64,000 bases of DNA from Macrostomum lignano (GCA_002269645.1 NIVC01000846.1:62001-126000); one strand, 5' to 3'. Shown: positions 1-64,000, numbered from the stretch's first letter. Notes: generated by a model from the sequence alone, not told the origin. Made by a program: numbers and translations.

Positions 1-149
1 CGGCTCGCTCTGCTCTTGATTAGGGATTTTTGAGCACAGTTTTTTAAATCAGATGATTTTTTTGTGGACTGATGCCCTCCGTTCCTCCGCGTTACGGACG
101 GGACTGAACGAGACTCGATAACCGTTTACTCTGGTCTCTGCTTCCCCCT

Positions 150-345
150 CTTCTCACCCTCTCTTCTCCCCTCTCTCACCCTCTCTTCTCCCCTCTCTCA
201 CCCTCTCTTCTCCCCTTTCTCATCCTCTCTTCTCCCCTTTCTCATCCTCTCTTCTCCCCTCTCTCATCCTCTCTTCTCCCCTTTCTCACCCTCTCTTCTC
301 CACTTTCTCACCCTCTCTTCTCCACTTTCTCACCCTCTCTTCTCT
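150..345. repeat. CT-rich minisatellite, 22-bp unit (CCCTCTCTTCTCCCCTCTCTCA)
   Basis: About 9 tandem copies read directly. Confidence 0.85.
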
Positions 346-1195
346 CCTATTTTTCTCTGAATAATCAGCAGAGAAGAAAAAAAGCAGAGTTCACAAGCCA
401 TATCCATGAAGCATTCTTCAAACCAGTCAGCCCCTGTCACTGCACACCAGGCCACGCATACGAGCCCCTCGCATGCCCTTCACATACGACCCGCAGCCAT
501 TGTCCCTCCCACGGAGCCTTGTGAGAAGCCCCGTTTTCTCAGAAACACATGGTCCAGCTGCATCCTCAATAAATGCCAGCGCCTCTGCCCCCCGCTCCTC
601 TCTCTCTCTCAGTCTTATAGCTACTCTGCCTTGCCTTCCCCCCTCTAGTGTCCCCAGAGCCTAATATTCAATCATAATTCTTGACTCCGCTCTCGCAGGT
701 AGACAAAATCTGAAGGGCTGTTGAGCAGCATTAGTTGAGCTCAATGACTCTACAGAGGTGACTATAAACAGACAGGGGGGGAGCTATAGAATTCAACCTG
801 TGGCTTTCTTTCTGCTTATACTAGACTGCTTTTTGTTGTTATTGAAGCTCGACTTTCGTTTATGTTTAGGTTTAGGTTTAGGTTTAGATTTAGATTTATA
901 TTTAGGTCAGGCAGCTAATCCAAACCAAATATTCAGTCCAAGCTTTTGAGCAATTAGGGCAGTTCTGAGATGGAGATCATTTGATTAACGATTGAGACTC
1001 GTGGACTTCTAAATTGCGTACAGCATATGGATTGGAAGCTCTATAAAAGTTAACAGGGACGTTGGCTACACACACTTCTCTTAAAACAGTTGGTGCGCTT
1101 CCAATCCATATTACTCAATATTTTTTTGAAAGTCCATGGACATTTGCAGGAGGGCTGTAGCGTTCTTTGCACACACGCGCACGCACAACACAAAC

Positions 1196-1399
1196 CTTTT
1201 GACGCCACGGTTCCTCTGGCTTCAATGAAGGCCTCCATCGGTCCGCCGCCGCTGCCGCCGGGCTCCATGGCCTCCAGGCTTTTTATGTAGTGCGACAGGC
1301 CGAAACTGTTGGCGGCTGCGGCTGCGGTGGCTTTTGATGCCGAGTCGCCCTCGGCATAGCTGTTGAAACTGGAATTCATTTGTTTAAGAAAGTATGGCA
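1196..1399 (-). CDS. Putative exon of an unidentified gene continuing off the left edge (MNSSFNSYAEGDSASKATAAAAANSFGLSHYIK...)
   Basis: Acceptor ctaacag| at 1400, donor AAG|gtttgt at 1195, GC-rich open frame with Ala/Gly runs, ATG at 1379 in aaacaaATG context; no family recognised. Confidence 0.45.
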
Positions 1400-1437
1400 C
1401 TGTTAGTTATTAATGACAATTAAAAACAAAATGGCAT

Positions 1438-1651
1438 GATAATAATAATTATGGGCAGATGTGCCACCGACAGCTCAGGCTGCGTACAGTCTAAGGACTG
1501 CAGGCACCCATTTTACAGCTGGGTGAACACTGAAGCAATGCAGAGTTAAGTGTCTTGCTCAATTAGGACACAAATTGTTCCAAGTGGGACGAGAATCGAA
1601 CCCCCGACCTTTCAGTCGTGAATCCGAAGCTCGAACCACTGGGCTACAACC
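1438..1651 (-). mobile_element. tRNA-derived SINE (MetaSINE/V-SINE-like core)
   Basis: Minus strand: tRNA-like head with B box GGTTCGATTC, then GTGTCC..TTGAGCAAGACACTTAAC and CACCCAGCTGTAAAATGGGT, (ATT)n tail; related copy at 60548-60842. Confidence 0.8.
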
Positions 1652-4299
1652 TAATAAAAACACATGATCAGTTCAATCCCAAAAATGGCACCGATCAGAG
1701 ACAAAATGATCACGCCAGAAAATGGCACCATAAAGATAGAAGGAAAAAAGTGACACAAAAGGACACAAAATGGTCAAATAAGGATTTACTGACTCTTGCA
1801 CGCGATAATGAGAGTTTCCAGCTTTTAGCCGGGCAATACTCGAACTGCCCGAACGAGTATCTCATCTCTCCCCTATTTAACAGCCGGTCAGTCCAGCCTT
1901 GCTGCTCCAGTTTCTCCCGCTGATAAAAATGACAGTTGCTGTCAAGAGCGAGCGGCAATGGGGGGGAGTGAATGAGGAAGAGCGGGAGATCTGACGAGAT
2001 AAAGGGCGCGGGACACGAGAGCTGACCATGCTCAGATGGGGAAGTTCGCCCATAATTGAGGAGATGCTTGGCTAGCGTGAGGCGCAGGGACACAGAGAGA
2101 GACTGCAAAAGGAGATTTAGCGAAAGTTCCGAGTCCCAGCGCTATGCAGTTTAGAGATTTCAAAATTTATTGTTAAATGAAATGGTAATAATGTTGAATA
2201 ACCGTTTATGCCTGTGTGCAGCGAGAAGCTCGGGTGCAGCTTCACCGGCTCGCGAATTAAACAAGCCGATTTCATAAGCCCAATGATAATTGCTGGGGCC
2301 AAAGAGCCCCTGGCAGGGTTTTTAGACCGCCGGCTGCATGGGGCTATCATCTCCGATTCTCAAGTCATAAATTGTTTTTCCGTGAACTGGCCGCCGCCGA
2401 GCTGGCGGGCTGGGGCTCTCAGATGGCAGCAGAGACAAGACGAGAGAGGGGAGGGGAGTGGGGAGAATAATGGGGAGTTTTTGGGAGAGCTGGATGGAGA
2501 GAGGGGGCCTGGGTGCGCACGAATAACTGCTGATGGATGAGGTCCAGAGGAGGCCCTCCAATTATCTCCCCAATTATCTTCTGCCTGTTGCTCCGGAGTG
2601 GCGCACAGTGAGAGAGCTGGCTCAGTGTTTAAACAGCACTGGGGCTGCATGAAAAACTCTTGGCCAGAGCCCAGATATAGTTTTGAGACAAATATATCGA
2701 AGTATATAGTCCCCAGCCTCATATCGATAATGTAGCAGCATTTTTATCCGTTTTTTTATTGTGCCACCATTAGCATGGATGCCGTTTTACAGAGCAGACC
2801 CAACTCAGTGCTCAGTGTCCGAGCAAAAACGACTGATCACTCCCTTGAGGATTAGCTGGCCCAGCGTCTCCCAAACAACTCTCTCTCTCTCCATCTCTTG
2901 GGACTAATTACACGGGAGGCCGGCCACTCCCCATTCTCAGCTTGTGTTCGATCAATCAATTATTTTCAAGTTTATATCCTACTGCACCGTGGAAGTTGCT
3001 GATCTTAATCGGTTCGGTGTTGAGCACACAGGCACATACAAGCCGAAGCCAAACTCAACACAGTTATAGTAGCAAGGCAAACCTAAGGTGCGTCCCCACT
3101 ATATAATCTGTACACTTCCGGTTGCCTGCTGTCGGCCTGGCATCCCTTATTGACAACATTCGATGACTTTTTACGCCTAAGAGAGCCGTCCGTCGCATAG
3201 AGATGCGTGTGTGCTCAGAGCATGCAGAAGCAGTAGTTTTGTTTGTATCCGGGGGAGGGGGTGCACAGGGTTAAAGCGCTCGTGGTAATTCGATATCGCT
3301 CCCGGTGAGCAAACATGTGGGAATGGCGCTAATCTATCGCTGATTCAGTTTTTAAAAACGATTTCCTCTCTCTCTCTCAGCCTCAAGAAATTATCCTAAG
3401 CAATAAATTTGCAGTCACGCGCGCGAAAATTTAATAGAGTGACGTCACTCGATAATTCATATAGCAATCTTTGCTCAATGTTATTGACCGGCCCTGAAGC
3501 AGGGGGGTGAGAAATACCTGTGCAGACAGGGAATTAAGAGATGTTTGCTCAAGTTTTCAGTGGGACACGGGCTGGTAGATAAGGTTTCGATCATGCCGCT
3601 CGATAATAGCGCAGCTCAACTTTAATCTTTAATAGCCTGGGCTATAAAACTAAGAGAAACAGAAGCTGCACAACCGGAGAAGTAGACAGAGATTTTGGGG
3701 AGAGGGAGACAGAGAAGTAGACAATAATCGAATGAAATTTAAAAGCTTACCTGCTGACCCGCTGGCAACCGGCTCCGTGGCTCATGGTAGGCAAAAAAAC
3801 TCTCTAGCTCAGCCGAAAAAGTGCTTATTGCTTATTTAAATCTGGCGGGTGACTAACGCAAAATTAAAGTCGACAGAGCGAGCGCAGAGTTTGCTCAGGT
3901 GTTGAAATAGGGGTGCTCAGGATTTTCCAGTTTTGAGTTGGGCTCCGCCACTTTTGGGAGAATTATTCCTCCTGAGCTCCCCCACCCCCAGCCCCGGTGA
4001 TCCCATCCAACCGCGGGGCGTCTGCCCTGCCAGAATGAGTAGCTTACTGAGCACGAGGGGAGAGTGTGAGGGAAGAATTAGTCGGTGGGGATCTGGCTTA
4101 ACGGAGGCCGGCCGCTGCGGCGGCGGAGGCGGCTGGCTTGATGCGGGAGCTCTCCTATTGGAGGGAGGCTGGAGGGACGGATGAAGCGCCGATATAATTT
4201 TCCCACCGGCTAATCTATCCAAGGATACAGCAATCTGCTTCTAGCTCCTTCCCCAAAAGGCCTTTGTAGATGCATCCCGGCAGTTTCCTGGCGCTGGAG

Positions 4300-5352
4300 A
4301 ATGGGGAATGGGACAGGGATCAGTGGAATGGCACAGGGGATCTGGGGAATGGAACAGGGATCAGGAAAATGGCACAGGGATTTGTGTAAGGTCACAGGGG
4401 TCTGGGGAACGGCACAGGGGCCTGAGAATGGCACAGGGATTTGTGTAAGGTCAAAGGGATCTGGAAAGTGGCACAGGTGTCTGGGGAATGGCACAGGGAT
4501 CAGGAAAATGGAACAGGGATCAGGAAAATGGAACAGGGATCAGGAAAATGGAACAGGGATCAGGAAAATGGAACAGGGATCAGGAAAATGGAACAGGGAT
4601 CAGGGGAATGGCACAGGGATCAGGGGAATGGCACAGGGAATCTGGGGAATGGCACAGGGATCTGGAAAATGGCACAGGGTATCTGGAGAATGGCACAGGG
4701 ATCTGGAAAATGGCACAGGGTATCTGGAGAATGGCACAGGTATCAGGGGAATGGCACAGGGATCTGGAAAATGGCACAGGGTATCTGGAGAATGGCACAG
4801 GTATCAGGGGAATGGCACAGGGATCAGGGGAATGGCACAGGGAATCTGGGGAATGGCACAGGGTATCTGGAGAATGGCACAGGGTATCTGGAGAATGGCA
4901 CAGGGTATCTGGAGAATGGCACAGGGATCAGGGGAATGGCACAGGGATCTAGAGAATGGCACAGGGATCTAGAGAATGGCACAGGTATCAGGGGAATGGC
5001 ACAGGGATCAGGGGAATGGCACAGGGAATCTGGGGAATGGCACAGGGTATCTGGAGAATGGCACAGGGTATCTGGAGAATGGCACAGGGTATCTGGAGAA
5101 TGGCACAGGGATCTAGAGAATGGCACAGGGATCTAGAGAATGGCACAGGGATCTAGAGAATGGCACAGGGTATCTGGAGAATGGCACAGGGATCAGGGGA
5201 ATGGCACAGGGATCTAGAGAATGGCACAGGGTATCTGGAGAATGGCACAGGGATCTAGAGAATGGCACAGGGTATCTGGAGAATGGCACAGGGGATCAGG
5301 AGAATGGCACAGGGATCAGGGGAATGGCACAGGGATCAGGGGAATGGCACAA
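4300..5352. repeat. Minisatellite, 20-21-bp unit (GGAATGGCACAGGGATCAGGG and variants)
   Basis: Tandem copies; explains the overlapping repetitive ORFs at 4301-5407. Confidence 0.95.
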
Positions 5353-6029
5353 GGATCTGAGGAGTGACAGGAATGACAACTTGCTGAAACAATTAACAAA
5401 CCAATAATCATACATTGATAACGCTACAGGGGGGGGGGGCAAAAATAGCTGATATCTGCTGGGAGAGCATTTCCTGTAGGAGGAGTTGCTCCCAGTTTTC
5501 TGGCCGCCTGACGCCATTCTTCACGAATTTCAGGAAGTAATAAAATGATTATGGATTGACGAATGCCCAAGGCCAAGACGGTCCGGGATCTGGGTCGCTA
5601 ACGGCTTTCAACCCCACCCTCCTAACAAAGATTTCGAATACCTTTTGTCATATCCATATTTCTTTTTCGGCCGAATCAGCAAGCTTCGCTTCAAACAGTG
5701 GCAATTTGGATAAAAATTATTTTTATAATTTTTTTCACAACTATAAACCGCTAGGGAGTCTAGATTTTTTATTCTGTTTTATATTGTTGCATATTCCTTC
5801 TAGCTGCAGCTTTGCTGGAATTACCGGAAGCAGCATGGGATCGAGTCGTGACGAAAATCATAAATCAGAGAAGCCTGTTTTAGCAGAAATTCGACAGGGG
5901 ACCATGGAAGAAATTATTGGATTTTATTTACGAATGCTTTCTGTCCCAAACAGCCTACTTTCAGTAAAAAGATAAGTGCTAATCGCTGAAAATAGCAAAA
6001 AAATTTCCAAAACAGTTCTCATACTCATT

Positions 6030-6700
6030 TTTTCTCCGTATTTCTCATTCTCATATACATGAATTCTCATCCTTATTCTCATATACATGAATTTTCATCT
6101 TTATTCTCATATACCTGAATTCTCATCTTTATTCTCATATACCTGCAATTCTCATCTTTATTCTCATATACATGAATTCTCATCTTATTCTCATATACAT
6201 GAATTCTCATCTTTATACTCATATACATGAATTCTCATCCTTATTCTCATATACCTGAATTCTCATCTTATTCTCATATACATATACATGAATTCTCATT
6301 CTTATTCTCATATACCTGAATTCTCATCTTTATTCTCATATACATGAATTCTCATCCTTATTCTCATATACCTGAATTCTCATCTTTATTCTCATATACA
6401 TGAATTCTCATCCTTATTCTCATATACCTGAATTCTCATATACATGAATTCTCATCTTTTTTTTCATATACATGAATTCTCATCCTTATTCTCATATACA
6501 TGAATTTTCATCTTATTCTCATATACATGTACATGAATTCTCATATACATGAATTCTCATCTTATTCTCATATACCTGAATTCTCATCTTTATTCTCATA
6601 TACATGAATTTTCATCTTATTCTCATATACATGTACATGAATTCTCATATACATGAATTCTCATTCTTATTCTCAAATACCTGAATTCTCACCCTCATTC
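6030..6700. repeat. AT-rich minisatellite, about 27-28-bp unit (ATTCTCATATACATGAATTCTCATCTTT)
   Basis: Tandem copies read directly. Confidence 0.9.
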
Positions 6701-6893
6701 TCATTTACCAGAGTTCTGATCCTTATTTACCAGCAGTCCCAAATCGGTCATGAAACAAAGACACAACCAGAAGCCCTGTTGTTGTGTAAAAAAAAATAAT
6801 AAAGTCCATAACAGGCGCAAGCAGTTGTTTAACAGGACATGAAAGAGGCAAATAAACAAATCGACGTAATGCCAAGCCTTGTTCTAACAATAG

Positions 6894-6899
6894 TTTATT
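6894..6899 (-). promoter_or_regulatory. Candidate polyadenylation signal (AATAAA) for INTS1
   Basis: TTTATT on plus strand about 600 nt downstream of the INTS1 stop codon. Confidence 0.35.
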
Positions 6900-7494
6900 C
6901 ACGTATTCAGAATTTTACAATTAATTATATGCATATTTATGTGAGTAAACGCTTGAAACCTTATGAACAGAACATATTACTATATTATAAATATGCATTT
7001 GTACAACATATTAATAGGCGAGTGAAGACATATGGTTACGGCATAGTTAACAGATAGGGAGCATAAATAACAAGGATATAACATAGATAAATAAAGTGGG
7101 ATATTAGCCCAAACAGGAGTTTAATCTAACAAGACAGCTGACCAAAATTCTAATAGGTAGAACTTTATTACACTAAGCAACAAATGGGCACTTTGAATTG
7201 AATTAAACATTAACAAAAAACAGAAACTGTCCGCATTTAACTACTGACAGACAGCAGTAGCATAGCAGAGATCGCAATACATTATTGTATTACAATATGG
7301 ACACGACTTTTGAATACGGTTAAAAAAGTGGGAAGTTAAGAGCGGACTCGGAGCGGGTTTTAGCAACCAGAAGAAGAAGACTGAAGGGGAAATGGCGAGT
7401 ACAAAGGAAAGACTGCGTCAAACTTGAACAGGATTAGTAATTGAGAATTTAACGCAACTGCTCATAAATTGTCTCAAACTGTGAGTGCAAGCAG

Positions 7495-8496
7495 CTATGC
7501 GGCCGATTTGCTCGCACTGTCCGAAGTTGATGGTGCATCATCCGCTGTTGCCAAGGCGCCCGACTGCTGCTGCTGCTGCTGATTGTCGGAGCCGGCAGCG
7601 TCGGAATCGGCGGCGGCGGCAGCGCCAGGCAGCAGGGCCTCCAGATTCAGCTGGTCCAGCGCCGCTCCGTAGGCCTTGGCAGCGTCAGGCACGCCTGCGG
7701 CGGCCAGCCGGGCCACAGCGGCCAGCAGAGCGGGCGATCGGTCCGGCCAGACGGAGGCCAGCTCGGGCAGGCAGGCCAGCAGCTGGGCTCGGGCGCCGGG
7801 ATCAGCGCCAGGCTGCAGATGTCGCAGCACCGCCGCTGCCGCAGCCGCATGTTCGGACGAATCGACGTCGGAGCCGCCGCGTCGCGCCTGCCTGAGCAAC
7901 AGCGTCAGAGCCGGGCCGCGGACCTCCGGACAGGCGTCGCCAATAAGCCGTTCGATGTCGCCGACAAAGCTGTCCAGCAGGTCCGGCCGGCGTCTGGTCT
8001 TGTCTTCCAGCTCGCGGAGTGCGTCGGTCAGGTCGGCCAGATTGTCCAGCTGGCGAAGCCGCTTGCGACAGTTGGCGATCAGGCTGTGCGACCAGCTGTG
8101 CCGGCCAGCTGATGCTGCGCCGGAGGCTGGAGCGGCGCCGAAGTCTAACACGTCGTCCTGGTAATCGGCGTCGCTATCCAGCCGACTGTCGATAGATTCG
8201 TCCTCGATGCCGCCGCTAGCGGTCAGGGCGGTCAGCTCCGGCAGCGAGTCGGTCAGATCCGACGGCAGCGAGGTGAGCTGAGGTCGCAGGCTGGCGAGAA
8301 GCCGGCGAGCCGGCCGCGGCGCCGCTGAAACGTAGGCGCGGAGTAGTAGCGCCAGCTTGGCGCCCAGCGGTATTAGGGCCACACGGGCATTGTCGCGGTA
8401 GCGATGAAGGGCCCGGGCGTAGCTAGACAGAATGGCGTCCACGGCTGGCCTGGTGGCATCGGACTGGTACAGCCGGGGGCCCAGGTGCTCCAGCAC
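7495..8496 (-). CDS. INTS1: Integrator complex subunit 1, last coding exon (7/7)
   Basis: Acceptor cctcag| at 8497, phase 0; VLEHLGPRLY... and ELEDKTRRRPDLL match the INTS1 C-terminus as recalled (LELLQPHVF, DEMSRRRPEIL). Confidence 0.9.
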   Translation of the reverse strand: MLEHLGPRLYQSDATRPAVDAILSSYARALHRYRDNARVALIPLGAKLALLLRAYVSAAPRPARRLLASLRPQLTSLPSDLTDSLPELTALTASGGIEDESIDSRLDSDADYQDDVLDFGAAPASGAASAGRHSWSHSLIANCRKRLRQLDNLADLTDALRELEDKTRRRPDLLDSFVGDIERLIGDACPEVRGPALTLLLRQARRGGSDVDSSEHAAAAAAVLRHLQPGADPGARAQLLACLPELASVWPDRSPALLAAVARLAAAGVPDAAKAYGAALDQLNLEALLPGAAAAADSDAAGSDNQQQQQQSGALATADDAPSTSDSASKSAA

Positions 8497-8616
8497 CTGA
8501 GGATTGCGAAAATGTAAAATGCGCTATTGAAAAATAGCTCGAAGCTTGCAGCAAACTACGATTCTAAGAAATAATGTAGTCTTTGTTTACAGGTGTTAGT
8601 CACTTCTATCGCTTTA

Positions 8617-8910
8617 TAGGTGTACAGATCCCAATACACCCCAGATTAGACACAGGTGCACAGAACCCAATACACCCCAGATTAGACAGGTGTACAGATC
8701 CCAATACACCCCAGATTAGACACAGGTGTACAGATCCCAATACACCCCAGATTAGACAGGTGTACAGATCCCAACACACCCCAGATTAGACACAGGTGCA
8801 CAGATCCCAATACACCCCAGATTAGACACAGGTGTACAGATCCCAACACACCCCAGATTAGACACGGGTGTACAGATCCCAACACACCCCAGATTAGACA
8901 CAGGTGCACA
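8617..8910. repeat. 36-bp minisatellite (ACACAGGTGTACAGATCCCAATACACCCCAGATTAG) in INTS1 intron 6
   Basis: Tandem copies; same unit as 13015-13935 and 15660-16575. Confidence 0.95.
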
Positions 8911-8957
8911 GTGCCTGAAGTGAATCTTAACAATTGAACACCTGAAGCTGAACCTAC

Positions 8958-11630
8958 CTGAACCAAGCAGCCAAACATGGCGAGTGGTCCTTGCCAGCGG
9001 AACTCGGTCCAGGGCAGCAGATAGCGGCCGCTGAGCAGAGCGGCAGCAACGGGCAGTATTGGGGGCAGCAGTCTGGGATGCCTGGCAGCCAGTACACGGC
9101 AGGCTGTAGCGCTGACAGCTTGAGTAGACTCGCATTGGCTGCCGATGCCAGCGAGGACCCGGTGCCCGTAGGCTAGCACAGCATCGCCAGGCTGCAAGAT
9201 CCGCTGCTCACCAGACTCGCCAGATGGCGGGCCCAGCATCGGCAGGCGGCAGTACAGCGCCAGGCGGAGTCGTCGTGCACCGGCTGAACTGCGACTGGCC
9301 GCGGTCAGCCAGCGGACGAGAGCCCTGGCGCTGGGACGGCCGCCACTGCCGGCAGACGACGGCGGGGCAATCAGGTCGGCAATGTCGACATTCTCTTCGG
9401 CGCACTCGTCTGCTAGCTGGGCGCAGATCAGGTCGGCCCGGCGCTCGATTTGATCAGCAGAGGGAGAGCCGGAGTCGGCCTCTCTGACAGCCAGCTGAGC
9501 CAGGCGCAGCAGCTCTGCCGTGCTGGCCCGCATCGGCGGAGGCGGCGGCAGCGCCTTGCTGCCGTGGTCGCCAGGCAGGAGCAGCCGGGGATGCCGCTGG
9601 CAGGCCTGATAGGCGTCTAACAACAGGCCGGCATCGGTCGATAATTTCATATCCGCATCGGCCAGGACGCTTTGAACTGTCCGAGGCAGCTCGGCCAGAT
9701 CCGACCGGTGCAGTAGCAGAGCGGCAACGTAGCGATTGGCTGAGCCCTGACGACAGCTCTGTTGAGCAAACACGTCGCTAGCCCGCGGGAAAGCCGGATC
9801 GGCCAGGCACAGATAGTCCATAGCGGCGCCGTTGATTTGGCCTTGGCCGGTTGCACCGCTGAGGCACAACTGGCGCAGCTCGTCCAGACTCTGGTCGGCT
9901 GGGTCCGCAGTCGATGGCAGCAGCAGCGATGATTTGGCGTCAACGCCGAGCAGGCTGAGCAGGGTCTGCCTGGCCGCACTATCCTGCGGCAGCCGATCGG
10001 CCAAGTCCTTGGCCATCCGGCCGGCGTGGCCAGGCGGGAACAGCTTGGCAAACAGCGGCCCGGCCAGCCACTGCTGACTGGCCAGCGACTGGGCAAAGGA
10101 GCTCGCCGATGACGACGATCCCGATGTCGGTAGTAGTCGGCGACGGAGCTGCTCCCGACATGCGGCGGCGAAGGATGAATCGGAGCCGGCTCGTTGGAGC
10201 AGCTGGCGGACTCGAACTCGGGACGCCCGGCGGCCGAGTTCAACAAGTGCGGGCAAATCCTCGGGCTTGACGCTGGCGCGGTGGTGCTGCTCGACGCCGG
10301 ATGCTTTTGCAGTGCCAACAGCGGCGGCAGGTGCCGGTACAGTCCAGCTGAATATGCCCGGCTGGCAGCTGTCAATCTCCATGGCACTACTATGAGTAGC
10401 GGCAGCGGCAGTCTTACCGTCGGCCAGTTGAATCAGCAGGCGAACGCCCGGCTGGTCATCGCCGAGCCCGAGACGCCTGGCGCACTGCAGCAGGCGCAGC
10501 CAGGGCACCGGGGCGGAGGGCCCCACTGCCCAGCTGGCTGGGCTGCCAGACGGACCGGACGCGAGTTCGGCCAGCCTGGCCAGCAGGGCGGATACGGAGC
10601 CGGCCGGCCAGGCCTCGCTAACGCTGGACAGCAGCCTGGCTAGTAGCGGCGGGCCGGTTCGCGAGGCGGCCAGACTGGCCAGACGGCTGTCGGCGCTGCG
10701 GGCCAGGCGGGCGAGCACGGTCTCGGGCATGACTAGGCTGTCGCATCCGTTAGCCAGGCGTTTGCCTCCGCCGCTGTCCGGCAACCAGGCGGCGATGAGT
10801 CGGGATCGATAAGGCTCAGCGTCCGGGCCGAGATCGAGCGACAGCATCAGCAGGTGGCTGAGCAGCAGCCGAGGCGACACGGGAACCGGCTGGCCGGCCG
10901 GTTTGCCCAGTCGAACCAACAGTGGCGCTTCGCCGTCCTCCTCTGGCCAGGGCTGCAGCAATGCCGGCCTGTCAACAGAGGCGGCGAAGGCGCGCAGAGC
11001 CAGCAGGGCGGCCGGCCGGTGCGAGGCGGCCAACCGGCTGACGGTGAGCGGCCGGAGCAGCACCAGCTTGGCCAGGTTGTTCAGGTAGGCCAGGGCAAGT
11101 CGGTCAATATTGGCAAGGCGACTTTCCAGCAGGTGCCGAGTGAGGAAGGCGATGTAGGCGCCGAGGGCCCTGGGGCAGGTCTCCTGAGCGATGCAGTCCA
11201 CTAACTGGCCGGCTAGAAATTCCAGCAGGCGGGGAAACAGCGGCAGTCTAGGCAGCCGGTCAAGCAGCCAGTGCTCCGCGCCGCTGTCTTCCACTACCGA
11301 CGATGACGTCTGCGCCTGCGGCGCCAGAATCAGCGCCAGACAGTCGGCGGCTGTGGCCCGGATGGTGGCAGACTTTGCTCGCAATCGAATCATAAAGTAG
11401 GACAGCAGTTGTCGGACATCCATTAGAACCTCTTCGCTGGCATCAGCGGCACTGTTGGCTAGGGAGGCCAGTCGATATAGCAGCTGCTGCCGCCGGTCTG
11501 TGCTCTGGCCGACGTGAGCCAGCAGGATCTCGGCTAGGCACTGCACAGGCAGGATCGACAGGCTCTGATTGCCCAAGTTGTCAACTAAGTGCACTAGCCA
11601 CTGCTGGCTGGCGCTGGCCCGGCTGAACAC
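8958..11630 (-). CDS. INTS1: Integrator complex subunit 1, exon 6
   Basis: Acceptor ctgcag| at 11631, donor CAG|gtaggt at 8957, phase 0/0; motifs LPVQCLAEILL and HPRLL..AALLSGR..EFR recall INTS1. Confidence 0.9.
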
Positions 11631-11702
11631 CTGCAGTTGGCGGCGGGGAATGGGCAGAGATTGGGTTATGACTAGTGACGGTTTGAGCGACAATAGCGAC
11701 GT

Positions 11703-12525
11703 TGCATGACCGACACATTCATCAATAACATGACCGCCATTCCTCAGCAACATGACCGATATATTCAGCGACATGACCGACACATGCATCAATAACATGA
11801 CCGCCATTCCTCAGCAACATGACCAACATATTCAGCGACATGACCGACACATGCATCAATAACATGACCGCCATTCCTCAGCAACATGACCAACATATTC
11901 AGCGACATGACCGACATATTCCTCAGCAAAATGACCGACATATTCCTCAGCAAAATGACCGACATATTCCTCAGCAAAATGACCGACATATTCCTCAGCA
12001 AAATGACCGACATATTCCTCAGCAAAATGACCGACATATTCCTCAGCAAAATGACCGACATATTCCTCAGCAAAATGACCGACATATTCCTCAGCAAAAT
12101 GACCGACATATTCATCAGCAAAATGACCGACATATTCCTCAGCAAAATGACCGAAATATTCATCAACAACATGACCGACATTCAGCAACATGACCGACAT
12201 ATTCTTCGACAACATGACCGACACATTCATCAGCAACATGACCGACACATTCATCAGCAACATGACCGACACATTCATCAACAGCATGACCGACACATTC
12301 ATCAACAGCATGACCGACATATTTATCAACAACATGACCGACATATTCATCAGCAACATGACCGACACATTCATCAGCAACATGACCGACACATTCATCA
12401 GCAACATGACCGACACATTCATCAACAGCATGACCGACATATTTATCAACAACATGACCGACATATTCATCAGCAACATGACCGACATATTCATCAGCAA
12501 CATGACCGACACATTCATCAACAGC
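11703..12525. repeat. 24-bp minisatellite (CATGACCGACATATTCCTCAGCAA and variants) in INTS1 intron 5
   Basis: Tandem copies; 8-aa periodic ORFs. Confidence 0.95.
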
Positions 12526-12541
12526 ATAACTAACAACTTAC

Positions 12542-12899
12542 CTGTATAAGATCCAACAGGAAGTCGGGATCTCTGGACCGGCACAGACGCAATCCGATGC
12601 CGTACTGTGCATTGAGCTTGCGCAGCTGGTCAATAGCCCAGGCGGGTGGCTGCCTGGCTGGTCCGCAGGGCGCGCAGTCCATCAGCCAGCCGAGCAGCCT
12701 AGAGCTGGCCTCGGTGATGTCGGTGCCAGCCAGCTGCATCTCCAGTCTAACAACGCCAGTTTTCTCGGCTTCAAGAGCGCGCAATTCGCGCATTCGAACG
12801 GCATCGGCGCTGAGGCCCTCGCGGAGGAGCAGAGACTGACAAGGGAACTCGTACATACAGGTCATCACCATCTCTAGTAGGCAGCGCACTGTTGGGTAC
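12542..12899 (-). CDS. INTS1: Integrator complex subunit 1, exon 5
   Basis: Acceptor atgcag| at 12900 (phase 2), donor CAG|gtaagt at 12541 (phase 0); YPTVRCLLEMVMT and RSRDPDFLLDLIQ recall INTS1. Confidence 0.92.
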
Positions 12900-13014
12900 C
12901 TGCATGGTTCGGCAACAGGTCAGATTCAAGTTACCATCGGTAAGTACTTAGCAACGATCCCATGCAGTGCGGAAAACACTTATGCTACTAGGATGTTACA
13001 CACTAGATTACGCC

Positions 13015-13935
13015 CTAGATTAGACACAGGTGTACAGATCCCAATACACCCCAGATTAGACACAGGTGTACAGATCCCAATACACCCCAGATTAGACACA
13101 GGTGTACAGATCCCAACACACCCCAGATTAGATACAGGTGTACAGATCCCAATACACCCCAGATTAGACACAGGTGTACAGATCCCAATACACTCCAGAT
13201 TAGACACAGGTGTACAGATCCCAATACACCTTAGATTAGACACAGGTGCACAGATCCCAATACATCCCAGATTAGACACAGGTGCACAGATCCCAATACA
13301 CCCCAGATTAGACACAGGTGCACAGATCCCAATACACCCCAGATTAGACACAGGTGTATAGATCCCAATACACTCCAGATTAGACACAGGTGCACAGATC
13401 CCAATACACCCCAGATTAGACACAGGTGTACAGATCCCAATAGACACAGGTGTACAGATCCCAATAGACACAGGTGTACAGATCCCAATACACCCCAGAT
13501 TAGACACAGGTGTACAGATCCCAATACACCCCAGATTAGACACAGGTGTACAGATCCCAATACACCCCAGATTAGACACAGGTGTACAGATCCCAATACA
13601 CCCCAGATTAGACACAGGTGCACAGATCCCAATACACCCCAGATTAGACACAGGTGTACAGATCCCAATACACCCCAGATTAGACACAGGTGTACAGATC
13701 CCAATACACCTTAGATTAGACACAGGTGCACAGATCCCAATACATCCCAGATTAGACACAGGTGCACAGATCCCAATACACCCCAGATTAGACACAGGTG
13801 CACAGATCCCAATACACCCCAGATTAGACACAGGTGTATAGATCCCAATACACTCCAGATTAGACACAGGTGTACATATCCCAATACACCCCAGATTAGA
13901 CACAGGTGTACAGATCCCAATACACTCCAGATTAG
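13015..13935. repeat. 36-bp minisatellite in INTS1 intron 4
   Basis: About 25 tandem copies of the INTS1-intron unit. Confidence 0.95.
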
Positions 13936-13982
13936 CCAGGTGCACCGAGGACAACAGCACAATCAGAAGTAAATGCACGCAC

Positions 13983-14678
13983 CTATCCCAGACCAGCCGG
14001 CCCAACGTATCGGGATTAAAGGCGGCCAGAAAGACCAGCGCCAGCGATGCAGACCAATAAGCCGGAGCGGAGGCGAACGCGGAGCCGCCAGCCAACAGCC
14101 GATCGTCCGGCTGCTGATAGATGCAGGCATCGAACAGGCTCTGAGCAACATCGGGCCCGGCCGGAGCCGGACAGCAGTCGGACGAGACCAGCGCAGCGGC
14201 GGAACGGAACACCAGGTCGGAGGCCAGGTTAAGAGCTTCGAACGTCGGCTGTACCAGCCGGTCGATGCCCAGGCGCAGTGCGGCTGTAATGGTATCGCTG
14301 TGCAGCGGCACCTCGGAGCAGAGCCGCAGCACCAGCTGCCTGTCCTGCTCAGGCGGCCAGTGGTCTGCCGGATGGTCCCAGCTGGCTGGTGGAGTCTCCG
14401 GCGGAGCAGGGTCGGGCACCGGTAGGAAGCAGGCCCGCCTGGCAAACAGGCCAAGCAGGGACGGCGGCAGTTGATCTTTCGGAAGCAGATTGGGCAGCCC
14501 GACAGCTAGCCAGTGCAGGGCTAGGCGGTGCAGCTTGGCCACGGTGGCGTAGTGCCGGGTAAGGGCCGGCGCCGGCTCGTCCGACTCTCGTCTGCGCGCG
14601 ACAGCCTCGCGCACTGCCGGCTGGGCGGCGCTGACCATCTGGCAGACGCAGAGCAGGTCTAGAAGGCTCTCGGCGTAT
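13983..14678 (-). CDS. INTS1: Integrator complex subunit 1, exon 4
   Basis: Acceptor ctcccag| at 14679 and donor AG|gtgcgt at 13982, phase 2/2; AAFNPDTLGRLVWDR recalls AAFNPENIGLAAWEE. Confidence 0.9.
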
Positions 14679-14789
14679 CTGGGAGGCGACGGTGGATGGT
14701 TGAATGTTGAAATACAGAGCAAAATCTTAAACAGTTATACGAGACGGCCGTTAATAGCACTTAACACCCGCCAGACCCAGACCACAATA

Positions 14790-15010
14790 TCATCTACCTG
14801 TCCTCTGTCACCCCAGAGAACCCACACCACCACCAGGTTCCTCAGAGAACCCACACCACCACGAGGTTCCTCAGAGAATGCACTGCACACCACCACTGGG
14901 TTCCTTAAAGAACCCACACCAACACTAGGTTTTTCAGAGAACCCACACCACCATCACCAGGTTCCTCAGATAACCACACTACCACCAGGTTCTTCAGAGA
15001 CACCACAACA
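14790..15010. repeat. Degenerate tandem repeat (ACCACCAGGTTCCTCAGAGAACCCACACC-like) in INTS1 intron 3
   Basis: About 6 diverged copies. Confidence 0.7.
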
Positions 15011-15056
15011 TCAACTAAAAAACTACACTGCCTACTCTGCCTCTTTCAGAACTCAC

Positions 15057-15532
15057 TGCCTGCGATGCTCCAACGGCAGAGACGCCACCCTAGAATCCGG
15101 AGGCAGCAGTAGCGACTTGACAAATGCCGGCAGACTAATATCGGCCTTCAAATGCCTATAGAGATCGCGCAACAGGCAGCGCAGCTGATGCCGCCCGGTG
15201 TCCTGTACAAGCAGATCGCGGAATATCGCAGCCAGTGCCCGACATGCGTCCTTACTAGTGTGCGTGTGCAGGGCCACCAATACGGCTGCATTATTGGGAT
15301 TGCGTACGCCCGAACTAAGCTCGTTAGCAACTACAGTAGCCAGCACCGCGCGCAGATTATCCGGATGCTTTGACACCAGCATACGAAGGCATTGCAAATA
15401 ATGCGCGAATACAGCTTTATGCGATTTGAAGCGCAGCTTGTCAACTAGCCTAGAGACCACTTCGCAGTCGCGGGAGCCGGCTAGGGCTGTGCAGTTGCAG
15501 CAGACAGCTGTGAGCAGGTCCATGGCTTCGGC
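15057..15532 (-). CDS. INTS1: Integrator complex subunit 1, exon 3
   Basis: Acceptor tatccag| at 15533 (phase 0), donor CA|gtgagt at 15056 (phase 2); AMDLLTAVCCNC and NPNN motifs recall INTS1. Confidence 0.92.
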
Positions 15533-15659
15533 CTGGATAAATTGCAGTTCGAGATGTTTTATCATTTTTTAATTAATTAAATAATTTGTTCAAATGTTTA
15601 TCTTTTGACAAGAATGTGCAATTAGCGTTTCACGTGACTCTGATGTCTGATGACACAAC

Positions 15660-16575
15660 CGTGCAGATCCCAATACACCTTAGATTAGACACAGGTGTAC
15701 AGATCCCAATACACTCCAGATTAGACACAGGTGTACAGATCCCAATACACCCCAGATTAGACACAGGTGTGCAGATCCCAATACACTCCAGATTAGACAC
15801 AGGTGTACAGATCCCAATACACTCCAGATTAGACACAGGTGCACAGATCCCAATACACTCCAGATTAGACACAGGTGCACAGATCCCAATACACCCCAGA
15901 TTAGACACGGGTGTACAGATCCCAATACACTCCAGATTAGACACAGGTGCACAGATCCCAATACACTCCAGATTAGACACAGGTGTACAGATCCCAATAC
16001 ACCCCAGATTAGACACAGGTGTACAGATCCCAATACACTCCAGATTAGACACAGGTGTATAGATCCCAATACACTCCAGATTAGACACAGGTGCACAGAT
16101 CCCAATACACCCCAGATTAGACACGGGTGTACAGATCCCAATACACTCCAGATTAGACACAGGTGCACAGATCCCAATACACTCCAGATTAGACACAGGT
16201 GCACAGATCCCAATACACTCCAGATTAGACACAGGTGCACAGATCCCAATACACCCCAGATTAGACACAGGTGTACAGATCCCAATACACCCCAGATTAG
16301 ACACGGGTGTACAGATCCCAATACACTCCAGATTAGACACAGGTGCACAGATCCCAATACACTCCAGATTAGACACAGGTGCACAGATCCCAATACACCC
16401 CAGATTAGACGCACAGATCCCAATACACCCTACATATTCCAATACACCCTAGATTAGACGCACAGATCCCAATACACCCTACATATTCCAATACACCCTA
16501 GATTAGACGCACAGATCCCAATACACCCTACATATTCCAATACACCCTAGATTAGACGCACAGATCCCAATACCC
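15660..16575. repeat. 36-bp minisatellite in INTS1 intron 2, ending in about 49-bp variant units
   Basis: Tandem copies; the last 3 units carry an extra TACATATTCCAATACACCC segment. Confidence 0.95.
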
Positions 16576-16638
16576 CACTGGATAAGCACAGGTGTTAACA
16601 AATTCCAAATGCGAGCAGGTGAAATCTCGCAGACTCGC

Positions 16639-17633
16639 CTGTAACTTAGCCAGCTGCAACCACATCTCCAACCGGTTGGCAGCCATCAATCGAATCTCTG
16701 AATACCCAGCCGCCACAGTCATCAGCCGGATGACGGCCCGTTGAGCAGCTTCGCTAGATGTAGCCTGGCCGCGTTTCTGCAAAGCGTCCTTGACGCAGAC
16801 AACAACTAGCTCTTCTAGCCAGTGCGGCTTCTTAGCGTAGCGCGGTTGAATTGCTGGCTGTTGCTGCTGCTGGCCATCTTGAACGCCGCTGCTGCCGCTC
16901 TGGGCCGAGTCATCGTCGCTGGCGGTGGCGGCAACGCTTACGCTAGTGTGCGTCTGCGGCAACTCTTTAGTAGCGTTGCCGCGTGTGCCGCCAAAGGTGA
17001 ACAAAGCATCAGCCGGTGTGGCATTGGGAAACGAAGCCTCCAGATTGCGCACCAGCCAGCGGCAGTCGGTCCGATCTACCCAGAATCTATCGCCAACCGA
17101 GTCTTCAACAAATGCCCGCAGGATTGAGTCCGGCCAGGCGTCCTGGTCGCGCAGAGCGGCAGTTAACAAGCCAACGCAGAGCATAGCGGCCGGCCGGGAC
17201 ACCTGATCCCGCTTGCGTAGGAACGAGCAAAGACCGTCAAATATGAATGGCCGAGTGAAGCTGGTGGGCCTGGACTTGGCCAGGTAGGCCAGGCTCACAG
17301 TCAGTATAGGCGGTAGGCGAGTCTTGCACGAGCGCAACTGTACAAGCGCTCCGCACAGGTGCATCTCAGCTTGAGCTCGGGCATCTGTACTGCCGCGAGA
17401 TTCCAGCTGTTCGACTGAGCGAACCAGCTTGGTTGGATCCACTGGCCAAGCGTTCGACTCGAAGCTGGCCTCCTTGGCGCCAGGCCGGCGCTGGCCAGCC
17501 AGCTGCGGCGCCCCGGATGGCGCCAGCCCGACTACAACTGGGGCGCCGCCGGCTGCTGCTGCTGGCGCTGGTGAAACTGTCGCGGCGCCAGATTTGCTGC
17601 CAAGTGCGTGAAAGCTGCCGCCGCTGCCGCCAC
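16639..17633 (-). CDS. INTS1: Integrator complex subunit 1, exon 2
   Basis: Acceptor catcag| at 17634 (phase 1); frame is open from GGSFHALGSK (cf. GDFIALGSK) to RLEMWLQLAKLQ; donor is CAG|gcgagt (GC). Confidence 0.88.
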
Positions 17634-19492
17634 CTGATGTTATAATTAAATATGCAAAGTATTCAACCTTGTCTCCTTTGGATTATTATTAACTTTGTAA
17701 TAAAGTCTACAATAGTACAATAAGGTAAGCAACTCTAATTTCTCAGATTATTTAACACATAACTTGTTAAAGTTTCATTTTGTCTATAAATCATATTTCT
17801 ACTTGGCATTTTAAGAATACTATTAATTTTCAATTTTTTTAGTAACCTATAAATGTAAAATCTGCAGACTTATGCAATTTACATATAGATGTGGTTATCA
17901 TATTTGATTTTGAAATTTGAATTCAGACCCAAAATGCCATGTGACACTATGATTTTGATAGCTTTGAAATTTACTATTTGCTTTGAGTAAAACTGTATTT
18001 GAAAAATTAATGCTTTTGAATCAAAAAACCTTGCAAAGCTGAATACAGCTATCTAAAATATAGCAAAACTGAATGTTTTTTGTTTTTATAGCATATACCC
18101 ACCCTGATCTTATAATTTTTTATATCTTAGCTACTGTCTAATGTGGCTCACAGCTGATAGTAGGTTAGGTACCCCTGAACTAAGGCATCATAGGCATCAC
18201 TTATGGCAGATACAATATTTTTATATTAGAAAATTTACAAGAAAACCTTTTTAAGGTTGGACAAATAAGTTACCTTATTTCATAATGCACTACAGGCATA
18301 TCATAGCTACAGAATGGGTTTTTTTCTAGCATAGATGCAATGCAATTAAAGCTTATTGAGGTGCTTTATATAGTAATAGCAGCTATGTAGCTAAAGTCTT
18401 AGCTAAAAAGATAGCACTAACTATGAATTATATTTGATTTAGCTATCATATTAAAGTATTTCATATTTTAATATATCAAAGAATATTATATTTTTTATTA
18501 AGTACTATTAAAAATAGTGTTGCCATTTTATTACTATTTAAACTTATTTTTCAAAATGCAGCATTTAAACATAGTAATTAATATAATAAGACTGTTGCCA
18601 ATAGAAATGACTGGGTAAATATCTAGATTTAGTTTTTGAATCTTTTGAATCTATGATGCAGTTTATACTAAGTATCTTTGTTTCATTTTATCTCTTTCTA
18701 ATATTTATTAATTTTTTAAATTTATAACTATAGCTATAGGAATCTATAGAATGTGACTATAATTATTATATTTCCTTAGTCGTAGCCATAAGAGTAGCTA
18801 TCTACTATAGGTATATCCATAGCTGCTGTAGGCACCTATTTGACCATATTAGCCATAGGATCCTATAGCTATAGCTATGTCAAAACACTAATTTTATGCC
18901 ATTATTGTTTTTAGCCAAAAATCCCTTTGCTGAAGTGGGTTGATATGGACCATAGTTTGGAATATTCTATGTTTACCTAAAAAATCAACAAATTTTTTTG
19001 TCTATGTACACTAATATATGTCATATATAGTATATTACACAATGCTTTAAATTGTCAATTTTGAAATGTTAGTACCAGACTAGTGGTTTTGATATTTAAT
19101 TTCAATTAGAAAAGTTACAGTGTGGTTTTTTAGTTCCAAGTCCTAAAATTGTTTGAGGAATTTTTCTAAACAAACCCTTACTTTAAATCCCACTATAACA
19201 GAATGGCACCTAATAAAACAACTGAATTAAACTGAGAGCCTATGACAGAACAAAAAATGTCACAATAAAATTAGTCTTTATTATTATAAAGTCCATCATT
19301 TCTCTTTTAACTTTCTTATAAAACAATAAAAACTCTTTACTAAAGCTTGGAACAAATCTTTTGTTGAAATGGTCAGCTTTAGACAAAATGGCCACTATAG
19401 TCAGGAAAGTAGTATATTTCACACAAAATTATGGCGCATACAAAGGAATTTTTAGCATACATGGCATGCCACACTTAATGTATAGTCTATAA

Positions 19493-20890
19493 CAGTAGTT
19501 TTCAACCTGTGGGTTGCAACCCCCAGTGGGGTCATGTGACCATTTTATGGAGGTTGCATCACTAAGAAATGTGAGTATGTCATACTTAATGATAGAGCCC
19601 AACCGGGATCTCGATCCCAACTTGGTTGGGACCCATGTGTTTTTTTAGATTCCCAACCATGTTGGGAGTAAATGTCAGGAGTCAGGAAAAGTCAGGTAGG
19701 ATTATAAAAAGTTTTTACATTTTAAGTATATCTTAAAAATCATTTAGAACCAATTTTGAAAGGACTAACTATGGCAAATATGCCAAATTGATTCATTTAT
19801 TTAGTTTGAGCCTTTGAAAATTATTCTGATTTCCTAGAATATCTTCACTTAAATGAATCAATCAACTTACTCAAACAAAAAGTAATTGAAAAGCACAATT
19901 TTTTGCTAAAAGATAAACACTTTTTAAGATAAAAGATGAATAAGTTATTCAATCATCTATAATTACTGGAAATACTAACAAAATGAAAACTATAAAGTTA
20001 TTGCAAAAAATATGACAATAGTCAAATAGGTTAAGGTTTGAAATTTACCGAGTACCAAATTTTCATTTTACTTGACTGCCCTTTTTATTAGAGGCAGGGG
20101 GTTGTATGCACCCTAGCGCACTTTAAATGACATTGACATTAAGTGACACTCAACTGCGAGAGGCATTATTGCCCATTTTGCTGACTCCCCTGAGCAGGCA
20201 TACAAGTGCATGGATATGTATGCAGGCACAGACTCACATTTTATTTTATCATTAGACATGTACATTTCACTGTGCCTTAGGGGGGAGATTGGCTCTCAAG
20301 GCCATTAATTGCATAAGCAAAGCCAAGCCAAGATTCCAATTCAGCCCCAAATTAATGAGATTGCACTTGGAATTGAGCCTGGGTCACTGGCACACTAAAG
20401 CCTGCACTAGACTGCTGGGCTATGGCCCCCCTACTTGACTGCTCAACAAAACTTGACTTGAATACTCAGCTTGAACTCCCAAAGTTTGGTCAAGTACTCA
20501 GCTGTACCAAAACCTGAGTTTTTCTAGGATCTATGCTCTAGTAGCATTACAAATAGCACTGCACTATAAGTATAAGTTAGGCTAATATAGTAATATCACT
20601 TGACTAATAATACTAATTATTACAATGCCTAGCTATATATTATAATAATAAATGCATCTTTAGCTATCCTATACCTAAATAAGCCTGGATTCCAATGGTA
20701 GATCTTGATCCTGATTCCAACCAATCCCAAGTCCTGACTTGTATGAATTCAATCCTGCCCAAATATATTTTTATATCCTAGTCGGGCTCTATTTAATGAT
20801 GCATTATATTGATTATAAAAAGGGTCACAAACATAAAAAATGTTGCAAGTAAATAAATTTGGGTTGCTTAAAAAAGGTTGATAACCGCTG
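19493..20890. mobile_element. Non-autonomous hAT (Charlie-like) element
   Basis: TIRs CAGTAGTTTTCAACCT / AGGTTGATAACCGCTG (13/16 match); perfect 8-bp TSD GTCTATAA at 19485-19492 and 20891-20898. Confidence 0.88.
19593..20791. mobile_element. Second non-autonomous hAT-like element nested in the Charlie-like element
   Basis: TIRs TAGAGCCCAACCGGGAT / ATCCTAGTCGGGCTCTA (14/17 match); 8-bp TSD CTTAATGA / TTTAATGA (7/8); no transposase ORF. Confidence 0.8.
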
Positions 20891-21420
20891 GTCTATAAAG
20901 TAAAATCTTGTTAATTCACACAATGTTAATTCAAATAGCATAAAACATTTTTTTGAATGTGACAAATGATATATATTATATTGAAAAATTTGAATATTGC
21001 AACAATTGTTACTTTATTAACATATTGTATACCTTCTTGACCATGGAATGGTCATTGCAAAAGTATTTTTTGCCATTATTTACTTCTACTGAAAATTCTT
21101 TTGTCAAAGAGGTTTGAAACCTAAGGCTTAAGCATTATAAAAATAATTAAAGTTATATTGATCATGGATTAAAACAAGTTCTAAAACAATTTTTAATTTA
21201 ATAATAAATTAAAAAGGTATATAAATTGATATAAATAGTGTAGAAAATCTTTGCTGCTGAGTCACTAAACCCATGATAAACAAGTTTGTTTAAAAAAAAT
21301 ACAGATTTTGGGTAGGATTTTGAGAATACAAAATAAAACACATTTACTACAGACAAACAGATATTTGGTCTTCGGAGAATTTTATAGAAAATACATTCAA
21401 AACCGGGTGATACTACTTAC

Positions 21421-21460
21421 CGCCATGTGGTTTAATTCCACGCCTCATATTTACAGACAT
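21421..21460 (-). CDS. INTS1: Integrator complex subunit 1, first coding exon (MSVNMRRGIKPHG-G)
   Basis: Strong donor G|gtaagt at 21420 with phase 1, matching the exon-2 acceptor; spliced CDS is 6240 nt (2079 aa plus stop). The ATG could be 21460 or 21448. Confidence 0.7.
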
Positions 21461-23284
21461 TATATCATTTGGTACACTCAATGCATTGTAAAGCCTGTGA
21501 ACAAATCATTTGTATGTGTGTACAATTAAAAGAAAGTACAAATATAGTTTTACTTCAATGTTGTCATAAAAGTACACAATTTTTATGCAAAGCGACAGGG
21601 AATCACTGAAGACTAAAAAAATTAATTTGGCGCCCAAGAGGAGCGGGCTCAGACACGTATATTTATACTATTTTCATTAAAAGTTAAAACAAATTAAAAT
21701 GTCAGTTAATAAGTAATCTAACCATTATTACTAATTTTACAGTAAATTAGCAACAAGACAACATAACTTAATAATGTATGTTTTCGATACTTTTTCGGCT
21801 ACTTTTTTAACGACTTTTTAAGAACCATGACTTCTTGATTGATCTTGCCATATTGTATTGCTATACACGGACAAGTGTAAGCAACGCGATTGGCAATTGC
21901 CAAATTCTGCAGCTGTTTCGGATATATATTTTTTCTTTTTTACGGAATCCTAGCTTATGTATATTACGGTTCGAAGAGAAGCAACAAGCAATTCATTAAC
22001 AAAGCTCTGTGAAATTCGTGTAGGAATTTCGTACATTTGATGTACTTACACTAAGGACGACTGTAGTATAACAGGGGTTTATAGCATATAAAATATGCAC
22101 TTTTCCCTGTATGAACTAAAAATTTAGACTGCCCATATAGAACCTAGACTACTGATGAGTGTGTATTAATTTTTAAGAATGCCTTTTTGCTGTAGCGCAG
22201 ATATACATGTGTACATGTACATGTATACGGATTACCCATGCAGCTTACCTGTAAGACGAGGAACGTACATGTATGCATGTACATTTTGGACTCCTGGATC
22301 GTCGAGATTAAGATGCTTAAACACGAAATGTAAATACATGAAGCTCCATATATGCACACTTTTGTTCAAGTTAGCCGCTAAGATAAATTATTTACACACT
22401 GCCTTAGCGTAAACTTATTTAGCAATATACCGGATGTGATTTCAGAAAACTTTACTGTGATTGATACATCACATTTAATTGTTCGTAATTTAATGTATAA
22501 AATTGATTAATGAGCTCAGGAAAAAAGAACTAATTAAAAATGAAGCAACAAAAGTGACACGCAGACGATGACTGAGACTATCTTCTAATGCTAATGCTAA
22601 CTTATGGATGCAGGATGCAGTTAAAAAACACGCATAAACAAAGTAAGAGTAAAACTTTGCAGGAGGAAAAATTAAAATACGAGCGTATTGCGATTTAATG
22701 ACTAGTTATGTGTATAAATAACATAGACAATATTTATATATGTATACTTCAAGGCTCCAATTTCAGCTTGATCAATCTCAGTAATAAATGTCAAGGCAAA
22801 AATCTCATAAGATCTGAAGGAAAGGGGAGACTAGAACTCATATATCACTTTACTGCAGCCTCGTTTAAAACTATTTTTGGAACTTCGAAGCTCAGGAGGT
22901 AAAAAATCATTCATTCAAAAAGGAACCACTAAATTATTTGAATAATAATATTTAAAACATTAGGCTTACTGAATACGTATTAATATGCAACTAATAATTT
23001 AAACCATAAAGTTAATCGTAATACTAATAGTAAACCTGAAAAACAGGGATTTTCGATCAGTACATGTATTACAATAGTTTAAGTACTAAATAATACCATA
23101 CATCAACATCAAAGTGGTGAATAGACTTCATTGTACATGCATGCTCTACATGTAGATTTTGGACATGTGACAGCGGTTTGCTAATAATACTAAAATAACA
23201 CCAATAAATTAACCAAGCCTATTGAAATTGCTTTCAACCAAGCTTAAATTATGATAAATTTTAGTTGAACAGTGACAAGTAACC

Positions 23285-23770
23285 TACTGACACAAAACTG
23301 TGCTTATCTACTGACACAAAATTGTGCATATCTACTGACACAAAATTGTGCATATCTACTGACACAGAATTGTGCTTATCTACTGACACAAAATTGTGCA
23401 TATCTACTGACACAGAATTGTGCTTATCTACTGACACAAAATTGTGCATATCTACTGACACAAAATTGTGCATATCTACTGACACAGAATTGTGCTTATC
23501 TACTGACACAAAATTGTGCATATCTACTGACACAGAATTGTGCTTATCTACTGACACAAAACTGTGCTTATCTACTGACACAGAATTGTGCTTATCTACT
23601 GACACATAAATGTGCTTATCTACTGACACAAAACTGTGCTTATCTACTGACACAGAATTGTGCTTATCTACTGACACAGAATTGTGCTTATCTAATGACA
23701 CAGAATTGTGCTTATCTAATGACACAGAATTGTGCTTATCTACTGACACAGAATTTTGCTTATCTACTGA
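23285..23770. repeat. 24-bp minisatellite (TCTACTGACACAAAATTGTGCTTA)
   Basis: About 20 tandem copies just downstream of the P450-like stop codon. Confidence 0.95.
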
Positions 23771-23846
23771 CTGTGTGTTAATTGAACAGACCTTGAAAAT
23801 TGAAGTTCATAGATATCGCACACACAAACTGCAGCACTACAGTTGC

Positions 23847-24215
23847 TCACTCCTCAGGCACCTCCCGCCTAGCCGTATAGGCAAAGCTACCAGGCTGCTT
23901 GCCCGGACTCAGCCGGTACCTGAGCAGCACGCCTTGCACAAGCGCCGATGCCAGGGCCAGAGCGAATCGATAGAACGGCGACTTAGCATGGACGGCCTGC
24001 AACGGCGAGCCGGAGATGCCGCCGCCCTCCGGCTGTTGAGCGAACCTGTCCCAGTGCAGTTCGCCAGCCGACTGGAAGACCAGCGGGTCGCGGTTAACAG
24101 CGTGCAGATTCACCGCCACGCAGGAGCCCATGGGCAGCAGGCAGCCGGCGCACACCAGCTCAGCTGTGCTCAGAAATACCGCCGTATCGCTGCCAATATC
24201 TTCTATGCGGATTAT
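23847..24215 (-). CDS. Cytochrome P450-fold protein (CYP20-like), exon 4; Ser at the expected heme-Cys position
   Basis: Acceptor ctctgcag| at 24216; EE|IIR forms ExxR across the intron; NLHAVNRDP..WDRF matches the meander region; HAKSPFYRFAL sits where xxCxx(L)RFA is expected. Confidence 0.78.
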   Translation of the reverse strand: MIRIEDIGSDTAVFLSTAELVCAGCLLPMGSCVAVNLHAVNRDPLVFQSAGELHWDRFAQQPEGGGISGSPLQAVHAKSPFYRFALALASALVQGVLLRYRLSPGKQPGSFAYTARREVPEE

Positions 24216-24309
24216 CTGCAGAGTTTGCCGCGGTTGCTTTTTAGGGATTAGATTAGTGTCAGTTCTCTCTCAAATCCTTTGTCTGCTCCAACCATGCCTT
24301 AGGATTCTG

Positions 24310-25835
24310 CATTCCCTATCCCTCAGAGGCTTGATTCCCTATCCCTCAGAGGCTTCATTCCCTATCCCTCAGAGGCTTCATTCCCTATCCCTCAGAGGCT
24401 TCATTCCCTATCCCTCAGACTTCATTCCCTATCCCTCAGAGGCTTCATTCCCTATCCCTCAGAGGCTTCATTCCCTATCCCTCAGGCTTCATTCCCTATC
24501 CCTCAGAGGCTTCATTCCCTATCCCTCAGAGGCTTCATTCCCTATCCCTCAGAGGCTTCATTCCCTATCCCTCAGACTTCATTCCCTATCCCTCAGAGGC
24601 TTCATTCCCTATCCCTCAGAGGCTTCATTCCCTATCCCTCAGGCTTCATTCCCTATCCCTCAGAGGCTTCATTCCCTATCCCTCAGAGGCTTCATTCCCT
24701 ATCCCTCAGGCTTCATTCCCTATCCCTCAGGCTTCATTCCCTATCCCTCAGAGGCTTCATTCCCTATCCCTCAGAGGCTTGATTCCCTATCCCTCAGAGC
24801 TTGATTCCCTATCCCTCAGGCTTGATTCCCTATCCCTCAGAGGCTTGATTCCCTATCCCTCAGAGGCTTGATTCCCTATCCCTCAGAGCTTCATTCCCTA
24901 TCCCTCAGAGGCTTCATTCCCTATCCCTCAGGCTTCATTCCCTATCCCTCAGAGGCTTCATTCCCTATCCCTCAGAGGCTTCATTCCCTATCCCTCAGAG
25001 GCTTCATTCCCTATCCCTCAGACTTCATTCCCTATCCCTCAGAGGCTTCATTCCCTATCCCTCAGAGGCTTCATTCCCTATCCCTCAGGCTTCATTCCCT
25101 ATCCCTCAGGCTTCATTCCCTATCCCTCAGAGGCTTCATTCCCTATCCCTCAGAGGCTTCATTCCCTATCCCTCAGACTTCATTCCCTATCCCTCAGAGG
25201 CTTCATTCCCTATCCCTCAGAGGCTTCATTCCCTATCCCTCAGGCTTCATTCCCTATCCCTCAGAGGCTTCATTCCCTATCCCTCAGAGGCTTCATTCCC
25301 TATCCCTCAGGCTTCATTCCCTATCCCTCAGGCTTCATTCCCTATCCCTCAGAGGCTTCATTCCCTATCCCTCAGAGGCTTCATTCCCTATCCCTCAGAG
25401 GCTTCATTCCCTATCCCTCAGGCTTGATTCCCTATCCCTCAGAGGCTTGATTCCCTATCCCTCAGAGCTTGATTCCCTATCCCTCAGGCTTCATTCCCTA
25501 TCCCTCAGAGGCTTGATTCCCTATCCCTCAGGCTTCATTCCCTTTTCCCTATCTCTCAGGCTTCATTCCCTATCCCTCAGGCTTCATTCCCTATCCCTCA
25601 GGCTTCATTCCCTATCCCTCAGAGGCTTCATTCCCTATCCCTCAGAGCTTGATTCCCTATCCCTCAGAGCTTGATTCCCTATCCCTCAGAGGCTTGATTC
25701 TCTATCCCTCAGGCTTCATTCCCTATCCCTCAGCTCAGGCTTCATTCCCTATCCCTCAGAGGCTTGATTCCCTATCCCTCAGAGGCTTGATTCCCTATCC
25801 CTCAGAGCTTCATTCCCTATCCCTCAGAGGCTTCG
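24310..25835. repeat. 21-23-bp minisatellite (TTCATTCCCTATCCCTCAGAGGC) in P450-like intron 3
   Basis: Tens of tandem copies. Confidence 0.95.
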
Positions 25836-25863
25836 TTTATTCATTCCCCCACTCCTCTCAGAC

Positions 25864-26163
25864 CTCTTCCAGTGCAGCCTCAACGCTGTCGTTGTCGGCC
25901 ACGCTGACCGCGGCAAAGAACTGGTCGGGTGCAGCGGCCACCCGAACAAGGCAGGCGTGCACCAGATCGGGCACAATGGCCAGAGACAAGCAGGCAAAGT
26001 CCAGCGCCTCCTGAACCATGTGATTGGCCGTGACAAAATCTGTGTCGGTGATGCCGCACTGATCGAACGACATTTTCTCTTTGATGAAGCGTTCAACGAA
26101 GCTGGGCACGCTGCGATCTACCAGGTTATTGTGCGTGTCGCTCATGAAGTGGTCCAGAAAGTC
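25864..26163 (-). CDS. Cytochrome P450-fold protein, exon 3 (G-J helix region)
   Basis: Acceptor actcag| at 26164, donor GAG|gtctga at 25863, phase 0/0; ends ...VEAALEE just before IIR. Confidence 0.72.
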
Positions 26164-26229
26164 CTGAGTTCGATTGGTTGCAGGGGGTGTCGTATAGATA
26201 TATAGAGAGCTTGTGAATTCAAATACAAG

Positions 26230-27310
26230 GGAAAATAGAAGGGAGAGAAGTATGAAGGGAGAATATGAAGGGAGAGAGGAATGATGGCCTGAAAGGATAG
26301 AGGGATAAAGGGATAGATAAAGGTAGGGATAAAGGGAGGGATGAAGGGAGAGAATTGAAGGGAGGAATGAAGGGAGAGAGGAATGAAGGGAGAGATGAAA
26401 GGAGAGAGGAATGAAGGGAGAGAGGAATGAAGGGAGAGAGGAATGAAGGGAGATAAGAATGAAGGGAGAGAGGAAAGAAGGGAGAGAGGAATGAAGGGAG
26501 AGAGGAATGAAGAGAGAGAGGAATGAAGGGAGATAAGAATGAAGGGAGAGATGAAGGGAGAGAGAAATGAAGGGAGATAAGAATGAAGGGAGAGAGTAAT
26601 GAAGGGAGATAAGAATGAAGGGAGAGAGGAATGAAGGGAGAGAGGAATGAAGGGAGATAAGAATGAAGGGAAAGATGAAGGGAGAGAGGAATGAAGGGAG
26701 AGAGTAATGAAGGGAAAGAGGAATTAAGGGATGGAGGAATGAAGGGAGAGAAGAATGAAGGGAGATAAGAATGAGGGGAGAGATGAAGGGAGAGAAGAAT
26801 GAAGGGAGATAAGAATGAAGGGAGAGAGTAATGAAGGGAGAGAGGAATGAAGGGAGAGAAGAATGAAGGGAGAGAATAATGAAGGGAGAGAGGAATGAAG
26901 GGAGAGAGGAATGAAGGGAGAAAGGAATGAAGGGAGATAGGAATGAAGGGATGGAGGAATGAAGGGAGAGAATAATGAAGGGAGAGAAGAATGAAGGGAG
27001 AGAGTAATGAAGGGAGAGAGGAATGAAGGGAGAGAGGAATGAAGGGAGAAAGGAATGAAGGGAGATAGGAATGAAGGGAGAGAGTAATGAAGGGAGAGAG
27101 GAATGAAGGGAGAGAGGAATGAAGGGAGAAAGGAATGAAGGGAGATAGGAATGAAGGGATGGAGGAATGAAGGGACATGGAAATGAAGGGAGAGAGGAAT
27201 GAAGGGAGAAAGGAATGAAGGGAGATAGGAATGAAGGGATGGAGAAATGAAGGGACATGGAAATGAAGGGAGAAAAAAGAGAAAGGGTGAAAGAAGGGAA
27301 GAGGGAAGAC
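26230..27310. repeat. Purine-rich about 16-bp minisatellite (GAATGAAGGGAGAGAG) in P450-like intron 2
   Basis: Tandem copies read directly. Confidence 0.93.
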
Positions 27311-27386
27311 AGAGAAGAAGAAGCAATAGAAAAAAAGTGGCGCAGTACTCAAAATAGCCCAATGCGAAATCTGACGGAACTCTCAC

Positions 27387-27820
27387 CCGGATCTCGCCGT
27401 GCAGATCCTCCTGCAGTCGGTGCATTCTGTTCCCGTCGCAATTGGGATTGAGCAGGTGAGCGGAGCGGAAGAAGGCCATGTACTTGTCCAAGATGCTGTC
27501 CAACTGCGGCTGCAGGTCATCGCACAGGTCGGAGCCGCCGAACACGGCGTCCAGCAGGTAGGCTCGGACGATGCCGGACACAACCGACTCGTCAATAAAC
27601 GCGCTGGCGTTATCGGCCGAGACTTTGCTGTCTGCATTGTTGCCGTCGCCGTCGCCGTCGCCGCGTAGCCGGTCGCCAAGGCAGGCGAGCGCTTCGTCAA
27701 CGCAGTTGCCAAGCAGAGCGTGCGAGTGCAGCAGATCGTCCACTGCGAATCGCGAAAGCAGGCCGACAACGCGAAGCTCTTCGTAGTTCAAAGAGTATAC
27801 CGTTGTGGCCTTCCAGTCGT
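27387..27820 (-). CDS. Cytochrome P450-fold protein, exon 2
   Basis: Pyrimidine-rich acceptor ccccccag| at 27821 (phase 1), donor CGG|gtgaga at 27386 (phase 0); GC-rich open frame. Confidence 0.72.
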
Positions 27821-27849
27821 CTGGGGGGAGGGGGACGGGAGATAGATAA

Positions 27850-28195
27850 TTATCATCACCACTGTGATGATTATAGCTTATCATCAGCATAATCATCATC
27901 ATAATAATCATAATCATAATCACATTTATCATCATAATTATCTTCATAATCATAATAATCATCATCATCATCATCATCATTAACATAATCATCATATCTA
28001 ATAAATATTATCATCATCATAATCATCATAATCATCCTCAAAATCATCATAATCATAATTACTCGTATTATCATTATCATTATCATTATCAGAATCATCA
28101 TCATCATAATTATCATCATAATCATCATAATCATCATAATTATAATAATCATCATCATCATTATCATAATTATCATCATAATCATAATAATATTC
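27850..28195. repeat. (ATC/ATA)n microsatellite in P450-like intron 1
   Basis: Direct reading. Confidence 0.9.
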
Positions 28196-28272
28196 ACCAG
28201 ATCTTTACAATCGTAAACAACACCAGGCAATTTTTATTACACAAAAGGTTTGGATACTCGCCGATTACTCAC

Positions 28273-28648
28273 CAAAGGCCAGGTGAGGCCTTGCATAAAT
28301 CAGCTTGGAGGTGAATGCAGAGCTATAAACCACATCAGCTTGGCTGACAACAAACAGCCAGTCTCGTCGCTTATTAAATTCAACCAGCACGAATGGCTCG
28401 GTGAACTGGCGCAGGAATTCCCCAAGTAGCAGACTGGTTGGTGTCACCCGACACACTGTTGCCATTGGAAACCTCACATTCTTGCGCGTAATATACCAGG
28501 CAGTAAAGAATAACAAGACCAGAAATAGAGCTAGAATGAAGAGTACTTTAAGCAGAAAATCACTGGACTTGTTGTTTGAGAACACGCCTTCATATTGTGG
28601 CCTGTAGTCCTCACTAGTGAAGGTCTGAGATGGCATACCATTTTCCAT
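28273..28648 (-). CDS. Cytochrome P450-fold protein, exon 1 (N-terminal membrane anchor)
   Basis: ATG at 28648; hydrophobic FLLKVLFILALFLVLLFFTAWYI anchor, then LGEFLRQF..PFVLVEF; donor G|gtgagt at 28272 (phase 1); spliced CDS is 1479 nt (492 aa). Confidence 0.72.
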
Positions 28649-31324
28649 TGTTCAAGTTTTTTAGCTAGAAAGAAAAGGAAGATTGATTGGTTAGGCAATG
28701 ATATTTCACTTTAATTTTTAAATATAAAAAACGACAAAGGTTGTTTAAAACTCTAAAAATCTTTAGCAAATATTTTTAGCAGAATGAATGAAAAAGAAAA
28801 AAGAAAAACAAGTTTAAAAAAAACAAAGTATTTTTTCTTTTTGACACACTAACTTCTAACTATAAAATTGGTTGTTCTAATCTTGACTTATACTAATTGA
28901 TATAAATAATAGTATCAAAATGATTATTACATTCATTTATAAAGGAAAATTTGATTTACAAATAATTCTTGCATAATTTTTATCTTTATAAACAACTAAC
29001 TTTACTACGTCATAAAAGTATAAAAGTCAAAACTTCAACGACAACTATTTGTATTAAGTATTATTTACTTTTATAGTTACTGGATATAAAAAATAAAGTG
29101 CGCAGACAAAAAATGTCTTGATTTCAAATCATGCACTGACAATAACATCTAAATATGAATAAATATGATATATCCATTTATAATAATGAGATCTTCTGAC
29201 TTATTGTTATTGACTAAGCATCTATAATTTGCAAAAGCATGACCTTAGTGCACTATAGTATAAGGTAGCAAGCAGCTTTTCGTATGCTTTCATAATTCTA
29301 TTTCAATGAACTAAAAATTAAACAGAAAAAATTTTATTACAATTGTGACTCAATATGCATGATCGCCATTTTTAAAGACATAAAGTTATACGAAAATATA
29401 AATACATTCAAATTATCGTTAATAATGCAATTTCGCCTAATTTTTTAGTTCTGTCAAGTACACACTAACGTTTAGTCAATATTAACATATTTTTCTGTTG
29501 TATAGAATTAGTTTTTCTCCAAAAACTGTAAGAGTGAGATAAAATATTTTGTTAAGTCTTACAAAACGTTTGAACCGAAAGCCGGTACCCGAAAGTTTCT
29601 TAAATCTACGGAAACAATTTGAAGCATTGCTAATTTAAAATAAATAAATAAAGTACGCACGTAAGATTTTTGACTGGAACACTTCAATAAACAATAAACT
29701 TATTCTGGAGCTACATATGTTGTCTAATGGTTTCGCAAAAAATGTTATTCTTGCTTGATTGTCAATGTTAAATAAACGCACTCGTGAAGTCAATCATAAC
29801 ACACTCGTGGATTAAATAACTCAATAATCATGATACACGATGATACATGTACATATAGCCTTTTTAGTTGGCAACGACATTGATTTTGCATTGTCAATAG
29901 ACATTATACAAGCAAGAGCTTCCAAAAAGAATTAAATTCTATTTACCATTTACATCTATATCAATCAAACAGCCTTACTCTTTAGAAGCAAATGAAAGAA
30001 ACACTTCAATCTGATTTTATAAGTGTGCAGTGGGTCACTTATTTATGCACCACGTACGTACATGTACAAATATGAGGTAAAATTATTTCGGTCTGAAATT
30101 GCGAGAGTACAATATACGGAATAATGAATTTAAATCTGTTAAACAGCCCAACAAAGTAGGAAAGGGACGACCGTTGCACACTAAAAAACGTTTTAATTCT
30201 AGTCCAGAAGTTGCATGGCCGACTAGAACTGGGAGCTTCTCTAACTAAGAGGAGAGGTCGATCAGAGACTTTGAGGAGAGCGAGAAGAATTGGAAGCGAT
30301 ACAGACAACATGCGAGCTTTAAGCCTTGATCTTTCACTGCTTCTTGTTGCCACCTGCCACTGGCTAAGCAGCTTTTTAGGCCCCTAGGTATTAACAGCAG
30401 AGAAGCTCCAGCGAGAGAAGATGAGTCGGGGATTGGGAGTTGGGGATAATTGAAAGCTAAACCACTCAAACGATTGATGACTTTGCTAAAAAGAGGGGCG
30501 AAATGAGATATGGGATATATATGTTAAAGAGAGGCAATAAGGGGGCGGGCGTACAAGACAGTGGATCCCTTAGAGAGCAAAGTGAATTGAGGAGGATAGG
30601 GGAAGTGGGGGGGGCTGCCGACAACTCAGCAACGTGCCGCGAAGCTGACTCAGTTTGGGGAGAGGCAGGAGGAGCAGATGCGATGAAGCTCAACCGGAGA
30701 CTGAGAAAGCAAGGGGTGGGGGGGGAGGAAGACACGCGGACACCTGGCTAGCTGCTGGTTTAGCCTCTACTTAAAACTCTTTGATCTGTAATTTGCTGAA
30801 GTAGCAACAATTCAAGATTAAATGTCTGTCTTACCCATCTATCCCCTTCGCTCCCCTGGCCTACTCGTAATAGGCTGATCTCAGAGAGCTGAGTGCTTTT
30901 AGTCGAATATCATCCAGCTGAGTCCTGAGGGGGGGGGGCATCACTGCGCAGAACTGTTATTTAACGCGAGGCCATATCGGCGCTGGCTTTTTTGCCTGTT
31001 AAAGCTTTCAACTCATCATCATCATCTGCCTAATAGAGACTTAATTCCCAGCTGCGATTGTAGTTTTTAAAAAGGCTTGTCGGATTAGACATTGTGCGAG
31101 ATGCGGGGGCTGCAATATTTTATTATTCCCTAGTGCTGGAGCTCAGGTGCACATCGAATCTCGCCCTTCCCCACGCCCTCGAAGTGACCAATTATTTGTT
31201 TGACCGGCCTCTCAGTTAGTGGCTGCCCCCCCCCCCCTAGTTCATGCTTTTTGTGCCAAAATAGGCCTTCTGGCTGGGCAAGTTATAATTTGCTGAATTT
31301 GAAAGCTGAGTTGCAGATTTTTAG

Positions 31325-32635
31325 ACATAGACAGAACACAGTAGCACTGCAGACACAGAGTAGCACTGCAGACACAGAGTAGCACTGCAGACACAGAGTA
31401 GCACTGCAGACACAGAGTAGCACTGCATGGACACAGAGTAGCACTGCAGACACAGAGTAGCACTGCAGACACAGAGTAGCACTGCAGACACAGAGTAGCA
31501 CTGCAGACACAGAGTAGCACTGCAGACACAGAGTAGCACTGCAGACACAGAGTAGCACTGCAGACACAGAGTAGCACTGCAGACACAGAGTAGCACTGCA
31601 GACGCAGATTAGCACTGCAGACACAGAGTAGCACTGCAGACACAGAGTAGCACTGCAGACACAGAGTAGCACTGCAGACACAGAGTAGCACTGCATGGAC
31701 ACAGAGTAGCACTGCAGACACAGAGTAGCACTGCAGACACAGAGTAGCACTGCAGACACAGAGTAGCACTGCAGACACAGAGTAGCACTGCAGACACAGA
31801 GTAGCACTGCAGACACATAGTAGCACTGCAGACACAGAGTAGCACTGCAGACACAGAGTAGCACTGCAGACGCAGATTAGCACTGCAGACACAGAGTAGC
31901 ACTGCAGACACAGAGTAGCACTGCAGACACAGAGTAGCATTGCAGACACAGAGTAGCACTGCAGACACAGAGTAGCACTGCAGACACAGAGTAGCACTGC
32001 ATGGACACAGAGTAGCACTGCATGGACACAGAGTAGCACTGCATGGACACAGAGTAGCACTGCATGGACACAGAGTAGCACTGCATGGACACAGAGTAGC
32101 ACTGCAGACACAGAGTAGCACTGCATGGACACAGAGTAGCACTGCATGGACACAGAGTAGCACTGCATGGACACAGAGTAGCACTGCAGACACAGAGTAG
32201 CACTGCATGGACACAGAGTAGCACTGCAGACACAGAGTAGCACTGCAGACACAGAGTAGCACTGCAGACACAGAGTAGCACTGCAGACACAGAGTAGCAC
32301 TGCAGACACAGAGTAGCACTGCATGGACACAGAGTAGCACTGCAGACACAGAGTAGCACTGCAGACACAGAGTAGCACTGCATAGACACAGAGTAGCACT
32401 GCAGACACAGAGTAGCACTGCAGACACAGAGTAGCACTGCAGACACAGAGTAGCACTGCAGACACACAGTAGCACTGCAGACACAGAGTAGCACTGCAGA
32501 CACAGAGTAGCACTGCAGACACAGAGTAGCACTGCAGACACAGAGTAGCACTGCATGGACACAGAGTAGCACTGCAGACACAGAGTAGCACTGCATGGAC
32601 ACAGAGTAGCACTGCAGACACAGAGTAGCACTGCT
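31325..32635. repeat. 19/21-bp minisatellite (GCACTGCAGACACAGAGTA)
   Basis: Highly homogeneous tandem copies. Confidence 0.97.
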
Positions 32636-33594
32636 AGTGAAGTAATTTTAGCCAACCTGCAGTTAATTAAAAATCCAATTTAATCTGGTTTTTAAGCTGG
32701 TGAAGAGGTGGCTTATAGCAATTACCAGATACAGGTGTATCGCTTCGAGTTTCTAATTGGAAAAATTATCCAACCCCTCCGTCATAAAAGAAAAGAAATT
32801 AATTTTTTCCGCCAGTCGGTTCGACAGCCAGGCAAAGGAAACGCGAATATTGCTTCGATTTAGTTAGTAAGGCCTGCTTCTTAGCTGAAAAAATTGACTC
32901 ACACCCCAACCAGAAATGCCGTCTCCGTTATCATTAAAGGATTAAACAGGGCCTCCATCTACCATGTTGTCTTGAGGAGGAGAGAAGAGGGACAGGCAGA
33001 CAGATCGAGAGGGACGCCCCTCAGTGTTTTGTCCATATCAATTATGACAGATTTCCCTTTTATAAATCCATACCTGCCTTGGTCGCCTTAAAAATCCTCA
33101 AACACGTCTCAAATCCCAGCCTTTTAATGCGATAAGTTGGCCCCGCCCCTCCCCCCCCGCGCTGTCAAGCATTGCGTCACAGTCGTTTTTATGACTGACG
33201 AATCCTCAGGGTCTTCGCTTGCATTTGCTGGATTACATATTTAGCTAGCATGGGTTGAGAATATTAATGCACAGGTTGTGTTTAACGGAGAACACACCTG
33301 CCAACAGGCATACTGTAAACAGTCGCTAATTTAGACTTGAATTGCGCCAACAAAAAGTGCTAAGTGCTTCGATTTTTACTTTGTGATTGTCCGGGCACAC
33401 ACGTGGTGGATAGGATAAGTGGCATAAAAACAATGCGCAGTTCACTCACACGGCATGGCCAGTAAAAGCAGACTGAAGCGATTACAGAGGGACGATCAAA
33501 AGAGGCAAGTTTTATGGAGTGACAGTTGAATAGTGACCTCTGGATGGAGATGGGCAAGTTGGGAGTGAATAGTTTCGAATGATAGTATGGGAGT

Positions 33595-34810
33595 GGCGGT
33601 TTGAGAGTGACAGTTTGAGAGTGACGGTTTGAGAGTGACAGTTTGAGAGTGACAGTTTGAGAGTGACAGTTTGAGAGTGACAGTTTGAGAGTGACGGTTT
33701 GAGAGTGACGGTTTGAGAGTGACAGTTTCTGAGCGACAGTTTCTGAGCGACAGTTTGAGAGTGAGTTTGGGAGTGACAGTTTAGGAGTGACAGTTTCTAA
33801 GTGATAGTTTGAGAGTGACAGTTTGGAAGTGATAGCTTAGGGGTGAAAGTTTGTGTGTGAAAGCTCGCTAGTAACTGTTCGGGAGTGACAGAATGTTATT
33901 AGTAGTTTTGGAGTGACACTTCGGGAGTGACGGAACTTAAGTGACAGAATGTGAGTGACAGAATAAGAGTGGCAGAATGTGAGTGACAGAATAAGAGTGA
34001 CATAATGTGAGTGACAGAATGCGAGTAAAAGCATGTGAGTGACAGAATGTAAGTGACAAAATGCAGTGACAGAATGTGAGTGACAGCATGTGAGTGACAG
34101 AATATGAGTGACAGCATGTGAGTGACAGAGTATGAGTGACAGAATGTGAGTGACAGAATGAGAGTGACAGCATGTGAGTGACAGCATGTGAGTGACAGAG
34201 TATGAGTGACAGAATGTGAGTGACAGAATGAGAGTGACAGCATGTGAGTGACAGCATGTGAGTGACAGAGTATGAGTGACAGAATATGAGTGACAGAATG
34301 TGAGTGACAGCATGTGAGTGACAGAATATGAGTGACAGAATGTGAGTGACAGAGTATGAGTGACAGAATATGAGTGACAGAATGTGAGTGACAGAATGAG
34401 AGTGACAGAATGAGAGTGACAGAATGTGAATGACAGCATGTGAGTGACAGAGTATGAGTGACAGAATATGAGTGACTGAATGTGAATGACAGAATGAGAG
34501 TGACAGCATGTGAGTGACAGAATGGGAGTGACAGCATTTGAGTGACAGAATGAGAGTGACAGCATGTGAGTGACAGCATGTGAGTGACAGAATGTGAGTG
34601 ACAGAATATGAGTGACAGAATGTGAGTGACAGAATGTGAGTGACAGCATGTGAGTGACAGAATGTGAGTGACAGAATATGAGTGACAGAATGTGAGTGAC
34701 AGCATGTGAGTGACAGAATTTAAGTGACAAAATGCAGTGACAGAATGTGAGGACAGAATGCATCGACAGAATTTAAGTGACAAAATGCAGTGACAGAATA
34801 TGAGTGACAG
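33595..34810. repeat. 14-bp minisatellites with a GAGTGACAG core (GAGTGACAGTTTGA, then GAGTGACAGAATGT)
   Basis: Two adjacent sub-arrays. Confidence 0.93.
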
Positions 34811-35644
34811 TTGAGCAGGGAATGCAAGTGGGCAGCAATGAGCTGGAATTATCTAGAATCCACCCGCCTGAGACCTAAACGCAATCCAGCTCAGGAATCG
34901 AATTCGTCACACCCTACGGTCCCCCTGACAAATCTGATGAAGCGAACTCGAAGCCGTCCTCCCCAGCAATTATTTAAGCTATTAGAAGCAGAAGCTGCTG
35001 CTAGCCAACAGCAAGGTGCACACTGAGTGTAAGGAAACACGCCAGACGCAACAGGAGGAAGGAACACAAGGCCTGCTGCTCTGCGCTCGCCACTTTTCCA
35101 GTTCGTGTTGCTAATTTCTCTCTAAAACTGTCCCCAAACTGCTGCAAGCCACTGCTCATTGCTTGGCTTTGTCTTCCGCCAAGCTTTTATCAATTGGGCG
35201 GGCGGAAATCCGATCTGGAACTTGTTGGATAGAAAATTACAGCCTTCCGATCTGGTTTAGCCTCGCCTCAGTCCATGCACCCCCCCCTCCCCAGCGATTC
35301 GGCATAATTGCTTAGCTATTAAAAATCTGTGCAGGCAAGCGAACGCCTTCGGGAGACAGGGGGGATCCTGTTGCTAGCCTGAGCGCTTTGCCAGCCTTAG
35401 TAGCCTATTTGTTGTACCATGATGGCCGACAATCATTGTCCAGCAGCTTCAATCAAGTCTGGATGGATTGGCAGATCATCTTTCCGCTGACGTGTGCTAT
35501 TAAAGTAAAAATATTGCCAAACTTGTCAGTAGGGAGGATGGCATTGAAATTTGAAGAAGTCACTACTTAGACTGGCTGTGGAGTGACAGGTTTATGACAT
35601 GGAGGACGGGGTGAAACCAGCTGGGGGAGGGACAAAATACCGAA

Positions 35645-36185
35645 AGAGTGACAGACTAATGGAGTGACAGACTTATGGAGTGACAGGCTAATGGAGTGAC
35701 AGACTTATGGAATGACAGACTAATGGAGTGACAAATTAATGGAGTGACAGATTAATGGAGTGACAGACTAATGGAGTGAAAGATTAATGGAGTAAGAGAC
35801 TAATGGAGTGACGGATTAATATAGTCACATATTAATGGAGTGACAGTTAATGGAGTGACAGTTAATGGAGTGACAGATTATTGGAGTGACAGACTAATTA
35901 TTGGAGTAACAGACTAATGAAGTGACAGACTTATGGAGTGACAGACTTGAGGAGTGACAGGCATGAGAAGTGACAGGCTTGAGGAGTGACAGGCTTGGAG
36001 GAGTGACAGGCATGAGGAGTTACAGGCTTGAGGAGCGACAGGCTTGGAGGAGTGACAGGCTTGAGGAGTGACAGGCTTGAGGAGTGACAGACTTGAGGAG
36101 TGACAGGCTTGAGGAGTAACAGGCATGAGGAGTAACAGGCTTGAGGAGTGAGAGGCATGAGGAGCGACAGGCTTGGAGGAGTGAA
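35645..36185. repeat. About 16-bp minisatellites with a GAGTGACAG core (GGAGTGACAGACTAAT, then GGAGTGACAGGCTTGA)
   Basis: Two adjacent sub-arrays. Confidence 0.9.
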
Positions 36186-36929
36186 AGTCACCCCGCGATT
36201 AACCGAGGCTGAGAATCCCAGAAAAAAGTGATTACACAAGGCAGCAGGTAACTAAGCTTAACAAATTCAATAAAGCGTGCCTCGATCTGCTTGTGCCAGA
36301 CTCTTGATGTCCCAAGGCTCCCAAGCCGAGCTCAATATTAAAATAATAACAGGATCTAATTAAACGGATTAAATTGCAGAGTCGCCAAAAAAGCAAACAC
36401 ACACACAGATGTGAGTGAATGGCACCCTTCATCTCAGGCCAGGATTCGTGCTTGCCAAGTGATGAATTCGGCTGACGTCCCGCTGCGAAGCGTCGGAGAG
36501 GGCCGTGCCGATTGCTTGAAGGAAAGAAGGAAAGAAAGACTATGGGGGATTGGGAAAAGGCATCAGCGGCATTGGCCTCATCAAATCAGCTGGAATGATG
36601 GCTAATAGACTGCAATCACGGATCTCGGGCCTCCCTATCAGCTCCGGGTGATGAGTTGGGGAAACATCTCCGGAAGGCCCTTCCATTTCTGCGACTGTCT
36701 CCTGCGAAAGCAACATCGGCAAGGAAAATTTCTTCATCTGTATATTGTTGCATGTTGCTTTCAGATTTCTGCGCCGTTAATAACCCGGAGAGCGCGGGTC
36801 TTCAACAAGCAGACGGACGTCATAATTTTCAATTCGGCTCAATTTCTTCTTCAGGCCTGCTCAGGCCAACTTCCTTCACTTCCTGACTCGGCTTCTGCAA
36901 TCAGTTCAGCATTTGAAACTGTGAATTTC

Positions 36930-37555
36930 AGCCATGATGAGGGCGGGGTATTTCTCACATTGTAGGGGGAATTTCAGCCATGATGAGGGCGGGGTATTTC
37001 CCGCACTGTAGGGGAATTTCATCCATAATTAGGGCGGGGTATTTCTCACACTGTAAGGGAATTAACTCCATGATTAGGGCGGGTATTTCTCACATTGTAG
37101 GGGGAATTTCAGCCATGATGAGGGCGGGGTATTTCCCAAACTGTAGGGGAATTTCATCCATAATTAGGGCGGGGTATTTCTCACACTGTAGGGGGAAAAT
37201 CATCCATGATTAGGGCGGGTATTTCTCACACTGTAGGGGGAATATCATCCATGATTAGGGCGGGTATTTCTCACACTGTAGGGGGAATATCATCCATGAT
37301 TAGGGCGGGGTATTTCTCACACTGTAAGGGAATTAAATCCATGATTAGGGCGGGGTATTTCTCACACTGTAGGGGGAAAATCATCCATGATTAGGGCGGG
37401 GTATTTCTCACACTGTAAGGGAATTAAATCCATGATTAGGGCGGGGTATTTCTCACACTGTAGGGGGAATATCATCCATGATTAGGGCGGGGTATTTCTC
37501 ACACTGTAAGGGAATTAAATCCATGATTAGGGCGGGGTATTTCTCACACTTTAGA
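36930..37555. repeat. 45-46-bp minisatellite containing GGGCGGGG
   Basis: About 14 copies of CATGATTAGGGCGGGGTATTTCTCACACTGTAGGGGGAATATCATC. Confidence 0.93.
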
Positions 37556-38084
37556 GGAAGCGGTGTCCATCTATTTGAGCTGTCCATGAATCTATTATAA
37601 AAGTACCCCTATTGTCTCAGAGCCAAAACCTGTGCATTAAGTGCCCCTACTATTCATCTTATCGATGCTATCCGATGCCAAAGCAATTTCGCGTGCAGTT
37701 AGTCTTCTGCTTCTGCAATTCGAGGCCATCATATCGAGGCTTTTGAGCAGCCACTCCTCCTCCCGAATAATTCTGAGACGCAATTGTCTCAAGAATCCCG
37801 CGGGGTGCTCAGAACTCGGCCCATTAAAGCTTAACTGATCGCTGAGTTGAGTATATCAGTGATTATTGCCGTCTGAGATACATTGGGCATCAGTTTGCAC
37901 AGCTTTGCAATTCTATCCATTGGACAAGAAGCCGAGTTAGAGATGCCTCCTTAAAATTTGTTGTTGGTTTATTTAGTCTGCAAATAACTCTGTTTGACTT
38001 CAGAATCTCAAAAATTATGAAAGATTTCATAGTTTGTAATTCAATACGGGTTATGCAGATGCAAGTCAATTGTTAACTGGCACC

Positions 38085-39190
38085 AAATGGCGTCAAATGG
38101 AAGTCAAATGGCGTCAAATGGGAGTCAAATGGAAGTCAAATGGAAGTCAAAAGGGAGTCAAATGGGAGTCAAATGGGAGTCAAATGGCGTCAAATGGAAG
38201 TCAAATGAGAGTCAAATGGAAGTCAAATGAGAGTCAAATGGGAGTCAAATGGGAGTCAAATGGGAGTCAAATGGGAGTCAAATGGGAGTCAAATGGAAGT
38301 CAAGTGGTCGTCAAAAGGGGTCAAGTGGTGATCAAATGGCGTCAAGTGGTGATCAAATGGCGTCAAGTGGTGATCAAATGGCATCAAGTGGTGATCAAAT
38401 GGCGTCAAGTGGTGAACAAATGGCGTCAAGTGGTGATCAAATGGCGTCAAGTGGTGATCAAATGGCATCAAGTGGTGATCAAATGGCGTCAAGTGGTGAT
38501 CAAATGGCGTCAAGTGGTGATCAAGTGGCGTCAAGTGGTGATCAAATGGCGTCAAGTGGTGATCAAATGGCGTCAAGTGGTGGTCGGTCAAATTAAAGTC
38601 AAATGGAAGTCAAATGGAAATCAAATGGCGTCAAATGGAAGTGAAACGGCGTCAAATGGAAGTCAAATGGCGTCAAATGAGAGTCAAATGGGAGTCAAAT
38701 GAGAGTCAAATGGAAGTCAAATGGGAGTCAAATGGAAGTCAAATGGCGTCAAATGGGAGTCAAATGGAAGTCAAATGGAAGTCAAAAGGGAGTCAAATGG
38801 GAGTCAAATGGGAGTCAAATGGCGTCAAATGGAAGTCAAATGAGAGTCAAATGGAAGTCAAATGAGAGTCAAATGGGAGTCAAATGGGAGTCAAATGGGA
38901 GTCAAATGGGAGTCAAATGGGAGTCAAATGGGAGTCAAATGGAAGTCAAGTGGTCGTCAAATGGAAGTCAAGTGGTGATCAAGTGGCGTCAAGTGGTGAT
39001 CAAATGGCGTCAAGTGGTGATCAAATGGCGTCAAGTGGTGATCAAATGGCATCAAGTGGTGATCAAATGGCGTCAAGTGGTGATCAAATGGCGTCAAGTG
39101 GTGATCAAATGGCGTCAAGTGGTGGTCGGTCAAATTAAAGTCAAATGGAAGTCAAATGAAAATCAAATGGCGTCAAATGGAAGTGAAACG
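38085..39190. repeat. Composite GTCAAATGG 10/11-bp and 21-bp minisatellite with about 540-bp higher-order duplication
   Basis: Distinctive block GGTCGGTCAAATTAAAG...GTGAAACGGCG recurs at about 38583 and 39124. Confidence 0.92.
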
Positions 39191-39448
39191 GCGCCAACCG
39201 GGAGCCCCCAGTTGTTGCAGCAAAGTCAACCAACTTTCCGCCTTTTCCCGAGCAGAAAGCGACACAGGTGTGGCACAAGTTGAGAAAATTTCTGAGGATC
39301 TTCCAATCCAATGAAAGAGATTAGCGCGGCTGCTTAGGTAACAAAGAGGCACAAAGGGGGGAGAACAGAGGAGAAAGTTAAAACTAGAGGAGAAGCTTCT
39401 GCCACTCACTCCACTAGAAGAAGAAAGAAGCGGAAAGATTAGCGCGGA

Positions 39449-39484
<36 letters not shown>

Positions 39485-40214
39485 AAAAAGGAATAATTTG
39501 TGTAATTGAAGAAATTACTTAGAAAATGAAAATAACCCTGCCGGTTGCAGAGAGGCCGACGGGTCACCTTTGAGATTTTCTGAGATTGAGAAACCGAACA
39601 GGAAGCAGCAGGGCCCAGCAAATCAGCCGCTAAAGTCTCTTTTGCAGAAGAAATCATTGGCTAGATTAAGGATGAAAATAAAAATCATCAGACCCTCAAC
39701 ATGGGCTGCGGCCGGAGGGGTAGGGAAGGACGGAGTGCGGTGTCAGTGCAGCTGGGGATTTTGGGGAAGCTTCCTCCTCCCCCGGATGAAGGCTTAAATG
39801 GTTGCTAACAGCCCCGGCTGATTACCCTGGCTAGCAACAATCTGCTAATGACACGAAGGCCTCTCTAATTTCTCTGCTTTTGCTTTTCCACCGAGCAAGG
39901 AGCTGAAATATGACTTGGAGTTTTCGGGAAAAAACACACACACACGAAAGCAATCATGGTCTCCCGTGTATGCTTTTCCTGTCAGCTTTGAGGAAATCAA
40001 GTTTAATATCTTGCAACCGATGCCTTTTAATTGGACCGGCAAAGCAGTCTGTAAGCGTAATTACTTCTCCGATCCTCCTGCGTTGAAGGCAACACGGGGT
40101 ACGAGATAATAAGTGACTCAAAATAGTCATTTGCTAATTCACTCATCACTGAAATAATTGACAGTCAAAATAAATTGTGTCACAAAAGAATCAACACAAA
40201 GTTGCCACAAAAAT

Positions 40215-41215
40215 ATGTGTAACAATATCCACAACAATATCCACAAGGATATCCATAAGGGTACCCACAAGAATATCAACAACAATATCCACAACAATAT
40301 CCACAACAATATCCACAACAATATCCACAACAATATCCACAAGAGTATCCACAACAATATCCACGACATTCACAACAATATCCACAAAAATATCCGCAAC
40401 AATATCCACAACATTCAGAACAATATCCACAAAAATATCCGCAACAATATCCACAATATCCACAACAATATCCACAACAGTATCCGCAACAATATCCACA
40501 ACATTCATAACAATATCCACAACAACATTCACAACAATATCCACAAGAGTATCCACAACAATATTCACAACATTCACAACAATATCCACAAAAATATCCG
40601 CAACAATATCCACAACAATATCCACAAGAGTATTCACAACATTATCCACAACAACATTCACAACAAAATCCACAACATTCACAACAATATCCACAAGAGT
40701 ATCCACAACAATATCCACAACATTCACAACAATATCCACAACATTCACAACAATATCCACAACAATATCCAAAACAATATCCACAACAATATCCACAAAG
40801 ATATCCGCAACAATATCCACAACAACATTCTCAACAATATCCACAACATTCACAACAATATCCACAACATTCACAACAATATCCACAACATTCACAACAA
40901 TATCCACAACAATATCCACAAGAGTATCCACAACAATATCCACGACATTCACAACAATATCCACAAAAATATCCGCAACAATATCCACAACAATATCCAC
41001 AACAATATCCACAACAATATCCACAACTTCACAACAATATCCACAAGAGTATCCACAACAATATCCACAACAATATCCACAACAATATCCACAACTTCAC
41101 AACAATATCCACAAGAGTATCCACAACAATATCCACAACAATATCCACAACATTCACAACAATATCCACAAGAGTATCCACAACAATATCCACAACATTC
41201 ACAACAATATCCACA
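40215..41215. repeat. CACAACAATATC 12/9-bp minisatellite
   Basis: Direct reading. Confidence 0.95.
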
Positions 41216-41904
41216 GCGACAAGCCCAACTGTTAAAAGTGTCAAAACTAACAAAATAACAAATTAATTGGATTTTCTATCAACGATGGCATGCGGAGGTG
41301 GGCAGGGAAACTCGAATCTCTTTGTAAACTCAATCCCCAATAAATTTAATACAAAGAGAAAGAGATGAAGAGCCCTACAGAACCGATACAATGCACTCAG
41401 ACTAGCGGCTTCCGATCGGAGCAGTCCCGTCACGACATCCTAGGGATTTTCGAGCTGGTCCCAATCTCAAAAAGATAGTTTTTTGTATCGATGTGCATTT
41501 CCTCCCCTTTGCTTTGCTCGATTATCCAGATTCGATACGCGGCAGGGTGTGAAATACCTCGAGGGGGGAAGGCGATTCAACAAACCAGATCATATTGCCC
41601 TGATGCTATGCCGGCGCACACAACCAGCTCCCTTTTAACTCTAAACTTGTTAATCTGCGCCGGCTCTGATGTCTCTTAGCCGCGGTCACGCTATCTTTTG
41701 TTGGAGAAGTAGCTGGGTAGGTGGGTAGGTAGGTAGGACAACACAAAGAGTAGGAGCCCGCCGGTGTGGCAGTTGAACAGCGAGTGGGCAGGTTCGAGTG
41801 TGTCTCCGGTTTCTCACGCTCTCTCTCTCTCTTGAGCAGTCACTGTTTACAAAATCAAATGATGCTGTGCTGTTAGATTTTTGAGAGATGTTCCAACTGC
41901 ACTG

Positions 41905-42470
41905 GTGCCTAGATCTGAGTGATATTTGTGCCTAGATCTGAGTGATATTTGTGTCTAGATCTGAGTGATATTTGTGTCTAGATCTGAGTGATATTTGTGC
42001 CTAGATCTGAGTGATATTTGTACCTAGATCTGAGTGATATTTGTACCTAGATCTGAGTGATATTTGTACCTAGATCTGAGTGATATTTGTGCCTAGATCT
42101 GAGTGATATTTGTGTCTAGATCTGAGTGATATTTGTGCCTAGATCTGAGTGATATTTGTACCTAGATCTGAGTGATATTTGTGTCTAGATCTGAGTGATA
42201 TTTGTGCCTAGATCTGAGTGATATTTGTGTCTAGATCTGAGTGATATTTGTGCCTAGAGCTGAGTGATATTTGTGTCTAGATCTGAGTGATATTTGTGCC
42301 TAGAGCTGAGTGATATTTGTGTCTAGATCTGAGTGATATTTGTGCCTAAATCTGAGTGGTATATGTGTCTAGATTTGAGTGATATTTGTGCCTAGAACTG
42401 AGTGATATTTGTGCCTAGATCTGAGCGATATTTGTGCCTAGATCCGAGCGATATTTATGTCTAGATGTGA
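41905..42470. repeat. 23-bp minisatellite (CTAGATCTGAGTGATATTTGTGC)
   Basis: About 24 copies. Confidence 0.95.
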
Positions 42471-43149
42471 ACTCAGGAGGTGATTAGTCATTGATTGAGA
42501 GCTATAAAGTGTTAAAAGTTGGTTCATTCAGATGTTAATGCCAAAATGCTGATTGTTGATCATGTTGAGTAAATCAACGATTGAGTACAAGTTGCAGTGG
42601 CTAATCCTGCTTGGAAACTGAACTGCCAACTGGTTTGCTGCACCCACCGGCCATCCCCACTGCAACCCGATACCCATGAGTTAAGTGTGTTCCACAATGG
42701 CTGGTAATGATGGGGGTTTTGGCCAAAAGTTTGCGCTAAACACAATACCCCACGATGGAAAAGCTTATTGGGAACAGAAGAATCAAAGAGGAGAGCCTAG
42801 GAAGGCAGACAGACAGGCAATTGAAGGATGCGCATCCAGACCCTTAAGCCTTTTTTCATCGTAATCGTCATCATCTACTAATCTTTCTTGTCTGCTGTGA
42901 CTACCGTGAACTCAATACCTTCTCTCTGCTCAATCGCTCAATGATGGCGCGTGCGCTTCTAAGAGGATTTTTATCCCATTCTCCCCCGAGGGGACGGTTG
43001 TCTGCTGCAGTTTCAGATTTTCCCCCCTGCAGCACGTGGCCAGCTTGCTTGAATTGCGACAAACCATTTTTTGAAGATTTTTGTTAGAAAACTTTTTTGC
43101 GATATTTTATGAAGATAATATTGAGTCTCTACAGTCGCCAGTCGCAAGA

Positions 43150-43660
43150 TCACAGTCGACACTGTCTCTAGATCACTATCTACACATTCTCTAGATCACT
43201 GTCTACACATTCTCTAAATCACAGTCTCTAGATCAATTACTCTAGATAACAGTCTTTAGATCTCAGTCTCTGGATCTCAGTGTCTAGTCTCTAGATCTCA
43301 GTGTCTAGTCTCTAGATCTCAGTGTCTAGTCCCTAGATCTCAGTGTCTAGTCTCTAGATCTCAGTGTCTAGTCTCTAGATCTCAGTGTCTAGTCTCTAAA
43401 ACTGTCTCTAGTCTTGACACTTAATTTCAAGTCTCTGGATTACAATCTTCACAGTCTTTAGATCTCAGTCTCTAGATCACAGTCTCTAGATGCCAGTGTC
43501 TAGTCTCTAGATCACAGTCGCTAGATCACAGTCTCTAGATGTCATTGTCTAGTCTCTAGATCAGTCTCTAGATGTCACTGTCTAGTCTCTAGATCACAGT
43601 CTTTAGATCACATGTCTAGTCTCTGGATTACAATCTAAACAGCCTCTAGATCTCAGTCTG
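43150..43660. repeat. Degenerate about 22-bp minisatellite (TCTCAGTGTCTAGTCTCTAGA-like)
   Basis: CTAG-rich tandem copies. Confidence 0.8.
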
Positions 43661-44699
43661 CAAAGTCCGTAGATCATCACACCATGATCAAGATTTTACG
43701 AGTATTTTTATTTAGCAAATTTACACATTTGAATGTCTAATAAATGAGCAATGAGCTGCTTGAAGGAGAGGAGACGCAATGATTTACAATTAATTGATCA
43801 AAAAAGTCAAACCGATTTCTAGTTAAATCTTCGCTGGTGGGCTGGACTAACCAAGTCATATAATTTTTCCCGTCTCACCGTCTCAGCTACTCCCAAGGTG
43901 CGGGGCTGGGAAGCTCCTTTCCAGTTCGAAACATTGACTAATTAAGAAGGTGAGCGGAGTGGAGACGAGGGGACAGTGAGATTAAGGCATTCAGAGATTG
44001 GTTTGTCGCGATGCAACTGAGAGCTCGATGATAAGCAGCAGGGACTGCCTTTTTTCCTCCCGGCCTCCTCCATCATCAGTCATGGGGGTGGGTTATAGGG
44101 GGGGGGATTAATGCCCTGCCCTGTTTGAGGCCTCATTAAGGCAAGATTTGCCGATTGTAAAAGCCAGGTAAAGACAGGCATTCTCGGCTTTCTACGCTCT
44201 TAATTACGTTGATTTAGCGGCCTTGTTAAGTAGGGACCCGAGAGCCGAGCATCAGTTCGAGCATCAGATGGCTTTTCAACGTGTGACGGTAATCACTGGA
44301 TAATTCGCACCTAAGCTAGTCTTCTTCCCAGCCTCTCATACAATCCTCTGAATCTTCATCAACCACCTGCGTGACCCGCTCGAAACTCGATTGATTCAGG
44401 TTGCTTCGGGGGCGGAAGCAGCGCAGAGAACGGAATTGATTCCTCCATCAAGGAGGGGGACACGCAGGCAGATCAGCTTACGAAGTTTCGTTATGTTTTG
44501 GCGTTAAATCGATTGCAAAAAAACAATCGAACTTGCGGGTGTTGAAACTGTCGAAGTCTCTTGCGAAAGTTATTGTGCTTTGTCGGCGCCTTCTTTTGAC
44601 GCTTGGTCTGGCTGGATTTTTCTATGATTGAGATTGGAATGAGACTAGCAACAGTGGGGAGAGATATTGATGCGACTTAGAATGAGAGAAGATAGAGAG

Positions 44700-44955
44700 G
44701 ATTAAAGAGAGGTGAGATAAAAGAGGAGAGGAGGGAGGAAAGGAAAGTAGAGGAAAGGAGAATAGAGCAAAGAAGGGTAGAAGAAAGGAGAGAAGAGGAG
44801 AGGAGAGGAGAGGAGAGGAGAGGAGAGGAGAGGAGAGGAGAGGAGAGGAGAGGAGAGGAGAGGGGAGGAGAGGAGAGGAGAGGGGAGGAGAGGAGAGGAG
44901 AGGAGAGGAGAGGAGAGGAGAGGAGAGGAGAGGAGAGGAGAGGAGAGGAGAGAGT
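44700..44955. repeat. (GAGGA)n microsatellite
   Basis: Direct reading. Confidence 0.95.
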
Positions 44956-45604
44956 TAATAAATTACAAAGCAAAAGCCAGACGCAGTAAGGAAAGCAAAA
45001 AAGGTGCAAAAAGCAATCTGTACCTACAGAGTTGAGCACAGTCGAGTTGATAATTAAAAATGATGAAGCACCCAGATAAGACAACAGTGGGGAATACCTC
45101 TGCCGGCTGCCTATCTCTCAAGCGATCTCTGCGCCGCTCCGCAGCCCGTCACCCTCCGGGCAATCAGATTTCAATTTTTCTGTTCCCTATTTTTAATTTC
45201 CCCAATTAATTCACCTCCTTTTATTGGCCGGCTTGAGCTGTCCAAGTGTGGCCAAGCGGGCGAGACAAAATGGGCTGACAGGAGACAGGAAGTCGCTTCT
45301 ATATCCGCAAGAGTCCCACCTACCCCCTCCCCTGACCAGGTAGATGATTTAGAACTCTGCAACACTAATTAAGGAGTTAGAATCTGCGACTGACTAAAGA
45401 GAGCCAATTTCCGAAGCCCGAGTAACATGATAGAACCGCTTTGTCAGTGATGAAAAAGTCTAGAAAGCATTGATCAAAGAATTTGGGATGCTGGCATAAA
45501 CGCGCACTTTTATAGCACAGAGTTTGGCATAGGGTGCAGCGGAACTCAAAACTCATTAAGCTGGACCAAAAGATTGACAAATCATGAAACAATATTTGGC
45601 ACTA

Positions 45605-45915
45605 ATGGCGCTTATACCAGTGCGCGACTGTGCGCTTATACCAGTGTGCGCTTATACCAGTGTGCGCTTATACCAGTGTGCGCTTATACCAGTGTGCGCT
45701 TATACCAGTGTGCGCTTAAACCAGTGTGCGCTTATACCAGTGCGCGCTTATACCAGTGTGCGCTTATATCAGTGCGCGCTTATACCAGTGTGCGCTTATA
45801 CCAGTGCGCCCAGTGTGCGACTGTGCGCTTATACTAGTGCGCGCTTATACCAGTGCGCCCAGTGTGCGACTGTGCGCTTATACTAGTGCGCGCTTATACC
45901 AGTGCGCGCTTATAC
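45605..45915. repeat. 16-bp minisatellite (GTGTGCGCTTATACCA)
   Basis: Direct reading. Confidence 0.92.
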
Positions 45916-46574
45916 CATTCTATATCTATCTGATAATCAATTAAATAATTTGTTATTTCAAAGGCTGAAAACGTAGTTATGGAACACAATATATAGTCGA
46001 CAAGTTTATATTTATGTTTGAGATCATATTTATATATATTAATATCATGGATACGCGCTTTCTCCGCTGTTAAACCAAAGCATGAAGTTGACTAAAGAAT
46101 GACGCAACAATATTAAGAGCTTAGAGAGGCATTTAGGAATGAAATTTTGTTTTAAACAATTTACATGTGTGTCAATTTGTCTGAACCGACCGAACGGCTT
46201 TTCCGAATGATATAATAAAAAAGTAAATACAAGAAGAGAAGCAAATACTAAAACATCGCATTTTTAATTCTCTCGTTGGTTCACAACAGTGACACAGGGG
46301 CGTTAGGCTATGCAGAGAGAAGCCATGAAAAGAACAAAACATAGTTTAAGTTAATTCAAGAAACTACAGAGTTAACGAATAATATTAAGCAAAAATGTTT
46401 ATTAAAAAAGTTTTTAAAGTTTAAGCCAGACAGCGCTGAGAGTGGTTGGATCAATGTATGCGTGCTATGACTGTGTCAGTAATATATAGGTGTGTATCAA
46501 CTTTTGTGTGCATATACTATATGCATGTACCAATATGCATTCAATATTATTCTTCTGATCAGCATGAACTGGTG

Positions 46575-46930
46575 TGTATGCTACTGGGGTAGGGGTTCAG
46601 AGTGTTGGGGTGGGTGCTATCGGGGCAGGGGTAGGGGGGTTCAGAGTGTTAGGGTGGGTGCTATCGGGGCAGGGGTAGGGGTTCAGAGTGTTGGGGTGCG
46701 TGCTATCGGGGGCAGGGGTAGGGGGGTTCAGAGTGTTGGGGTGGGTGCTATCGGGGCAGGGGTAGGGGTTCAGAGTGTTGGGGTGCGTGCTATCGGGGGC
46801 AGGGGGTGGGGTTCAGAGTATTGGGGTGGGTGCTATCGGGGGCATGGGGTAGGGGTTCAGGGTTTTGGGGTGCGTGCTATCGGGGCAGGGGTAGGGGTTC
46901 AGAGTATTGGGGTGGGTGCTATCGGGGCAG
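46575..46930. repeat. G-rich about 42-45-bp minisatellite just 3' of the Hmx stop codon
   Basis: About 8 copies of GGGGTAGGGGTTCAGAGTGTTGGGGTGGGTGCTATCGGGGCA. Confidence 0.9.
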
Positions 46931-47001
46931 GCATTCAGAGAGCTGTAGCGAGCAAGCGATAAGCTCCAAGTCAAAGGGCGCCCCGGCCAACAGTCACGCA
47001 G

Positions 47002-47948
47002 TCAAACCATGCCGGGAAGTCCGCCAGGCCGCATTGGCGAGCTGAAGCCGGGGGCGCTCAGGTAGAGCGGATTGGGGAACGGGCCCGAGAACGTCGGGCC
47101 GGACGCCGAGGCAAACGTTGTTGCCGCCTTAGTGGCGGAGGCACCGCCGTTGCCTCCGCTGCTGACACCGCCGCTGCCGCCGTTGCCAACGCCGCCGCTG
47201 CCGCTGGCGACACCTTCACCGGAGCCGGCGTTACCAGCGGCGCTGCCAGCGTTGGATTCTGCATCTGAAGCGTTGGGACTCTGCGGTTTCTGGTCGTGGT
47301 ACAGGATGGGCACGCGGACCATGCGGTTGGCCGCCACCAGGTTCGCCGCCGCCAAGTTGGCCGCTTCGATCTCCGCGGCCAGCTGCCGTTTCCACTTGTT
47401 GCGCCGGTTTTGAAACCAAATTTTCACCTGAGTCTCCGTCAGCTGCAGCGCGTGGGCCAGGCCGGCCCGCTCGGAGCTGGACAGATAGCGCTTCATGTCG
47501 AATGTGGACTCGAGCTGGAACACCTGCGACCGGGAGAACACCGTCCGGGTCTTCTTCTTCCGCTTCAGCGACGCCAGGCCGGAGGCCGTTGAGCCGTCCC
47601 GACAGTCGGCGGCGTCGTCGTCTTTTGAGTCGTCGAGGCCGCCGCTGCCGCCGCCGCCGCCGACGTCATCGTCCAGCATCGCGGACGCCGCAGCGGCATC
47701 CTCATCGTCGACATGATCGCCTCCGGGCCCAATGGGGTCGCTCACGTCCGACGCATCGGTCGCCGGCTCCCCCGCCGTCGCTCCGACACCGTCCAAGGCG
47801 TCGTTTGCGTCCGTGGCAGCGGCGGCGGCGACGGCGCTGGTCGAACGACGCGACTTTGCCGACGACCCGTGGTGGCCAGCTGGGGGCCGGTAGCCAGTGG
47901 TGAGCGGGTTCTGCTGCTGCTGCTGCTGCTGTTGTTGTTGCGGCTGAC
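47002..47948 (-). CDS. Hmx: Hmx/NK5 homeobox protein, exon 2 (homeodomain)
   Basis: [70 protein letters not shown] plus [10 protein letters not shown], both diagnostic of Hmx; acceptor ccagcag| at 47949 (phase 1), frame open upstream of the tracked ORF. Confidence 0.96.
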
Positions 47949-48007
47949 CTGCTGGTTAAAATTTAGACAATTTTTCTCTCTTTCACTATCGCTTTCAGCT
48001 TGTAAGA

Positions 48008-49210
48008 GATGGATAGAGATGGATAAAAGATGGATAGAGATGGATAAAAGATGGATAGAGATGGATAAAAGATGGATAGAGATGGATAGGAGATGGATAG
48101 AGATGGATAGGAGATGGATAGAGATGGATAGGAGATGGATAGAGATGGATAAAAGATGGATAGAGATGGATAGGAGATGGATAGAGTTGGGTAGGAGATG
48201 GATAGAGATGGATAGAGATGGATAAAGACAGATGACAGATGGATAGAGACAGATGAGAGATGGATAGAGACAGATGAGAGATGGATAGAGACCGATGACA
48301 GATGGATAGAGACAGATGAGAGATGGATAGAGACAGATGAGAGATGGATAGAGACAGATAAAAGATGGATAGAGACAGATGACAGATGGATAGAGACCGA
48401 TGACAGATGGATAGAGACAGATGAGAGATGGATAGACACAGATGAAAGATGGATAGAGACAGATGAGAGATGGATAGAGACAGATGAGAGAAGGATAGAG
48501 ACAGATGACAGATGGATAGAGACATGACAGAAGGATAGAGACAGATGAGAGATGGATAGAGACAGATGAGAGATGGATAGAGACAGATGAGAGATGGATA
48601 GAGACAGATGAGAGATGGATAGAGACAGATGACAGATGGATAGAGACAGATGAGAGATGGATAGAGACAGATGACAGATGGATAGAGACCGATGACAGAT
48701 GGATAGAGACCGATGACAGATGGATAGAGACAGATGAGAGATGGATAGACACAGATGAAAGATGGATAGAGACAGATGAGAGATGGATAGAGACAGATGA
48801 GAGAAGGATAGAGACAGATGACAGATGGATAGAGACATGACAGAAGGATAGAGACAGATGAGAGATGGATAGAGACAGATGAGAGATGGATAGAGACAGA
48901 TGACAGATGGATAGAGACAGATGACAGATGGATAGAGACCGATGACAGATGGATAGAGACAGATGAGAGATGGATAGACACAGATGAAAGATGGATAGAG
49001 ACAGATGAGAGATGGATAGAGACAGATGAGAGAAGGATAGAGACAGATGACAGATGGATAGAGACATGACAGAAGGATAGAGACAGATGAGAGATGGATA
49101 GAGACAGATGAGAGATGGATAGAGACAGATGAGAGATGGATAGAGACAGATGAGAGATGGATAGAGAAAGATGAGAGATGGATAGAGACAGATGAGAGAA
49201 GGATAGAGAT
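48008..49210. repeat. 10/11- and 21-bp purine-rich minisatellite (GATGGATAGAGACAGATGAGA) in the Hmx intron
   Basis: Direct reading; about 300-bp higher-order blocks. Confidence 0.95.
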
Positions 49211-50352
49211 GTACAGAACTGGAAAAGGATGACAAGAAGTGATTGGAAGTAAATTTAAGCAAGAGCGCCAGAGTCTGCACAGTTTACACATCGCAGCTAA
49301 GTTTAACAAAACTAATAAAAATGGACATACATTAAGGAACCAAATTTTTAATGGTTTTGTATTACAAATTTACAATTGCAACCTGACAAGATCTTCGTGC
49401 TTAATTTTACAAGACTGGGACTACCAAGCCCCTCTGTCTGTCATTCAAGATTTTTAATTGACGGTGGCGGACCTGGGCGGAGCTTGCTTAGAACTGTGAT
49501 TAGCCACTTTTTTGACAGCCCCCCCCCAGGTGAGAATCGAGAGGTGAGACTTAAGAGAGACAGACTTCGGAAGCGAAACAAAATTTATGTCGGCTCAAAT
49601 TAACAACTTTGACTCTTAGAGAGAATTAAGCTTCCGGTGAATGGCTGCTCAAGCCCTGCTCCAAAACACGAACTGAGAGTCTGAGACAGATTCTAATCTC
49701 TTAGATCACTCGCTCTTTGTGTGTAGAGAGTCTTTGTGCTCAATGTACAGAAGTTTGAGTTTATGAAAACTCAATTATTGAGACAGGAGGGCAATTCGAA
49801 TCACGCAAACTTCGAGCCAGTTGGGGGTGTGTTTTTTCATATAACCACTGCTCATTTTGGTAATCGTGCTCAATTCCAGGCGTCTTTCAATTAGTTGAAA
49901 AAAAATACAGGAAAAGAGAAGACACGAATCGAAAAAAAATTGAAAACACACGAACCTAACTTTTTTCCCTGCAATATTCGGTTATAGCAGTGTTTCATTG
50001 CTGTTTATGGTTGCCTCTATTAACAGTTTATGCCTACTTGACAGTTTCCTAAAACTATAATTTATCCCTCGAGGCGATTTCAAGCATAATTGAATCATTC
50101 TATTATTCCCCAGCGCCAGTCTACCCCGCCCCCAGGGCGGTGCAGTTGATGAAGTCAACTGCAGCCACTTCGCAGCTCAGCCGAACAACTCCACTGACAG
50201 TTGTGCAGCAATGTGCTAATCGTCCCGCCCCCAAGGCAATCCTATAGCTAGCTCATTTCTTTCTTTCGCAAAGTCAAAAAAAGCAAAAATAATTAGAGAA
50301 TTTGCGCAACCGATTTCTTAGGGAAGGTGCAGGAATCGAGAATTTCACTAAC

Positions 50353-50817
50353 CGATTTTGCCGAGGCCGCTGCCGCTAACTGAGATCATCCCGCCGCCGC
50401 TGGAAGCTTCAGCAAAACAGTGGCGCAGGAAGGCAGCGGCTGCGGTGCTGTGCGGTGGTAGCTGCTCCTGCTGCTGCTGCTGCTGCTGCTGCATAGGCGG
50501 CGCAGGCAGCGATAGCTGGTGACCCTGCTGAACTGCCAGATGCTGCGGCTGCGGACCCGGGAACCAGCAGGGCTGGCAGAGAGCGGCGGCAGCGGCTGCT
50601 TTGGCCTGCATCTCCAAGTAGGCCTGGTGCAGCAGCGGATGTCCAGGCGGGAAGGCCAGCACAGGGAAGCTCTGGCTGCCGGCGGCCGCGGCGGCTGCAG
50701 CGGCGGCCAGACTGGCGGCCAGATGCGACCGGGGATCGCTCAGGTCCAGTGGCATGGAGACCGGCGAGGGAAGCCGCGGCTGCTGCTGCTGCGGCAGGGA
50801 CTGCGGTGCGTCTTCTT

Positions 50818-50848
<31 letters not shown>

Positions 50849-51073
50849 GTCCTCAACAGTCGACGAGTCTCTCGGCCGCTTGTTGGCCGGCATTCGGAGG
50901 ATGCTGCTGATGCTGAAGCCGCTGCGACTGTTGCTATGCTGTGGGGCGGCCCGTTTGCCGCCAAGTGAGGCTGAGCTCGGCTTCTGCTGCGGTGACTGAT
51001 GGTCGGGCAGCAGTCCAGCTGCATCCTGTTCCGCATTAGTCGCATCCGCCTGTTGCTGCTGAGTAGCTGCCAT
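50353..51073 (-). CDS. Hmx: Hmx/NK5 homeobox protein, exon 1
   Basis: ATG at 51073; eh1 motif FSISSIL; donor G|gttagt at 50352 (phase 1) fits exon 2; 555 aa in total. Confidence 0.88.
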
Positions 51074-51569
51074 TGAATTTGAACTTCTGTGCAAGCGAGT
51101 TGGCTGGCTGCCTTGCTGGTCCTGGCGGATCTCTCTCTCTAAGGCTTTCTGTTCGCTTTGCAACTTTTAAGCGACAATTTTTATTCTCCTTTCGTGGAGC
51201 CAACCCCCCCCCCCCCAACCCGCCCTCCTGCCTACTCACCTTGACGCAACAGTGGACTCCCCACCCCATGCTCAGGCTTCCCACCCCAGCCCCTGAGCCA
51301 GGCCGGCTGCCATTGGTCCAGAGAAGGGTGGCTGACGGCAATCTGACCCGGGTGGCGCTTCTCAGGATGCGCCGCTTCGGAGCGAATGAGCTGTGAGCTC
51401 CGAATTTCCCTGGTGGAGCTAAATTAAGCCGGTTTGATAAGCGGACAGACTTGGATTTGAAACGCTAATAGACATGCTTTGGAGAAAAGCAATCGGTCTC
51501 AGATTGCAGAATGCATCTGGGTTAGGCTTTTACGTACCAACAAAGCACTTCTTATTGATTTCCTCTCCC

Positions 51570-52505
51570 ATCTCCCTTATCTATTCCCTCTCTGATCTCT
51601 CCCATCTCCCATCTCCCTTATCTATTCCCTCTCTGATCTCTCCCATCTCCCATCTCCCTTATCTATTCCCTCTCTGATCTCTCCCATCTCCCATCTCCCT
51701 TATCTATTCCCTCTCTGATCTCTCCCATCTCCCATCTCCCTTATCTATTCCCTCTCTGATCTCTCCCATCTCCCATCTCCCTTATCTATTCCCTCTCTGA
51801 TCTCTCCCATCTCCCATCTCCCTTATCTATTCCCTCTCTGATCTCTCCCATCTCCCATCTCCCTTATCTATTCCCTCTCTAATCTCTCCCCTAGTCCATT
51901 ATCCTCTAATCTCTCCCCTAGTCCATTATCCTCTAATCTCTCCCCTCGTCCATTATCCTCTGATCTCTCCCCTCGTTTATTATCCTCTGATCTCCCCCCT
52001 CCCACTATCGACCTCTCCCCTCTCCCAATCCACCTCTCCCCTCTCCCACTATCCACCTCCCCCTCTCCCATTATCCACCTCCCCCTCTCCCACTATCCAC
52101 CTCCCCCTCTCCCATTATCCATCTCCCCCTCTCCCACTATCCATCTCTCCCTCTCCCACTATCCACCTCCCCCTCTCCCACTATCCACCTCCCCCTCTCC
52201 CATTATCCATCTCCCCCTCTCCCACTATCCATCTCTCCCTCTCCCACTATCCACCTCCCCCTCTCCCATTATCCACCTCCCCCTCTCCCACTATCCACCT
52301 CCCCCTCTCCCATTATCCATCTCCCCCTCTCCCACTATCCATCTCTCCCTCTCCCACTATCCACCTCCCCCTCTCCCACTATCCACCTCCCCCTCTCCCA
52401 CTATCCATCTCTCCCTCTCCCACTATCCACCTCCCCCTCTCCCACTATCCATCTCTCCCTCTCCCACTATCCACCTCCCCCTCTCCCACTATCCACCTCT
52501 CTCTA
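51570..52505. repeat. Pyrimidine-rich arrays: 41-bp unit (51570-51880) grading into 24-25-bp CTCCCACTATCCACCTCCCCCT-type units
   Basis: Direct reading. Confidence 0.9.
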
Positions 52506-53054
52506 AGCTCAATCCCTAGCCCCAAGCCAACCTACCTTTTCTCTCTCCCTGTCACAGCCATACTCAGAGCATTTCCAATAACCCCGAAAGCGCTTCATAA
52601 TTGAATTAGCTCACCTATAAGCCAGGTGCCTGTCGTGCCATAGCAAAAATTAACAAATTGTCAATTTGTAGCACAAGGTGATAAATTGGTGCCAATTAGC
52701 GACCCAACCAAAACTCTTACTAAAAATAGAAAACTCGTGGCATAATGCATTCTCACAATTAGGTGAGAATTTGTTGTGTTGAAATTGTTTTTTTTAAAAG
52801 CTTGAACAGAACAGGACTGGCTATGAAAATAGCAACAGGTCATTGTTGTTCACGAGGCCAAGTTGCTAGGTTAAGTTTATCTATTAGCGTAGTGCAAATT
52901 CAATTGAAAGCATAGAGATGATTAGGTGCTAGAGAACAATACAAAAAGCTTTAGTTATGCCTCATTTAGATTTGCTATTTAATGCTCAATGTTTATATAG
53001 TTTAGTGGGATACAATGGAAATGTAGGACTATTTGGTTGGGAATCTTAATTTTA

Positions 53055-54300
53055 ATGGGGAAGCCTGCAGATGGGATCTCAACTTTATTGGGAGAAGGCA
53101 GCGGATGGGATTTCAATTTTATTGGGAGAAATCTGCGGGTGGGATCTCAACTTTATTGGGAGAAATCAGCGGATGGGATCTCAACTTTATTGGGAGAAAT
53201 CAGCGGATGGGATCTCAAATTTATTAAGAGAAGTCTGCGGACGGGATCTCAACTTTATTGGGGGGGGGGAAGTCAGCAGATGGGATCTCAACTTTATTGA
53301 GAGAAGTCTCCGGATGGGATTTCAACTTTATTGGGGGGGGGGAAGTCAGCAGATGGGATCTCAACTTTATTGGAGGGAAGTCAGTGGATGGCATCTCAAC
53401 TTTATTGGGAGAAATCAGCGGATGGGATCTTAACTTTATTAAGAGAAGTCTGCGGACGGGATCTCAACTTTATTGGGAGAAATCAGCGGATGGGATCTCA
53501 ACTTTATTAAGAGAAGTCTGCGGACGGGATCTCAACTTTATTGGGAGAAGTCTCCGGATGGGATCTCAACTTTATTGGGAGAAATCAGCGGATGGGATCT
53601 CAACTTTATTAAGAGAAGTCTGCGGACGGGATCTCAACTTTATTGGGAGAAGTCTCCGGATGGGATCTCAACTTTATTGGGAGAAATCAGCGGATGGGAT
53701 CTCAACTTTATTGGGGGGAAGTCAGTGGATGGCATCTCAACTTTATTGGGAGAAATCTGCAGATGGGATCTTAACTTTATTGGGAGAAATCTGCGGATGG
53801 GATCTCAACTTTATTGGGGGGAAGTCAGTGGATGGCATCTCAACTTTATTGGGAGAAATCAGCGGATGGGATCTCAACTTTATTGGGGGGAAGTCAGTGG
53901 ATGGCATCTCAACTTTATTGGGAGAAATCTGCGGATGGGATCTCAACTTTATTGGGGGGAAGTCAGTGGATGGCATCTCAACTTTATTGGGAGAAATCAG
54001 CGGATGGGATCTCAACTTTATTGGGGGGAAGTCAGTGGATGGCATCTCAACTTTATTGGGAGAAATCTGCGGATGGGATCTCAACTTTATTGGGGGGAAG
54101 TCAGTGGATGGCATCTCAACTTTATTGGGAGAAATCTGCGGATGGGATCTCAACTACTTGAATTGGGAAGTCAGCGGATGGGATCTCAACTACTTGAATT
54201 GGGAAGTCAGCGGATGGGATTTCAACTACTTGAATTGGGAAGTCAGCAGATGGGATCTCAACTAAGTCAACTTAAATGGGGAATTCAGCGGATGGGATCA
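53055..54300. repeat. About 41-43-bp minisatellite (GATGGGATCTCAACTTTATTGGGAGAAATCAGCG core)
   Basis: Direct reading. Confidence 0.93.
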
Positions 54301-55299
54301 TGACTTAATGAAAATAAACAAACAAACAAAAGGCCTACAGAGATTTTTTGCAACAAAGCCAAGCTCAAACACAACTCAGAGTGGATTGAAAACTGGCTGA
54401 CAGAAAGGCAAAATGGGAGTCTTGTCTGAGGGAGGAGGGGGCTCAACCAAAATCGAACCCCAACCCCACGAAAGCCAAGCAGACAACTTACTTTAGCACA
54501 CACATTTCTATAATTCTTACTAAACAAATTCCAAACATCACCATTGTTTTGTTCTCCACAGCCATTTTAATTTGACTGGCTTCCGTGACTCGCATAAAAC
54601 AAAAACTGTTGGCAAGTATATAATTCTCATTTCCCAGAACCAAATTCCCGCATTTAGAGACAGACAGGACGGCCGCACAATGTCCACTGGAGTGGAAGCG
54701 AGGGGAACACAAAGTCAGATGGCACCAGTCCTAAGAGAATCTATCTATACTCATGCATAATACAGTCAGTTGAGCCCGGGTCTGTCAAGGCTGATGTCTG
54801 TCTGTCAGATGGTTAAGATATACTTCTAGAGGAGCGACTTCAGTTCCGCCCACTTTGCTGCTAAGCGGCTTGGAAACAAGAGTTATTCGAGAGAGAGAGA
54901 GGTGCGCGCCCAAGTTCCGGGGTTTATAGGGCTGGAGGGGAGTGAGAGTTTAAGAAACAGAAGGGTTGTTATCTGGCCTGACCATGCAACAACATGTTAT
55001 GATAGATAAGAGTCTGATCTGAATGCCGTATGGGACGCGGTGCCCCTGCCCTCGACCCATCAGGTTAATGACAATGCTGTAACATACACCACTCAGTTTT
55101 GCCAAGTTTTGCTTTTAGTAGACAAGGCAGGTATATAAGTATGCGTGTGGTTGAAAGACAATTATATAAGTATGTCGTTGTTGGCACTGTGACTAATGAG
55201 CAGGCACTGTTTGCAGTTCCAGCCCACAACATGCTGTGCGTACAAGATCGGTGAATCCGTTATGGACCAGAGGATACCAGCTCAAAAGTTTATCTTTAC

Positions 55300-57455
55300 C
55301 AATCCGAAGCTTCACACAGAACCTTGAAGATTCATAGAAACCAAGATCCACACCATCCTAGAAAATTCACACATATATTCAAGTTTCACAAAAACCTTGA
55401 TGATTCACACAAACCTTAAAGATTCACACAAACATTGAAGATTCACAAAAACCTTGATGATTCACACAAACCTTAAAGATTCACACAAACATTGAAGATT
55501 CACAAAAACCTTGATGATTCACACAAATCTTAAAGATTCACACAAACATTGAAGATTCACACAGCCGTCGAAGATTAAGATAAACCTTGAGATTCACACA
55601 AACATTGAAGATTCATACAGCCGTCGAAGATTAAGATAAAACCTTGAGATTCACACAAACCATGAAGATTCAGATAAACCTTGAGATTCACACAAACCAT
55701 GAAGATTCACATAAACCTTGAAGATTCACACTAATTCGGAAGCTTCACACAATTCCAAAAGATTCACACAATCCTAGAAGATTCTCACAAACCTTGAAGA
55801 TTGACACAGACCTAGAAGATTCACACAAACCTTGAAGATTGACACAGATTTAGAAGATTCTCACAAACCTTGAAGATTGACACAGACCTAGAAGATTCAC
55901 ACAAACCTTGAAGATTGACACAGATTTAGAAGATTCACACAAACCTTGAAGATTGACACAGACCTAGAAGATTCACACAAACCTTGAAGATTGACACAGA
56001 CCTAGAAGATTCACACAAACCTTGAAGATTGGCACAGATTTAGAAGATTCACACAAACCTTGAAGATTGACACAAACCTTGAAGATTGACACAGACCTTG
56101 ACGATTCACACAAACTTTGAAGATTCACACAGACATTTAATATTCACACAAACATTAATTATTCACACAGACATTTCATATTCACACAAAACTTGAAGAT
56201 TCACACAGACATTTAATATTCACACAAACATTAATTATTCACACAGACATTTCATATTCACACAAAACTTGAAGATTCACACAGACCTTGAAGATTAACA
56301 CGGACCTTGAAGATTCACACAGATCTTAAAGATTCACACAGACCTTGAAGATTGACACAGACCTTGAAGATTCACACAAACTTTGAAGATTCAACCAAAA
56401 ACCTTGAAGATTAACACAGACCTTGAAGATTCACACAGACCTTAAAGATTCACACAGACCTTGAAGATTCACACAGACCTTGAAGATTCACACAAACCTT
56501 GAAGATTCACACAGACCTTGAAGATTCACACGAACTTTGAAGATTCAGACAAACCTTGAAGATTCACACAGACCTAGAAGATTCACACAGACCTAGAAGA
56601 TTCACACGAACTTTGAAGATTCAGACAAACCTTGAGATTCACACAAACCATGAAGATTCAGATAAACCTTGAGATTCACACAAACCATGAAGATTCACAT
56701 AAACCTTGAAGATTCACACTAATTCGGAAGCTTCACACAATTCCAAAAGATTCACACAATCTTAGAAGATTCTCACAAACCTTGAAGATTGACACAGACC
56801 TAGAAGATTCACACAAACCTTGAAGATTAACACAGTTTAGAAGATTCACACAAACCTTGAAGATTGGCACAGATTTAGAAGATTCACACAAACCTTGAAG
56901 ACTGACACAGACCTAGAAGATTCACACAAACCTTGAAGATTGACACAAACCTTGACGATTCACACAAACTTTGAAGATTCACACAGACATTTAATATTCA
57001 CACAAACATTAATTATTCACACTGACATTTCATATTCACACAAAACTTGAAGATTCACACAGACATTTAATATTCACACAAACATTAATTATTCACACAG
57101 ACATTTCATATTCACACAAAACTTGAAGATTCACACAGACCTTGAAGATTAACACGGACCTTGAAGATTCACACAGATCTTAAAGATTCACACAGACCTT
57201 GAAGATTGACACAGACCTTGAAGATTCACACAAACTTTGAAGATTCAACCAAAAACCTTGAAGATTAACACAGACCTTGAAGATTCACACAGACCTTAAA
57301 GATTCACACAGACCTTGAAGATTCACACAGACCTTGAAGATTCACACAAACCTTGAAGATTCACACAGACCTTGAAGATTCACACGAACTTTGAAGATTC
57401 AGACAAACCTTGAAGATTCACACAGACCTAGAAGATTCACACAGACCTAGAAGAA
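55300..57455. repeat. 19-bp minisatellite (GAAGATTCACACAAACCTT) with about 1-kb higher-order duplication
   Basis: Variant block CTAATTCGGAAGCTTCACACAATTCC recurs at about 55731 and 56719. Confidence 0.95.
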
Positions 57456-58357
57456 AAGGCTCGTAACCGAAATTCAGAGATGCTTCACAGAAATTCATAA
57501 CTTTGATTCAAATTCTCTGCATGCTATAAATTCGTTTAAAAACACACAGTGACTAAAAGTTGCCGTCGGAAATCTCCCAAAGCCTGCCCACTTGCTCATT
57601 AAAATTAGCAATACCCAAGTCTGTGCACAAACCTGCAATTATAATCAAACCGAATGCCTCGTAATAACTTATTCAATAATTGATCACTGCTGGTGATAAA
57701 GTATAAAGTTCCCCCCCGGAGTTAACTCGCACACTTTGCTAGCCGAGTGGAGCAAATGCCGACAATCAGTCAGGGCAGCTTAGCAACCAAGCAGGTATGC
57801 GAAAAGGAAGAAATACCATAGACAGACTTGATTAGCCCGGACCCATAGAGGGGGACCATGAATTGGCTCGGGCACGCCCATCGGCTAAAGAGAGAATAAC
57901 TTACTACAATAAAGCCAATTCTTACAATGTGCAACCGCACGCAAGCAGGTCTCTGCAACAACAACTACCTGTCAATTTTCGCGAGGCTGAGGGGAGGGCA
58001 GCTGCTCGAGGCGAAGCAACCGCGCCGCCATTGTTGAAGCCCTGGGAGCTTCCGTATGCCATATTGAAAGTTTTTCTAGGCCTTCAACGACACATTGTTT
58101 GAAGCTTTCTTGAGTCAGTTTTTATTGGCATAATTACACCCTTCTGACTCCGGCTCCGGGCATGGAAACTGAGTCTATTGAAATTTGAATGTGCGAGCTT
58201 TATCAAAAGAGCATCCACTTTTTTAGCAGTTTTATTGAATTTTGAATTTGAAAAAGCTGAACTTGCCATATAGGGGTTATAACAAAGATATTTATTGAAT
58301 CTGCCAAAAAACTGTTTTAATAATTGGTACGTGCGAGCGTAAAGTAGCTCAAAGGCC

Positions 58358-59455
58358 AAGGAATAGAATGGATTGCTAATCTAGCCTACATCAATGATGA
58401 AGGAATAGAATGGATTGCTAATCTAGCCTATCAATGATGAAGGAATAGAATGGATTGCTAATCTAGCCTGCATCAATAAGGAATAGAATGGATTGCTAAT
58501 CTAGCCTACATCAATAATGAAGGAGTAGAATGGATTGCTAATCTAGCCTACATCAATGATGAAGGAGTAGAATGGATTGCTAATCTAGCCTACATCAATA
58601 ATGAAGGAATAGAATGGATTGCTAATCTAGCCTACATCAATAAGGAATAGAATGGATTGCTAATCTAGCCTACATCAATAATGAAGGAGTAGAATGGATT
58701 GCTAATCTAGCCTACATCAATGATGAAGGAATAGAATGGATTGCTAGTCTAGCCTACATCAATGATGAAGAAATAGAATGGATTGCTAATCTAGCCTACA
58801 TCAATGATGAAGAAATAGAATGGATTGCTTATCTAGCCTACATCAATAATGAAGGAATAGAATGGATTGCTAATCTAGCCTACATCAATGATGAAGGAGT
58901 AGAATGGATTGCTAATCTAGCCTATCAATGATGAAGGAATAGAATGGATTGCTAATCTAGCCTGCATCAATAAGGAATAGAACGGATTGCTAATCTAGCC
59001 TACATCAATGATGAAGGAATAGAATGGATTGCTAATCTAGCCTACACCAATGATGAAGGAATAGAATGGATTGCTAATCTAGCCTACATCAACGATGAAG
59101 GAACAGAATGGATTGCTAATCTAGCCTACATCAATGATGAAGGAATAGAATGGATTGCTAATCTAGCCTACACCAGTGATGAAGGAGTAGAATGGATTGC
59201 TAATCTAGCCTACATCAATGATAAAGGAATAGAATGGATTGCTAGTCTAGCCTACATCAATGATGAAGGAATAGAATGGATTGCTAGTCTAACTAAGATG
59301 AAGGAATAGAATGGATTGCTAGTCTAACTAAGATGAAGGAATAGAATGGATTGCTAGTCTAACTAAGATGAAGGAATAGAATGGATTGCTAATCTAGCCT
59401 ACACCAATGATGAAGGAATAGAATGGATTGCTAATGTAGCCTACATCAATAAGGA
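58358..59455. repeat. 41-42-bp minisatellite (GAAGGAATAGAATGGATTGCTAATCTAGCCTACATCAATGAT)
   Basis: Direct reading. Confidence 0.95.
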
Positions 59456-60547
59456 AATAGAATGAATGCTTATTATGCCTACAGAAAGCTGTTCTGTAAT
59501 AAATTAAATTTACTCAATCAGATGATGTGCATTTTCGGCTCATCAGAATAAACTCGTTAAATCAGACTGCTCGAACTGCCAAGTTCTCACCTTGTTGCTA
59601 AGTCACTGAGGCCGATATTTTGCCAAACTGCTGCTGAGAAGCAACCGTCAGATAAGAGGCCGTCTTTTGCCCGCCCTGCCTGCCACAGCCATTTTGCCTG
59701 TGTGCCCGCCACCCCGACACAAAAAAGCTGCTTGATCAGCTTCTCCTTTGCCTTTCTCAGCCAGCCAGTTCCCAGTTCCCACACCAACAGAGCCACCCCT
59801 TGGGGGAGGTGGGCGGAGAGAGCTCTTAATGGACTCGAAACAGAAGGTCTTTTGATGTTGGCAGGGAGTCATTAGCAGGGCGAATTAGTTGGAAAAACCG
59901 ATGGCCCAACGAGGCCTCTGAGACAATTTAATTGAAGCAGCGGCAGCAGCAGCCTATAGGCAATAAAACTTCTGCTCCAGGAGGCTCGCAGAGATCTCCG
60001 ACCACTCACTTCAAGTGATTTACCGGGGGGACCCAGCAGGGGCACTGTCACTTCCCATCAGGGCCGGGGCAGTCTCAGCGGGCCGCCAGAGACCTAAAAT
60101 CCCCGAGACTAATGGACCCGCCCCGGAGGCCAATTTCGCAGTCATAAATAACCGCTGACAACTGGGGGCCCCGGCCAAAGCCGAGGCGATCACGGAAAGC
60201 AGAAACAGAAGGACGGAGAGATTGCGGCTTGAAGAGTCAGTAGGAGACAACTAAAGAGAAAGTTGGCTTTTAAAGTAGACTCGCATCTGCCGCGAACATG
60301 TAGATTCAGTCCGATGGTAAATTTTTATGAATTGGAGACAGGCAGCAGCAGGAGCGGTTCTCCACCCAATCCCAAAAATGCCCCGGCATGCTCATATTTT
60401 ATTATCTCAACTTCTGTCAACAGTATAAGGCTTCTAGCTAAAACATTTATGACTTCTAGATGGCCCTGCGCTTCATAACTGAGTAGACATGAGCAAGATG
60501 CTGCCGACTTCACCCGGATGGGCCAAATTATAAAGTCATGCTACCTA

Positions 60548-60842
60548 ATAAAAACAAAAAAAATACCAATTGATTACACTTGCCCCAATTGGGCCAGATG
60601 TGCAACCGACAGCTCAGCCGCAGCTATTGCGCGGCGCATCTGAAGGCTGCATACGGCTGTTCAGTTCAAGGACCGGGGGCCTTCATTCAAGGACACACTG
60701 CCTCTATTTCCCCAGCAGAACTGGGCGCAATGCAGAGTTAAGTGTCTTGCTCAAGGACACAAATTGTTCCGAGTGGGATCTGGAGTCGAACCCCTGACCT
60801 TCAAGTCGCTAGTCTGATGCTCTGACCACTAGGCGACAACCC
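60548..60842 (-). mobile_element. tRNA-derived SINE with target-site duplication
   Basis: Minus strand: A box TAGTGGTCAGAG, B box GGTTCGACTCC, then GTGTCCTTGAGCAAGACACTTAAC; T-rich tail; TSD ATGCTACCTA (60538-60547) / ATACTACCTA (60843-60852). Confidence 0.85.
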
Positions 60843-61574
60843 ATACTACCTAGCTGCTGCAAAAAAACGCGTTGCATGCCTACTTAATAAATGTATCAGT
60901 AGGATAAAACGCGCACGACTGGAAAAAATGAATTAAAAACCAAGTCGAAAGAAAAAATGAGACGCGCAAAGTCTAGAATGACTCAAACTTCTGGAGTATA
61001 TTATATTGTTTTTAAAATTGTGTAGAATCAGTTTTTTATTTAAATACACGCGAGTGTGTATTATATACACAAAAAAGTCTGTACAGGAAAAAACCGATAT
61101 CGATAGAGAGAGAGAGAGCAACAGTGTCCCAGCCAACAGTGTGTTAGTACAGTAATATTAAACGAGTATGAATAATAGTACACATTAATAAATTGCATAG
61201 TAACTAAGGATTGTAAGCTCGGTAAAGACAGACGGACATGAATGAGACTTATACGCAAAAAACAAAAATAAGGATAAAGAGCGTGAGATTGCGAGACAAG
61301 CTTGGATTCACCGGCAGTTAGTGTAAAAAATATATGACCAACAAAAAAGGTATATAAAACGCTTCGGTTAGCTGCACAGGTATATCGAATTGTTAACAAG
61401 GGAAAGATATACAGCCACTAAATTTGTTAGGTCCGCTAGCAGCAGCGAATTAACATGATAATTTCAGTTGTCAGGCTGGGACTGCTGAAGGGGGGCTTCT
61501 AGTCCAGACACTACCGTAAGTCCAGAGAGTTTTAGCTATCCTTGTCCGAGGTTAAATACGGTGAGGTTTATAGC

Positions 61575-62420
61575 CTAGATATGTCCCATCCCTCAGTCTA
61601 GAAATGTCCTATCCCTTAGTCTAGAAATGTCCTATCCCTCAGTCTAGAAATGTCCTATCCCTCAGTCTAGAAATGTCCTATCCCTTAGTCTAGAAATGTC
61701 CCATCCCTCAGTCTAGAAATGTCCCATCCCTCAGTCTAGAAATGTCCCATCCTTCAGTCTAGAAATGTCCCATCCCTCAGTCTAGAAATGTCCCATCCCT
61801 CAGTCTAGAAATGTCCCATCCCTCAGTCTAGAAATGTCCCATCCCTCAGTCTAGAAATGTCCCATCCCTCAGTCTAGAAATGTCCCATCCCTCAGTCTAG
61901 AAATGTCCCATCCCTCAGTCTAGAAATGTCCCATCGCTCAGCCTAGATATGTCCCATCCCTCAGTCTAGAAATGTCCTATCCCTTAGTCTAGAAATGTCC
62001 TATCCCTCAGTCTAGAAATGTCCTATCCCTCAGTCTAGAAATGTCCTATCCCTTAGTCTAGAAATGTCCCATCCCTCAGTCTAGAAATGTCCCATCCCTC
62101 AGTCTAGAAATGTCCCATCCTTCAGTCTAGAAATGTCCCATCCCTCAGTCTAGAAATGTCCCATCCCTCAGTCTAGAAATGTCCCATCCCTCAGTCTAGA
62201 AATGTCCCATCCCTCAGTCTAGAAATGTCCCATCCCTCAGTCTAGAAATGTCCCATCCCTCAGTCTAGAAATGTCCCATCCCTCAGTCTAGAAATGTCCC
62301 ATCGCTCAGCCTAGATATGTCCCATCCATCAGTCTAGAAATGTCCCATCCCTCAGCCTAGATATGTCCCATCCCTCAGTCTAGAGATGTCCCATCTCACA
62401 GTCTAGAAATGTCCTATCTC
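61575..62420. repeat. 23-bp minisatellite (GTCTAGAAATGTCCCATCCCTCA) with about 375-bp higher-order duplication
   Basis: Variant ATCGCTCAGCCTAGATATG recurs at about 61933 and 62301. Confidence 0.95.
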
Positions 62421-62671
62421 ACATTTTCATGTTGTCTTATCTCATCTACCAGCAATTCTGTATAAACGCATTTACAAAAGATTCAAGGTAAATAAAAAGC
62501 ACACAGAGGTAGACTGCACCGAACAAACAAACAAACAAACAAGCAAAAAAGCAGCCCAAAAAGCAACAAATTAGGGGCTTTGGCTGACGGCACAAGAGCA
62601 CAACACAAGTGACTATTGAATTATAAGCTGGACAAAATAGCAGGAATTGACATGAAATGCTGCTGCAGTTC

Positions 62672-62922
62672 TCAGGAATTTCTGTGCAGAGCTCGCAGAC
62701 AGCGCAACAGATTCTGGCGTCGGCGAGCTCTCTCAACTCGGCTGACCAGTTTGAGCGCTGGGCCGACCCTGGCGCCCATGCCCAGCACCAGGGTGTCCGC
62801 GGTCAGCGATTGAAGCGCCAGGCCGTCGACAGAGTGGCGCTGAAGCAGCGGCGCCAGCTCTGACAGGCGCCAATAGCGGAGGCCGCGACTGACCTCAGCA
62901 TTGGACCAGCCGGACATGTCGG
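62672..62922 (-). CDS. Last exon of a Polycomb-type SAM-domain protein (Scm/Sfmbt/L3mbt/Ph-like)
   Basis: WSNAEV..L..H.VDG.AL..LT.D.LV..MG.RVGPALKL SAM pattern; acceptor ttccgcag| at 62923 (phase 1). Confidence 0.82.
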
Positions 62923-62964
62923 CTGCGGAAAGCAACCGGGAGGTTTGGGAATGATGTGGCTTGG

Positions 62965-63660
62965 AAGCTGAGCTTAATGACCGATTAGAGGGACCCAATG
63001 ACAATAGGGAAGCCAAGCTTAATGACCGATTAGAGGGACCCAATGACAATAGGGAAGCCAAGCTTAATGACCGATGAGAGGGACCCAATGACAATAGAGA
63101 AGCCAAGCTTAATGACCGATTAGAGGGACCCGATGACAATAGGGAAGCTGAGCTTAATGACCGATGAGAGGGACCCAATGACCATAGGGAAGCCAAGCTT
63201 AATGACCGATTAGAGGGACCCGATGACAATAGGGAAGCTGAGCTTAATGACCGATTAGAGGGACCCAATGACCATAGGGAAGCCAAGCTTAATGACCGAT
63301 TAGAGGGACCCAATGACCATAGGGAAGCCAAGCTTAATGACCGATAAGAGGGACCCAATGACCATAGGGAAGCCAAGCTTAATGACCGATTAGAGGGACC
63401 CAATGACCATAGGGAAGCCAAGCTTAATGACCGATTAGAGGGACCCAATGACCATAGGGAAGCCAAGCTTAATGACCGATTAGAGGGACCCAATGACAAT
63501 AGGGAAGCCAAGCTTAATGACCGATGAGAGGGACCCAATGACAATAGGGAAGCCAAGCTTAATGACCGATGAGAAGGACCCAATGACCATAGGGAAGCCA
63601 AGCTTAATGACCGATTAGAGGGACCCAATGACCATAGGGAAGCCAAGCTTAATGACCGAT
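62965..63660. repeat. 45-bp minisatellite in the SAM-gene intron
   Basis: AGCCAAGCTTAATGACCGATTAGAGGGACCCAATGACAATAGGGA, about 15 copies. Confidence 0.95.
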
Positions 63661-63712
63661 CAAAAACACAAAATACGAGTGGTTTGAGAGAAAAAATAAA
63701 TTCAAAACTCAC

Positions 63713-64000
63713 AATCGGGCTCCGCAGCATCCTCTTCAGACTCAGTTACTAACACCGGTGCGTGCGCGGAAACTGCTACAGATTGATCTGCCTCATCAAC
63801 AATAGAAACATCGTCATTGTCGGGATTGGACTGCAGCGCCGGCTGAGGCGGCGGCGGCGGCGGCGGCGGACTGCCAGCGGACGAGGATCTGTCCGAGAAG
63901 GCGGACGGCGACGCCGTGGAGACGCCGGACGCGCCAGACGCCTGTTTGACTTTGTTTCGGTTGGACTGGAATCGACTACTACTACTTGTACTAGTAGTAT
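63713..64000 (-). CDS. Penultimate exon (partial) of the SAM-domain gene; Ser/Pro-rich linker
   Basis: Donor T|gtgagt at 63712 (phase 1, fits the SAM exon); frame open to the window edge (...SPPPPPPPPQPALQ...EEDAAEPD). Confidence 0.75.

What the first reader, a model, noticed from the sequence alone, without database searches (positions are those of the whole stretch)
23847..28648. Intact P450-fold gene with Ser in place of the heme-ligating Cys and no I-helix AGxxT
Seen: four phase-consistent exons splice into an uninterrupted 492-aa ORF. It has an N-terminal membrane anchor, ExxR (EE|IIR, split by intron 3, so invisible in the ORF track), an NLHAVNRDP..WDRF meander and a C-terminal RFALALASALVQGVLLRYRLSP helix. 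The axial-ligand position reads HAK-S-PFYRFA. The Ser codon is TCG (23979-23981), two substitutions from TGC/TGT, so a single base-call error cannot explain it. Established: P450 catalysis needs the thiolate Cys and usually the I-helix acid/Thr pair; engineered Cys-to-Ser 'P411' enzymes lose monooxygenase activity but gain carbene/nitrene transfer. Inference: the closest pattern I recall is CYP20 (xCPxLRFA). This could be a natural Ser- or His-ligated heme protein, or a non-catalytic P450-fold ligand binder/scaffold kept under selection.
Basis: partly seen in the sequence, partly recalled or inferred. Interest (0 to 1): 0.8.

Follow-up and report, generated by a model that had tools for sequence, protein, structure and literature searches.

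The report
Flatworm P450-like gene without heme cysteine
An intact gene of the flatworm Macrostomum lignano, annotated from transcript data, encodes a membrane-anchored and very divergent cytochrome-P450-family protein in which the whole heme-thiolate pocket (not only the cysteine) has been replaced, so it is most likely a non-catalytic P450-derived protein rather than an oxygenase.

Summary
Four GT-AG exons on the minus strand (28648-23847) splice into a 492-aa ORF. It is identical to GenBank PAA76018.1/PAA76034.1 (Macrostomum lignano, 'hypothetical protein'), whose models derive from RNA-seq transcript assemblies. Pfam p450 is barely passed (23.7 vs 22.8 bits). An exhaustive search of 1.84 billion proteins found one real relative, P0005, from an unidentified eukaryote. 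P0005 shares the N-terminal motif, the anchor and the P450 core, and it keeps a canonical PFSIGSRKCPA loop.

Against that loop the M. lignano protein reads PLQAVHAKSPF: F→L, G→V, R→A, C→S449 (TCG, 23979-23981) and +2 A→F. A usually basic heme-propionate residue is Phe384. No Cys follows residue 402. No alternative Cys loop is encoded within 12 kb. The I helix lacks AGxxT. ExxR and the meander Arg are kept.

Three near-identical genomic copies all carry TCG. They show 6 synonymous and 2 non-synonymous differences and no indels.

Best reading: a P450-fold pseudoenzyme without thiolate heme, probably still under selection. The selection evidence is thin, both AlphaFold runs failed, and no orthologue of known taxon was found. 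The CYP20 link is not supported. Natural Ser/His-ligated heme is unlikely. Moderately interesting.

The parts
28273..28648 (-). Exon 1 (ATG at 28648; residues 1-125 plus the first base of codon 126). It encodes a 30-residue N-terminal extension carrying the conserved motif Y19-x-G-V-F-S...S28-x-D-F-x-x-K-V, followed by the membrane anchor.
   Evidence: splice GTGAGT. The motif is shared with P0005.
28490..28558 (-). Single N-terminal transmembrane-type segment, residues 31-53 (FLLKVLFILALFLVLLFFTAWYI).
   Evidence: Hydropathy maximum 2.87 at residue 31. P0005 has the equivalent segment at about residue 40.
27821..28272 (-). Intron 1 (452 nt, phase 1), mostly an ATC/ATG-type trinucleotide array.
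   Evidence: array 27880-28185.
27387..27820 (-). Exon 2 (residues 126-270).
   Evidence: AG|ACGACT acceptor, CGG|GTGAGA donor.
26164..27386 (-). Intron 2 (1223 nt, phase 0), filled by a 16-bp minisatellite.
   Evidence: array 26362-27273, 58 copies.
25864..26163 (-). Exon 3 (residues 271-370). It holds the I-helix region and ends with E370, the first residue of ExxR.
25975..25989 (-). I-helix position equivalent to (A/G)Gx(E/D)T. It reads L329-S330-L331-A332-I333, so there is no acid/alcohol pair.
   Evidence: Profile alignment to AGHET of PDB 8z9s.
24216..25863 (-). Intron 3 (1648 nt, phase 0), filled by a 23-bp minisatellite. It splits ExxR.
   Evidence: array 24310-25834, 68 copies. Intron length differs among the copies: 1648, 1452 and 890 nt.
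23847..24215 (-). Exon 4 (residues 371-492 plus TGA). In one uninterrupted exon it holds the rest of ExxR, the beta-sheet region, the meander, the degenerate Cys pocket and the L helix.
24042..24053 (-). Meander W425-D-R427-F428 (PERF equivalent). R427 completes the E370/R373/R427 triad.
   Evidence: aligned to PERF-type motifs of CYP1A1/1A2.
23973..24002 (-). Degenerate heme-binding loop, residues 442-451 (L-Q-A-V-H-A-K-S-P-F), aligned with F-S-I-G-S-R-K-C-P-A of the relative P0005.
   Evidence: Weak support from the 7x2q alignment.
23979..23981 (-). Ser449 codon TCG at the axial-ligand position. It is the same in all three genomic copies.
   Evidence: and (codon 449 is not among the variable codons).
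24174..24176 (-). Phe384 codon, at the beta1-4 position where most P450s have a heme-propionate-binding His or Arg. CYP1A1 has His there and P0005 has Arg.
   Evidence: Column 22 of alignment A3 and its alignment to CYP1A1 4i8v. The role of that residue is from established P450 structural knowledge.

Best explanation
This is a real, intact gene of Macrostomum lignano whose model derives from transcript data. It descends from a cytochrome P450, anchored in a membrane (by analogy the ER) by one N-terminal helix.

The structural core signatures of the P450 fold are kept: the K-helix ExxR, the meander Arg, the beta-sheet region and the L helix. The heme-thiolate pocket has been dismantled in this lineage (F→L442, G→V445, R→A447, C→S449, small→F451, beta1-4 basic→F384), and there is no I-helix acid/alcohol pair.

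The most likely mechanism is that the protein no longer binds heme through a thiolate, probably binds no heme at all, and cannot activate O2. On this reading it survives as a P450-fold pseudoenzyme: a membrane-bound binding, scaffolding or regulatory protein, plausibly acting on a lipophilic ligand or on partner proteins.

Shown: the gene structure, P450 homology, loss of every signature residue, retention of those residues in the only relative found, and the same state in three genomic copies.

Inferred: absence of heme, continued selection, and the non-catalytic role. Its actual partner or ligand is unknown.
For: The gene model equals a GenBank protein. Those GenBank models come from genome-guided RNA-seq transcript assemblies (PMC5730564).

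P450 homology: Pfam passes above its cutoff, and 96 PDB P450 sequences match at E<=0.01 with the two-sequence profile.

The only non-trivial relative among 1.84 billion representatives is P0005 (E 3.3e-13). It aligns over the full length, including the N-terminal motif and the anchor, and has a canonical PFSIGSRKCPA loop (Pfam 49.9 bits including the Cys loop). The canonical loop is therefore ancestral and was lost here.

There is no Cys after residue 402, and no [FWY]xxGx[RHK]xCx[GAP] pattern in any frame on either strand of window 20001-32000. The pocket lies in the same exon as the meander and the L helix.

Five signature positions are changed, and the Ser codon is two steps from TGY. The loss is therefore not recent, yet 492 codons and six splice sites remain intact.

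Three genomic copies have 8 variable codons, 6 synonymous and 2 non-synonymous (binomial P = 0.003 against site proportions, 0.025 if only transitions are considered). Their CDS has no indels, against 10-17 indel events in 2.8 kb of upstream non-coding sequence.

Precedent: heme-free, Cys-less P450 homologues with non-catalytic roles exist, namely EryCII, DesVIII and AknT (PMC3391682; PMC10054333).
Against: The selection evidence is thin. The three copies differ by less than 1%, only 8 sites vary, and the L002-L003 pair alone gives dN/dS of about 0.6.

Some indels in the non-coding flank may be long-read assembly errors in low-complexity sequence.

M. lignano is a neopolyploid with heavy gene redundancy, which favours relaxed selection.

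No orthologue from a known related species was found, so conservation of the Ser state cannot be shown.

Transcription is inferred from the provenance of the annotation, not from reads I inspected, and reads cannot be assigned among near-identical copies.

The P450 fold could not be confirmed in 3D (pLDDT 35.6 and 37.0). Absence of heme is an inference from sequence only.
Confidence: 0.55

Rival explanations
1. It is a decaying relic. A redundant P450 paralogue lost its function and now drifts neutrally. It is still transcribed and by chance still open in all copies of a neopolyploid genome, making it a unitary pseudogene in the making.
For: All catalytic signatures are gone. The only relative keeps Cys. 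The protein barely passes Pfam and has almost no detectable relatives. The genome is highly redundant. The L002-L003 comparison has 2 non-synonymous against 1 synonymous difference.
Against: A 492-codon ORF and all six canonical splice sites are intact in three copies. There are 6 synonymous against 2 non-synonymous changes and no CDS indels, against 10-17 indel events in 2.8 kb of flank. The pocket has accumulated at least five replacements plus a synonymous step in the Ser codon. That implies a long time since the loss, during which a neutral ORF would be expected to break. The structural ExxR/Arg triad and the N-terminal motif are still conserved with a relative that is only 26% identical.
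Confidence: 0.28
2. It is a natural heme protein with a non-thiolate axial ligand (Ser449-O, or His446 or another His). That would make it a natural counterpart of the engineered Cys-to-Ser 'P411' enzymes, with chemistry other than monooxygenation.
For: Ser sits at the aligned axial position, with His446 three residues upstream. The fold-stabilising ERR triad, which is also linked to heme incorporation in P450s (established knowledge), is retained.
Against: Engineered P411s keep the rest of the pocket. Here the Phe, Gly and Arg of FxxGxRxC and the small residue at +2 are all replaced, and the beta1-4 basic residue is Phe. The usual heme-propionate and packing contacts are therefore missing. 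The I helix has no oxygen-activation or comparable polar residues at the aligned site. No structural model is available to show a plausible ligand geometry.
Confidence: 0.07
3. It is an assembly or annotation artefact, and the true transcript encodes a normal Cys loop through a base error, frameshift or alternative exon.
For: All three copies come from one long-read assembly. The older-assembly protein fragments (P0003, P0004) stop at exon 3, so they do not independently cover exon 4.
Against: TCG is identical on three separately assembled contigs, and TCG differs from TGY at two positions. The other two frames of exon 4 are full of stops and carry no Cys-loop pattern. Nothing matching the pattern lies within 12 kb on either strand. 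The introns are tandem repeats with no room for a coding exon. The meander, pocket and L helix are contiguous in one exon.
Confidence: 0.02

Closest known systems
Cytochrome P450 superfamily (Pfam PF00067), eukaryotic membrane-anchored type
   Same: It has a single N-terminal anchor, the K-helix ExxR, the beta-sheet/NRDP region, a PERF-like meander (WDRF), the L helix and a similar overall length. It is detected by Pfam and by profile matches to about 96 solved P450s.
   Different: It has no Cys ligand, no FxxGxRxCxG loop, no I-helix AGxxT and no Pro-rich hinge after the anchor. It carries a 30-residue conserved N-terminal extension. Identity to the nearest relative is only 26-31%, and it has no relative among named CYP families at E<=0.001. 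By the usual 40% identity rule it would be a family of its own.
P0005, an unnamed 508-aa P450 from ENA assembly ERZ25070786 (contig ctg124097l, unidentified eukaryote)
   Same: It is the only real homologue found. It shares the N-terminal YxGVFS...SxDFxxKV motif, the anchor, WLFVV, the I-helix region without Thr, ExxR, the meander WxRF, and K-(C/S)-P at the ligand position.
   Different: It keeps the canonical PFSIGSRKCPA loop and an Arg at the beta1-4 position. It is intronless. It has a 27-residue insertion between the meander and the Cys loop. Its taxon is unknown, so orthology versus paralogy is undecided.
EryCII / DesVIII / AknT: Cys-less, heme-free P450 homologues that activate glycosyltransferases in actinomycete antibiotic pathways
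   Same: [quoted passage not shown] They are the best functional analogy.
   Different: They are soluble bacterial proteins encoded next to their glycosyltransferase partner. Here the protein is from an animal, has introns and a membrane anchor, and its downstream neighbour is INTS1. EryCII is not among the listed PDB matches, so there is no specific relationship.
CYP20A1 (vertebrate orphan P450)
   Same: It also lacks the I-helix AGx(D,E)T motif and has an atypical heme-binding signature (PMC4964396). It is an orphan with no known substrate.
   Different: CYP20A1 retains the Cys. No CYP20-type protein appeared in the exhaustive search at E<=0.001. The resemblance in the 'CPxLRFA / SPFYRFA' string is not backed by overall similarity.
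Engineered P411 enzymes (axial Cys-to-Ser variants of P450 BM3)
   Same: Ser is at the aligned axial-ligand position.
   Different: P411s keep the rest of the heme pocket and bind heme. Here the pocket is replaced wholesale. This comparison rests on general knowledge of P411s and was not tested here.

Membership tests
Cytochrome P450 superfamily (PF00067) | Significant match to the family HMM | tested here: met
   PF00067 gives 23.7 bits against a cutoff of 22.8, E 2.4e-5, over residues 219-431. This is marginal. It is strengthened by the two-sequence profile, which matches 96 PDB P450 sequences at E<=0.01, best 1.6e-6.
Cytochrome P450 superfamily (PF00067) | K-helix ExxR plus the meander Arg (ERR triad) | tested here: met
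   E370, R373 and R427 are present, invariant with P0005, and aligned to solved P450s.
Cytochrome P450 superfamily (PF00067) | FxxGxRxCxG loop with the heme-ligating Cys | tested here: not met
   The loop reads L442-Q-A-V-H-A-K-S449-P-F451. There is no Cys after residue 402, and no such loop in any frame within 12 kb.
Cytochrome P450 superfamily (PF00067) | I-helix (A/G)Gx(E/D)T oxygen-activation motif. This is usual but not universal. | tested here: not met
   The aligned position reads L-S-L-A-I (329-333) against AGHET of 8z9s.
Cytochrome P450 superfamily (PF00067) | P450 three-dimensional fold | tested here: inconclusive
   Two AlphaFold2 runs on three-sequence alignments gave mean pLDDT 35.6 and 37.0. 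Only the order of secondary-structure elements is compatible. No fold search was attempted on such models.
Cytochrome P450 superfamily (PF00067) | Heme binding with a 450-nm CO-difference spectrum | not testable with these tools
   This needs expressed protein.
CYP20 family | Sequence affinity to CYP20A1 (at least about 40% identity, or at least best-hit status) | tested here: not met
   Only P0005 and one bacterial-type CYP reach E<=0.001 among 1.84 billion representatives. hhalign against a remembered human CYP20A1 sequence gave probability 8.3% over 37 columns (that sequence is unverified).
CYP20 family | Axial Cys retained within the atypical heme loop | tested here: not met
   Ser449 is at that position. 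That CYP20A1 keeps its Cys is from the literature and memory.
Cys-less P450-homologue auxiliary proteins (EryCII/DesVIII/AknT) | P450 homology with loss of the axial Cys | tested here: met
   The family definition is from PMC3391682.
Cys-less P450-homologue auxiliary proteins (EryCII/DesVIII/AknT) | Specific sequence relationship to EryCII-type proteins | tested here: not met
   EryCII (its structure is in the PDB, per PMC3391682) is not among the listed PDB matches of the protein or of the profile. Only the best 60 rows were visible in each.
Cys-less P450-homologue auxiliary proteins (EryCII/DesVIII/AknT) | Encoded beside, and acting on, a glycosyltransferase partner in a biosynthetic cluster | tested here: not met
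   This is a eukaryotic locus. The downstream gene is an INTS1 homologue and the upstream 10 kb is tandem repeats with no called gene.
P411-type Ser-ligated heme enzymes | Ser at the axial position with an otherwise intact heme pocket | tested here: not met
   Ser is present, but the F, G and R of the loop, the +2 residue and the beta1-4 basic residue are all replaced.

The most novel reading that the evidence does not exclude
The protein still binds heme, using Ser449-O or His446 as the proximal ligand. It would then be a naturally evolved, membrane-bound 'P411-like' hemoprotein in an animal, with non-monooxygenase chemistry or a sensing role.
Probability: 0.05. Interest if true: 0.85.

Novelty: new variant of a known kind. 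Interest (0 to 1): 0.45.

Why it matters
P450s are defined by their cysteine-thiolate heme. Documented members of the fold that have dispensed with it and taken a non-catalytic job are few, and the ones I found documented here are bacterial (EryCII/DesVIII type).

An animal P450 descendant that is membrane-anchored, apparently expressed and has its heme pocket fully replaced would extend the 'pseudoenzyme' concept to metazoan P450s. It would give a tractable case: M. lignano has transgenesis (PMC5730564) and, to my knowledge, RNAi. It could be used to ask what a heme-less P450 scaffold does in a membrane.

It is also a practical caution for CYPome counts in flatworms. This gene passes the Pfam threshold and would be counted as a P450, although it almost certainly is not an oxygenase.

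If it turns out to be a drifting relic, it is only an annotation footnote.

Tried and rejected
1. Word-indexed homology searches with the protein, with a two-sequence profile and with P0005 each returned only the query's own cluster. One search was a parameter error.

2. A scan of JGI metagenome contigs matched 547 patterns, none confirmed by tblastn.

3. Two AlphaFold2 predictions failed. The full-length protein with P0001 and P0005, and the anchor-less protein with P0005 and P0006, gave pLDDT 35.6 and 37.0. They are unusable, so no fold search was run and the question of which residue faces the heme stays open.

4. CYP20 affinity was rejected.

5. I tried to identify the organism behind P0005 through cluster look-ups of its own and neighbouring proteins. 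All are singletons without names.

6. An alternative exon or frame supplying a Cys loop was rejected.

7. A literature search for the three gene identifiers found no paper.

8. A raw blastn of the three loci against each other was swamped by tandem repeats. It was replaced by targeted alignments of non-repeat segments.

9. An Rfam scan of the window found nothing.

Full report
**What is in the sequence**

On the minus strand of the window, four exons (28273-28648, 27387-27820, 25864-26163, 23847-24215) with canonical GT...AG borders join into a 1479-nt reading frame of 492 codons plus TGA. Intron phases are 1, 0 and 0.

The product is identical to a GenBank protein of the free-living flatworm Macrostomum lignano, PAA76018.1/PAA76034.1, 'hypothetical protein BOX15_Mlig014502g1 / Mlig006003g1'. 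The window is identical to contig NIVC01000846.1 of assembly GCA_002269645.1.

The GenBank gene models of that assembly were derived from a genome-guided RNA-seq transcriptome (StringTie/TACO/TBONE; PMC5730564). I did not see reads myself.

All three introns are almost entirely tandem arrays.

- One N-terminal hydrophobic segment, residues 31-53.
- ExxR as E370|I-I-R373, split by intron 3.
- NLHAVNRDP at 406-414 and WDRF at 425-428.
- An L-helix-like RFALALASALVQGVLLRY from residue 453.
- HAK-S-PF, with the Ser449 codon TCG at 23979-23981.

**Is it a P450?**

The homology is weak but real. Pfam PF00067 is passed by a hair: 23.7 bits against a cutoff of 22.8, E 2.4e-5, residues 219-431. That match stops short of the Cys loop. 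phmmer against PDB sequences finds only P450s, with a best E of 0.0017.

An exhaustive HMMER scan of 1.84 billion representative proteins found just two other proteins at E<=0.001.
- P0006 is an ordinary bacterial-type P450 (E 5.6e-5).
- P0005 is a 508-aa protein encoded by an intronless ORF on a 15-kb eukaryotic-looking contig of ENA assembly ERZ25070786 (E 3.3e-13).

P0005 aligns with the M. lignano protein over its whole length at 26% identity. The alignment includes an unusual conserved stretch before the membrane anchor (Y-x-G-V-F-S-x3-S-x-D-F-x2-K-V), the anchor itself, WLFVV, ExxR and W-x-R-F. P0005 is an unambiguous P450 (Pfam 49.9 bits, E 2.8e-13, profile positions 327-453, including the heme loop).

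A profile of the two proteins matches 96 distinct PDB P450 sequences at E<=0.01, from the I helix to the meander, with a best E of 1.6e-6.

Two AlphaFold2 runs gave mean pLDDT of 35.6 and 37.0. Only three sequences were admissible for the alignments. The fold and the residue facing the heme site could therefore not be checked in 3D.

**The heme site**

P0005 has a canonical P-F-S-I-G-S-R-K-C-P-A loop. The M. lignano protein aligns to it as P-L-Q-A-V-H-A-K-S-P-F.

The signature FxxGxRxCx(G/A) has therefore become LxxVxAxSxF. The Phe, Gly, Arg and Cys are all replaced, and the small residue at +2 is now Phe.

A weak profile alignment also puts this column on the Cys of GRRVCPG in sugiol synthase 7x2q. 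That match is not significant on its own.

At the beta1-4 position CYP1A1 has His and P0005 has Arg. From established P450 structures this residue usually binds a heme propionate. M. lignano has Phe384 there.

The I-helix AGHET of PDB 8z9s aligns with L-S-L-A-I at residues 329-333. P0005 (LLGGQPL) also lacks the Thr, so that feature is older than the loss of Cys.

No Cys follows residue 402. No [FWY]xxGx[RHK]xCx[GAP] pattern exists in any of the six frames of window 20001-32000. The other frames of exon 4 are full of stops. Because the meander, pocket and L helix lie in one exon, an alternative exon cannot restore a Cys loop.

**Is it an error?**

The assembly holds three copies on separate contigs (NIVC01000846, 848, 847). 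All have the same exon structure and splice sites and TCG at codon 449. TCG is two changes from TGY. An artefact is very unlikely.

**Is it under selection?**

The copies are under 1% diverged, so power is low.
- Eight codons vary, 6 synonymously and 2 non-synonymously (D184G, G479D).
- With 353 synonymous and 1123 non-synonymous sites, that split has binomial P = 0.003. It is 0.025 if one allows that all changes are transitions.
- Pairwise dN/dS is 0, 0.10 and 0.63.
- The CDS has no indels. The 2.8 kb upstream has 10-17 indel events per pair of copies and about 0.4-0.5% substitutions; the pooled non-repeat non-coding segments give 0.6-0.8%.
- Intron lengths differ through repeat copy number.

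A second, inferential argument concerns time. At least five near-invariant pocket residues, plus a synonymous step in the Ser codon, have changed since the canonical ancestor. Yet 492 codons and six splice sites are intact, and the fold-stabilising E-R-R triad is conserved with a relative that is 26% identical.

This favours continuing constraint on the protein as a whole, with constraint lifted on the heme site. It does not prove it. M. lignano is a neopolyploid with much redundancy, which is the setting in which relics linger.

**Most likely mechanism**

I commit to a P450-derived pseudoenzyme. It would be a membrane-anchored P450-fold protein that no longer ligates heme through a thiolate, probably holds no heme, and cannot activate oxygen. 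On this reading it is retained for a binding, scaffolding or regulatory role (confidence 0.55).

Heme-free, Cys-less P450 homologues with such roles are documented in actinomycetes: EryCII, DesVIII and AknT (PMC3391682; PMC10054333). That is an analogy of mechanism, not membership. There is no specific sequence relationship, no partner glycosyltransferase gene, and a different architecture.

The rivals are:
- a drifting relic (0.28);
- a heme protein with Ser or His ligation (0.07), disfavoured because the heme-holding residues went along with the Cys;
- an artefact (0.02).

**CYP20**

The literature confirms that CYP20A1 lacks AGx(D,E)T and has an atypical heme signature (PMC4964396). It keeps its Cys.

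No CYP20-like protein came up in the exhaustive search. That sequence is unverified, so this is a lead only. I do not file the gene under CYP20.

With 26-31% identity to its nearest relative, and no other relative at E<=0.001 apart from a bacterial-type CYP, the Mlig/P0005 pair would form its own family.

**Limits**

The taxon of P0005 is unknown. I cannot say whether it is an orthologue from a related flatworm or a distant paralogue, nor when the Cys was lost. No other Macrostomum sequences were reachable. No paper mentions the gene.

**Verdict**

I class it as a new variant of a known kind (Cys-less P450 homologues), of moderate interest.

Noticed in passing
window 24310-25834, 26362-27273, 27880-28185: Each of the three introns is almost wholly one tandem array: a 23-bp unit x68, a 16-bp unit x58, and an ATC-type trinucleotide x~100. 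Intron lengths differ between the three genomic copies through repeat copy number (for example intron 3 is 1648, 1452 and 890 nt), while the exons stay collinear.
   Followed up: partly
window 23284-23771: A 24-bp tandem array (20 copies, 93% matches) starts about 75 nt downstream of the stop codon, in the 3' UTR or the intergenic spacer before the next gene.
   Followed up: no
window about 21460 downward to below 13847 (minus strand); L001:17189-24802: The next gene downstream on the same strand is a 2079-aa Integrator complex subunit 1 (INTS1) homologue. The same neighbour follows the second copy (L002).
   Followed up: no
window 1-64000: At least 25 large minisatellite arrays (units of 11-45 bp, each 0.3-2 kb) are spread over the window, including the 10 kb upstream of the gene, where no gene was called. 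This is in line with the 15% tandem/simple-repeat content reported for this genome (PMC5730564).
   Followed up: no
P0003 / P0004 (UniProt A0A1I8I0X7, A0A1I8JAY6): Two truncated models of this same gene from the older assembly read through the exon-3 donor (they end ...ALEEV). They carry the unrelated names 'Vacuolar protein sorting-associated protein 8 / 51 homolog', which look like annotation errors. P0003 also skips 14 residues (DDWKATTVYSLNYE) at the start of exon 2, as if an alternative in-frame acceptor had been used.
   Followed up: no
window 28559-28648 (residues 1-30); P0005 residues 10-39: The stretch before the membrane anchor, which is normally unconserved in P450s, carries a motif shared by the two proteins despite 26% overall identity: Y-x-G-V-F-S-x3-S-x-D-F-x2-K-V. 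This suggests a family-specific function for the N-terminal tail.
   Followed up: partly
L004:190-1716: The only relative (P0005) is encoded by a single uninterrupted ORF, whereas the M. lignano gene has three introns. It has a 27-residue acidic/polar insertion between the meander and the Cys loop. Its contig also carries a transposase-like HTH_38 ORF and exon-like fragments of a nucleotide-sugar transporter. The source organism is unidentified.
   Followed up: partly
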